From Amphiscolops sp. MND2022 (taxonomy: Eukaryota), in contig OZ076409.1 in NCBI GenBank assembly GCA_964187785.1, positions 59,460,001 to 59,524,000 of the forward strand: a stretch of DNA of 64,000 bases. The letters run 5' to 3'. The translations under genes and the position numbers were made by a program. The notes under the pieces are model-generated. The model did not search any database and was not told the origin of the DNA. It saw only the letters and a list, made by a program, of their open reading frames with translations. This document shows positions 1 to 64,000 of this stretch, in pieces. Position 1 is the first letter of the stretch; every line of letters starts with the position of its first letter.

Positions 1-2389
1 CAGTTACAGTGTATGGCGCGACAAGACCAATGGGATCATACACTGCGGACACTAAGCTAAGAACAATGCGCTGTGTAATTGGTCGGTTCAGGTCAGGCGT
101 GGTGCCTCGGCTGACAACCAAAGTGTCACGACTGTGGTTCCATTTTAAGCCCAACACGTGACAAGTCTCTTCGTCTGTTGCTAAGACTTTCTCGGTCGAG
201 TCGGTAGGCAGTTGAGATTTCGGGTCGACGCGGTTGACTAAACTTGGTACATTGCTGACGAACTTGGTTAGTTTGAAACCACCTTTCGCTAACATTTCAA
301 CAAGGTCTTGGGCTTTCTGGGTTGCTTCGTTGACGGTTGGGCTTGACTCAAGATAATCATCCATGTAAAAATGGTTTTCGACACTATTGGCGGCTTCAAG
401 GAACTGTATTCGGTTGTCACGAGCAGTCTGTTGCAAAGCGTAGTTGGCACACGTTGGTGAATCCTTGGAACCGAAAATGTGACGCACGTATTGGTACACA
501 GCGACGTCTGTTGCTGGGTCCTCCCGCCACAGAAAACGAAGAGACGGTCGGTCTTCAGGAATTACACCAACTTGTAAAAACATTCCCTCGATGTCAGCGG
601 ATACGGCGTAGGGATGTTGTCGGAATCGCATGAGTTTAACATGGATTAACGTTTGCAACAAGTCAGGACCAGTTAAAAGTTGGGTGTTCAGTGAAACACC
701 ATGAAATTTCGCTGCACCATTGAGCACGCGGCGTACTTTTCCTGGCTTGTGAGGGTGAAACACTGGGTGGTGCGGTAGGTACCACTCACGCGGGTTGTCG
801 ATTCTAAAACAGTCTGACTTGTCGATTTGAACGATGTATCCCTTTTCGAAGTCGTCTTTAATGGTCTGAGCGTAACTCGCTTTCCGTTCAGGAGATTTTT
901 CGAGTCGACGTTCAAGGGATTTCAATTGCACTAAGGCTGAAAAGTAGTTGTTGGGGAGACTACTCCCGTCATCAGCCCACAACATACCGACCTGATATCG
1001 GCATCCGTCATGATATGTTGTTTCTTGCAAAAGTTTCGACGCTCTAGCATCGGCAGCAGAGCGCGGGTCTACTTGTTTCATTGCAGCGAAAGACTCCATT
1101 TCATACCAACTCCGAAGTTGATCGGCCAACTTGGAGTCACTCTCACTTTGCGTGACAGCTTTGAAGCAAGTCGAGACGAGTCCCGAAGTCGAAGGCAGAG
1201 GTCCACTCAAAACCCAACCCAACGGTAATCGGACGGCAATTGGAGTATTTTTTCGGTCGGCTTCAAAATACTCCAACGGGCGGATTGAGTGGAACACGTC
1301 TTGACCCAGTATCATTTCGACGTCTCCGTAGCTGTACTTGCTCAGAGCAACGGGCTCCAAGTGAGGGTATTGTTGTTTCAATTGGTCAACATCAGTGACA
1401 TCGTTTCCAACATGCAAGTTTTTTCTGACGTGAGGTTTGACATCAAAAGTAGAGCAAGAGCCACCCGAATGAACAGGTGTCAACTTAAGCTCAACTATTT
1501 GAGTGTCAACAACTTGTTGAGAATTGATACCATGAACGGTTAGTTTGGTCGGTAAGCCCTTTACGTTCAACTTGGTTGCGAGATCTTCGGAGATCCAAGA
1601 GTGACTGCAGGAGGAGTTGCACAGGGCCAAAACTTTGACGGAGGTGGTTGGTGTATGAACTTCAACTTCAGTTATTTGAAGAAGTCCTTTCACATCGCTC
1701 ACGGAACAAACTCCGGAGCTTTCTCCTGCTTTATTCACAGTTGTTCTGGGGCTACGCGATCCAGTTGCTTGGTTAGTGGACTGTTTCGGTGTCGTTCTTG
1801 GTTGAAAGACTCTCTCTGCGCCATGTAGCAGGGTGTTGTAAGAGCTGCTACATCCATCTTTGTTGCACTTGCGTGGTTGCGGACATTGTCGGAAAGAATG
1901 GTTTCCTTTCAGACAAGAGAAACAAAGTTTGTTTTCGGCAACAATCTTTGCTCTGTCGGTCGGCGTTTTATCAAGAAACACGCGACAGCGCCATAGTGGA
2001 TGGTTGTCTTTGCACACAATACAGTTTAGTTGCACTCGGTTAGGCTTGGTTCCGTTTCCGTTTGAAGATGCGCTAGTAGCAGCAGAGGCAAAAACTTTCG
2101 CACCAGTTTTTGTTCGAGTAACGGATGGCGCGCTTTCATCGTTCTTGAGTTTTGTGGCTGAGACTTTCATCCTCTCGTGTGCCTCGGCCTTATCTTTCAA
2201 CCATTCGTTAAAATCCAAGAGGGTTGGTCGGCTCCAGTCTTTCTTGACAGTGTGCATAGACCAAGCTTCCTTCATGTTCGGGGGAAGTTTCTGTACTGCT
2301 TGGCCCAAAAGTGCCGCACTCGACAAGTCGTGTTCGTACTTCAAGGAGCGAAAAATTCCTACCAACGCCGAAATCGTTGCAGAGAAAAA
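1..2389 (-). CDS. BEL/Pao gag C-terminus + pol (zinc knuckles, protease, reverse transcriptase), partial; open to the window edge
   Basis: Manual translation: FSATISALVGIF...CIVCKDNHPLWRC...CFSCLKGNHSFRQC...LCNSSCSHSWIS (protease site, Asp read as Asn, ~1601-1624)...YMDD at 356-367. Probably missing from the ORF track because no stop lies inside the window. Confidence 0.9.
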
Positions 2390-2397
2390 ATTACGTT

Positions 2398-4218
2398 CTA
2401 CCTGTTGTGCATTTTCAACGGTGGGAAGCCACTTAGTTTGTCCAAGTGAGCGCTTACAACAGCGTGTGGCTGGCCAAATTTTCGTTCAAGAGTTTTCAAT
2501 GCATCTTGGTACATTGTGCCACAGTAAGCAAACTCAGCTATCGCTGTCTTGGCCTTGCCAGTTACAAGTGTTTTCAAATACGTGAGCTTTACATCATTCG
2601 AGAGTGGTGCGGAGTCAATAGCACTTCTGAATTGACCAATCCACTCGTGCCATTGTAGTGGGTCTCCGTTGTATTGCTCTAGTTTCCACTCAGGAAGATG
2701 GTCTTTTTTAACGGCAGTCAGTAGTTGCGCAAGATCTTGGATAGTAACTGCAGTTGGTGTTGCAGGGGGAATCGTTGACTGAACTGTAGTCGGAAATGTC
2801 GGAAAAGGAACGTTCACTGGGGCTGTTGTAGACTGTGGAATCGGGATGGTCATTGATGGGGTTGTTGTCGCGAGAGGATTACAATAAAAAGTTGTTCCTC
2901 CACTTTGGATTGGTACTACTGGTGCAAAAATCCCCGTTGTTGTCACGATTGGTGATGCAGTTGTGCTTGGTAGCGTAACTTGTCCTCTTACAGGCTGCGG
3001 AACTGTAGCATGTACTGTGGGGAAGCTACTCGGAGCTGGAAATGTCCAAGCGGACAAGTTCGGTATGACATGGCTTGTCGGAATGTTGACTTGAGTGACA
3101 GACGGTTGTACGTGTGGCAACAATGTCCTACTTTGTGGATTTACCATCGGTACTGTCATGGTAGAAACAGTATTCGACGTGGTGTTCACAGGTCGTGGCT
3201 GAAACATTGGCAGTGTGTTAACCGCAGCAAGTGAAGGCGAAGTACTGTTTGGCCTCAGAATGGTAGAATTAGACAAAATGCCGATTGGGGGAACCTGGCT
3301 TTGTCTCTGTCCAATATTGACATTAGCAGAAGAACTCACTAGTGGCGTTGCTTGTCTAATTTGAACAACATCGGTTAATGCGGGAATGACTGCAGGGTTG
3401 GACAATCTCGCTACATTGTCGAATTCCATAGAACTGGTCTGTGGTTGGTTTGAAACACTGTCAGGTTCATTAACTTCATTAACCCAGTCAGACACTCTCT
3501 GAGACGTTGTTTGCTTCGAGTGTTTACTAATTTGAGACAGTCTTTCACGAAGTTCGTCAGTCGCTTGAGACAAGTCGTCAGTTAACTCCAATTCAGTGAG
3601 CTTGGCTTCGGCAAGTTTTCGTCTGTTTTCTTCTTCTAGTTCTTCCAATTGGAGAGCTTGTTCTTCTTCCAACCTTTCTTTTTCGCGATCCAATTGTTTT
3701 CGAGCGACCTCTTGTTTCTGTTTAGCCAAACGAATCGCGATCGCATTTTGTCGTTCTAGTTCTTCTCGACGGTGGGTTGCTAGAAGAAGATCTTTTTGTC
3801 TTTGACTCGACGTTTTCGTTTTAGCAGAAGTTGATGATCTTTTGGAGGCACTTTTGTTGACTGTGCCGACTGATGAGTGGGACTTCACATCGGATCCGTT
3901 GCAATTGTCGATGTATTCTCGAGCTCTTCTCAAAATTTCGTCATTTTGCTCAGTGACTTCACTCAACCACTTTTCTAAGTCGGCTTGAATTGTTTCTGAG
4001 TCAGACGTTTTAGATGCAAGTGTAATCAACTGCGCGTTTCTGTCAAAAGCTTTCGTCATTGCACCTTCAGTTTCTTTGACAAGACGTTCGACTCGAACCT
4101 TTCGATCTCCATTTGTAATGGAATCGAGTATCTTTTGTTGGAGTGAATTCAATTCAGTCTGCGCCTTCAGTCGAGTTTCGTGGAGTTTCTGAACCTTTTC
4201 TTGTTGGGATTCTGTCAT
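2398..4218 (-). CDS. BEL/Pao Gag (N-terminal coiled coil, long Pro/Thr/Val-rich spacer, DUF1759-like capsid region), cut by a premature stop
   Basis: 606-aa ORF with ...KLTYLKTLVTGKAKTAIAEFAYCGTMYQDALKTLERKFGQP..., typical of BEL/Pao Gag. Homology continues in another frame after TAG at 2398-2400. Confidence 0.92.
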   Translation of the reverse strand: MTESQQEKVQKLHETRLKAQTELNSLQQKILDSITNGDRKVRVERLVKETEGAMTKAFDRNAQLITLASKTSDSETIQADLEKWLSEVTEQNDEILRRAREYIDNCNGSDVKSHSSVGTVNKSASKRSSTSAKTKTSSQRQKDLLLATHRREELERQNAIAIRLAKQKQEVARKQLDREKERLEEEQALQLEELEEENRRKLAEAKLTELELTDDLSQATDELRERLSQISKHSKQTTSQRVSDWVNEVNEPDSVSNQPQTSSMEFDNVARLSNPAVIPALTDVVQIRQATPLVSSSANVNIGQRQSQVPPIGILSNSTILRPNSTSPSLAAVNTLPMFQPRPVNTTSNTVSTMTVPMVNPQSRTLLPHVQPSVTQVNIPTSHVIPNLSAWTFPAPSSFPTVHATVPQPVRGQVTLPSTTASPIVTTTGIFAPVVPIQSGGTTFYCNPLATTTPSMTIPIPQSTTAPVNVPFPTFPTTVQSTIPPATPTAVTIQDLAQLLTAVKKDHLPEWKLEQYNGDPLQWHEWIGQFRSAIDSAPLSNDVKLTYLKTLVTGKAKTAIAEFAYCGTMYQDALKTLERKFGQPHAVVSAHLDKLSGFPPLKMHNR

Positions 4219-4445
4219 CTTGCCTGCTTTTCGGTTGTTTAGATAATAAGAGGACAGACACGGTGAGTGGCACGGTGTACGGGAAATGAAAGAACACGCT
4301 GCTGTTTTTGAGGGAGTTCCTACTGAGCATCAACCGAGCAGTGAAGCTCGGACGCAGCACAGAAAGGAACGGATGAGGCGAGTTGCAGCGTCAACCGGTC
4401 AATTAGGTCCGAACGCGGCTACAACACGAAAGGTGAGACAGGTTA

Positions 4446-5045
4446 CTAGTTGGCAGCAGACAATGTGTTTTTTATTGCCTTGCGAGCGCGTTTAGAGGGG
4501 CGTTTGGGACGACTTCGGGCAGTAATTTGCGACAGATCATTTTCATATTTCAAAACAAGATTCAGATGTTTCAGCTCTAGATCGGGGCTCTGATGCAATG
4601 CCTTTAAACTTTGCAAATAGTCTGAATCTTTTTGCTTTCGCAATGAAATGAGGTCTTTTGCAATATTCAAGACCAAGATGTCGGTTTCCTGCAATTCGGT
4701 AAAAATGTCTGGCGTTCGGTCACGTTGGCAATACACTAGAGCCCTGATTCTGTTTTGGTAAGATTTCAACACGTCTACTAGATCAGACACTGAAAGAGCA
4801 CGGTAGGAATTGCTTTTGTGTCTGCAAATACTATTGTTTATAACGTCATGCCAAATAATTAGGTCTTTTTCGTCCTTGAAATCTTTTTCAATCAAGTTCT
4901 GAACCACCTTTTTAGGATTTTTTGCATGAATGTTTAAGCTCAGGCCCGGAATAGAATAAACCTTTTCTTTAACGAGTTTTTGGTCTTCGGGTTTTACAGT
5001 TTCAATTGCGTGGTGCAAAGAACTCGCAGCCAAAATTCGAACCAT
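4446..5045 (-). CDS. Accessory ORF upstream of gag; SGNH/GDSL hydrolase-like protein with basic C-terminal tail
   Basis: Intact 199-aa ORF, same strand as gag, ending 227 nt before the gag ATG. Motif order VRILAASS / SIPGLSL / DLIIWHDVINN / ALVYC / ILVLNI / LHQS matches SGNH blocks I, II, III and V; tail RSRPKRPSKRARK. Confidence 0.6.
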   Translation of the reverse strand: MVRILAASSLHHAIETVKPEDQKLVKEKVYSIPGLSLNIHAKNPKKVVQNLIEKDFKDEKDLIIWHDVINNSICRHKSNSYRALSVSDLVDVLKSYQNRIRALVYCQRDRTPDIFTELQETDILVLNIAKDLISLRKQKDSDYLQSLKALHQSPDLELKHLNLVLKYENDLSQITARSRPKRPSKRARKAIKNTLSAAN

Positions 5046-5344
5046 TCAATTGTTTGGTAGCAATTTTCACTTGTTTTTTTTTGTTTATCGGGATTATTGG
5101 ACTTTTTTTTGCGCAATAAATGTTTTTCTCAAAAGTTCTCAATGTTTTTTTTCAGGTCTTGCTACCCAAAAACGAAGCACACATTTACAAATGCAAATAT
5201 CAAAACTTTTCTAAGTGTTTGTTTTGGGAACAAAACCTTCCGGGAGCCAAAGGTAAACCTCAGGGGTCATGGGTCAACTTCCAGGGGTCGGTGGTTAGCG
5301 TCCCGGGAACAGGGGTTGGCTTCCAAGGATCAGGGGTGGCCTCC

Positions 5345-5454
5345 GGTGGGTCACGGGTTGGCCTTTGGTGGGTCACGGGTGGGCCTCTGGTGGGTCACGG
5401 GTGGGCCTTTGGTGAGTCACGGGTTGGCCTCTGGTGGGTCACGGGTTGGCCTCT
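5345..5454. repeat. GC-rich 22-bp tandem repeat (GGTGGGTCACGGGTTGGCCTYT x5) in the element leader
   Basis: Units start at 5345, 5367, 5389, 5411 and 5433; degenerate units extend back to ~5260. Confidence 0.95.
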
Positions 5455-5466
5455 CAATGGCCACCA
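5450..5466 (-). promoter_or_regulatory. Putative primer-binding site TGGTGGCCATTGAGAGG (tRNA-Ile-like 3' end)
   Basis: Starts with TGG immediately after ...TTTTACA on the minus strand; its complement CCUCUCAAUGGCCACCA resembles a tRNA-Ile acceptor/T-stem end. Confidence 0.55.
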
Positions 5467-5800
5467 TGTAAAATTCTATATTTCGGCTTTATAGAATTCG
5501 TAAGAATTTCTACTGTTAGAATTTGAAAACAGTGATAGTTCAAGATTCTTTTATACGAGAACAGTAACAACATTAAAGTGGGTTTTTCAATCCCGCCGTT
5601 TCAATTTCGACTCAATCGTAAATCGGAAACAAATTCACTAACTGACGTGAACAGATGATTTTAATACACTGAATAGCAAGACCTTTTTCAAGTTTATTCA
5701 GAACGTGTGTGAACAAAAAGTAGATGTTTTGGACATGCAAACATTTTTCTCAAACGATTTCTATTTCCTATTTAAACTAAGTGTTATTTGCACGGCAACA
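5467..5800 (-). repeat. Putative 5' LTR of the BEL/Pao element
   Basis: Minus strand TGTTGCCG...AATAAA (~5693)...TTTTACA, directly followed by the PBS. No second LTR in the window to confirm the start. Confidence 0.4.
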
Positions 5801-8475
5801 GAGACATTAAAAGGTAAATATTTGAACAGATATTAGTTTTCTGTTTCCTTCAAAGTTTCATTTTCAAAAATCTGTTTCCTCATAGCTAATCGATAGCCAT
5901 AAACAAAACTGCTTGCTTTTCTATTGGAGCATATATTTCTTTTGATCTTCAAAGATATATCAATTAAATGACGCAAACTCACTCACTGAAACTTGACACT
6001 TTAAGAAATTTTTTGGAAATATAAAAATGATTGTCAAAACCTTCCATCATCAGTCGCTTGAACTAGATCAAAAATTTGATTCGCCAACGAAATGAATGGA
6101 AAAATTGTTCAATTCTTCTGCCATCGGCGAACTTTTTGACAACCATCATCATATACGCACTGCAAACTGCCTAAAGATTCGAAATTAAGGTAAATTATTG
6201 GAAGGTCTGTTGAAAATATGCCCATCAGGTCTAGTTTGTTCACTCAGACGATAAGATAAAATAATGACAAACGGCAAAATCAAAGGCTGTTTTTGAATAA
6301 AAAATTAAATATTCTTTTTGTACAGACTTTAATTACTTGAAACCACCCGTAGCCCTGTTTGTCAAAACTTTAGTAAAACAGAGCTTTTGTTGCAAATTGT
6401 ATATAAGCAGAATTATTGGCGCTTCACTTTTGTAAAGGCAATCAGGGCCGGGAAAAGATCTATCAACCCTCGTCGACAGTCTGACTGGAATCAAAATTTT
6501 CATTGAGGTGGGGGATGGAAATTGGCGGGAAGGAAATCGGTTATTCGTTGTGAACGGGGTTGAAAAACTCAAAATCTCGTGGAATCGAAAACAAGGCTGG
6601 GATAGTGTAATCGGGGGTATGAAGGGTCCATTTCGAAGTAAGAGATATAGGCAGAAAATTAGGCACAATTTCGATTCATCTTTGAATTGATTTTCTTGAC
6701 AATATTTGGAGCGATCGAATTTTGAACAATTCCAATTTGCCTTCAAAAATTTCTCAAGAAATCAAAACCATCACAAAAACTCGCATCTTGGCTCGTGTAT
6801 TTCAAATGATACTCGCAGTTCGTTTATACAATTTTTAACAACCTTTCGAACAATACATCTCGACAAAGAAGCCAACTTCGGAAATCGTGTCCAATCAAAC
6901 TATTCTGAGAATCTTCATCTGTCAAAACAACCGTGATTGGAACTTTGAAATTGTGGACGAAAAATGTAGGGGAACTATTTTCTAGCAGAAGCAATAATTC
7001 GATTTTTGCTGATGCTAAACAAAAAATGGCAGATAGCTGGACAACTTCTAATATACTTCTGGAGAAAAAGACCTTCTAGTTTTCTGTGGAGTGAAAAGTT
7101 AACTTCCCGACATTCCACACATGTTTTGGAGGGAAACAAGTATTTCACAATCTCAGCAGTGAAAACTTTCGTGTAAAATAATGAAAAGTAATCCAGGAAA
7201 ATAGAGTTTGAAAAGATATTTTATCAAATTTTCAAAATTCCATCAAAAATTGCAACTTAATGAAACGGTTGTTTTTTATCTCTGGGTATCATTTTTCCAT
7301 TTTTTTGCTTTTAATTTTTCAAACCAAAGTTTTTCGTATTTCCCAAAAATCTACGACAAAAATTAGGCTCATAAATTTTGTTTCTGGAGTTAAACGTTCC
7401 AAAATCAGTCAAACGTTATTTGAACGTTCCAAAGTCAGAAAGGTACAAAATGTTGGAAAAGTTCGAACATTTTCTCATTTTCACATAAATATTGTCGAAT
7501 GTTTGAGCACTCTAGTACGCACGAAAACACAGCGTTCAATAAAAACATTGGCTCCTCAATTAATTTTTTTGAAGTTTCATTGAGAAAAAACCCAAAACGA
7601 ACCAAAAAAGCCAAAGAACGCAACTATTCGTGTAAGCTTTGATCATTTCCGTTTTCTGCAAGCAGATTAATTACGCTAGAGCCTCAAAATTATGTTGTCG
7701 AAATGGATAATTCCCGTGCCAGGGAATCGTGCCAATGATCATTGTTAACAGATGATATATTATTCTTCATTCTTGAAGGCTAAGATTTTTACCGCGTAAA
7801 TATTTTCAAGTTCTGAGGCATTGAATAACGTTTCCACAACAATGTAAAAAAAACTTTTGAAAGTTAAGTATCAGCCCGTGAATCCTTAAAAATGCAAACA
7901 GATTTTTTTGACTGAAACTCAAAGATGTTTACATAATGTTCGATCTATTTGAAATAATTGACACTATAACTCAAAAAGCATTCAGTTGCTTGACAGGCAA
8001 CGAGAGTTTGAGACCAAAACATTTTTACACGTAGCGCTTCTTCGGGAACACATACTACACGATGACCCGAAAAAACCGTACACTAATTAATTTTTGCTTG
8101 AATTGAAATACTAGATATAGGTAGACCAAACATGACAAAGCGTATGTGGTACTGAACTGGGCTGTCAATCAAAAAATGCAAAAGGCGTTTTCAAACTGCC
8201 TGTGATCAAAAAAGTGCGTTTCTGATTGCGAGTTCTTGATTTTGGTTCAATTTACCGGCCAAATCTGTCTGATTTTGTCCTGAAACAGATAATGTTGTTC
8301 TGAATGATTGCCATGCGACAAATTGAAATTCAAAGTGCTCGTAACATGTTTTTGACAAATGTTTACGTTTTCAAACTGACGAAATTTGACATGTCGAGTT
8401 TTTTGCAGGTCACCTAGAATTGAGAGTTGTGAATTTCAATTTAGTGACATTTGCAAAAAATGTGTCTGATTTTCA

Positions 8476-9202
8476 TGTAACGTATTGTGCTTTGGAGATA
8501 TACCACAACGTGTGTCGGGATTGGTGGCGCAATTCTGTAATCCCAGCTGCTTGGGAGACATAGGTTGTAGGATCGATTCTCTCAGTGGGCAAGTGTAGCT
8601 TGGTGACCCATGTTGACCTGGTGTCCACACTAAGCTCTATGTCGACATGGGTGTAGTGCGCAAGTGGTATGTGCAGGTCGGATAATGAGAGGCGACTCGG
8701 CCCAGGGAGGAAACTCAGCAGGCAAAAGTCTCCGCACGGAGTGGTAGTTGGATAGCACTGGTGAATGGGCACTATACTACACTCACGGAGAGAATCGAGA
8801 CTCAACCTTTTATTTCAGCATGTTATAAAGTTCAGTATTGATCATTGCTTTTCAAGAATTCAAACAAATAATATTGGTTCAATAAACTGCAATCAAGTAC
8901 CCTGTCATGTTGTTTTTTTTAAATCAAAACCCAGTCATTGGACCAAAAACTCACCACTTCATGCTTAGTTGGAAATAAGCTTGAGCTGGTTATCACGTGA
9001 TGATTGACAAGTGACATCCGAGCGACCTTGGTAAAAATGATTCTATTGACTTAGAATAGCTGTGAAAGCACAGTCAAATTCCACAGTCCCTGAAAACTTC
9101 ACCATTTCTGCCAAAAGTACACCCAAGGAGGTTGTACAGTACTACTGGACCTAGTGAAATAGAATTTAAATTAAAATATTGTCTTACGAAAATTAACCAA
9201 CA
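8476..9202 (-). mobile_element. Solo LTR (727 bp) with 4-bp TSD TTCA
   Basis: Minus strand TGTTGG...CGTTACA; TTCA at 8472-8475 and 9203-9206; CCAAT, TATA-like TTTATAA and AATAAA in LTR order. Confidence 0.65.
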
Positions 9203-9639
9203 TTCATCTTGATGAATGTGCAAAAATATAAATCAGATCAAAATTATGCAACAAATTTGACTAAATATATGGATACAGTAGAATTTCGAGTCCCAATTCA
9301 TCTACCTGATAAGATCTGCAACTTACGAGCCGACACATTACGACGCCAATCGGGGAAGTTTTGATTTTTTTCAAGAATTGACAAAAGTTGGTTTTCTCAC
9401 CTACCGAAATGTGTTTTCAAGAATTCACAAAAGTTGTGCACTTCAAAGAAAATGGCAGTGCCGCCAAAATGATTGAAGAATTCACACACTAATATTAGCA
9501 GTGCAAAAATGAAATTTTCAAGAAATGAGAAAATTGATTTGTGGATTCTTCATAATAATGATAATCTATGCTGCATGTGTAACATCGGGTTGTCCACCTG
9601 CTGAGGCTTTGAGGTAGAGAAGTTTCACACAAAGAAGCA

Positions 9640-9890
9640 AACAAGACGAGAAGATTTCAAGTCGACACCCCGCCTAAGGTTCAAACGGCGCTAAGTCTTT
9701 CAGAAATGCTGAAAATAATCCTTTAGTGCCGAAAGACACCCTTTGGACTGAAAAAAGACCTTTTCCTAATTGTGAATATCAAGAACAGCAAAAGGGGGAC
9801 CCTTTGGTGGCTAGAAAATTTTTCAAGAAAACTGCATTACGTCAAAAAAAATCCAAAAATGGGACCCTTTGCTCTCTTTTAGTTTCGCAG
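9640..9890 (-). mobile_element. DINE-1/Helentron-like non-autonomous element, partial
   Basis: End AAACAAGACGAGAAGATTTCAAGTCGACACC and GGGGACCCTTT subrepeats shared with the other copies. Confidence 0.55.
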
Positions 9891-11514
9891 GTCATGTTAA
9901 ATTGTTGAAACTACAGGGGCATAGCCATCGCTCAACCCTTATTCATTTTTATCTCTTTTTTTGTCCACAGAAAAGCTTTTTGTCGGCTGGCAAGGCACAT
10001 TAAGTAAAAAGGTCAAGTCCTTTTGAACTATCGAGCATATTTTCAAATTCTATTTTTTTTGCCCGAACTACCACTCTTTGCTTCTCTCTTTGAAGATATC
10101 ATCTCGTTCAAAGGTTTGTTTTGACGTTGTACAACTGACGTTTTCGTTTTCAATTCGTCTTTCTAATGAACAAGGAATCGATAGTGTAGAAGCATCTAAA
10201 ATTGTTTTTGAGTATTACAAATGGGGGTATAAACAGTAACTTCTAAAGCACTGCTAACATTTTTCGGCGTGTTTCAGACTATTGTGAACAAATCAGGACA
10301 ATTTTTTACTTGAATTGTCACAGTGACTCGAATGCCACATGATCAAAAAAGGCTCAAATTTTCATGAATTGCAACGACACCTCAACATTTTCATGCTCTT
10401 TAAATGTGAAGTATTCGCCATCAAGTCATGGAAATAGCAACGCGTCTGAAACTAATTAAAATACAGGTTTATCAAACCAATGAAGGGAAGGTGAAGCATT
10501 TGATAATCAGGCATAACGACACGGCGTCAAATAATTGATAACTTTGAAAGTGAAGCATTCTAGATGAACGTTGAATGCTTTCGATGATCAGTACAGGTTT
10601 CCACCCATACTCATTGGGAACTTATACAAATCTAATTGCTACTATCAAATTATACTACAAATTTGAAAAAAAACTTTTTTGTAAGAAAAAGAAGGTGACA
10701 TTGCGACTTGTAGGTTGTTACATATTTCTGGGTTCGTTGTAGAAAACATTCGTCATGGCATACACAAAAAAGGTTTTTTAAACCAATTCACACTACTCTA
10801 ATCAGGAAGAAATTGAAACCATGCACTTATCTAGCAAATTTTTTACAAAAAATGTTATTCTTGCGAACCGATGCCGGTCTTGCAAGAATCTTGCAAGACG
10901 ATGCAAATCTTTCAAGCTGATGAACAAGACATCACTGATTCTTACAAAAAACTTGCAAGCGTGAACTCTTATAGCGACACGAAATTCGTAAAAGAAGATC
11001 TATGCACTATAATGTCGCAACTGGTTTACCGAAACACTCATTCAATTTGATTCATAGTGAAAAATTTTACGTCGGTATAAATTTCTAAGGATTACAATAA
11101 AACAACATCATGTTCCTTTTGTATCAAAGAAACCCTGAAAAATTTGACACAAAGTTGGTGTCGATATTGTTCTTTACAGGTGATATAGGCTATGTTCTAT
11201 GATGGAACATAAAATCTATAATTTAATATTTATTGTAAAATGAAATGAGATCATGTGTTGGTCAAGTGATGATTCGTGATACAGATTCAGCTGAATACGG
11301 TCTCTCGTAATAGATATCCTAATTGTAATATCCTAATTCTACTTCAACTGCCAATGGTTCAAAAAACCGTTGTTAGCTAGATTCGAAAATAACCGTCTGC
11401 TAAGCGCGAGCGGTTTCGGCCAGATAACTTCTATGATAACGTCTCTATTCCGCATCCGTAACAATTGACCACATCGAAGGCAGGGTAGGGTGTTAGGCAA
11501 TACTTTAGGATCAC

Positions 11515-12023
11515 GTAAATAACTTCTAAATAAATAAGTTCTAAAATTATATTAGTAAATAACTTCTAAATAAATAAGTTCTAAAATTATATTAGTAAAT
11601 AACTTCTAAAATGCATTTGCGTCTGGTAACTTCTGAAATCATTCTAGTAAAGATTGCTATTCATTCTTCCGAAAATAAATTAACCGTTCCATTATTCCGA
11701 AAATAAACTTACCGTTCTATTATTCCGAAAACTGTTATTTGAAAAGATTAGCATATTTGTTGTATGGCTCGTCCCGTCGCTTCGCTCCCTTCGCCAAGTA
11801 GCAACATTGAGGCATGGCCATATGGCCTGCATTTAGGGCACTAGGGGTATGTGAACATAGCTAACGACGTTATAGAAATAATTACGTCAAAATAGCTGTT
11901 TGGAAGTTATTTACTAGATGCCATTGCAATTTAGAAGTTATTTACTAAAATAATTTTAGAACTTATTTATTTAGAAGTTGTTTACTATATTAATTAGAAG
12001 TTATTTATTTAGAAGTTATTTAC
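11515..12023. repeat. Fold-back/MITE-like element built from GTAAATAACTTCTAAA units (39-bp tandem left arm, inverted right arm)
   Basis: Left arm GTAAATAACTTCTAAATAAATAAGTTCTAAAATT repeats; right arm TTAGAAGTTATTTAC repeats. Confidence 0.8.
11746..11874 (+). repeat. Short dispersed repeat (TAGCATATTT...CGCTTCGCTC...GCATTTAGGGCACTAGGGGTATGTGAA...CGTTATA), copy 1
   Basis: Near-identical copy at 16938-17084 and a partial copy at ~55590-55678. Confidence 0.85.
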
Positions 12024-12038
12024 TTCCCCCATACTTTA

Positions 12039-12640
12039 AACAAGCCGGGATGACCAAATCGACGCCAGCTCAAAGTTCAAAAATAGCAGTCGAAAAATAC
12101 TCCAAGATACTCAAAAATCGCTTTTACCCTAACTCGAAACATCAAAAAGCTCTTTTTTGAAAAAAGTGCAGCAAAATGGATAAAGGAGCCCCATTTTCAG
12201 AAGTGAAGGTACACTTTGACCGAATGAATTTTTTTCTGAAAACGCCGCACTGTGTCGAAAGAAACCGTATGTCTGCTTCACAATTATTGAGTAAGCTTTG
12301 GGGACCCTTTGGAATTTTTTAACATCCATTCTGTTGCAAAATTTTGAAAAAAAATTAAAGGGGACCCCTTAAAAACATTTGTAAGATTTTCAGGAAAAAT
12401 TCTCAGAGTGCCGAAAAAAATGAAAGAGGGGACCCTCTATCTCATCCGGTATTGTAAGTTACGCTGAAAAAGTTACTCAGTAGTTATTAGGCTATCATAG
12501 TTCAGTTTCCTGTGTTAAGTGGTACAATTCGGCTCCTTGAAAATTTGTATAACTTTGTAGAACTATTTTGGGCAGTTCGCGTGGTTTGAAAAAGGACACT
12601 ATTATGGTCGCGTTTCATTTTGTGAAGCGTTGGCTAAAAA
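12039..12640 (-). mobile_element. DINE-1/Helentron-like non-autonomous element
   Basis: AACAAGCCGGGATGACC end, GGGACCCT subrepeats, terminal hairpin GTCGCGTTTCA...TGAAGCGTTGGCTAAAA; flanked by A/T runs with no TSD. Confidence 0.7.
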
Positions 12641-12840
12641 CCAGAACCCAAAAACGATGTTGCTCAAAATGGCTAATATCCCAATGGCAAGTTGATATTA
12701 GTTCCGAAACTGTTTTCTCATTGGCTTCTCTTTTTTGTCCAAGCTCCAATTTTTTCCGACAATTTTCTGTTGAAATTTCTCAATCTAATTTTCCCTCTTT
12801 TTTTTTCAAGTTTAATTTTTTGTTTATAATTTCTTCAACC

Positions 12841-12997
12841 ATGCCAGCTCGCCGCTCTAAAACATGTGGAGGATTGTGTAATTCTAATGCATGGAGTAGT
12901 TTTGACGACACAATTTCACGTAGATCTAGATCAAGATTGGAATCAAGTTCTGACGAAAGCTGCGATTATCGCCGGACGTCTTGCTGCTACAGAGGCT
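12841..12997 (+). CDS. Host gene exon 1 (MPARRSKTCGGLC...CCYRG)
   Basis: ACC-ATG start context; donor GCT|GTAAGT, phase 1, matches the next exon. Confidence 0.65.
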
Positions 12998-14678
12998 GTA
13001 AGTTACCCTGTTTATTCAAACTTTAAAAATTCATGTAAAAATCATACAAAATTTTTAACTATTATCATCAATGCTACATGAGAAATCACCTTTTTTAAAA
13101 TGTGTTCGTGTTTGACTCCATCGCTTGGAGAATTTATTTTCAAGTAATTTTCTTTGAGTACAACAGACTGGAGAAATTAGAAAAAATTTATTCAAATTTC
13201 GATCCCCCTCATTAACTTATATTCCCACTTAGAATAAACCTGTTTGACAGAAAAACGTTCTCTACTGCAAAAGTTGTTCAAAACCTTTTCTGTAAGAACC
13301 GATTTTCATTTTTAAAAAAATATCCTAAAGAACATTGAACACTGAAACGTTAGGAATAAACGTATCAGGGTTGCAACGGCTTTGTGTTGTTGGTGAAATG
13401 CAGATTGAAGGAACAGGTAAATTTAGGTTCTCCATTGAAGCGTATATGATTATAGCTTAATCGGTAGCGTCTATTATGTAAAATAGTACGGATGAAACGT
13501 ATAGACTTGAACATAACATAACCAATTGCAACGTGTTTGTGCGATAGGTCTTTTAATTTCATTAAGTCATCACGAATTATAAGTGAAAGAATATCAAGTA
13601 GACAAATTTTAGAATATGAAGCATCCAATTTTCGTTACTTTCGGCACTGTGCGGTTTGTTCTCTAAAGAGATCTTCGGAGGCCTCCTTTCTGATTTTCTG
13701 TCATTTGCTCCAAAAGTATCTTGTGTGTATTTTGTGAGACTTGAAGTTTGTGGCTCAGGATGATGGCACTCGCAGATTTTGCGCTTATTGCGCATTAGGC
13801 GGGCGCCAGCTAAAGTTGTTCACATTTTGTTTATATAAACAATCAAAAAATGTAAACATGTTTTCATTCCACTGTTTATCCATATTAAAAGTGCGATTAA
13901 ATTTCTTGTGTCTGAACCTGATATTCGTTGTTGATTAAGAGACCTGCGTTCATTAATGTCATAGAGATATATGAAAAATATATAGATGAAACCATGAATC
14001 AATGTTAGCTATATACCGTCGAAAGTTAACTATGAATTCATAGGGGTTGATTTTTTCCGCTTATAGTTTTCCGCTTTTCTTTGTGAGAGTAGAAAAACCT
14101 AATTCTTTCGTCCTAGGATTCCTTCATAACATTGGTTTACCTTTGATTTATGGCCTTCATTTCTTTGATGGATCAAATTTAGCTATGTTCCAAATTTATT
14201 CCAACTTTAATGACGTCAGCTAAGTTCAGTCAAATGGAAACTGATTACTTTTGCGTTAACTTCGATAAATAGAAACGAGTAATGGAGATACAAGAACGTC
14301 AATTGTTTCTACGAACTGATAATGCCACCACCATCGAAATAACATACAGTCAGCTACTCAACGCAACAAAACGCTTCATTATGCGTCTAAAATTTTCTGT
14401 TCTGCTTTTTCGAAATTAGATTGGTAGAATTCTAAACACTCAACGCATATAGATGTTTTTTTCAAGGATACTCCGAGATTGTCTCGACATCATAATTTCC
14501 ACAATATACGAATTCACTCTCTTAGGCAATGCTTGGAGCATGCGTGCATTCAATAATGTAAAAAAAATATAAAATAAAATACAGTGATTGTTAAGAAGCA
14601 AACTGTGTTTCTATCAAATAGTTTTTGGTTAATTTCATTTTTCAGGACAAATACAATTGCATTCAGGGATGTAAACAA

Positions 14679-15687
14679 CCCGGGTTGACACTCTTACTAG
14701 CATCTTGGCTGTCTTGGCAAGATCTTGCCAAATTCTTTTTACATCTTGAAAACCATGGATCCCATGGCAAGATTCTTGTTAAGATCTTACTATGATAATA
14801 CATTATTCCAAGATCGTATCTTATCAAGATGGACAAAACTTTAAGATTATAAAAAACACTATTCCTTCGGTACAAGCAGCCGAGACTCAATCTGAAGGCT
14901 CATTTCACCCGACAACTACTATTTCTACCCGTTTTCGTAATCAAAATACTTAAACCTGCTGCAAAAATTTTGCATGCAAAAATGCGTGAATAATTATGAT
15001 AACTTATTCTGGCTTCCGAAATTCTGACGAGAATCCTAATAACTATTCACCTGTTCAAGACTGAGAAATGCGAATGTACCAAATGAAAGCTCATTTCAAG
15101 GGGCTTTCCAAAACTTGTAATTTATCACTCCTGTCTATTCGTCTATTCCAGAGACGGAGGAAACTGCTCAAAAACGTCCAGAGCCACTTCGTAAAGTTAC
15201 ACAGAAACACCTAAAAATCCGGAAATCTTTGAAACATCATATGTCCTGCTATCTTTGAGCCTGTTTCAGCAGCCTTATTACTGCTAGAAACGGTGGTCAT
15301 AGTCCCAGTTTGGGCGATGATTCAGCTCAAGGCTTTTCTGACGCCGTTGTTGGCGAAAGTTTAACAATTGAAAGGACAATTTAATAAGTGCCTCCTAAAT
15401 AAACAGCATAAGTAGTCTTCAAACAAATTTTATACTTTGCTAGCAGAAAATTGTCATGTCTAACAATGTAAATCTGCAAAGATGTTGATTGTTGTTGACT
15501 TCGTCCCTGATTATTTCTTGCCAAATAGGATTTTAAAATGAAACTTTTCTTGGGAACATGGCTCTCTTGATAAGATCTCATCATGGCAAAATGAAGACCA
15601 TGGCAAGATCTTGACAAGATCTTAACCAAGACTGTTCCAAGATCTTGCCAAGATCTTACTAAGATATCCATGAAGGGTCAACCCGGG
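14679..15687. mobile_element. Non-autonomous EnSpm/CACTA-like DNA transposon, family A
   Basis: TIR CCCGGGTTGAC...GTCAACCCGGG, 2-bp TSD AA, subterminal CAAGATCTTG repeats; full-length inverted homolog at 48676-49674. Confidence 0.8.
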
Positions 15688-16244
15688 AATATATTCAATT
15701 CAAATATATTGACAATGGGAGGCGGAAGTTTCGTCGTCGGATATTCAGTCATCAACAAAATCCTCGAAGGAAATTTCGTCGTATTAGCAAATCCAGAAGG
15801 TTCGTCGTCAGAAATTTAGTCGTATTGATTAAAATTAACAGTGTTCACAAAAAGATATCATTTGAATTATTCAATTATTTAATTATCAAAAGGAGATCCT
15901 GGGAAGAAGATTCAGTTTGACACCAAAATCAAAGAATCCTGGTAATTTTTGCTTTAAGTGTCGAAACAACTTCGTGTTGGGGATACGAAACAAGGTGTAT
16001 CCGGGGGGGGGGTCATAACGTACATGGTCCGAAAATTTTCCTCCCAAAACAATAACTGAAAGTAGTCAATGATAGTAATAATTGTGCAATTATCGATAGT
16101 TATTAGGACTCAAAAAAAGGTTCCTAATAGATTCAGGGTTTGCATGTTTAAAACACAGTTTGTTTTAAACACGTTTTAAACATGCTCTAAACACGTTTTA
16201 AACATAGCTGAACTCTAACGTTTGTCTTTTTCACATACGAATGG

Positions 16245-18734
16245 TGTCACAGCAACCTCAGAGCTGTGGAACATTAATTTCAGAGAGAACGCCAGAGGAA
16301 AGAAATGAAGAGATTGCCCAAAAATAGACAAATAAAACATCACAAACCTGAAAAGAAACAATCAACAAACAAACATTCATTGTTAATTTACACTCATGTA
16401 AGTACATTTAAAATAATATTATTAAACTAGTGCAGTACCTAAAATACATAAATATGTAAATAATTAAATAATACTAAGGTGCAATGAGTGCGATTTGTAT
16501 ACAGTAAGACGGCCGGCATGCTGATTGAAGTTTTTCTGACCAGGACACCGGCCAGCGTACTGCCTCAATAACAGCAGAGCAAAGCATATCAGATTTCATT
16601 CTTTTGTTATTTAACCAATCAGCGTTTGGCGCGATTTCACAAAACTAGCTGAGCAGCCGTGCTAGACAAGTCGCCAGTCGATTAGAGCTGGGAGGCACGC
16701 TCTGCTGCTTGTTTGAAACATTCGAGGCTTGAAAGAAGCCTAATGGACATGAAGATTCTCAATGAAAAAGAAAAGTGGAAGTAGTCTAACAAGCAGACCG
16801 TCTAATAAGCAGACTACTCAGAAAGCATAAAATTTAATCAAGCGGTAATTGTTTGACCAATCAGAAGTAAGAATCACAAATCAATGAAATGAGTACTGAT
16901 ACAGCCATAATGCATGGAACTTGATTTATTTGAAGAGGTTAGCATATTTTTTGCATGGCTCGGTCGCTTCGCTCCCTTCGCCAAGTAGCACTATTGAGGC
17001 ATAGCCAAATGGCACGTCGCTCCGCTTCGCTTCGCTCCTGCATTTAGGGCACTAGGGGTATGTGAATTTAGCTGACTACGTTATAATAATAATTCCATTG
17101 ACTGCTAATCTGACGCACTTATTTAGTCGTAATCTGAAAGTTCATCCAATAGGAATCGAGTCTGGTTATTCATCACGAATATTACTTTTATGCTATTTGA
17201 CTGGTGTGCTTGTTAGACGCACTCCAAGAAAAGTGTGGTAATAATAATGTATGAATGTATGTTTGTAAATTTGTTGATCTCAGGAACTGAGTCGACCGCC
17301 CGGATAATCGACGAGAATTCCTAATTTGGGACAATGACCGTGACAACCGATCAATCATAAGTGACACAAACAAAACATTAGCTGTCATTGAATGCCAACA
17401 AATTCGTTCAACACATAATATATGAATCACCCTGGACACATTTAGAGTATTCTAACTTGTGCTGGTTTAGAAAGTTATTAACTGTTTGTAATTTGACCCG
17501 GGCTAACCGCCAGGACAACCATTTGAATGATGAAGGATAAACCATTATTATGTAGGTTACAAGTGATGTAACGAGTTCTGTTTTTTTTATTATTCCTTTT
17601 TATTGCTTGAGTGATGTTTTTGTTTGTTGAAGTTATCCGATTAAGCAAAACTACCCTCCCTCAAGCTAATACTTCGTGCTAACACTTTGAACAACTGTCC
17701 GTGGGTATCCAAATTGACTGCATAGCCAGACATGCAACCATAGTTCATTCGTTGATTCGTCCCATTACTAATTGCCTGTGCTCGACGATTACAATTAACG
17801 CTTCCATACAATTAACTTAATAATGAGTGCAGTTTATCATTTTGTTTGAAATCTCTATTGCCTATCGAGGAAAAATTCATTTGTTTTCCCGCTTCAGTTG
17901 CTAGGTTCATGAATTTCAGTGCCATTCAACTCGGCGTCTTGAAAACGCGGGGAGTGAAGAAGAAAGGGACGCGGAACTGAGAAGCGACAGGAAGTTGATT
18001 CCCACTTTTCCTTAAAAGTGGGATGAAGCCGAATGCCGAGTCTCAAGGAAGCCTATCTTTTTTGGTAATCCCCGTTTCGGGAGCACGCCGAGTTGAACAA
18101 GGTGTGAATTCACGAGCGTGTCTAGCGTAACGTATTTATACCTGCAGCGGGATTAGGAAAAAACAAAGTTATTTTTTCGATCTTTGAGTATACTTGATCT
18201 ATTAATTGCTTTCAAATTGTTAAAACTCAACTTTTGATTTGAACTCCAAATTTGGCCAGTTTTCGTTTTTATTTGTATTGTAGTCGTTCCTTTGAATACC
18301 TCTTCAGTTGACAGACTGGATTATTTCCTGAATTCAACCATTCGTCGATTCAATTGAACTATTACTCAGTATCTGTTTTCCCTCAAATCATGCCAGAAGG
18401 TCCCACAAACGTAGATTAAGAAGTTACCAGGCAACAAGTAGTTATGTGGGTGACGAAGTCGCGAAATCGACCAACGATAAAAATCTCCAATTATCGGAAA
18501 AAGACTTTGAAGATATCTCAAATAAAATCGAGAACAAAATCTCTAAACGTCTTCGTGACACTGAATTTAGTCAACGCGAGATATAAGGACTAATTGAGAA
18601 TCTATCATCAAAGGTAGACAATCTGTCAAGTGTAGCTTCCGAACAAGGTTATCTTACGGTTAGGACAGAGAACAACGAAAACTCCACAGAAGATTTAGAA
18701 GAAGTTGACTTGACTAGAAACGCGAGTTCCAACA
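16245..18734 (+). mobile_element. Large solo LTR (~2.5 kb) with a decayed ORF at its 3' end
   Basis: TGTCAC...CCAACA; flanks AATGG/AATAG (4/5 TSD match); CCAATCAG boxes; decayed frame from ATG 18390 (...DFEDISNKIENKISKRLRDTEFSQREI*GLIENLSSKVDNL...) running to the terminus. Confidence 0.55.
16938..17084 (+). repeat. Short dispersed repeat, copy 2 (inside the solo LTR)
   Basis: Aligns with 11746-11874. Confidence 0.85.
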
Positions 18735-19655
18735 AATAGCATCTCCAATTGTTATTACTGGAAGAAAATGAGATGCAATTTGGCTCGAATTTGAACAATC
18801 AGAAGATGATAAAAGTGCCAAAAGCAAACATTGTCCCTGGGAAAAAGCGGTAGTTGTGGAGAGAATGAAAGATCATTGGCATTTTGTCTCAGACTTTTGC
18901 AGTGATTTTCAGGTTAGAGTTTTAGATTTTAGATGTTTAAAACATAATTTTTCAGAATCTTGTTTTTTCCGAACACTGAATAGATTAGAGAGAATGAATG
19001 CAACGCTTTATAGAACGTAATCACCGACGACTAAATTTCTTACGACGAAATTTCTGACGACGAAATTTCCGATGACGAAATTTCTTGCATGCTACAGATA
19101 AGGAATGCATGCTACATAAAGAGTTCATGCTTATACAAAGAAGGAGATTTGTCAGCTCAGCATCTCGAATCATTTAACTGGTGTGATTACAGGTGGCATT
19201 TCGCACTTCATTGAGACTGACGAAAGAACTGTACTCAGTATAATCAAATGTTACCGCGAAGAAGGAACTAAAATGGTGAAGCAAAATTCTAGTAGACACC
19301 GTAAAAGCAACCCGGGTAACAAGAGAGTGGACCTCGCTTTAGAACTCGAAATATTTTGTTTTTCGAAATGGATTCAAGAGCTTTTGAATTGAGTTTTTTT
19401 GGGTTTTAGTTTATTAATGAAGACTTGCGTAGTTGATGTGATTTCTTTCAAAACATAACTTCACACAGCAAAGTCTGAAACTTTGGTAATCGTTTTGCAT
19501 CGTTGGATTTTGAGTGTTTTAAGAGAAACTTTCAGGGCCACGTATCCAGCATTCAAGGTTTTCGATAGATCTGCAGAGATTTCTCAACAATTCTAAACAT
19601 TTTCATTATTCGTTTGACATCTCTATGTGATTTTATTGTGTTTTTCGTTAAGTCT

Positions 19656-20000
19656 TTTTAGTCGGCGCCTTTTCCTTTGAGGAAAAAAGCCCGACTATTA
19701 CAGTGGCTAGTTTTTTTTCTTTTTTTTTCGTCAGACCACAGAGCTCATCGCGTATGTACCACTTTTTACAGAAACTGATAAGTTCACCCAGGCCAAGTTC
19801 GACCAATGCAAACTTACTGCAAAAGGTCCCCCCTTTCGTTTTTTACCTTTTTTACGTAACCTACAAAACCGGAAGACTCCAAGGGGTCCCCCCCCTTTCA
19901 ATTTTTTCGGCACTGTGCAAATTTTTTTTCGAAAATTTTTAATGTCTCAAAAGATATCCCTTCTTTAATGTCCCTTCGGATTTTTTGATATTTTGCAACA
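19656..20000 (+). mobile_element. DINE-1/Helentron-like element, left part
   Basis: TTTTAGTCGGCGCC...GCCCGACTA terminal hairpin and GGTCCCCCCTTTC subrepeats. Confidence 0.65.
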
Positions 20001-20990
20001 GAAAGTGTGGTCGAAAATCTGGGTATTTGCGCAAGGGGGTTGAATGGTCAGGTATGCAAACTTTTTCTTGTTCTTCAAGACGACTTGGAGGATTGTTGCC
20101 GATGCAAGCGTTCGCAATCAATAACCTGAAATCATTGACCGAAAACAATTACGTAATTTCATGCGCGTTGTCCCTACTCACGATTCCAATACGTTTACCC
20201 TTAGTTACTGTGTAATGCCGGTACTTGTGTACCATAAACGTAATTTAAAATTGTGTTGGCTTCAACACTTTGTCACAGGATCATTCTTTGTGTGCACAAT
20301 TTAATACTGCTCTCAATACATCTTTAAAAACTCCTTCGTAGGAATACAACAGTTTCGAAGGCGAGCACAAGAATAATGCATGAGAAAGCTTGAAAAACTA
20401 TTTAACAAGCAAAAACAACGTTAAATGAAGAAAGGGATTTTCAAGTCAATGATATGAACGTAATTCTCAGAAGTCTTTTTTATGTCTGAAATTCTTGGCG
20501 AATACATAAGCAAATATATTTTAGAATTTTCTCACATCACAAACCCTGTCTTAAAACAGCTTTGATTCTTTTTCCGAAAAACATTTCAAGTAGTTTTTAG
20601 TTGGCGCTTTTTTCTAGAAAAGAGCGACAATAATCATGGCTTTTTGTCAGTTTTTTTTTCATACATGTGAACTGTACAAAATAATTCTACCAAAAAATCT
20701 TCAATTTTGGCAAAGTCCTTTTTAGCCATATACATACTACCTTTGAACTGTTAAGGAGTCCCTTTCAACAATAACACAATAACACAACCCATACTGGATT
20801 TAACATAAACCGGATTTAACGAATTTTGGGTATAACGTATACCCGATATAACGTTTCTTGGAGAATGTTACAAAAAAATTTTTAGTTTTTGATTCCTATT
20901 TTTTGATTTTTAGGGTATTCAGAATTGATACAAAATTTGAAGCCAACGGGTCCTCCTTTTGGTTTTTTTTCTGGTATTGTGAGACCTTTT

Positions 20991-21507
20991 TTTAGTCGGG
21001 TTTTTCGTCGAAATATGCAGACTATAGCAGTGACTTTTCCTTTTTAAGACCAACGAAGTTACAGATTTTATAAGCTTCATAAGCTGGCTTCCACTAACTG
21101 CCACATTAATGTAACTTCTACTGCCACTTGACATAGAGGTTAATTAGAATTTTTTGAGGTGTGCCGAGCAGAAGGACGTGGGTTCGAGTCTCGCCCTTGA
21201 CAAAAATTTTTTGTGCATGTTATTTCGGCTTTGTGAGACTTTTTTTCGCAATTTTTTCAAATTTCTCCAAAGGGTCCCTTCTTCTTTTTTAAAATGTTTT
21301 GCAACAGAATGGATGTTCAAAAAATCCCAACGGGTCACCCCTTTTCCATTTTTCGGCACTATGCGACTTACCGGAGACTTCAGAAAAATTTTACCGGAGT
21401 TTTTCCCTCATTCGAGTACTGTAGAAGAGAACACTTGACACTTTGAAGTCCTCTTGCTATTTTTGAGCCTTAGATATGGTGCCGACTTGGGCCGGTCCCA
21501 GCTTGTT
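20991..21507 (+). mobile_element. DINE-1/Helentron-like element with internal tRNA-like A/B boxes
   Basis: TTTTAGTCGGG left end, GGTGCCGACTTGGGCCGGTCCCAGCTTGTT right end; GGTTCGAGTC at 21181. Confidence 0.7.
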
Positions 21508-21602
21508 TTTTCATATTTACCTTTAAAACTTCATTTTCAATGTATATATTTTTCAATGGTAAATATTTTTCATCACTTTCATGCTGTCTGTGTTCTGAGC
21601 AG

Positions 21603-21851
21603 ATTTCGACAACCGAAGTCATCGAAGGGACCGAAGCCAACAAAAAGAAAAGCCTCGAAAAACGAATTACGAAAACGCTGTCCGTGTTCCGCCAAATAGA
21701 GGAATTTCGACCAAATATAGTTTCGGAATAGATGAAAACTATGAAACAACCAACAGTTCTTCCTCTTTTCAGACGTCAGACAGCACAAAAAACCGTGACG
21801 GAAAGAGTTTCACCTGCGTGGTTGACAGCTATCAAGACACTTTAACTTCAA
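21603..21851 (+). CDS. Host gene exon 2 (FDNRSHRRDRSQQKEKPRK...DSYQDTLTS)
   Basis: CAG acceptor, CAA|GTAAGT donor, 249 nt with only one open frame, phase 1-1. Confidence 0.7.
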
Positions 21852-22448
21852 GTAAGTGTTTTTGTTGTCATTACCTGAAACAACAAGGAAATTTTACATG
21901 CAGCATGGATGCTGCAGCTTAATTTTCTATGAAGCTCACAGGATCTCTAAAATCTCACCCATGGTTAATCAATGATTCATGGCTCGCCATTCCATGGCAC
22001 CGTCAATGAGAAACCATGTGACATGCATGTTCCATGGATCACAAGTTATGGAACGAACACTCATCGTCCTTGGAATAAAAAAGCCACGTAACAAACTCTT
22101 TGAAAACTGTCAAAATGAGGGTCTGAGGACGCTGAAATATTAATTGGTTTATCATTTTTACACTCATGAGCTTAACCAGGAGAAATCAAAAGCATAATTT
22201 TTGAACAAATAATTCTTTTAGAACCAACGCTTCTAGAATGTGAACAAAATCTTTATACCTTAAATTAACCTCAGCCTAGCAATTGGGAAAGCAATTTGTC
22301 TGATATTTTTGAACGCATCAGATCGTCAAACTTCTCATCAAAATTGTCGTCAACTTTTCATCAAAATTGTCGTCAACGTTTTCTGATGAACAGATGGGGG
22401 CACAAAGTTTGAGAAAATTTTAAATTCGCTTTTATAAGAGCCGCTTAT

Positions 22449-22556
22449 AAGAACCGTTTTCCCCTTCATGAGATTAAAAGATGCAAGACGACAAAATGGG
22501 AACTACAATTTTGTCTTCTTGCATCTTTTAACCTCACGAAGGCAAAAGCGGCTCTT
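22449..22556. repeat. Imperfect palindrome (~49-bp arms)
   Basis: TTAAAAGATGCAAGACGACAAAAT / ATTTTGTCTTCTTGCATCTTTTAA core. Confidence 0.85.
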
Positions 22557-22916
22557 TTTTCAAGGAAGTTTATTGAAACGAGCAATAAAAAGTTGAAACT
22601 TGAATCTTCTTCTCAATTCAGAGGAAGAAAGAGAAACACAGAACATGTATGTGTTTCCGAATTACCTCAAAAACAACTTTCTTCCTCAAACTCCATAATA
22701 TTGGACGAAAAAATTGATTTTGATATCAAAAGCAATTATTGACTCGTTTCATCTTTTTTAGCATTTTAAAATAAACTAGGTATATTAGTTTGCATTTTTT
22801 GCTGTACTCACTTGCAATACTCATTTCTAATTGAACTCAAGGCGTTCTGTTTCTCTATTTGTTCCCTCAATGAAAGAGTTTCTAACTTGATTTTAGGGAG
22901 TTCCGAGGGCGTTATT

Positions 22917-23281
22917 TTTTAGTCGACGCTTTATCCTTTTAAGGAAAAATGCCCGACCATAGCAGTGACCTTTTTTTTCTTCAGACTACAATCCTCACAC
23001 TGATCGGTCCACTTTTTAGAAACAATCCTGAAACCAACAAACCACCTAAGGCCAAGTCCCGCGAAAGCAAACTTAGTCAAAAGGGTCCCGCCTTTTATTT
23101 TTTACTTTTTCAAGGAAACCTACAAAACCGGACGTGCCTAAAGGTCCCCTTTGGATTTTTTCGGCACTATGGGACTTTTTTTGAAAGAAAAAAAACTTTA
23201 AAATTTCAATTTTTTTCCAAAATGTTTTGCGCTTTTTGAGCCTTAGATATGGCGCCGACTTTAGACGTTCTCGTCTTGTTT
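22917..23281 (+). mobile_element. DINE-1/Helentron-like element, short complete copy
   Basis: Left TTTTAGTCGACGC hairpin; right end GGCGCCGACTTTAGACGTTCTCGTCTTGTT. Confidence 0.75.
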
Positions 23282-23399
23282 GGCTCTGAAAGAAACGAAA
23301 CGTTTAAAAGTCGAAAGCTAGAAATTTCAAGTATATGTAAACTTTGTTATTCGAGGCTTTTTTGGAGGGAAACAACAATTTTTGATCGGAACCCCAAAT

Positions 23400-25550
23400 T
23401 TGTTTAATTTTTTGTTTGTAACATTGTTCACTTCTAAATTTTGATTAGTGGCAGTTCGCACAAAACTGACTGTCCCAATCAAAGCGACTTCTTCATCATC
23501 TGCCAACACCTCAAGGGGCCTTTCTTACAGTTCTCCATACATGAATATCCACATCTTCAGCAACGACGACCATTGCTGCATCCAGATTTTCACTAGCAAA
23601 TTGTTCAAAAATGACATGGCCAAACCTTATGTTTTATATAAGTACCTGCCAGCCACTTGAACTCGAAAACAGCAAAAAACGTGCCAAGTGCCCCGGTGTG
23701 ACATCGAAAATGGGTGCCTTTCGCTACATGAGGTAACGAAACTCACGAGTATGTCGTCAGCATAAACACATCAACGGTGCCCCTTGCGTATCCTCAGCTC
23801 GTGAGCTGAACAAACGACCGCCTGATCCCACTATTCCGGACTGTATTATTATAAAAACTTTGGTCTAGTTTTTTATTTAGTCCAAATTTAGTTGGGCTAG
23901 TTCAACCGCTCATTTTTCATATGTTTCATTTCAGTGATTTTTTATGGTTTTCATGGAATTCCCTGTCTTTGGAGTCAATTTCTGAATCGGCTGTCCTGGA
24001 CCGCTTTTTTGAGCTATTTCTGCGGTGGTTCTGAGAGAAGCAAGATGCCTTTACATTATAGCAGTAAAAGACTGGACTAAGGTCAGAGAGCATCCTTTAG
24101 GACGATTCCCCCTCTACAGGACCGGTATCCTACGGAGGTAAAATGGACTGGTATGACAAAGCGGTCAGTCCCGGATATTACGTTTTTGTACCATTTCCTC
24201 CCCTCGTGTATCTACTAAGCTATCCTTGCTTGTCGTTACAAGTAGTTGAAGTGAACTCGGAAATTAGCGCTATCATACTATTTCCAACGACTACGTCGTG
24301 TAATTTAGCGCACATTTTTTGAGGTTGAAAAGCGTGAAAGAATGATTTTGTCGAAACTAAACTGGAAGCTATACGGACTCTTCCACGAGGTATAGTCGAA
24401 CCATCATACATGAAGGAACAACGGATCAACGCTCAGTACTTTGATACTCTTTTCAATGAGCCCTTTGGCAATCAGTTGCTGTTCAACAACCTGACTTATG
24501 ACAACTTCAGACCTATGCAATTCCTCAGCGGCCACAAAAGATGGAAGTTTCATCTTTTGCATAGAAGTTTGCTTCGCTTTTTTTAAATACCACATAATGT
24601 GAATGTTTCTCGTAGAGGTAGATAATTTTGCAAAAAACTTAACATTGTTGCTTTCCTGACTAAGTTTACTAAGATTGCGTCGCAAACAGCGGTTTTTGAT
24701 TGCACAATGTTTTCAAAATCAGGCTTTGTTCCGCCCCAAAAAGGTCCATCTTTCTTTCCTAATATGCAAAAAAAGACAATCCACTGAACCTTCACTATAG
24801 GTTCCTTCGGCCTATCTGAAGTAGTGTGTGTCGTGCAAGCGGTGTTTCTAGTTCTACGAACAAAGTCTACTCATCAACCAAAGGGAGATCAAACTTTCGG
24901 CTACATTGTTGGCCATAAAATCAAGCAAATGCTCATGAGAAGTAGCAACTATTTGATTAACAGTAGCAATGTTACTCCAGAAAAAGTTTCCCTAATGATC
25001 TGGTGGCAAAAACTGTTCGACTTCAGTAACAAAGCGGAGACCCATCAAATCTACTTGCAGCTCAAGCTTAGGTATAGTGGTCCTGCGAATGAGAGTGACA
25101 CAGCACTTTGCGACTCAAAAGGAAAGTGGCAATTGTGACCAAATAGAAAACAGTACATATTGAGGAGCATCAACCAAAACATGCAACTGAGCATTAGTTA
25201 TAGATGCAGCATTCAACTTTGATGCCCGAGATATTTAATTTATCAACATCTTTTTCAACAAAACCAATTGTCCGTCCATCGTTAACAGTAACATTCCAAT
25301 TCTGATTTGGCGCTAGACATTGACTTTGGTTGTTAGTTTGGCTACGCCATGACACACGCTTGGTGAATCTGCTTTAAAATCCTAATATTTCCAAAACACA
25401 TTGAAGTTTGGCTCGTCGAAGGAAACTTCTTTTGACAATTGTTGGAAAATACCTGTAATCACTTATGAGCGTAGCGAGATTCAACCCACAACGGCATAAG
25501 AACCTTGGAAGTTGACGACAGTGGGAGATGAAGTAGAATCGAAGATATGG
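23400..25550 (-). pseudogene. Highly decayed BEL/Pao pol relic (RNase H to integrase region)
   Basis: Collinear remnants QLHVLVDA, VAKCCVTLIRRTTIPKLELQ, FFWSNIATVNQI...FMANNVAE, DGPFW and FMYDGSTIPRGR, with many stops. Boundaries approximate. Confidence 0.65.
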
Positions 25551-26836
25551 CATGTGAATTGGAATACTTCAATTTCACTTTTTACTTGGTTTTTCCCCAG
25601 AAAGTACAATAACGTTTGTTCGTTTTTTGGTACTATTTTTTTAGAGACAAACATATACCTAATAAAAATTACCAGTGGAAACAATTACAGTTGTTTACTT
25701 TCCTAGTTGAAAAAATTCTCACTTCCTGCAAAATTTTGTAGATCTTTTTGTAAAGTCTTGTAGGAAAAAACTTTGTCTGTTTATATATTGCAGGTTTTTG
25801 TGAGAGTTGCTAAATCCTGCTGAAAACGATAGAAAGGATGCAATGCATGAATTAAATTTTTTCCAGAGTTGCTATGTTTGATTTGAGGAACGTTTGAGAA
25901 ATCGGTGGAGCCTATCAAACCAAAAAAGATAAGAAAGCGATACATTAGCCCATTTCCCTAAAAGGAAACAAATTTCTCAAAGTTTTTTATGAAACAACTG
26001 AGAAAAAATGAGACGTGTCTTGAACCAAAAAATGTGCATTCATTTCAGCCGGAGAGCGCACATACAGTGGCCAGACTCCTTTTTCCAATTCGAAAAGAAA
26101 GAAGGACCAGCCAGCAAAGCCTTTGACAAATTTCAGAACAGGTAATTCGCATTTTGTACATTTCAAAAATGAAACGAATAGAGAAGAACCTGAAGTGGTG
26201 TAATTCTGGGTTCTTCTTAGCGGATTTTCTAACCTAACAAATCTGCATCATAAACCTAAAAGTTTTTTTACATCTGAATGATGTTGATAGTTTAGTTGAA
26301 GGGCCATTTATTCAAGTTCTTCCGTGGAGTCATGACTTCGAACGTTAATTGGCACTGCAAGTGTTGAATATTCCACGTGCCGTTCTCATATTTTCCTGAG
26401 TATCACTTCAATAAGGTTTTAGCGCCACAGTACAGAAGTTAGTTCTGGAACATTAAATTTGTGAAGTTTTTCAGGACCCGTTGAACATACATGTGTTTAA
26501 CCATCATTAATACTTTACGCGGGCAACAAAATTATGAAGAAGCTGCGCAGAGGTTTATCAAAACTGGTGGGTTTTATAATACCGCACTATCAATTATTCA
26601 CTCCCACTGTTATAGGCAATACCTTGGGTTCGAAACTAGCTTTGTTCCCAATTTTTAAATAGAAACTCATGGCTGATAATGCAGATACTATAGTTGATGA
26701 GACCGAAATTGATGATGATGTAGAACAATGTTCAGAAACTGTCGGTCATTAATCGAACGCCGTTGCTTTTAATTTTGGAGCGATTAGACGAAAAAATAAT
26801 TTTGCAACTACATAAACAAGCCATCCCTTATTTAAA

Positions 26837-27030
26837 CCCGGGTTGACCCTCCGTGGATATCTTAGTAAAATCTTGGCAAGATCTTGGAACAATCTTGGCT
26901 AAAATCTTGCCATGGTATTCATTTTGCCATGGTAAGATCTTATCAAGAGACCCATGTTACCGAGAAAAATTTTATTGTAGAATCTTATTTGGCCAGGCAA
27001 AATCTGGAAGGAAGTCAACAAAAACCAACA
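26837..27030. mobile_element. Truncated copy of EnSpm-like family A
   Basis: Starts CCCGGGTTGACCCTCCGTGGATATC and aligns with 48676 onward; no second TIR. Confidence 0.75.
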
Positions 27031-27965
27031 AAAATCAACAAAATCAGCAAAATCTGAAAGGAAGTCAACAAACAAAACAAAACAAAGTAGAACCAATAGA
27101 CCCCAATTGCGTTAAATCCTTTTCGGGAATTTGAAACTTGAAAATTTACTTCTGCTAAAAAGCAGAAACCAAACGTAAACCGCTCCTTTAACTATTACTA
27201 AAAAAGTTGAGTAAATCCAACTAAATATAAGCTACTATAATCTGCATACAATAGACCACGTGCTTGTTGGTGGTTCGGAATTGATTTACCATCAACTTAT
27301 GACGTAACCAAGGCAGTGATTCAACGACTATGACGTAAAAAATTTTGACAAATGAGTTTGATGAAAGTCTCAATGGATTTGAGACAGATCTTTGATCAAA
27401 TGGAGTTTGAAAAAACTAGTTCAATGAAGCACGTTTGAAGACACAAAACGGATTATATCTCATGTATTTCGCCTCCAAAAGATTCCTCAATCAACAAGCA
27501 TTTGAAACTTGCTCTCTAAATCATCAGTTTTATCATTATCGTTTTCGGAAAAACTCTTTGAATTTATTCTTCGAATTCTCAAACATTCGGACTCAGCAGC
27601 ATTGTCGTCATGAAATGCCTTTGGACTCAGACCTACTGACGTTTACTTCGGAACCCTACAGCCTAATGTAGGAAATTTTGTGGGCACGGGAGCTGAAAAG
27701 ACTTTCATTTTGGACCCGGAACTTCCCCGATTTTTCACTAATCTGGAGTCATGCCAAACAAGAGTGGGGTTGACGACCAAAGGTCTTCTGACCACTCACC
27801 CACCAATCAAAGGGCAGCTACTGCAAAGACCTTTGGATCGAATCCCCCTAAGCACAAACCTTTAGGAATTTTTTCTCTCCTTTATATTGATTTCAACACT
27901 ATTGCGAAATTTTGCTGGTGGTTGGGGCAGAAAAGAACCAAAATTCTTTTATAATACCAGAAAAA

Positions 27966-28365
27966 GGCTCTTTTCTGTTCCCCCCCCACCACCAAAATTT
28001 TTGAAAATAACTTTCCTTAAAAACTTCAGACTAGCCTAATTTAAAATGAAACCTTTTTTCATAATAGGAAGTTAACTTCTATTAGAACAGTTTTCCGCTT
28101 GAACAAAACATTGTTTACTCATTTTGACTATGATTATGTTCGTATTAAGTGTTTGTTGATGACTCAAAACAGGAAGCTGTTGAAATCTTCATCAAAAATG
28201 CGTGACTACATAGGGAAAAAGTGTGAACAAAGTTTGTATCTGAATCCTAAACTATGACCCTGAGAATAAACTTGAAACTGAAGCTTTCTGGAAGTCTATT
28301 TGCTATAAGATTTTCACTAATTCTCCAAAAAAATTTGGTGGTGGGGGGGGGAACAGAAAAGAGCC
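27966..28365. mobile_element. MITE with ~35-bp TIRs and 8-bp TSD CAGAAAAA (Merlin-like termini)
   Basis: GGCTCTTTTCTGTTCCCCCCCCACCACCAAA...TTTGGTGGTGGGGGGGGAACAGAAAAGAGCC; TSD at 27958-27965 and 28366-28373. Confidence 0.8.
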
Positions 28366-28567
28366 CAGAAAAAACTTGAAATTGAATTACGACTTACGTT
28401 TGAACAAAAAATTCACACTTTTTGACTATAACTTTGATCATGATCAAATGCATTGTTTTCATGATTGAAAAGATACTGTTGTTGACTTTTCCCCATAACT
28501 AATGCTTTGCTTCGACAGAATTTCGATCGATGTTTTGGTGAAAATCCGTGATCATGATATGAAGAGT

Positions 28568-28969
28568 GGGCTCTTTTCTGTTCCCCCACCACTAAAATTT
28601 TTTGAAAGAAATTTCTTTAAAAACTTTAGGCAAGCCTAATTAAAAGTAAAACATTTTTTCATAACGGGAAGTTAACGTCTATTCGAACAGTTTTTCGCTT
28701 GAACAAAACATTGTTCACACATTTTGACTATAAATATGTTCGTATTAAGTGTTTATTGATGACTCAAAACAGGAAGCTGTTGAATTTTTCATCAAAAAAG
28801 CGTGACTGCATACGGAAAAAGAGTGAACAAAGTTTGTATTTTAATCCTAAACTGTCACACTAGAATAAATTTTTAATTGAAGCTTTCTGGTTAGTATTCA
28901 AGTCTTTTTTATATAAGATTTTCATTAATTTCCAAAAAATATATTGGTGGTAGGGGTAGCCGAAGAGTG
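28568..28969. mobile_element. Second, more decayed copy of the same MITE
   Basis: Collinear with 27966-28365; right TIR degenerate. Confidence 0.75.
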
Positions 28970-29523
28970 CGATCTTATGAAATATAGTGGGTATTCTCCG
29001 TTTTCGTGAAAGTGTCGCAAATTTGGTGACAAAGTGTCTAACATTGTTCACGGATCTTTGTCATCTATATGTGCTTAGAGATGCTAAAAATGACAATAAA
29101 TTATGAAAAACTATTTTCATAATTGTCATCAGTGTCGAGATTCTTAATGAGAACTGTGAAAACATTCTTCTCAGCATTGCAGCAGTGTTAAGCATAAAAT
29201 TGTGATTGAATTTTTCTGCCGCAGTAAAATCAATAGGCGGTTTTAAATTCTGACGCTCAAATTTTCCTAAACTTTTTATTTTCCTGTGCTGAATTCCATC
29301 GAAAACAACTGTTGTCTGAAAATTAGTGTCAGAAATATGTATTCATCAAAATCAAGATCGTCATCTCACTCGCCTGTTGAGTTTATTTCATCGAACGTTT
29401 GTGGTAACAAAATGTGAGACCAATTCGCCACAGGAAAATTGCTTCCAAAAAAGTATCAGATGAAAGTGCAACAATGTGCACTCAAATTTAATCAGCATAT
29501 GGAGAGAAAAAGTTAATCGTTAG

Positions 29524-29781
29524 AAATTTACGCCCGACTTATCAGCGCCGCGCATCTTGAAGTTGACCGGTCGCAAAGAAACATGTTTTTCTGTGTTTTT
29601 TACGTTCATGATGGCTCAAGTCGCTTCAGAATTAACAAATCAACGACAAAAAGTTACTTGCAAACACCAGAAGTCCACAGCAAAAACGGAAACCCCAAAT
29701 GGGACTGTTTCGAAGAGTTTCCAGTCAAAACGGAAAAGGATTACCTCACCATCAAAGTATTCAGAGACAAAACAAAACTAG
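29524..29781 (+). CDS. Host gene exon 3: N-terminal part of a C2 domain
   Basis: IYARLISAAHL...FFCVFYV...LQTPEVHSKNGNPKWDCFEEFPVKTEKDYLTIKVFRDKTKL; TAG acceptor, TAG|GTCCTT donor, phase 1-1. Confidence 0.75.
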   Translation, partial: KFTPDLSAPRILKLTGRKETCFSVFFTFMMAQVASELTNQRQKVTCKHQKSTAKTETPNGTVSKSFQSKRKRITSPSKYSETKQN

Positions 29782-30118
29782 GTCCTTCTTTTTTAATAAC
29801 TCAGGACGTAACGCTCAGCTTCAAACTTGATTGACAAGAGTTTCGTTTTTCTAACAATGATTTTGGTTACCTCGACTTCTTGCTATTTACAAGGCAAAAG
29901 TAAGTTCTCCTTGAGATACAATCCTTGACTGTATACTACTATTTAGTTATTGATAGCATTCAAAGCGAAGCGGTTAAAAAAGAAACATATCATTGGAAAT
30001 ATTGACGAAATTAGGTGCTTATTTTTTTCTGAACCTGTTCCAAAACCTGTATGTAAGACTTCCGGAAATTGGGGTAGACTCTCGCCCTATGAATGGCCTA
30101 GGAATAAAATGAATTTAG

Positions 30119-30378
30119 TTAGGAATGACCTAGGTCGTCTCAACATCCCGTGTTGGGATGTTCCCTTGGAAAAGGGAGAAACGTTCACTTTGCCAATTTG
30201 CCCCAAAAAGAAGAGGGGTTACTCCGGGCTGAGGGAATTGGCTGGAACCGAGATGTGTATCACCATTGAAGTGTACGTCAGCAAACATGAACCTTTCAAT
30301 TTGCCCGCTGACCCGAAAGCCCGTGAAAAATTTCTACAAGGCACTTCAGCGCTGCAACTATTGTTTAAACTTTTGAAG
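30119..30378 (+). CDS. Host gene exon 4: C-terminal part of the C2 domain
   Basis: VRNDLGRLNIPCWDVPLEKGETFTLPI...GTEMCITIEVYV completes the C2 pattern; both splice sites are weak, so boundaries are uncertain. Confidence 0.7.
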
Positions 30379-30540
30379 GTCTGAGGGTATCCTGGTTGGT
30401 GAATACATTGTACCCTCGAAAACAAACTTTTCGCTTGAAGTTCGTACTATCATGGAAGCCTAATAGAGTCACAAGACACCTCAAAGAACTCATTAATTTG
30501 TCCATAGTTTCGACCTCGGAAAACTCCAATTCCTCGGATA

Positions 30541-32447
30541 GCATTTTTTTGTCAGACCATAGAGCTCACTCTGTATGTACCACTTTTTAGTGTAGAGGTT
30601 AATCGGTTTGGTGGGAACCTAGCGAACGCGGGTTCGAATCCTTGCTTCAGCCAGCAATTTTTCGTGCTTTTAATGGTAGGCAGAAGTTCGAAAATATTGC
30701 GCTATATACGAATTTTTGAAGTTATATCCTAACTATATTGCGCTTTACTAAGGAGCCGGCGGATGTTCGGAAAATAGTGCTCACATTTGTCCGAGCACGC
30801 TAAATTGGAATTTTGACGATATATCCGGAGTAAATTGTGTTTTACTAGGGAGGAGGCGGAGTTTCAAAAATATTTCGCTCAATCAGAATTTTGACGTTAT
30901 ATCCGAAGTAAATTTCGTTTCACTAAGGAGCAGGCTGAGGTTCGAAAAAAGCCCTCCCATGTGGCCAGCACGCTGTACCCAAACTTTTGACAATACGTAA
31001 AATGCGTTCTACTAAAGAGGAGGCCCCGATTGCGCTTTATCGAAAATATTGAGCTATACAGAAAATTGCGCTATATCCGCATTTTGTTTTTTAGTCGGCT
31101 CTTCTCTTGAAAAGAGCCGACGACTATAGTCATGGCTTTTCGTCAGTGTTTTTTAAAAAAATTCGATACACCTGGAGTGACCAAAATAGTTCTACCAAAA
31201 GTCCTGCAAAATTCTAAATTGCCGCTGTTGGCCCACGGAATTGGACCAAAAAGGTTTCCTGCGTAACATACAATACCGGAGGAGACCGAAGGGTACCCCC
31301 TTTCAATTTTTTCGGCATTGCGAGACTTGTTTCTTGGAAAAAATTCCACAAAGGGTCCCCTTCAATATTTTTGGAGATTCGCGACAGAATGGATGTTAAA
31401 AATCCCAAAGGGTCACCACTTTCTATTTTTTTCGGCATTGTGAGACTTTTTCAAAACAAATTCGGGTGCTGTAGAAGAGAATACTTTGACACTTTGAAGT
31501 CCTTTTGCTCTTTTTATCCTTAGATATGGCGCCGATTTGGGCCGGTCCCGGCTGGTTTTTAAAAGACCAGCGAACTGACACAATTCTATAGGTATCTCTA
31601 TAAGTTACCTTACTACCATCTAACTGCCACTTGGCTTATGGCTGTGGTCAGCTCAAATTGCCAGGCCTGGTGATGGGGTCTGAGAAACAGAAATTCGTGA
31701 GTTCGAGTGTCGCAGTCAATTATGATTTTTTTTGCAAATGTAGAGGGGAGACCAAAGGGTCCTCATTTGGGATTTTTTTCAGCACTATGAGACTTTTTCC
31801 CAGTTTCTTACACTGACTTGCTTCCTCTGACTGAACACCCCTCTGACTGTCTCCTCATACACTGACTTGATATTTAGCAGAAACAAATAGTTTTGCGTGC
31901 ATAAAAGAGCCACGTTCAATATTTTTGGCACAATGCGACTCCAATTAAGCAAAAACCAATCAGAAAAAGACTCGAAACAATCTTTTTGGTGAATTTTGTT
32001 TCCAAATTGTGATTTTTTTGAGGTTTTCTGAAAAGTAAATCCGTTTCCGAGTGAGGGTGGTCTCATTGATTTTTTTGGTCCCGTGAAACTGATGAGAGGT
32101 TTCTCGTTTTGTAGAAAAGACCAGTGTACCCCTCTCACTTTCAAAACTGTTTTCGCTTTGAGTAAAGCGTTTTCTGAGCTTATAGTTCCGTTTGCGGCCT
32201 TATGAGACTTTTTTCGAAGGAAAACAATTTTGGGTTCCAGTAAAAACAATTTTTCAAGGAAAATAAAATGTTTTTTTTTTCTTTGTTGTTTCCAGTTAGT
32301 GAAAAAGCGGTTTTCGAGTCTTATGCGTATCCCTCGAGTTTTTTTCGAAACTGTAAAATTGAAAAAAGTTTAACAATTCTGTCGTATGCATAATTAAAAC
32401 GCTTAGTTTGTTTGAAACTTGAGCGAGGGCCGTTCCCGGCTTGTTTA
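30541..32447 (+). mobile_element. Cluster of DINE-1/Helentron-like elements (complete copy 31088-31558)
   Basis: Family termini at 31088, 31558 and 32447; tRNA-like boxes at 30588-30641 and ~31699. Confidence 0.7.
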
Positions 32448-32951
32448 TAGTTGCGAAATGAAAATTCTCTTTTTGAGAGTTTTCCCCACATTTTCTCATA
32501 AACTTTTCACTTTTTTAAAATTCTATTAACTTTGGGGACTTGGCTATAATATGATTTTTGTGTCTTAACGTTGAACACTGTCGTTTCGGTTTTTCCATCA
32601 AAACCAAATGACCATCTGTATTGCACTCATGACCAACACAATTTTGCATCTGTTATGCTATAGTTCTATGCAATTCCATACATGAAACAATATGGGTCCA
32701 TACGATTACAAGCATGAGACGGTATAAAATTATCGTAGGAAACCATATTGCTTCCATGAATTGCATTGAATGAAATCACATGATGCGTTGGTCCGGGATG
32801 CTAAAAATATGGGACCGTGGACACCGGTACTTTTCAGGGTGAGGTTTCTCATTTGACCAGAAAAACAAGCCATGGTGAGAGATACTTTTTAAACAAAAAG
32901 CGCTGACTTAAACCTGTTCAACAGTTGTTATTGCAAAAAATGAATGGCTAG

Positions 32952-33145
32952 ATGCAGAGCTGCAGTGTCCTCGAAGGTTATTTCAAAGCTATGCGCAACA
33001 TGCGAGACGTTGTTCTGCTCAATAGTAGCAGCCAAAGCTCACCTGTGGAAGAGATGATCAAAACGAGTGATGAAGGGGGAGTGGCTATTCTCACCTTCCT
33101 GCCCACTTCCAGTCCCACTGCATCCAGAACAAAAATACACATCAG
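32952..33145 (+). CDS. Host gene exon 5: linker and start of IPT/TIG domain
   Basis: ...AILTFLPTSSPTASRTKIHIR matches the IPT first-strand pattern; ends at a GC donor. 5' boundary uncertain. Confidence 0.7.
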
Positions 33146-33719
33146 GCAGGATCAATGAATAAATCATCATAACTTGCATGTGCATGCATGCACAGTTATG
33201 TTGCATACATTTTTAGTAAAAGTCATAGATGTTCCATTCAGGAGTTTTAACATTTCATTACCACAATAAACTTTCCAGAAATCAAAAATAGTTTACCGGA
33301 AAAGAAGGTGAAAATTTCTGTATAATCTGTTCGAGTAAACTTTTTAAATGTTACTGGTGGGATTCCTGGAAAGGCTTTTGTACTAACATAAAGTGTTTCG
33401 ATTGATACTAGCGAACTTGGGCTTCATTAATGGCTCCTGGCAGTCGAAAATTAATTGAAATATTTTATGCAATAGAAAAATTACCTGAAATGAGGCAAAA
33501 TCCGTTTATTACAAAACCCTTCTTACGATCTTGAAACACTCTTCAGATCAACGTGACTTTTTCCATGATTTGTTTTCAGGGAAACTCGAATTTTGAAGCA
33601 TATTATCGTAGCTTTAATTATTCAACATTTTACTCCGCAAAAACTCAAGACGTTGCCAGACTTTCAGACTAAAGCATCACAGAGTCTATTTTTTTCCTCT
33701 AAATCCTGTTGGAATCTAG

Positions 33720-33934
33720 AGGCCGGGGTCTGGGCGCTTCCAAAAACGACATCAAGAGCATCCACATCTGTGGTTTGGATGTTACGGCCACTCTGGAACA
33801 CTTGAACTCAACCAGTCTCAAAGTGACGACCAGTTTCTGGAAGGAAAGCATGGGCAAGATCATCATCACGTTCAAAGACGGAACTTTCGTCGAGTCCGCT
33901 GAGAATTTCGAGTTCATCGGAGGAGATATCAACA
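33720..33934 (+). CDS. Host gene exon 6: IPT/TIG domain resembling the Sec5/EXOC2 N-terminus
   Basis: GRGLGASKNDIKSIHICGLDVTATLEHLNSTSLKVTT...GKIIITFKDG...FEF; TAG acceptor, ACA|GTTAGT donor. Confidence 0.85.
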
Positions 33935-34534
33935 GTTAGTGCATCCCTCGCCGTCTTTTCTAACAATTCAACCCTGCAACCCATGAACCCTCCAACACGT
34001 ATCTTTCGTCATGTTCACATGTTGCGACGATTTTGAATTTGTCCGATACTTTTTGCTCTTCAGTAATATTTAAAAGTTCTAGGATTTTCTTCTTGTAAGA
34101 AATATTTCCATATGGCTAAAAACTCAAGTTTCTGCAGGATTCTTTCTTTCGATTTACTTCTCCTTCTACTCTCCTCGAACCTAAAACGGACACCTCAAAA
34201 TGCTTTGTTTCTCGAAAATTAAGTGCAAGCGACCAATGTGTGAGTAAAAATTACTATGAACCGTTTTTACTCGAAAGAGCTTCTCAATGAGAATTTTTAA
34301 AAACAAGTTGCTCAATTTCATACATTTCCTACACAGCCTTTTTGATTGTTTCTAAATACTCTTCAGAAAATTTGGTGAAAAAAAAACAATTAAAATGAAA
34401 CTGAATCAACATTCAGAATTAAACCTGAAAATAAAACTGTTAAGGTACTACATAGTTTCGTTGTATTGATATTTCTCGACTGCAGTGATATCAGGATAGC
34501 AAACCCACATTCCGAACAGTCACTAGATTACCTG

Positions 34535-34820
34535 AAATTTCGTTGTCGGAAATTTTGTCAGAAATTTCGTCGTCGGTAATTACGTTCTATAAAACGTCGC
34601 ATTTTATATAATCTATTGAGAATCGTCTATTATTTTAATCAATACGACGAAATTTCTGACGACGATATTTCTGACGACGATATTTCTGACGACGATATTT
34701 CTGACGACGATATTTCTGACGACGATATTTCTGACGACGATATTTCTGACGACGAAATTTCTGGATTTGCAAATATGACGAACTTTCTGACGACGAAATT
34801 TCTTGCGACGAAATTTCCGC
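34535..34820. repeat. Fold-back element with expanded 15-bp tandem (GACGACGATATTTCT x~8)
   Basis: Left arm GAAATTTCGTCGTC, right arm GACGACGAAATTTC; near-perfect tandem at ~34645-34762. Confidence 0.9.
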
Positions 34821-35608
34821 ATTCCCAGTCGCTATATTACAAAAACAGCTCATTCTTTGAAACTGGAAAAATCTTTCGCAGTACTGTTCGGGGTTGCAAT
34901 TTTTTGCACAATAGTCACTAAAAATGTCAAAAATTGCAAAATTAGAAGCGTTCGTCTTATTTGGTGTCAATTAAAGCACCTATTTTCTAACATATAACAT
35001 AAGTCTGCAAATATCCAAAAAATTCTAAATTTTCATGAAAATTGCACCAGAAATTTGTTTTTCCCCAATTTTTACTCGTTGCTACTTTTTTGCTTTTATC
35101 GTTTTGAAGCTTCCAACCCATGAGAACGTTCAAACGTTGTACAAAAACTGCATGACAATACATAGACTGGAAAATTCAGATTTTTCCGACATTTTTGGGA
35201 TCAAATTACAGCATATTTTGATTGAAAAACTGCATGTATTTTTCCAAAAGGAAACAAACGAAATGAGAGTTCTCGGCAGTTCAAGCCCGTGCCCATCATA
35301 AAACATATACAAATTTTTATGCGTCACTTAGTTGGCTTAGCAAATTTTCCCAAAATATGAAAGGATTTTCCGGTTGTAGTTGAAATAAGGGTAAGGCGTT
35401 ATAACCAAGTTGGGCTGGCTAGATGCATTCTTTCCAGAAGGATGAGGATTCTCCATGAGGAGAAATGCATTCTCCATGAGGATTCCATGCAATTCCATAG
35501 CATCCATATCTTGGAAGCGTATGGAACCATTTAGTATTTCGTACGGAACTATATCAACGTTATCATACATCGGTAACGAATAGCTACACCTACTGTCAAA
35601 AAGGATAT

Positions 35609-38600
35609 TGTGATGGTGTTGTAAACTAATCAAATTAATTATTAGTAAACAATACGCCAATTAGCTCAAATACCAGCAAAAGTGAAACCGTGAGAAAATG
35701 TCATTCACACTTAGTTCTTAAGTTCTTAGCTCTTATTAATACGTTATTAACAATCTGCCAATTCAAGTATTCTTGCCATTACTGTTTCTATTGCCAATAT
35801 TCAAGACGACTATACCATGGCGCTGCACTTGAATGGACCGGATGATTCTGCTTCCGCTCCTCTTCCGGGACTACATTACTGCTGGCGAGACGCCGAAAAA
35901 TCTCCTTCGACCGACTGCAGCCAGTGGATAGAGTCGTTTGAATTAGCCTCATTTCAGCTAATCTTCAGAGATTACAAAAACAACGACGGAGCAAGACACA
36001 CAAATACCTGCTTTATTGAGAAATTAGTCAAGAGATAGTCAGCCTGTTATACCTAGCAATTGTCAAAACGGGCAGGAAAGTGTTGATGGATAAATGTTAA
36101 AACGAATATATTCACAATTGAATTGAAGGACTTATTTGAACAAAGCCAGAATTGCTTCAATTAATGGCGAAACCGAAAGTTGGATAAACATGCCTTTTTG
36201 TCCCGAAAACTGTTACCATCTGAATCTCTCCACCAATTCAGGAATGTGCTAAACGGTTCTGGCTGCGAAATGTGACATTGGGGACCAAACGCGAGGACTC
36301 GTCCACGAAATATTTGTCTCGAAAACGTCGAACGAATAAGTTCATAAGAAATTATGCTTGGAGTCCAAGGAAGATCTAGCGGACGGACTACATTTGGCAA
36401 TTGCTTTGAGGAAGGTCAACGACGACAAAGAATAATTAGACAACCGGGTACGTCGACAAATAACGAAAAAGCCTGTATATGCCGTAACAATCACGAACAC
36501 AAAGAGAAAAATATCACAGCGGCTCATCTAAAAAATTTTAGAGTCTTGGACACCATCTCTAACTTCTGCGATTTGAAAGGTCATTTCGACAAATGTTTCA
36601 ATTCTGAGCAAAAAGACAATTGGAGAAGAAAAGTGAATCTCAAGCAAATTGACAAAACAGACAAAAAAACAACTTGTAGAAGACTTCACCGTGTGGAATA
36701 CTACGGCGAAGACAAAGACACGGAAGAAGAGATAATGGTGCTGAACGTGAAAAACAAACACAAAAGATAACAATACAAAACCTTACTAAATGGAAGGCCT
36801 GATATAAACGGTTTCAAGTTCAAAACAATGATTGACACATTCTCGCCTGTTACAATCTTCGCTTTAAAGGAGAAAAAAATAATGCAGTGAAAGGACTAGC
36901 AAGTGAGCAGAATAATAGCAGGAGAAAAGTACGTTTATTACAACGAGAAGCCATTAGACCTATTGGATTAGGTCTTATGCTAGCTACAAGGGGGCGACAA
37001 ATACAACAACAAACCAAGTACTCTCATTTCGAAAAGTGGAACCATAGCCAATACCGGGAGAGAATTGGTATCGACCCCGAAGATTTGAGTGGTTCATTCA
37101 TCAGTGGGTGAGTCAGATATTAAAGTAGTTGAGGAAAAGTTAAGGATAGAGACAAAAAGGTACAAGAAAAAAATATCCAAACCTGTTTCCAAGAAGTGGT
37201 AAGGTAAAACCTTACAGTAAAAGTCCGAAAAAAATATGGGGCATAAGTAACACAGAAAAAGTTCAAATGCAAAACATCGTAGGTAACGAAACTTCAAAAC
37301 TTTTTGAAAAAAGGTGATTTTTTAGTTTTTATCCAGCCGACAGTCATAACGGTGAACAAAGATCGTTCAACGGCAATTGCGCTAGAAGCAAGAGCATTAA
37401 ATGAAACAATAGACAAAGACAAGTACGGGATGCCAAGTTTAGAAAACTTAAAGGAACTGTTCGCTAAAAAAATTGATTTGAAAGAAAGCGAAGTATTGTA
37501 CTCCATTGGATTTGACATACGCGTACGCAAAAGTTCCATTTGATGCCTTAACAGCCAATTATTGTAATATTCAAATCACCGGGGTTTGAGGATACAGATT
37601 GGTAAATGGTATTTTTTGTCTGACAGTTATGCTGACAGAGTTTCAGAGAATATTGGATAACCTATTACTTAAACTCAGAGAAGTGTTTGTTTTTATCGAC
37701 GGTATTTTGATAGTAACTAAGGGAACAAAGCAGCAACATATGACATAAGTGCGGGAAAGAATTAAAATGCTTGATTCGGCAAATCTGTCATTAAAGTCAG
37801 AAATGTGTAAATCCGCGGAAGAGCAAACTGAGTGGCTTGGTTTCAAACTCACAGATACGGGAGTTTTGCAAAAAAAACAACAAAGTGCAAGGAATCACGG
37901 AAAGACTGAGACAATCTAATTTGAACAAATTGAGATTGTATCTAGGTGCAGTAAATCAACTGAGTAGTTTTACTCCTGGACTATCGGCGGCATGCTATCA
38001 TTCACGGGACTTATGCGCAAAAACGAGAATGAAATTAAGAATGGACGAGCGAGCATGAGAAAGCATTTGAAAGTGCAAATAACGAGGTGAAAAAAGTGGC
38101 AGAGTTAGTGCATTTCAAAAAATATATCCTTGGGAACAATCTATTATGCTAATAAGCAAAAATTATGCGCGGAATTACCACAGGAGGAGAACAAACGCTG
38201 GGAACCAATTGCCTACGCATCCAGATTTTTCACCAATTTTGAAGCGAAATATTCGACAAACGAATGGGATTTATTAGATGTAGTGTGGTCAATAGAATAT
38301 TTTAAAAACTACGTGTATGGAAATGATTTCGAAATCCAACTAAAAAGTGTCATAAAAGCTTGTAAATTGAATACGTTTTCTCCAGTCGTCTAACAAGTTG
38401 AGTAGACGAACGTTTACCGTTTGAAATTTTAGTTGTACATACACCAGGAAGAACATTGGGGATAGCCATTTACCCATCTAGACATCTTTCGCTAGATGGA
38501 GGGGCAAATTAGTGAATCAGAACAAATAATAATTGATTGGTTCACCATACACATAGATAAAGAGTTTACAAATGATCTAAACGGAACGTATAGATTAAAA

Positions 38601-40959
38601 TGAGAACAACCAATGAGAACCTTGAACAAGTGCGGCAAGGAATCAGAAGCGACTAGATGCGCCAGTGAGACGCCAAATCATATTAACAGCAAATGGGACA
38701 AAGTAGAGAGCAAATCATGCAGAATACCAAACAGGGCGGAAAGTTGTGTTAAAAAAGTCAGTCGCGAGTGAGCAAAATTTATAGTCGATTATGAGAGATC
38801 GCCACGTTCAAAAAATGATAAAGTTGTTCCGATATAGAGATTCCGCACAAATGTTCGCCTTCCTCCTCCATAGAGTAAAAAATTATTACCTGTAGCCTTG
38901 GACGACAATAATCTATTTTATGTAGACAAACGTTTAGTTATTCCAAAAGACAAGCGTGACAGCATGTTAACAGTAATACATTTTGGATATGTGGGCAGAG
39001 ATGCCATGTTGAGAGAAGCTGATGGTGTATAGTGGCCAAGATTACATAGAGAGATCGTCGAAAGAGCAAATTATTGTGCGCAATGTTGTGCCAGAGATAG
39101 GAAATCGAAAGGCTTAAAGACCAAAAAAAATTCGGAAAACTACCAGTGGCGGAAACCCTAAATGATAAACTTTCGGTAGATTTTGCAGGCCCATTTCGAA
39201 ACATTGCAAACGGAAACGAATATATGTTCGTGTTTGTAGATAACCATTCCGGAAGGCTGAAAGCTCTATTTTTATAATGTCGGACAGCGAATAAGATATT
39301 AGACTTTTGAAACGAGTACATTGCACAACATGGAATACCCAAAAGAATAAGAACGGATCCGGGATCAGCGTTTAAGAGCGGAAAGTTTGAAAACAACTTG
39401 CAAAGATAGTTATTTAAAACATGTTGTTTGTCCGGTAAGGGACCATAGGGGAAATGGGAAAGTTGAACGCATGATTAGAACGATGAACGAAAGTTTGAGA
39501 ACAGACAAAAAGATAGTTCTGGAAAAAAATACAGAGCTTTTCAGAATCTTATGATCCCTGCAAACAGAAATTGGGAAAGGTGGGCAATCGGCACTTGAGC
39601 GACACAAAAAACTGAAACCAAATACTCCTCAGGCGATAAAGGTAAATGAAATTGTTTCAAGAAATGATTCCAAGCTGCAGACACAAGAAGATGATTTTAG
39701 TCTAGACGTTGACTCGACTGTAACTCTAGGGGACCTTCGCCAAGAAAAGCGAAGATTGTGAAAGAAACAAAGAACACAATCACCATCCTGCTCGACAATG
39801 GGAAAGAAGTAATCGTGCTAAAATGAAGCAAAAAAAGTGAAGGACGTATCGCAAGATGAAGCAAATGGTCATTCAAAGAGGAACAAGCAGAAACAATGAA
39901 AGTGGCAAAAAAGGAAAAAGCAAAAAGAGCCAAATTCGCCAAAGAGTAGAAATGAGACGGAAATGAAGAAGAAGAGAACCGTGCACATTGAAACATCATC
40001 GGGTACCCAATCGGGAGAAAACCGGACGAGGACAAAGAAGAACATCGAGGGAAATGGTAGAGGAGTCAGAAACGACAAAGAGTGAGGAGGAGGGTGAAAA
40101 CAAAAGAATGAAATCCAGAGTGAAATAAAAAACAAGCCGGGACCGGCCCAAGTCGGCGCCATATCCAAGGCTTAAAAATAGCAAAAAGGCTTCCAAGTGT
40201 CAAGTATTCTCTTTTACAGTACTCGAAAATCGAATTTTTTTTACATACTCAATTAAATTACATACTCAAAAAATGGACCGAGTGGCGCGTGGAAAAACCT
40301 TTTTGGTTCAGTTCGCTAGGCCAATTAGTGCAATTTGGTGCAATAATCATTTGTGGAACTTTTAAGAACTATTTTGGTCAGTTCGTGTGGATTGAAATAA
40401 AAGAGTCACTATAGTAGTCGCGTTTCACTTCATGAAGCGCCAACTAACAAGAAGGAAGTCAGAGAAAAGAAACGATACCAATCGAGTCAGTTTCAATTCG
40501 TGGAAATGTCGAAATTGAAGAGAAAAAGAGCACACAAGATCGAGACGAAAAAGTAAGAAACCACAATGGCTAGGCCATAACATGATGATTAGCACCCTAA
40601 AAGAAAAAAGTTGCCTGAAGCCTGAAAACAAAATATTTTACAGTGCTAAACTTTTTAGTTGTTGAAATTTGCAAAGTTTGTGTTGATGCATTTATTGACT
40701 TAACCTTGCTGAGTATGATGTTATTATTTTTCCTGTTATCCCTTGCAGTTATCCTTATCAAATAAAAGAGGGAATGTGACAGCGTTGTAAACTAATCATA
40801 CTGAATTTTAGTAAACCATACGCCATTTAGCTAAAGTACTAGCAAACGTGAAGCTGTTAGAAAATATCATTCACACTTAGTTCACACGGTATTAACAATC
40901 TGCCATTTCGAGTATTCTTGCCAATAATGTTTCTATTGCCAATATTCAAGACTATAACA
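35609..40959 (+). mobile_element. Full-length but decayed Ty3/Gypsy LTR retrotransposon inside a host intron
   Basis: LTRs 35609-35817 and 40775-40959 (TG...CA, visibly diverged); PBS TGGCGCTGCAC at 35818; PPT AAAAGAGGGAA at 40764-40774; domain order gag knuckle, protease MIDTFSP, RT (ALEARALN, FIDGIL), RNase H (PIAYASR), integrase (VDFAGPF, RTDPG, NGKVER). Confidence 0.92.
40131..40447 (-). mobile_element. DINE-1/Helentron-like element inserted in the Gypsy 3' region
   Basis: AACAAGCCGGGACCGGCCCAAGTCGGCGCC end and terminal hairpin; sits in an A-run with no TSD. Confidence 0.75.
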
Positions 40960-42103
40960 CCCTAGTTTTGATTTGACCGGTTTTGAAAACAAAACATCAG
41001 CAGAACCAGTTGCTATGGATGGCTCAATTTCAAACTTTTCATAATGTATTTTTCGCCAGTGCGTTATTTAAATTCCTCATGAACATCAGAGCCGTGTGTG
41101 AATTGTCTGTTCACTCAAAGAAAAATGTTTTAGCCTTTTCTAAACCACGTATCTGAAAGTAATATCTGGTTATCTTCTGGTTTCTTTTTTTCTGGTTTTT
41201 TTCTGGTTATCTTCTCCCTCAAGTCAAACCTAAATCGACAAAAATTATGTGGTTGCAATATGTTGTTTACATTATAGCATCCTCGCTTCATTTTGAATAC
41301 TTTCGGAACTATTTAACATTACTACAATTGGATATCAAGACGTTGTCGAATGCAAGCATTTTGTTTTTGTAATCATCGACACGGAGCTTCTTCCTGAATT
41401 GCACTCTTAATTACTATAATTTTTCATGGAATATGACACGGTTGGATTTTCACATGAAATTATCGTATGGAGCCATAACATTGTATGGAAACGCATGTAT
41501 CGTTATACATGGGTAGCTTTATCAAAATTTCGACATCACGTAATTCTCCACGTGTTACAATTTTACTTCAAGAATGAAAATTTTTCATGAGGTTTCATCC
41601 TCTTTTAGGACAAATGGTTTTTCAAAAGAAACACGTGTTAAGAAAAGATGTTTTTCCAACAAAGAGGAAAACTTTAAATTTTTTATTTAGACTAGAGGCT
41701 CCATTTAAGTGGTTCCACTTAATAATTAAAGAGCCGCCAGTGACACTTCAGGATTTCAGTACAGGACATTTAAAGCGACGGTCATGAATTAAGTTTCCAA
41801 GACAACGAATGTGCATACTTTCGCTTTGCCATAACTTCGTAGAAAATTTTTTACGGCCCTCTCAGTTTCGCACAACTTAATCTACGCCGTGTTAAAATAT
41901 GTTTTCCCATACGTCATTGGAAAAACGCTGTGACTGAACTTTTGCCCCAGTAACTTTTACATTGCCCGAGTCATAGGCTGGTGAAAAAAAAACAATTGGT
42001 TTTCTTATAACGTCATTGGCAAAAAACCGACTGAGCTGAAAAAACATCTTGAAGGCATTTATTCTTCCGATCACTGCTTGTGTGTCCCATGGTTTCCTTG
42101 GAC

Positions 42104-42232
42104 GTGAAGTTCATACACTGTTTCCATATACGGAAGTTAGTTGAAGTAGAAAAAAATTTAAAGTCTTAAGACTCTAAATTTTTTTTTTACTTCAACCAAC
42201 TTCCGTATATGAAAACAGTGTATGAACTTCAC
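42104..42232. repeat. Near-perfect 129-bp palindrome centred on CTTAAG
   Basis: GTGAAGTTCATACACTGTTT... / ...AAACAGTGTATGAACTTCAC. Confidence 0.92.
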
Positions 42233-42264
42233 TTTATTTGAAAAATTGTAATTAATTTAGTGAT

Positions 42265-42462
42265 TTTAGATCTTATTCCCGTCCTGATATTTTAGATCTT
42301 ATTCCCGTCCTTATATTTTAGATCTTATTCCCCCTCCCCTTAAGAATACCGGCAGGGGAATAAGATCTAAAGAATAAGATGAAAAATTTTGAGATGATCA
42401 ACTTTGAAAAGGGGAAAAAGATCTAAAATTTAGGGATGGGAATAAGATCTAAAATTTAGGGA
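42265..42462. repeat. Small fold-back element of TAGATCTTATTCCC units
   Basis: Three direct units followed by inverted GGGAATAAGATCTA units. Confidence 0.8.
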
Positions 42463-43184
42463 TGCAAAGTTTTCTGATGCAAAATTAATGTCACAATGAA
42501 ACAACATTACTAGTATAACAGAGGGCGGAATTTCCGAAAATCGTGTTTTCCAGCCGAAAACATCTTTTTTGGCCAAAAATTGGTTTTCCTAGATCTAAAT
42601 AATGCTAAAGCGGTGCCGGTGTTGCAGAGGAACCGTTCATATCAATGAAACAATCTGAAATGAACTCGGGATATTCAAAAATTTAACTTTTTTCACCAAA
42701 TTCGAATTTTTCAAAAAAAATTGATATTTTCATCATCAAAAGTGACAAAAAGTGGTGATTTGCGAACCATTCGAACATAAATGTTCAAAAAAGCCTCTAA
42801 TAATTATTTTTTCAAGTGTTCCAAAAGTTTTCACGAAGTACCTTATTGAAAAAAATTTCAAAAAATTTGAACTTTCAACCAATCAAAACAGCTGATTTTG
42901 ATATTCCGCTCTCAAAGTAGTTCCCTAAAAATACAGTGTAGAACTTCATTTAAAAATTGATTTTCTTTTTCCAAACCCGAGAAGTTGAAAATAATGTGTT
43001 TTTCAACAGTAAGCATACAAAAAACTTTTTAAACCAAAGAAAATTCCATGATACGAATTTGTTTGCCACACTGGCAATTTGTTTACCTCTCTTTGTAGCG
43101 CCTGTGCTTACAAAATTAGACGCTTTGCCCACAAAAACCTTCAAAATTTCGCGGGTTATTTGTGTTTAATTTCTTCGATGCTGC

Positions 43185-44873
43185 TGTCGCAAGCTGCCGC
43201 TTGTGACGGCGGTAACCTGTATCAAATAATTGCGGAGGGTTACGAGCACCTACCAGCACCTGGAGTTCTACCTGTCTAGAACAAACCCCAACATAACCAC
43301 CTGACGTTTATCTTACTGAATTCAAGTTCAAAACATGAAATTGAGATGAATTTCAATTGTAATATACATTACTTTAACATTTGCAAATTTTGACCCAAGG
43401 TCAAAATGACTGCATACCAAAAGTCCCAATATCTCGATGTTAATGGTTACATTAAAGATTGTATTGACCATGATACGTATAAGTACTCAAGATATTAATA
43501 CACTTTTGTGCTTTGGTGTTGTAAAGCTTAATGAATGAATTTAGTTGCTGTACGTATAGCCTAAACGGCACATTTAATTACTGAATTAGAAACGCGTTCG
43601 ACCTGTACAGCTATGCAGATCGGTTGACACGTGGTCATTCTAACAAATCGTTATTACTGATACTGGACCAATTTGTTATTGCAGTTAATAGGACACTACG
43701 TCCACTTCAAATTGTATTTGTATTAATGACCAATTGATGCAGTTACTTTGACACCCAGTCAAATACCAACCTTGTAGTATATGTATTTATTGCATGTAGC
43801 GATGCCATTCAGCTTTAACATGAAATTAGAATACTTCAAAATGCAAAGTTGATGCGCAGGCTTGCCGCCTGGTCAACTATTGTGCCTTTGATGTAATTTT
43901 GATTATTATTACGTCATGATGATGAAACCTTGATGGGGCTGTTTTAGTGACATATTGTTCTATATTTAGTAGCATGACACTCACAATTTCGCCTGTCACC
44001 CCAATCAGACTATACATAGGAGCCGACTCGAGGTCGAGACACAGAACTTTTAATGCGAATCTCACAACCACAACGAAACTGATACCGCAAATATCGACTC
44101 TCTGTCAAAACTGATCACTTCATTGCTAGCACTATTTGTATACTCTATAATCTCGTTTCATTTCATCAAGTTTGGTACAAGATAATACGAGGATAATTCA
44201 TTTCTTCAGTCTAAACAATTCTTTGATATGCCTTCAACTAGGAAGCAGAAATCAAGAGAAAAGCGTTCGAGACATTCTGACATAATGTCAGACATGGAAA
44301 CCTAGATGTAATGTTAGGGAATTATCAGAGGGATAATAGTGAAACTCAAAATGAAAATGATGACGGGGAACTGGCCCCAGGGTCAAGTAGACGTGAAGAA
44401 AGATCAAACCAAAACGAAAACGTTTATAGGTCTTACTTGAATACTAATTTGAGTGAGAATAGTTGTTTGACTGTAGAAACAAGTAAAGCAATTAGTTCAG
44501 AAATTTCATCACAAATGGAAAATGGAAATTTGAGGAAATGCAATCTTGTCTAAATTCTCAGATATTAGACGTTGTAAACACTGCAATTGAGACCAGGGTG
44601 TTGCCCAGCGTCGAAAACGTCGTTGAGAGACAAAATTCAGCTAGAAACGCAAACTTGGACCTTCGGTCAGATGGACCGCATCATAGTAGTGCGGCCCAGG
44701 AAAATTCTCAAAAGGACCTTCTGTCAATCTAATCCAGACACTACAAAATAAATCGGCCCAGGATGCTCAGAATGAGTTTTCAAGACTAGTATCGATTAAA
44801 AGTAGCCAAATAAATCACTGTAGAGAAGATTCAGTGGATTCCCAACAAAGTGATGAAGACTTTGGTTACGACA
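43185..44873 (+). mobile_element. Solo LTR (1,689 bp) with 5-bp TSD GCTGC, containing a long decayed ORF
   Basis: Termini TGTCG...CGACA; GCTGC at 43180-43184 and 44874-44878; frame from ATG 44228 (MPSTRKQKSREKRSRHSDIMSD...) continues through frameshifts to the terminus. Confidence 0.85.
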
Positions 44874-45799
44874 GCTGCTCTGAAAACCCGCCAAATTGTA
44901 GAGAAATCTTGATAAATACCTGAAAAATTAGTGACAGCATAAAATATTGAGCATGAAAACGTCTCTTATCAGCTCCAAAAAACCTAATAAATTAGCCTTG
45001 CAACCTATAAAAGCATGTAAAACTTTTGAGCACTTTCAACTAGGGTTATAATGATTTTCAAATAAATTAATTTTTCTGGAAACTGTGTTTGAGAGCACAG
45101 TTTTTTTGCCATCATCAAAACTCCAAAAACTTTTAGAAAATCGCAATTTTCACTTTTACTGGATTTTTTGGTTGCCATCCAGAACGATTATGCTTAGGAT
45201 CAATCGAGTGGAAATTCTAAAGGGCCCCCTTTCAGTTTTTTCGGCATTGTGAGACTTTTTTCAAAACAAAACGCCCGCTGAGCAGCGGGATATTTTCCGC
45301 CCCGAACTGTTCTACAACTACATAAGTTTGAGGCTCAATTTTTCAGTTTACCAAAATTTTCCAATCTCAAAAAAAATTCACTGAAAATGTCAGAATTCGA
45401 CGAAAATTTTCAAGCTTTCGACTTTTTACGGTCTCTTTTCAGCCATTTTCCAACCAAAATCTGCAAATATTCCCCTGAAAGCCTAATTGAATATGAGTTC
45501 AGTCTTTGTTGAACGTTTGCTGACATTCTGACACCAAAACGATTCAAAAAGTACACAAGTTGCACAAAAATAAAGTTGAAATTTTTCGACTCCTTTGGAG
45601 TCATTCTGAAGTGTTTGTGAAGCAAAACACTGTAATATTCTCTTCAAGAAAATATTGCATAGCTCGTTTTTTTTGTTGTTGAGTGGATTGCGGAGCTTAG
45701 AACAAAATCTTTCGAAAAATCTACAGTAATTGCATCAAAAACGACAAAAACTTCGAAATTTTGACATCTCAGGTCAATTTGAGGCCCTTTTCTTTTACG

Positions 45800-46800
45800 A
45801 ATTGAACTTATCTCGTAACGAAAGCTCACCAAAACAACAAGTTTGCCCACGCCTCAAGCGTTTAAACACTGTAGTCCACGAAGTTTATCGATAGTTTGAC
45901 AAAAAGTGAAAAAAGGAATGTGATATTTTTTCGAAATTTTGTCTTTTTCGATGTCGATTCCGGACAATTTCCTATTGAAAACTGCATTCATCTCTTTTCT
46001 AAGCATACTGGACAACACTTATTTTACTTGTTGACCCTTTTCAACAATCCATTTGGCGAAGTCTGTCAAAAATTTGGAAAAAGTGCTTAAAATCTTTGAA
46101 AATTGGAAACTTTTGGGATTTTTGTCATTTTCGGTGTCAATTTGAGACATTTTCAATCAGAACATTGCAATTATCTCTTCATTAAAGACTACGGGACGTA
46201 CCAATTTGTTTATTGTTGACCTTTTGAAACATTCCAATCCACGAAGTCTGTGAAACTTTAACAAAAAATGCATAAAACTTTACTTTGAAAATTGGAAAAT
46301 TTTGTTGTTTTTTGTCAATTTCGGTGTCAATTTGAGACATTTTCATTTAGAAAAAAAACAATAAACTCTTAAAAAGGGGTACTGGACAACCAACGTTTTC
46401 CTTGTTGACCCCTTAAAACATTCCATTCCACGAAGTCTCCAAAAGTTGACGAAAAATGCGTAGAAACATTGAAAAGTGGAAAATTTAGGGACTTTTGTCA
46501 TTTTCGGTGTCAATTTGAGACTTTTTCAAATAAAAAACAGCCATTATCTCTTCGGAAACGCCTACTGGACAACAAACTTGTACCATGTTGATCGTTTTCA
46601 ACATTTTAGTCCGCGAATTCTATCGAAAATTTGACAAAAATTGCTTAAAAACGTAAAAAATCTGGAACTTTTTGGTTTTCTTTGTCATTTTTGAGTCTTT
46701 TTCTTTCCAAAACACCGCATTTATCTCTTCATAAACGAATACTGGACATTTATTCGACATTTACACGACATTTATAGGAAACTCGACAAAAATTGCATTA
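45800..46800. repeat. Diverged tandem array, ~185-bp unit, about 5 copies
   Basis: TTGTCATTTTCGGTGTCAATTTGAGAC recurs at ~46122, 46312 and 46495, with weaker copies at ~45939 and 46682. Confidence 0.85.
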
Positions 46801-47659
46801 AAACGTAAAAAAATGCAAATTTTCTTTTTTTGGGGGTCATTTTTGAGTTATTTTGGGGTCATTCTGGGGTCCTTGGGGTCAACTAAAAAAAGTCCGGAAA
46901 TCTCCACAAATACAAATCGCACGAAGCAAAATTTATGTGAGCTGAATTCTATGGGTGAAACCCTTTAGCTTTGATATAAATAAATTCTTGGCAAACTTTG
47001 TAAAAAAAAACCCGTTCGATTTAAATATTTTCCTTTCCCATATGGAATATGGGCGGAAAATAACAAATTTCATCAAAGGGTCCCTAATTCACCAATACTT
47101 TGGCAGTCAAGTGTTTCTATTAGTTTCTTCGAGGTCTTTCGCACCACGGGCGCCTACGTTTGAAAAGCTATTTTTTGACTTTGAATAGATATATCTTCTA
47201 TTCTAGGATTTGCGACGTGACTCAATCGGCAGCCGGTGTATTTCACTTATCACTTTCATTTCTCCTTTGACCAGGAAAACATTATTCATAAGCATCCGAA
47301 TTGCATACAATAACATTAATTATCTAAACACAGTTATTCAAACAGGGTGCATTTGTTCAGGATAGGACAGGTTATGTATATCATCAAAGTTCTGTCTCCG
47401 GGAGTCGGTTCAGCACTTTAGGCTGATAAATTCACAGAACTCATAATTGGCACGGTACCGTATTAAAAACGAGTTTAGAAAGATATTTTCGTAAAAGCCT
47501 CATCTAGGACTGATCGCTTTGATGATTATCGTAGAAAATTGTGTTATGATCAGTATTATCTACGTATAATCAAAGTTTTGCTTGGCATTTTTATTCAGGC
47601 TCTGAAAGGATGCCCCTCATTGATCAATTGACCTTTAACGTTTGACCTTTGTTTGGCAG

Positions 47660-47818
47660 GTCTTGCCCCGGGGAACACGCGTGCGAGCAGCCAGTCTATC
47701 TACACTGAGTTTGTGCCTCGCTCCAAGAGCACGCAACAGTCTGTGTTTGAAGAAGACGACAAGGTCGAGTTCACTGGCGAGATCGACTTCAGACACCACG
47801 AGGAGATCTACCAGAGAG
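47660..47818 (+). CDS. Host gene exon 7 (LAPGNTRASSQSIYTEF...HHEEIYQR)
   Basis: TTTGTTTGGCAG acceptor, GC-richer composition, GAG|GTTCAA donor, phase 1-1. Confidence 0.72.
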
Positions 47819-48675
47819 GTTCAAACATACCATTCTAGACATTTATAACCCCTCTACAACCATAGTTTGTTATTCAAATCCATTCAATGAATTTAGGAGT
47901 CGGAAAATATTTTCGACTACTTATGCAATCGTGAGGTTTTTCCCCGACCTTCCAGTGAAAATTTCGAGTTTATCGAAAACTATCCATACGGTTCGAACGA
48001 AATTTTTCAGTCATTCTACACCATATTTGGGTCCTGTATGTGCAATGGCATCAAATTTATATGGCTGGGATCTGAGAAACAGCCAAAATTAGTCCAAAAT
48101 TGGTCAAAAAGGGCCATTTTTTGGACTTTTCCATTTTTCTCATAAACTGAGGAACAGAGCGTAAATTAGTCAAAAAGTTTCCAAACGACAAAGTACGTAC
48201 TTTGTTTTTCAATATTTCAATCCGTTTCCGACTCCTTTACCGCTCATGCGGCTCTCACTATAAATGAAGCTATTTTCGGATATTAAGAAAAGCTTTTTTG
48301 TTTCCAACTTACTTTTCAGGTTACTGAGTGTTTACTTCTGTTTCTAGCAGAAATCAACATTACGACGCCAATCGGGGAAAAACAGTGACTGCAACAAATC
48401 TGTTGTAGTCTTATGTGGATTCTTCAACTGCATTATAATTCATGCGTTTCAAGAATTGAGAAAAGTGGAGTGAAATAATTTTCTGCATTCTTGCACTAAT
48501 ACCGTGTGTAACCTGCGGAGAATCACCAAAAGCAAAATTTCACTGGTTTCCTGAATTCTTGAAATTGTGTGGATTCTTCACTAAGCAATTATTAGCTATT
48601 ATTAGTTTGCGAGAATTCTTCACAAATTGAATCAACTGTTAACTTCTAAAACTAGAAAAATGTTTTTAACGTACG

Positions 48676-49674
48676 CCCGGGTCGACCCTCCATGGATACC
48701 TTAGTAAGATCTTGGCATGATCTTGGACAAATCTTAGCTAAGATCTTGCCAAGATTTTGCCAAGAATTGCAAGATGTCATGGTAAGATCTTATCAAGAGA
48801 GCCATGTTCCAAAGGAAAATTTCATTGGAAAATCCTATTTGGGCAGAAAAAATCTGAAAGTAAGTCAACAAAAATATACATCTATGCAGATTTACATCGC
48901 TAGACATAACAATTTTTTGTTAGAAAGGTATAAAATTTCATTGAAGAGTGCTTATGCTGTATACTTGGGGAGGCACTGATTAAATTGTTCTATCAATAGC
49001 AAAACCGTCGCCAATAACAGCGGCAGAAAAGCCTCGAGCTGAATCATTGCTCAAAACGGGGCAATGACAGCCGTTTCCAGCAGTAATAGGACTGTTGAAC
49101 CAGGCTCAAAAAAAGCTGGAGATAAAAATTTGAAAAACTTTCCGGATTTCTAATAATTCCCTGTTTAACTTTTCGATAGTGGCTCTGGACGTTTAGGAGC
49201 ATTTTTCTCCCTGTCTGGAATCGACATGAGTGGTACGTTACAAGTTTTCAAAAGTCCCTAAAACGAGCTTCCATTTGGTACGTTCGCATTTTTCGGTCTT
49301 AATTAGGTGAGGAGTTATTAGGATTCTCGTCAAAATTTTAAGCCAGAATACGTTATCGAAATTTTTCGCACATTTTTGCATGCAAATTTATTTCAGCGGG
49401 TTGAAGCATTTTGATTAAGAAAACGAGTAGAAATAGTCTTTTTGGGTGAAATATGCCTTTAGATAGAGTCTCGGCTGCTTGTACCAAAGGTATAGTGTTT
49501 TTTATAATCTTAGAATTTTGTCCATCGTGATAAGATACGATCTTGGAATAATGTATTATCTTAGTAAGATCTTATTAAGGATCTGGCCATAGGTTCCATG
49601 GTTGCCAAGATGTAGTAAGAATTTGCAAGATCTTGCCAAGACAGCCAAGATGCTAGTAAGAGGGTCAACCCGGG
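48676..49674. mobile_element. EnSpm/CACTA-like family A, full copy in opposite orientation
   Basis: CCCGGGTCGAC...GTCAACCCGGG with 2-bp TSD CG. Confidence 0.8.
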
Positions 49675-50135
49675 CGTTTTCTATACGTAATTATTTTGTC
49701 AAAGCCCTTCAAATTACAGTTCACGGCCAGATCGAATTACTTCAAATTAAGCATTAGACTCACAGAATTTATTTTGGAAACAGTTTAAGGAGAAAAACCA
49801 TTTCAGGAATCAGAGTGTTTCCTACTTTTCGAGAACTTTCCGGGTTAATAAGGCCTTCGAGTCAGATGATGCACCAAAGACCTACTTCCCGTACCATAAC
49901 ACAAAAAATCAGAACTTTTTCGAATGTCCCTTTAATGGATATATTACATTTCAGCACTATGACGTTTATCAGTTCATTCTGAATAGTTGACCCTGAGCAT
50001 GTTTTATGAGACTTTGCTCTTTCTGAAATTCATGTTGGGCTCCAATTTAGGCCGTTCCTTGTTTCTAATTATCAAAAAGAACTGCAGAAAAAATTGAAAC
50101 AATTGTTAAAAATATGAAAATGTGAAACGAATTAA

Positions 50136-50453
50136 AAATATCCGTTCTACTGTTGAACTATCGATATGTAGGTTTAGTTGATTAAACAATTAAACCTACG
50201 TATCGATAGTTCAGCAGTAGAACGGATATTTGTAATTGTAGAAATTGGTTCCCAGCAGAGATTTCTATAAATTTTCAACATTTCTGACGATCAAATTTTC
50301 TTGACAAGTTATAACTTGTCGAGAAAATTTGATCGTCAGAAGTGTTGAAAATTGATAGAAATTTTGAGTCACATACTTGCCAATTTAAATTCAGTTTCTT
50401 TGTTGAGTTTGTTTAGAAACTGAATTTCAATTGGCAAGTATGTGACTCAAAAT
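50136..50453. repeat. Three adjacent, mutually unrelated ~95-100-bp palindromes
   Basis: 50136-50231, 50261-50362 and 50361-50453, each with ~40-50-bp arms. Confidence 0.92.
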
Positions 50454-52769
50454 ACATCGAAATTGACTTCTACAAGTTAAGTTAAGCTTCTTCAACCTCG
50501 ACAGTGATTTTGTCCTCAATAAAGGGACATCGGGATGGCGCACAAGTAGTTTTTGCTAGAGAACAGTGAGAGGAAGCCGTTTCAAAATCATCATCAAGGT
50601 TTTTAAGTCTGATTTTGTCGACGTTTTGAGTTTTATCAATTTGAGCTGACTTCACTGTGTAAGAATGTGATACTTCTGGAAACACTGCAAAGAGAACAGA
50701 ATAGAACAAAATGCTTAGTATCCAAGAAAGGTGTCTAGATTTTCACTTTCTCTCATTATTTGGTGTCTCAAGGAAAAACAGTTAAAAAAATGAAAAAACG
50801 TTTGCTTTCTGATTTTTTCCCAAGGTTGATGACTAAACTGAGTTAACTTTTTGTCGCCAGACTTGAATGAAGCCTTACAATTCAATTGTTCTTCAGACGG
50901 TATTGTGACGCATACAGAAATTGATGAGTCTTCATTAGAAAAAACCAACTTTTTCGCAAATCAGCGGATATAAATGAAGTCAAAAAATGTCTTCTTTATT
51001 GAATCTTGTGATAAAACTGAAACTACGTAATCAAATGCTTTAAAATTATGGTTTTCAAATTAATTTCGTCTGGGATGTGATAAAGTTCCCACTTGTTAGA
51101 GTTCATATGGCATCTAATTGCAGCAGGGCTCTTACAGACCTGACCTGTTGTCTTACCAGCGGGCAAGAGCTCCCCCTTTCTGAAATAACATGTGACCAAT
51201 TAGCCATATGAGAGCTCAACGAAAGCTAATTGAAAGTAGTCGTGAAAGAAGCTGTGCGAGTTCATCACGTTCAAGTTCTGAAACCGATTGACGAGAGACT
51301 TCGGAAAGAAAATTTTATACCACTCAAGTATAAAATTGAGTATACGAATTTAGTATACGAAAAAGTTCTTTCTCCGGAACCATTTTTATTTTCATCCATA
51401 TTTCATATGGAACAACGTTCAATAAGGGACGAATTTGTAATCCAAGCGCCATTGTCAAGAAATTAACGGAGTTTTTTGAAAAACAGCTCGAACTGCGACC
51501 CTAATTGACAATAATCCAATTTTCTAAGATTTCTAATGTTTTAATGCAATATTTGTCTGATTTTCGATAGACGTGGTGGCTTAGGATGTTTAAAACGTTC
51601 ATCAAAAAAAATTCGTCGTCCGGGAGACTTTTGTAAAAAAAAATGAACGTACTTTTGCCATTAAAAAAAAAAGCTTCAAATCGCTTCAAATTTGCAATTG
51701 CGTGGATCAGATTGTTGAAAACGTTCTACAGCGAATGATTTCGTTGTCCAATATAGATGTTCGGGAAGATAAATGCACTTCCGTTTATATATTGCCACAA
51801 AATGACCCCGAAATAATCAGTAAATCCAAATTCTTTTCAACATTTTTGATTTTTTTAACGCAATTTTTGTGAAAGTTTCAAACTTTTCATAGATCATGTA
51901 TTACCGGTATCCAGTAGGCGTATTTGAAGAGACATCTGCAGTTTCTTAGAAAAATGTCTTAAAAAGACAGCAAAGTTGTCGAAAATTCACACTTTCCAAA
52001 TTTTGACGGTTTTAGTGACTTTTTGTGCAAAGTTATAAAAATTTGGTAGGTTAGGTTTTGGTATCCACACAGTCCGACAACAAAACAAATAGGTATCCAG
52101 TGTTTTCTTGATGTGTTTGCTAGTAAAATGGGATTACAGTAACCAAAGTGTCAAAACAAGATACTATGCATGATTATTCGTTGAGCCATACACTATTCTT
52201 CTAAAATATTGATTTCATGTAAATCACACTAAGACAATAATTGTTGTAAGCATGGGTTTCCTACTATGACCATAATTGGTTATAACATGGTGTATGTGCT
52301 CTCCGTATTATCGTTGAAACTAGAATCTTACGTTTTCCACCTGGATTGATCCTCACGACTGTATCAATCATGCCAATCAAAAAACCAAAGACTCCTAATA
52401 TGAAACGCATGTGTTCTCTTGATACGTGCTCAAATTTGCTAAGATTTTTTTGATCAACGCAAAGTTTAGTTAATCAGTGCGATTACCGAACTTGTGTCTC
52501 AAGAGCAGTTCAGTCGACTTTAAGAAGTTTTTCGGGTCTCGTTGAATCTGACGGAAAACGCAACAACGCCACCGTGCCTCTAGTCTACTAAACGTCAAAC
52601 ATTGTCACAAAATGAAAACTGTCGAAAAATTCTAATTAATCCATGAAGCAAGTCAGTGCTAGTATAACTTGGTTATTCAAACGAATAGTGCCGTTCTAAT
52701 AGCCTAAATAACTAAACGGGAAAGATTGTAATATTATGATCTTCTAATTGAATGTTATGTTTTCTACAG

Positions 52770-52972
52770 GAACGAACGATGAGTTGAAGCAGAACTACCG
52801 GACTTTAATCCACCAATCGAAAGCACAACAGAAAAGACTACAGCAGTATATGCAGCACTCGGAGAAGCTTATGATGATCATAGTAGAAGAGGCCCCCCAT
52901 CTGATGGCCAGAACCAAACAGATCAAAAAGAAAGACAGCATATACAAAGTGCAGCAGGAATACATTGCATCG
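52770..52972 (+). CDS. Host gene exon 8: coiled coil resembling the Rab11-FIP Rab-binding domain
   Basis: NDELKQNYRTLIHQSKAQQKRLQQYMQHSEKLMMIIVEEAPHLM versus FIP-type LEDYIDNLLVRVMEETPSIL; TTTTCTACAG acceptor, TCG|GTGATT donor. Confidence 0.75.
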
Positions 52973-53131
52973 GTGATTCATTCACGTTGCATCGATAATA
53001 CATTCATAATGCATTGATGAAACAATCATGTTGCATGGATTATACATCATTCATAATGCATGGATGATGCATTCATGTTGCATGATTGATACACTCATGT
53101 TGCATGAAGATACATTCATGTTGCATCGATA
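52960..53131. repeat. ~21-bp minisatellite (ATACATTCATGTTGCATGGAT-like)
   Basis: About 8 diverged units beginning at the exon 8 donor. Confidence 0.8.
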
Positions 53132-53379
53132 TTGGTCAAAAACATGGCTATAGCCGGCAAAATACTTTTCGAAATCGGAAAGAATTATTAGAAATCAAAG
53201 TACTGAACAAAAATGAGGAATTATTCCGAAAACGATGTGATTAGTTGCATCATTTATGAAACAGTAAATCTATGCAAAGAAAAGAATGCTTAACATGTAC
53301 TCATTTATTCAGCTCTATTCTAAATCACTTGAGAACGAATGCAAAGAAATCAAACTATTCAACACCGCGTAACATACCA

Positions 53380-54059
53380 TACCGGGCGAGACCAAAGGGT
53401 CCCCCTTTTCATTTTTTTTCGGCAATGCGCGACTTTTTTTTCGAAAAAAAAATTTTCCCCTAACGGTTCCCCCTTCAATTTTTTTTGCTGTTTTGCGTCA
53501 GAATGGATGTTGGAAAATCCCAAAGGATCCCCCTTACAGTTTTTTTCGGCACTGTGAGATTTTTTCCGAAAATAAAAATTTTTCCCATCTTCAATTTTTT
53601 GATGTTTTGCGACAGAATGGATGTTGAAAAACCCCAAAGGGTCCCCCCTTTTAGTTTTTCGGCATTGTGAGACTTTTTTTCCTAAAACTTTTTTCTCTCC
53701 AAAGGGTCCCCCTTCAATTTCTTTGATATTTTACAACAGATTGGGTGTTTAAAATTCCAAAGGGTCCCCCCTTTCAGTTTTTCGGCATTATGAGTTTTTT
53801 TTCGGAAACTTGTTTTTTTCTCCGAAGGGTCCCCCTTCAACTGCGACAAAAAATTTCGGGAGTGTCCCCCTTTTAGCGCGTCAGGGGCTCGCGCTAGCGG
53901 GCCCCGGCGCGCCACTCGGTCCATTTTTTTGAGTATGTAATTTTTTCGAAGAATTTTTGATTTTCGAGTACTGTAAAAGAGAATACTTGACACTTGGAAG
54001 ACTTTTTGCTATTTTTGAGCCTTGGATATGGCGCCGACTTGGGCCGGTCCCGGCTTGTT
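53380..54059 (+). mobile_element. DINE-1/Helentron-like element with expanded internal GGGTCCCCC subrepeats
   Basis: Right end GGCGCCGACTTGGGCCGGTCCCGGCTTGTT; ~120-bp internal repeats. Confidence 0.75.
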
Positions 54060-56030
54060 GAAACCAATTGTGATCTCGCTGCATCTATAACATAACCTCG
54101 ACGGTGCTTTTGTCCCCAAAAGAGGACAGCGATTTTTTTCACAATCAATAAAGTATTACGAAACGCAAAAAGCATATAGTAAAACGAAATTTTGTTTTTC
54201 TAATCAACAATCTATTGGACTACCTGGGGCGAGTTGTTATTTGTGTCAATAGAGTTTTTTTTCCGAACCACCGGCAAAAAGGTAACTAGAAAAAAGTGAA
54301 AATTTGCAAAAAAATACTTTTCAGAAAATTAACTTTTTCTCAATACCACAGCAACTGTTTGCTAAGTTACTGTCTCACTCTAGTAACACAGTTTGCCACC
54401 ATTGAGACCGTATATAGAAGTTTTTTTAATGAAGCTTCAGCGAACAGTTCGAGTGGCATTTGAAAGCTTAGGTAAAGGGCTTTCAGGAGCAGAAACCCGA
54501 TTTGAGCTGTCGCTATTATTCGAGGAGAAATTAGGCTTTGAAAAAATTTTTCCTATTTTTTGTCTTTTTTTCAACTTCTCGATGTACTGTCGAGGTTATA
54601 TGAGTTGAAAATAATCAAATCGCATTCGAGTGAAATCGTTTCGAAACTTTTTGAAACTAAATCGAATATTACTTTCCCGGTTGAAACTGCTTAAACTTAG
54701 TACCAAGTTTTGTAGGCTGTCGAAAATTTTTTAAATGATTTTATGAAACTCATAGAAACTTCCAAGCACTAAAATGTCAGTATTTTATTTGACTTTTATC
54801 CACCTCCCCAAGAGATGCATTTTGGAATTGGCGGAATTTCGGATCCATGAAGTTTTACAAGTTCTTCATTTCGATAGTTCTAACATCCAACGCAGCTGAG
54901 GCCTGGTCAATTTTACCGCCAATTTAATGCAGTTTTTTCTTCGGTCAGTCAAGATTTGAAGCAGTGCCATCTTCGGCGTGCTCTTTAACTGACATGGTTT
55001 TGTTAGTTGAATACTGAGAAACTAAGGTGTCGTAACGAAGTGATCACTGACTACAGTGTGCGACGTTGGAAATTTAGAAAACGACATTCAAATTTATTTT
55101 AGGAAGTTAGCGTTCTCTCTAAATCTTGATTCCAATTGGCTAATTCCATAAATTAGACAATAAAATTTAACAAAATAGATATTAAAGATTAGCGCATTTT
55201 GATATCAGGCTTTTGAAGAGGTAGAAAGATCAAAAATGACACCTCGCATCGCCGCAAACTTTCAATCTTAGTTCCGGTTGTCAATTTAAGAAGTGGTACG
55301 AGGGATTTTGAATGCCTATTTAGAAAATTTAAACTTTCACCAGATGGGTTCAGCGATCACTAATGATTTTGAATGTTGTCCTGCCAATTTTCAACGCCCG
55401 ACACTATTTAGTCATTTTAAGCGGCGATTTAAATTTTAATTCATCAAGTCAAATTTAGAAAATGTAAATTCCTACATTCAAGTGCTATACCAGCCAAGCC
55501 AATATAAATATTGGTTGTACGACTCGACTTTTGTCCTTGCTGGGCTCTTCGATCCCCTCCAGACCTGCCTTCGTTAAAACCAACTGTTGGACTAGTAGCG
55601 GCACGCCGCTCCGCATCGCTTCACTTTGCTCTGCATGTAGTGCACTAGCGGTTTGTGACTATAGTTGACTACGTTATACAAGTAATTTCGACACACATTT
55701 ATTCGATCCGCATAATATCTGATACACGTTTTCAACTGAATTGGTTAAGTGCGATTTTAAATTTCAAACAATCAGAATGCAAGGTGAACAAATTTTCTGC
55801 TGTTAGAGATCATTTTTCAGTTTCGACTGTTTGAGATTCGACGCATTGTGAATTCTCCAACCGATCGAGTCGGTGAAGAAATAGAAATATTTTCGGTTTT
55901 GATTGAAATAGTGGATGCTGCATTGTAATCTTAGAAGGAATCTCCCAGACTTTTCCTTGTTTTGGACAAACCCATCCTTGTGATATTCCATTTCTCAAAA
56001 AAATCAAGTTTCTATTTTTTCAAACTTTAG

Positions 56031-56166
56031 ATAAAGGCTTAGAGTTTTCCTTCTATATTCCTGCTGTTGAGTCATCGCGACAAGAATCATTGGACAAAGG
56101 GGTCAACGAAGCAGGAGGGGTGACACCCGTAGGGGGAAGAAAGTCCACTCTGAGAAGAAGCAGCCA
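56031..56166 (+). CDS. Host gene exon 9 (FSFYIPAVESSRQESLDKG...TLRRSS)
   Basis: CCA|GTAAGT donor, phase 2, matches the last exon. The acceptor at 56031 is phase 1; only the alternative at 56045 (phase 0) fits exon 8 directly. Confidence 0.6.
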
Positions 56167-56169
56167 GTA

Positions 56170-56250
56170 AGTTCTCACCGCGGCTCGAACCCGCGACATC
56201 GGACTAGTATCTCTATTACTTAATCGATCAGCGCAATCGCTTGAATCAAG
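56170..56250 (-). other. tRNA-derived (SINE-head-like) fragment
   Basis: Minus strand GATGTCGCGGGTTCGAGCC B box; no complete cloverleaf. Confidence 0.4.
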
Positions 56251-57074
56251 CCATATAATTTGCAATTAAAATCAAGTTTGAGAGAAGAGAAAACAAGTAT
56301 GGATAATGAGTTTGAAAGGCTTTAAACTCATTACGCTGATAAGATTTGAAAAGGTGAAAATTGTATTGTTTCAAAAATAAATGGAACTCATAGCGTGTAC
56401 TTACATAGTTTGGAAATTTTCTGGAATAATCACTTACGACACAATTCCGAAATTGTCTGCTTTGGAAAAATGTTGGTTAAATTGGAGCTTATTCGTCAGA
56501 AATGAGAAAAATTCGCTGGGGCTGATAATCAAAACTTTGAGTTCTTTTGACTAAATTGTTAAAATCGGCAAAAGAAAAAATACTTTTTGTGAGTTAAGGT
56601 TATAAAAGTCTGCTTTTGTGGGTTAAGGTTATAACTTGTATTGAGTTTGTTATTTTGAAGCTCTTCTACAAAGCCAAAAATGAAATTGATGCTGAAAACC
56701 CCCAAATTGAGTAAAGAATACCGGAAAATTCTTTCCAACCATATTTCAGTGGCATTTTGAATCTTTCAAATCTTTTTATGTTGAGTTCGGAGTTTTTATT
56801 TTGAAGAATTGAGCGTTTTCTTTACTTTTTGCAATTCATTATCTCACCAGGAGCCCATTCAATAGAGCATTTCTGTTATCATATTCATCTTTGTGTTTTA
56901 TAATTTCATCTTTGGAGTTGCCTTTCAAATTCGTTCTTAAAAACGGGGATGCTTTAAACTCCCTTGTGACAAAAATTGCGTTTGAATCAACCAAGCCTGT
57001 GGCATTTTTTTTGAAACAAAATGTAGATAAAGAAAATGGAATCAAAATAATTTGCTCACTAATGAAAGAGTTTA

Positions 57075-57940
57075 CCCAGTGTTCGAAGCCATGGTACCCT
57101 TGCCAAGATCCATGACAAGTTCCTTGCTAGCCTTTCCAAGATCTTGCCATGATCTTGCAAAGGATACCATGGCCATGCAAGATCGTGCAAAGGCTAACCA
57201 TGCTTAACTATGATCTTGACAAGGGTTCCATGGTACCATTAGCAATTCAGAGCTCTTATTTTTTTTCAGGAAAATTCAGAGCTCTTATTTTCAAATTGTA
57301 ACTAGTATCTAAAAATTTATTCGGACCAAAAAACAGATATGTATAGGGTTAAACAGAAGAAAAACTGATACTCAAAGACATTAAAGGAAAAATGTTTTTG
57401 CTCCGACCATTATAAATTTTTATTGCATTCTCCAACTTCAGTAATTAGAACTTATCGTTACCTCAATAGATAAGGTATTAGCATGATTTGCATAATTGTA
57501 AACAAATCACAGCTAGAAAAGTTGGTTTTCACACTGATATCGCAAACCCGCAAGTTGCAATAACTAGATTCGGAGTTTGCTTTGTATGATAATTTATGAT
57601 AGTAGTAACAATGTCGTGCTCTCAAGTAGCAAAACTCGGTCAATAGGTACAGCAAATTATTGAGCAACTTTTGGATAATTTTCAATTTAAAAATTATTTC
57701 CGATCAAAAAATGTTCTGTCCGAAGTTATTACAATGGCTAATTCAAAAATTGCAGACAAGGAATTTTTGCGAAAAGAATAAATTATGCACAATTATTACC
57801 AGCTTACATGTCTTACCATGGTTATCTTGTTAAGATCTTGCCATGATCTTGACAAGCGTTCCATGTATCATGATCGGCCATGATCTTGACAAGGGTACCA
57901 TGGTTAACCATGATTTAGCAAGATTTACCATGATCAATGC
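57075..57940. mobile_element. EnSpm-like family B, right end truncated
   Basis: CCCAGTGTTCGAAGCCATGG start and CATGATCTTGACAAG subterminal repeats shared with 59936-60476. Confidence 0.7.
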
Positions 57941-58246
57941 ATGCATTATAATCTTCGACTACGTGTAGCTTTCTTCTTTTTTGTAACATTTCTAAATGAA
58001 ATGTTAAAATTACAAGTAGGAAGTAAGTTATATTGGATAAATGGTAGTTATAACGTAGTTATAAAGCGCGGAGAGTCAGTTGACATTCAGAGCTTTTCAT
58101 ATCTAAGATATTCAATTCAGAAACCAAATGCCCGCGAAGCAACCAGTTTATTTCACCAAGGAATTATCCTAGAATCAACATACTTTTAGGGCTCGAGCGT
58201 AACAATTAAGTATGAAAGTTTTACGGAACGGTTTCAAATAGGAAAA

Positions 58247-59932
58247 CAGTCGAACGTCGGTTATCCGGAAGTCGATTAACCGGACACTCGATTAACCGGA
58301 CTGCGCTTAGGTGAATACATGTGATTTGTTTAATTCAGAAAATAGCAAGCAAGCGTTCTGCGCGGGGCATTGTTTCGATTACATGTACCATCGTTTGCTG
58401 TGTCAAATTGTTTACTCAATTAATTTACACTTGTTGCAATGAGCGGAACGCGCAAGAAACTTGTTTTATCGATCGATCAAAAGCTTGCGGTGATGACGCC
58501 AAATTATTGACTGCTGCAGCTATTTGTAGTAAATAAGGAATGGGAAAATCAACATTAATTGAAATTAAAGCATCGGAAATGAAGTTGGAGGCCTTTGTGA
58601 ATAAAAACCCGGCAATTCCGGATCGGGTATAGCTAAGACAATGAAACAAAAATCATATATGTTTATTTGAAGCTCTATCTATTTGGACGAGACAAATGCG
58701 CAAGAAAAACATCACAAAAACAGGACCTACGCATAGAAAAAAAGCTGTATTGTTATTTCCTCGTCTTTATGCAAATCAAGCCGCGGAATTCACACCTGGT
58801 ACAGGTTTTATTTGGCGGTTTTGCAAATGACACAATTTATCCGCAATCTCTGTTCAGGGCGAAATTATTTCAAACGCGACAGGAAGCATTAAACTGCCAT
58901 TGGAAAGTCACTGCGCCCTCGTGCTTTCAAAAACATCAAGAACGAAAATTTACCAGTTAAATTATTTGCCCAGAAAAATGCTTGGATGGGTTCCTAAATT
59001 TTTAAAGCCTGGTTTTTCGACCAATTTGTGCCTTCTGTTCGCCAAACCCAAAAAGCACTTGGCGACGAACCGAAAGTAATTTTATTTCTTGACAACTGTT
59101 CAGCGCATCCAGATGCTTCCGAAATTTCAACCGATGAAGGCAAAATCGTGGCATATTTTTTCCCGCCCAACGTTACATCAATTTTGCAACCAATGGACCA
59201 AGGGGTACTGGAAACACTGAAAAGACGCTATAAACGTGACCTAATGCGTTACATCGTTGTAGAGATCGATTCTAACCCAAACTTTTCGTGGGATCAATTC
59301 ATGAAATCTATAGACTTTTTAAATGTCATACGAATGATCAGCGCGGCTTGGGCACCTATCGAGACAACCCTTATTCAAAAGTCTTGGAAACACTTGGGTC
59401 TGAACAACGAATCAGAAAACACGCCAGAAGATAATGCCGAACCAGACATCCAGGCACTTCTCCATATTTTGGCTCCGGATGCGGATTTCGGGGTGCAAAT
59501 CGATTAGTGGCTATATGGGGATGCGGATGACCTAGGGTATGAATATCTTGATGATGAAGAAATTTTGGCACTTGTTGAAAGCCCTGATCAACCTGAAGAG
59601 TTATCTGATGATGATATTACTGAAATTCCAAATGAAACTGATAAGAAAACCATACCACATGCTGACTGCGGGCACTGTCCATGGCACTGGATTGGCTAAA
59701 CGAACAACCTGAAGCTACCTCATATAATTTATCTGTTTCACAATCCTCGAAAGAACTTGCCGCTTCAAAGCGGATGGAATGTCTTAAACAACCCAGACTT
59801 CAATCATTTTTTTGCAAATAAATTGAGTTTTTGTGCAATTCGTTTTTTGTCGATTGTCCGGAAAAATTGTTTATCTGGACCCTGGTCCGAAAATGAACCG
59901 CCCATTAGGTCCGGATAATCGAGGTTCGACTG
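58247..59932 (+). mobile_element. Tigger/pogo (CENP-B-like DDE_1) DNA transposon, decayed and internally deleted
   Basis: TIRs CAGTCGAACGTCGGTTATCCGGA / TCCGGATAATCGAGGTTCGACTG, then TA on the right; ILFLDNCSAHP...FFPPNVTSILQPMDQGV in ORF 59028-59507; N-terminal HTH remnants from ~58438. Confidence 0.92.
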
Positions 59933-59935
59933 TAT

Positions 59936-60476
59936 CCCAGTGTTCGAAGCCATGGTATCCTTGCCAAGATCCAAGTTCCCACTCGAGACGTTTTAGACGT
60001 TATTCCTATTGTTGTATTTCGTTCGATAATAAAAGTCAATGTAATGCAATACTGTATTCTTTCCGTGTGTATCGATAGAATGAAAAGGGATAATAGTATT
60101 ACATTATGGGTACATTGTATTATGTTATGTTGATGTCAGACGGTTACATAATCGTGTGACCTTTAATGAACAATATATTAGTAATAGTAAGCAGTATGCC
60201 ACACCCGTTTTGCATTTAGATATTACTCCGGAGACGTTATTCCCGCTCGCCGCTTTAGACGTTATTCCCGTTTTGCATTTAGATGTTATTCCTTAGACGT
60301 TATTCCCGGTCACCATGGTATTCCCAATTTCTATGCATTCATTGACTTGCCATGATCTTGACAAGCGTTCCATGTATCATGATTTGCCATGATCTTGACA
60401 AAGGTACTATGATTAACCATCATTTAGCAAGATATACCATGATCATTGCAAGAGACCCATAGCTTCCATCACTGGG
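59936..60476. mobile_element. EnSpm-like family B with both termini
   Basis: CCCAGTG...CACTGGG with 2-bp TSD AT; interior consists of TTAGACGTTATTCC-repeat sequence not present in the 57075 copy. Confidence 0.75.
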
Positions 60477-61185
60477 ATTAAACTATAAGCACGCAAAAGT
60501 TGGAAAAAAGCGTCACTGAAGGTTCTTTGAACTTTTTCTTTCCCTTGGAACATGGTCAAGAAAAATGAAGGATGAAAGTCCTGATTTCAAGACATGTTTC
60601 CACACAAAACAGACTCATTTTGATGCATTTTAGCATTTTTTGGGACACTTTTCTCAATAGGCACGTTCTGCAAAAAAAAATTAGGCATCTCCAAAAATAC
60701 ATATTTTTCAACCTGATACCCAGTATAAAGCGCAAGATTTATTTTTTCCTTTTTGAACATGGGCTAAAAAAACAAAGAATAGAATAATTTCTAAAGGGAA
60801 TGGATTTGAATGAAATTTGCACTTTCCTGGGGTACTCAAACAAAACCATAATTCTTGAGCTCGCGCGTAGTCAATTATATTGTGTTAAAATATTGGTTAA
60901 AATTTGTTTAATAACTGTACAAAAAGTTCCAAAAATGAATCATTTTTAATCATGTTACCTTGTCAAGATCATTGCATATAAAAGGGTTTGCATATACATG
61001 TAATTTCTTCGGAAAAATCTTTTTTTTTTACTATAAAGTAAGTGTACGACAAAATTGCCTTAAAAGAACTTGGTTGGGAGATTAATGACTCCAATTGCCA
61101 TGAAATGGCGATTTTTTTTCTTGAAATCACAAGGCCCGAAGAAGTTCATCGATATTGAAAAGCTTTAGAAATATTTTCATTTCAG

Positions 61186-61537
61186 TATATTCGGGATCTT
61201 AAGTCTCGAGACGGTGCGCAAATTTTCTCAAGTCACTATGATGCCGGTCAAAGTTATGGCCTATCAAATCGCAATGACCGATCTCACTGCCGATCACTGG
61301 ATGAGTCAGAACGAGGGTCGGGTCAATGTCAATTCCACTAGGGTACAAAACGCTCGAACTGTTACGAAAATGCAGCAAACGAAAATGTCACCTATTGGGG
61401 ATAGTTCCCCATATATTACACCTGTGAAAGAAAATTGGTCCTCCAATATGAATAGCACAAACTCGAATCCAAGTACCGTATCAGCGGTCAAACGGAAATC
61501 GGTTGTTAGTAGTCTGCTTTCTTACAGTGCAGAATAA
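61186..61537 (+). CDS. Host gene terminal exon (IFGILSLETVRKFSQ...SLLSYSAE*)
   Basis: TTTTCATTTCAG acceptor, phase 2, 352 nt open to TAA, with AATAAA overlapping the stop. Confidence 0.7.
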
Positions 61538-62103
61538 ATTTGGGCTAAGTTTCACAGAATATGAATTTTCATGAAAAAAATACTTCTATCAATTTTCACT
61601 CGATAAAATATTGTGTTTCCAATAATTCAATCAAAATTTGATTTTAAAAATGTAGAAAACTGACTTCGGTTTTTATAAAACGGACCAAATCAAAATTGAT
61701 TGTTTTGAGATGTTTCAGATTCCTTAAAAAATGATAGTTTTAGTTTTTTCCACGAGAAACAAAAATTTAAAACATTGTTTCATAAATGTTTTCGATGAAC
61801 TATAGCCCTCTAATTTATATTTGAAATGTTTGACAAACCAAGTTTTAGAAAATATACAATGTCATTGGCTTTGGATTTTCTTTCAAATTTCCCACTACGG
61901 ACAGAGTTTCAAAGCCAACTTTTTCCCGTTTTCCTATATCCCCGAGCACCCCCTCTATTTTAAATTTTTGTGAGAATATTATGTTGGGAATCTTGTAGAA
62001 ATTCATTTTTTGAAACAAGTTAGGGGAGGGTATTGGAAAAGAGCTGCTAACTTGGTCGATGGTGACGATATAGATTGGTTGCAGAAACACACAGCAACTC
62101 TCT

Positions 62104-63140
62104 TTTTTAGTCGGCGCTTTTCTAGAAAAAAGAGTTGACTATAGTCATGGCTTTTCGTCGGTGTTTTTAGTCGGCGCTTCATGAAGTGAAACGCGACTAT
62201 TATAGTGACTCTTTCTATCCACACATAGTGACTTTCTATCCACACGAACTGACCAAAATAGTTCTTAAAAGTTCTACCAAATATTATTGCACCAAATAGC
62301 ACCATTTGGCCTAGCGAACTGAACCAAAAAAGTTCTTCCTGTTTTTCCGCGTAACATAACATACCGGGCGCGACCAAAGGGTCCCCTTTTCATTTTTTTT
62401 GGCACTGCGACTTTTTTTTCGGAAAATTTTTTCCCCAAAGGGTCCCCCTTCAATTTTTATGCTGTTTTGCGTCAGAATGGATGTTGGAAAATCCCAAAGG
62501 GTCCCCCTTTCAGTTTTTCGGCATTGTGAAATTTTTTTTCGAAAATTTGTTTTTTCTACAAAGGGTCCCACCTTCAACTGCGACAAAAATGTTGACAATA
62601 TCGGAAGTGTCCCCTTTTTAGCGCGCCACTCGGTCCATTTTTTGGTTTTTCGATTTTCGAGTACTGTAAATTTACACTTGGAAGTCCTTTTGCTATTTTT
62701 GAGCCTTGGATATGGCGCCCACTTGGGCCGGTCCCGGCTTGTTAAAATATTTTTAAAAATTTCGTTTTCGATACACCTGAAGTGACCAAAATAGTTCTAC
62801 CAAAAGTTCCACAAAATTTTAAAATGCCATTGTTGGCCCAGGAAATTGAACCAAGAAGGTTTCCCGTGTAAAATACAATACCGGACGAGACCAAAGGGTC
62901 CCCTTTCAGTTTTTTTTCGGCATTGCGACTTTTTTTCGGAAAAAATTTCCCCAAAGGGCCCCCTTCAATTTTTTGGAGTTTTGCGACAGAATGAATGTTG
63001 AAAAATGCGAAAGGTCCCTCCTTTCAATTTTTTTGGCATTGTGAGACTTTTTCAAAAAAAATTCGGATGCTGTAGATATACTTTGAAACTTTGAAGTCCT
63101 TTTGCTATTTTTGAGCCTGAGATATGGCGCCGACTTGTTT
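62104..63140 (+). mobile_element. Nested DINE-1/Helentron-like elements (inner ~62164-62743)
   Basis: Outer halves match the intact copy at 31088-31558; the inner copy has both family ends. Confidence 0.78.
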
Positions 63141-64000
63141 CCTTATTTCAACACTAACTAGAAACCAAGTCATTAAAAGAAGGAAGGACTAAAAGTTTCT
63201 AAGAAATTATATCTTCGTTTAGGCAAGCTCCAATCGAAATCTGAAATGAACCAAATGATTACCATTTTTGCGCATACTCCAAGTGGGATGGGAAAATAAA
63301 TCACCCAACAGCGTCAAATTGAATTATGAGGAAAATTTCACGGAAGGAAAAACTTTTTTAGTGTGGACGGTTCCTCTTTGGTGTGTTTATGACATTGCAC
63401 GACTTTTGTAGTTTGAGTTGGGTTTTCACCAATTAGCCCCAGGTCGGGTGTTAGCATCTAACCACTGTCGAAAACCTGTATCTTTTCAAATTGAACGTTG
63501 ATGACACCGTTTCGATAAATCCCAGTATTGAATGAATGATTGATGAATCCCAGTATCCCAGGTGTCCCAGCTATTACCAAGAGTCGGATATGGCCAGTGT
63601 TGAATTTTTGTGTCTTATCAGTTCAATCAATAAGATTACCACTTTTTGTTATAAAACATATAGTGACGGTAATTTCAATTATTAACGTTTTTCCAGGAAT
63701 ATCTTGCGAAGGCGAAGGCATGGGAAATACTTTCTTTCGAGTTGCCATTTTGAACCTTTTTGTGCAGATTTACAAGACTGTTTTTCAGATCTCTAGATAC
63801 TTTTTAAAGTTCAAATTCGGATGTTTTTGCCAAATAATTTGAGGCTGAAAGTCGTCTGTTTTTAGAAAGACGTATTAGCATAATATACGAAAAAACCGCA
63901 GTGCTACTGCGCTTCTTGTAATAACTATTCTATCATAGCTGATATTCGTTGCAAGTTCCTATTTTTGTTTTTTTTTCAGTTTTTGATTTCGTAATTGAAA

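Follow-up and report, generated by a model that had tools for sequence, protein, structure and literature searches.

Retrotransposons have acquired esterase domains time and again, and to our knowledge no one has established what these do.

Among the closest described systems, the Vesta LTR elements of bdelloid rotifers carry a GDSL-type ORF3 downstream of pol, which is shared with the Penelope-like Athena elements according to the accessible part of the report (PMC5408684). The esterase of ZfL2-1 is described in the accessible text as basic (pI 10.8), weakly active and able to bind liposomes, and as not binding RNA alone (PMC3905857). For the Belpaoviridae only gag, pol and env are listed (PMC8742986), and plant LTR elements have extra ORFs upstream or downstream, as stated in the accessible section of PMC7264820. 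The accessible parts of PMC6431247, PMC6338049 and PMC3118150 contain nothing on a 5' esterase gene. No 5' SGNH ORF in BEL, Gypsy or LINE elements was found in the literature searched, with Repbase, GyDB, supplements and most subscription papers outside its coverage.

The gene described here, ORF0, lies in a window of 64,000 nucleotides of genomic DNA from Amphiscolops sp. MND2022, in a BEL/Pao element. ORF0 is a front accessory gene of retrotransposons. We give a probability of roughly 0.55 to the combined reading that it is a selected, portable gene fronting BEL/Pao, Gypsy and LINE elements, whose basic product would have an SGNH fold and likely be a weak Ser-His esterase binding acidic lipids, and which would likely be passed by leaky scanning.

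The window element and its sister copies

ORF0 occupies positions 4446..5045 of the window, on the minus strand like all features of the element, and runs over 199 codons from ATG to TAG with the motifs ILAASS, IPG, IIWHDVINN and LHQS. It encodes a predicted SGNH-fold domain (about aa 1-173) followed by a Lys/Arg-rich tail, has a weak start context and no internal Met, and lies 421 nt downstream of the 334-bp LTR and 227 nt upstream of the gag ATG at 4218. The 5' LTR (5467..5800, TG...CA) has counterparts at both ends of the sister copies, where the two LTRs are 96.4-99.7% identical. It is directly adjoined by a primer-binding site (PBS) beginning with TGG (5449..5466), found at the same place in the sisters; one pattern search for the priming tRNA gave no match, a weak blank. 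The leader also contains a 22-bp tandem repeat (5311..5454, repeat family D1). Downstream of ORF0, the spacer carries two copies of an RNA hairpin (4395..4412 and 4334..4351) with compensatory changes across the clade, and folds at z -2.69. Gag (2398..4218) has a strong start context and a DUF1759 domain (Pfam, E 3.7e-11), and is cut by a frameshift near 2400. The gag remainder with Cys-His boxes, the protease and RT (1..2485) carry more breaks and continue past the window edge into locus L021.

The window copy is defective: besides the gag frameshift, pol is broken at other points and the 3' end has been rearranged, with the damage partly outside the window. At its 3' end, 68 bp of LTR are followed by a 99.4% copy of the 609-bp 5' flank and the whole LTR (window 5467-6409; L021 6447-7458). 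The flank itself lies at 5801..6409, and its copy with the LTR (L021 6447-7389) matches at 99.4% over 943 bp. This duplication is either a rearrangement or an assembly artefact.

The element had initially been annotated as a BEL/Pao retrotransposon with an intact ORF of 199 aa between PBS and gag on the same strand and no LTR or terminal inverted repeat between ORF0 and gag, and each of these points held. ORF, LTR, PBS and gag ATG could all be located. By repeat search and sister alignment, no LTR, inverted repeat or insertion boundary was found between 4218 and 4446, and the sisters align colinearly with the window throughout the ORF0-gag region at 96-99% identity. ORF0 sits with BEL gag inside paired LTRs in six of nine sister copies, which was the linkage to be checked; these LTR pairs are of the TG..CA type, and five copies have 5-bp target-site duplications, as expected of BEL/Pao. 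Two sister copies encode a single unbroken gag-pol of 2167 codons after a 200-codon ORF0. Peptidase_A17 and DUF5641 were detected on carriers L055, L063 and L106, the first two of which are the companions of the window copy on the RT tree; taken over the window gag and these carriers, DUF1759, Peptidase_A17 and DUF5641 occur in gag-PR-RT-RH-IN order.

A tRNA-like stretch with A- and B-box-like motifs lies about 50-125 nt into the LTR of a sister subfamily (L036/L034 and L170); ARAGORN reported no tRNA in 23 loci, this stretch included. Elsewhere in the window, long inverted repeats of MITE-like type were seen at 11515-12025 and 14712-15824, as well as a 169-codon fragment (58998-59507) which we take to resemble a pogo/Tigger DDE transposase.

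ORF0 across three element classes

A genome search with ORF0 gave 150/150 scored matches, from 3638 candidates, and its relatives form 682 clusters at 50% identity. These matches and clusters, together with purifying selection, indicate that ORF0 is more than a chance ORF. Within the window family, an ORF0 match lies 3-7.5 kb upstream in 79 of the best 100 of 131 pol matches. Fifteen of the 21 misses were fetched; nine hold a frameshifted ORF0 and six are without it through deletion, truncation or rearrangement. Among these best 100 matches and 15 fetched misses, therefore, no coherent ORF0-less subfamily was seen, although the initial annotation had considered that other gag-pol copies might lack the ORF.

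For BEL elements as a class ORF0 is dispensable, being absent in full form from 35 of 40 BELs chosen by their RNase H domain alone, a sampling that favoured long open frames. A full ORF0 is present in five of these, 20 have an LTR pair and no ORF0, and the remaining 15 show neither an LTR pair nor a full ORF0, one of them with a 22-bit fragment. On the RT tree (68 of 79 usable rows kept, three short rows excluded beforehand), one deep clade of 30 rows, which had been picked by ORF0, consists entirely of carriers, and two more carrier lineages are placed among non-carriers. One ORF0-less BEL family (L088, L089, L091, L096) has a different ORF of 170-190 codons at its 5' end that overlaps the LTR and gave no Pfam match (L096 tested). 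Three deleted copies (L161, L167, L168) resume at most about 100 nt apart in the Thr/Pro-rich part of gag. That ORF0-less copies are splice products was rejected: neither of the junctions read, those of L161 and L167, is of the GT-AG type, and L170 has undergone rearrangement.

Sixty homologous loci were picked by hand to span the subfamilies, and all 60 are located 5' in retrotransposons: 32 BEL, 18 LINE and 9 Gypsy elements and one truncated LINE 5' end, some being classed by identity to a Pfam-tested sister. An LTR pair is in view for 29 of the 32 BEL carriers. The nine Gypsy carriers have 158-bp LTRs, paired in eight, and PR-RT-RH-IN order. In the 18 LINE carriers ORF0 is followed by ORF1, often with a PHD finger, and by APE-RT; homology between LINE copies extends from just upstream of ORF0, mostly through to the microsatellite tail. 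ORF0 is a separate ORF of about 200 aa in all 75 extracted copies, and no longer fused form was found among 8000 candidates, which is weak evidence. The LTR lineage with a 5' accessory protein originally proposed is hence right as to a 5' accessory gene in LTR elements and wrong as to a single lineage: besides many BEL families, it was seen in a Gypsy family and in several LINE families. Nested insertion and a host-gene origin of ORF0 were rejected, with 0/60 loci standing alone. The same ORF0-ORF1-ORF2 layout occurs on three metagenome contigs, and the one tested is at most 45% identical to anything in the present genome, which shows that the layout extends beyond this assembly. On one metagenome contig (L196, 2-2425) an ORF with a PIF1 helicase and GIY-YIG lies upstream of an ORF0 homologue.

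In the ORF0 tree, built on 200 columns with moderately supported deep branches, BEL and LINE rows interleave, with seven class changes against a minimum of two. Element classes were set as tree groups before the trees, and the tests were chosen after the trees had been seen. For a second tree each subfamily was represented by one to three rows, 35 of 75 in total, and a control dropped eight more (five long, three Gypsy). A single BEL clade was rejected (p-AU 5.9e-6; 8.8e-4 without long rows and Gypsy), as was a single LINE clade (p-AU 8.6e-5). Because the two classes interleave and both one-clade tests were rejected, the gene very probably moved between element classes; ORF0 would thus exemplify gene flow at the 5' end between LTR and non-LTR elements. 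ORF0 distances nevertheless follow RT distances (rho 0.74 over 23 BEL families, 0 of 2000 permutations; rho 0.37 over 12 deep BEL lineages, 15 of 2000 permutations), and this, despite the interleaved tree, points to mostly vertical descent with occasional swaps. A self-contained design, in which scanning ribosomes can pass ORF0, could let the gene swap onto any retroelement by template switching. BEL and Gypsy carriers (L073, L080, L131 and the Gypsy family L121-L140) have the same primer-binding site, BEL carriers overall using several, and tandem repeats of the 5' end including ORF0 were found in L126 (three) and L059 (two).

ORF0 is under purifying selection. By Nei-Gojobori counting, judged where dS > 0.1, dN/dS was 0.04-0.31 in 12 of 13 BEL pairs and 0.64 in the other; one further pair was saturated. 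The check among copies foreseen at the outset thus gave between-family values mostly of 0.04-0.3. Five near-identical BEL pairs gave 0.38-1.84, as expected from decay after insertion. LINE pairs with dS > 0.1 gave 0.07, 0.28, 0.38 and 0.53, and the sole such Gypsy pair 0.40, most LINE and Gypsy pairs being too close to judge. ORF0 and pol can differ in history, since dS between the window and its sister subfamily was 1.46 for ORF0 and 0.20 for pol, and since L131 and L135, 91-96% alike in ORF0, drop to 71-84% over most of pol.

An independent mobile cassette or passenger, inserting near retroelement 5' ends without benefit to the carrier, would suit the patchy spread across classes and within BEL and a tree that is incongruent at depth. 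It does not suit the lack of terminal repeats or duplications around ORF0, the fact that none of the 60 loci stands alone, the tracking of RT distances in the 23 BEL families or the purifying selection, and this explanation is largely refuted and very improbable.

Predicted fold, conserved residues and possible function

Pfam did not detect the ORF0 family (window ORF and 95 members), and PHROGs, PDB searches by sequence and by profile, and the ESM Atlas queried with the window protein returned no fold match. The family thus represents hundreds of clusters overlooked by Pfam-based annotation. An AlphaFold model based on a 95-row alignment reached pLDDT 95.9 and pTM 0.87. Its strands at 3-6, 29-31, 62-64, 100-105 and 124-127, with helices between them, follow SGNH order, in agreement with the five alternating strands and helices first read from the sequence, and give the five-stranded alpha/beta/alpha arrangement of that fold. 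In a fold search of 48,161 chains the best matches were SGNH esterases/hydrolases (VIA, Z 10.8, rmsd 3.4 A, 152 residues), and SGNH matches over the searches ranged over Z 10.8-11.1, rmsd 3.0-3.4 A and 147-152 residues. The Oskar OSK domain was among the matches at Z 8.4. The suggested AlphaFold and Foldseek check yielded an SGNH match too, the best Foldseek match being a GDSL lipase (E 3.6e-4), and the ESM Atlas queried with an ORF0 relative returned SGNH clusters at 0.90. The ZfL2-1 esterase structure is absent from the matches listed in the fold searches, which excludes nothing. On the strength of the predicted model, ORF0 almost certainly has an SGNH fold.

The namesake positions, mapped by position relative to the model strands and not by residue-level superposition, are strongly kept as block I Ser, II Gly, III Asn and V His. 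Among 74 classified genome copies, His151 is present in 74, Ser8 in 73, Gly34 in 69 and Asn70 in 66; in alignment A1 the counts are 85/90 for Ser8, 87/92 for Gly34, 78/95 for Asn70 and 87/94 for His151. The GDS block has become G/A-A-S, and the block-III Gly of GxND is lost (position 68 is V/I/A/L). The Asp of DxxH, which had appeared to be missing on first inspection, is indeed lost from block V: position 148 varies, and Asp does not feature among the residues common there. In a survey of SGNH structures the Asp is the acid in 23/30, and some enzymes use a main-chain oxygen instead (PMC10792757); the loss of Asp therefore does not exclude catalysis. ORF0 has a pI of 9.6 (family 9.3-11.7) with 11-14 Lys/Arg in the last 35 residues, and neither a hydrophobic segment nor a signal peptide was found in ORF0 proteins.

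By analogy with zebrafish ZfL2-1, its best precedent, the ORF0 protein could do the job of the esterase and arginine-rich motif in ORF1p, and would thus help the RNP or particle to interact with membranes. That ORF0 is an active or lipid-binding esterase helping RNP or particle traffic is a tentative reading, which we place slightly below even odds.

The loss of the block-V Asp, the basic pI, the Lys/Arg-rich tail and the OSK match at Z 8.4 would also agree with a factor without catalytic activity that uses its SGNH scaffold for nucleic-acid binding or nuclear import and, like OSK, would coat or escort the element RNA. However, the loss of catalytic Ser and His typical of OSK was not found: His151 (74/74) and Ser8 (73/74) are kept, whereas OSK is without the triad according to the accessible text of PMC10792757. 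In addition, the basic ZfL2-1 esterase did not bind oligo-A RNA (PMC3905857, accessible part), and no RNA target common to the carriers was seen, since those of the LINE and Gypsy classes lack the spacer hairpin. The inactive, Oskar-like comparison drawn at the outset is thereby weakened by the nearly invariant Ser8 and His151, despite the lost Asp, and we consider such a factor improbable.

The carriers' structural proteins are unrelated, so the target of ORF0 is likely host-side or generic. This also speaks for a deacylase that would counter host defence by modifying a host substrate (silencing factor, lipid messenger or glycan), a function from which unrelated classes would all gain, and repeated exchange with region swaps between families would be typical of host-conflict genes. 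Selection on ORF0 is strongly purifying, however, and not diversifying, and the protein has neither signal peptide nor hydrophobic segment; a deacylase of this type is accordingly unlikely. More speculatively, and at odds of about one in three, ORF0 could be a plug-in first cistron of acoel retrotransposons: a Pfam-invisible SGNH enzyme gene selected to be scanned through, fitting any BEL, Gypsy or LINE element while leaving gag or ORF1 expressed, and moved repeatedly between LTR and non-LTR elements, which would provide membrane passage or silencing escape, an activity directed at the host, and so have helped the elements fill the genome.

Translation of the carriers and comparison with known systems

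ORF0 is poor in ATG, with 3.9 per kb against 15.9 in the downstream ORFs, a contrast far stronger than that for the remaining permutations of these three bases. Internal Met accounts for 5/6270 ORF0 codons against 679/49794 downstream (33 family representatives), and for 37/18036 in the alignment. Out-of-frame ATG are fewer than in codon shuffles for LINE (9 vs 39.8), other BEL (26 vs 48.1), the window clade (33 vs 42.6, P 0.05) and Gypsy (1 vs 3.9, P 0.08), the depletion being weakest in the window's own clade. A pyrimidine is found at -3 in 22/25 ORF0 starts and a purine in 21/25 next-ORF starts, counts that are non-independent with 8/25 from one clade. Intervening AUGs split 46 to 45 in their -3 context, and 74/91 open ORFs of at most 20 codons. 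The window copy contains four out-of-frame AUGs in ORF0 (two with a purine at -3), one in the spacer and three in the leader; sister leaders hold up to 14, and leaders of LTR carriers are AUG-rich.

Since ORF0 is AUG-poor with a weak start and the next ORF has a strong one, we infer that it is passed by leaky scanning. This is rather probable over all carriers, quite likely in the LINEs, and just short of an even chance in the window clade. Part of the scanning ribosomes would start at the weak ORF0 AUG; others would scan some 700-1200 nt of AUG-poor RNA to the strong gag or ORF1 AUG, short out-of-frame ORFs being passed by re-initiation, and gag or ORF1 would thereby still be made from the same RNA. 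For gag, the initial annotation had listed re-initiation, splicing or internal initiation; leaky scanning was not on that list and agrees better with the sequence than would splicing, or re-initiation once ORF0 has been translated. AUG-rich LTR leaders, the five intervening AUGs of the window copy and the spacer hairpins, which would slow scanning, count against it.

The hairpin of the window clade occurs in 2-4 repeats, and 85/99 of its variable cells are paired against a shuffle mean of 57 and maximum of 70, a statistic that ignores the relatedness of copies. It is absent from LINE, Gypsy and RNase-H-picked BELs. The hairpin is likely a packaging signal, in which case ORF0 would have entered between the PBS and what was originally the leader.

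A shared 5' motif is located 45-240 nt before ORF0 in 16/18 LINE carriers (partial in two). Followed by GT, it has 1269 occurrences in the genome, largely in a tandem array linked to 5S rRNA, and it is identical to the spliced leader (SL) reported for the acoel Symsagittifera roscoffensis in the accessible text of PMC9911081. The LINE copies likely derive from trans-spliced RNA, with ORF0 as the first long ORF after the cap. In the SL RNA gene array (L200-L229, G000:C1:16.23-16.42 Mb) many genes are at 904-bp spacing, with GT donor, Sm-like site and interspersed 5S rRNA. Full-length LINE copies of unrelated families, with or without ORF0, start with the host SL (L041-L060, L134, L138, L139, L149, L154, L193). 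Such LINEs may be without a promoter of their own, the 5' end coming from trans-splicing and the acceptor being regenerated in each new copy.

The SL system of the host, its 5S rRNA-linked gene array with GT donor, the SL at the start of LINE carriers, the AUG-rich LTR leaders and the covarying hairpins would also agree with gag being made from processed RNA: ORF0 could be lost through SL trans-splicing or cis-splicing in the spacer, in the manner of nematode operons, or the hairpins could serve as an internal entry site. Processing leaves the AUG depletion and weak start of ORF0 unexplained, however. Acceptor-like hexamers are not clearly enriched in the spacers of 17 LTR elements (19 sense vs 13 antisense), none is present in the window copy, and the leaders show no conserved acceptor; the search for an SL-gag retrocopy gave a weak blank, and the junctions read in deleted copies (L161, L167) are not GT-AG. 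We regard processing as a less likely source of gag, at about one chance in four, and leaky scanning as the preferred one.

Among known systems, ORFs I and II of rice tungro bacilliform virus (RTBV) and badnaviruses resemble ORF0: they are small, start weakly, contain few AUGs and precede the polyprotein. These are plant pararetroviruses with unrelated proteins, in which leaky scanning is proven and not inferred (PMC5902531). What is suggested here is leaky scanning through a 600-nt ORF, proven in the literature found only in plant pararetroviruses and some animal viruses. With the Belpaoviridae the window element shares LTRs, PBS and gag-pol in PR-RT-RH-IN order (PMC8742986). Oskar OSK is like ORF0 in its SGNH fold (Z 8.4) and basic character, but has no triad, while ORF0 keeps Ser and His.

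The ORF1p esterases of CR1/L2/RTEX elements share with ORF0 the SGNH fold, a basic surface, an Arg/Lys-rich motif and a 5' position in LINEs, and His66 of ORF0 is four residues before Asn70, as are H191 and N195 of ZfL2-1; they differ in that they belong to ORF1p itself, where they follow a coiled coil, and have the complete Asp-His-Ser triad (PMC3905857). ORF0 is instead an ORF of its own ahead of a PHD-type ORF1, and a canonical esterase was found in ORF1 of 0/18 LINE carriers with a shallow profile. By hhalign, ORF0 and six canonical esterases of the genome aligned at a probability of 26% in the wrong register. In this genome, the integrase C-terminal domain of a Gypsy-like LTR family (L141-L148, L152) continues into a fused SGNH esterase with canonical motifs (GDS, GTND, DGIHP), so that an esterase was captured here a second time and independently. 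Multicopy ORFs of about 300 aa with (near-)canonical esterase motifs and a LINE ORF1-like layout were seen at L149-L151 and L153-L160. With one small, soluble, stand-alone putative esterase kept by three classes in one host, the esterase question becomes testable with one protein.

Vesta is similar in that a separate SGNH gene lies in an LTR element, that the gene type is shared across retroelement classes and that template switching has been proposed; its ORF3, in contrast, is 3' of pol, HHpred-detectable and intact in its catalytic residues (accessible part of PMC5408684). The initial annotation knew of no description of the layout: no 5' shared SGNH ORF was found in the literature, but an SGNH gene in an LTR element as such is known from Vesta, as the accessible part of PMC5408684 reports. 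Compared with Vesta ORF3, ORF0 comes first in its BEL, Gypsy and APE-type LINE carriers, ahead of gag or ORF1; it lacks the Asp, escapes Pfam and bears a leaky-scanning signature. A 5' stand-alone position, its occurrence in BEL, Gypsy and LINE elements alike and a scanning-friendly sequence thus set ORF0 apart from the known esterase-carrying retrotransposons.
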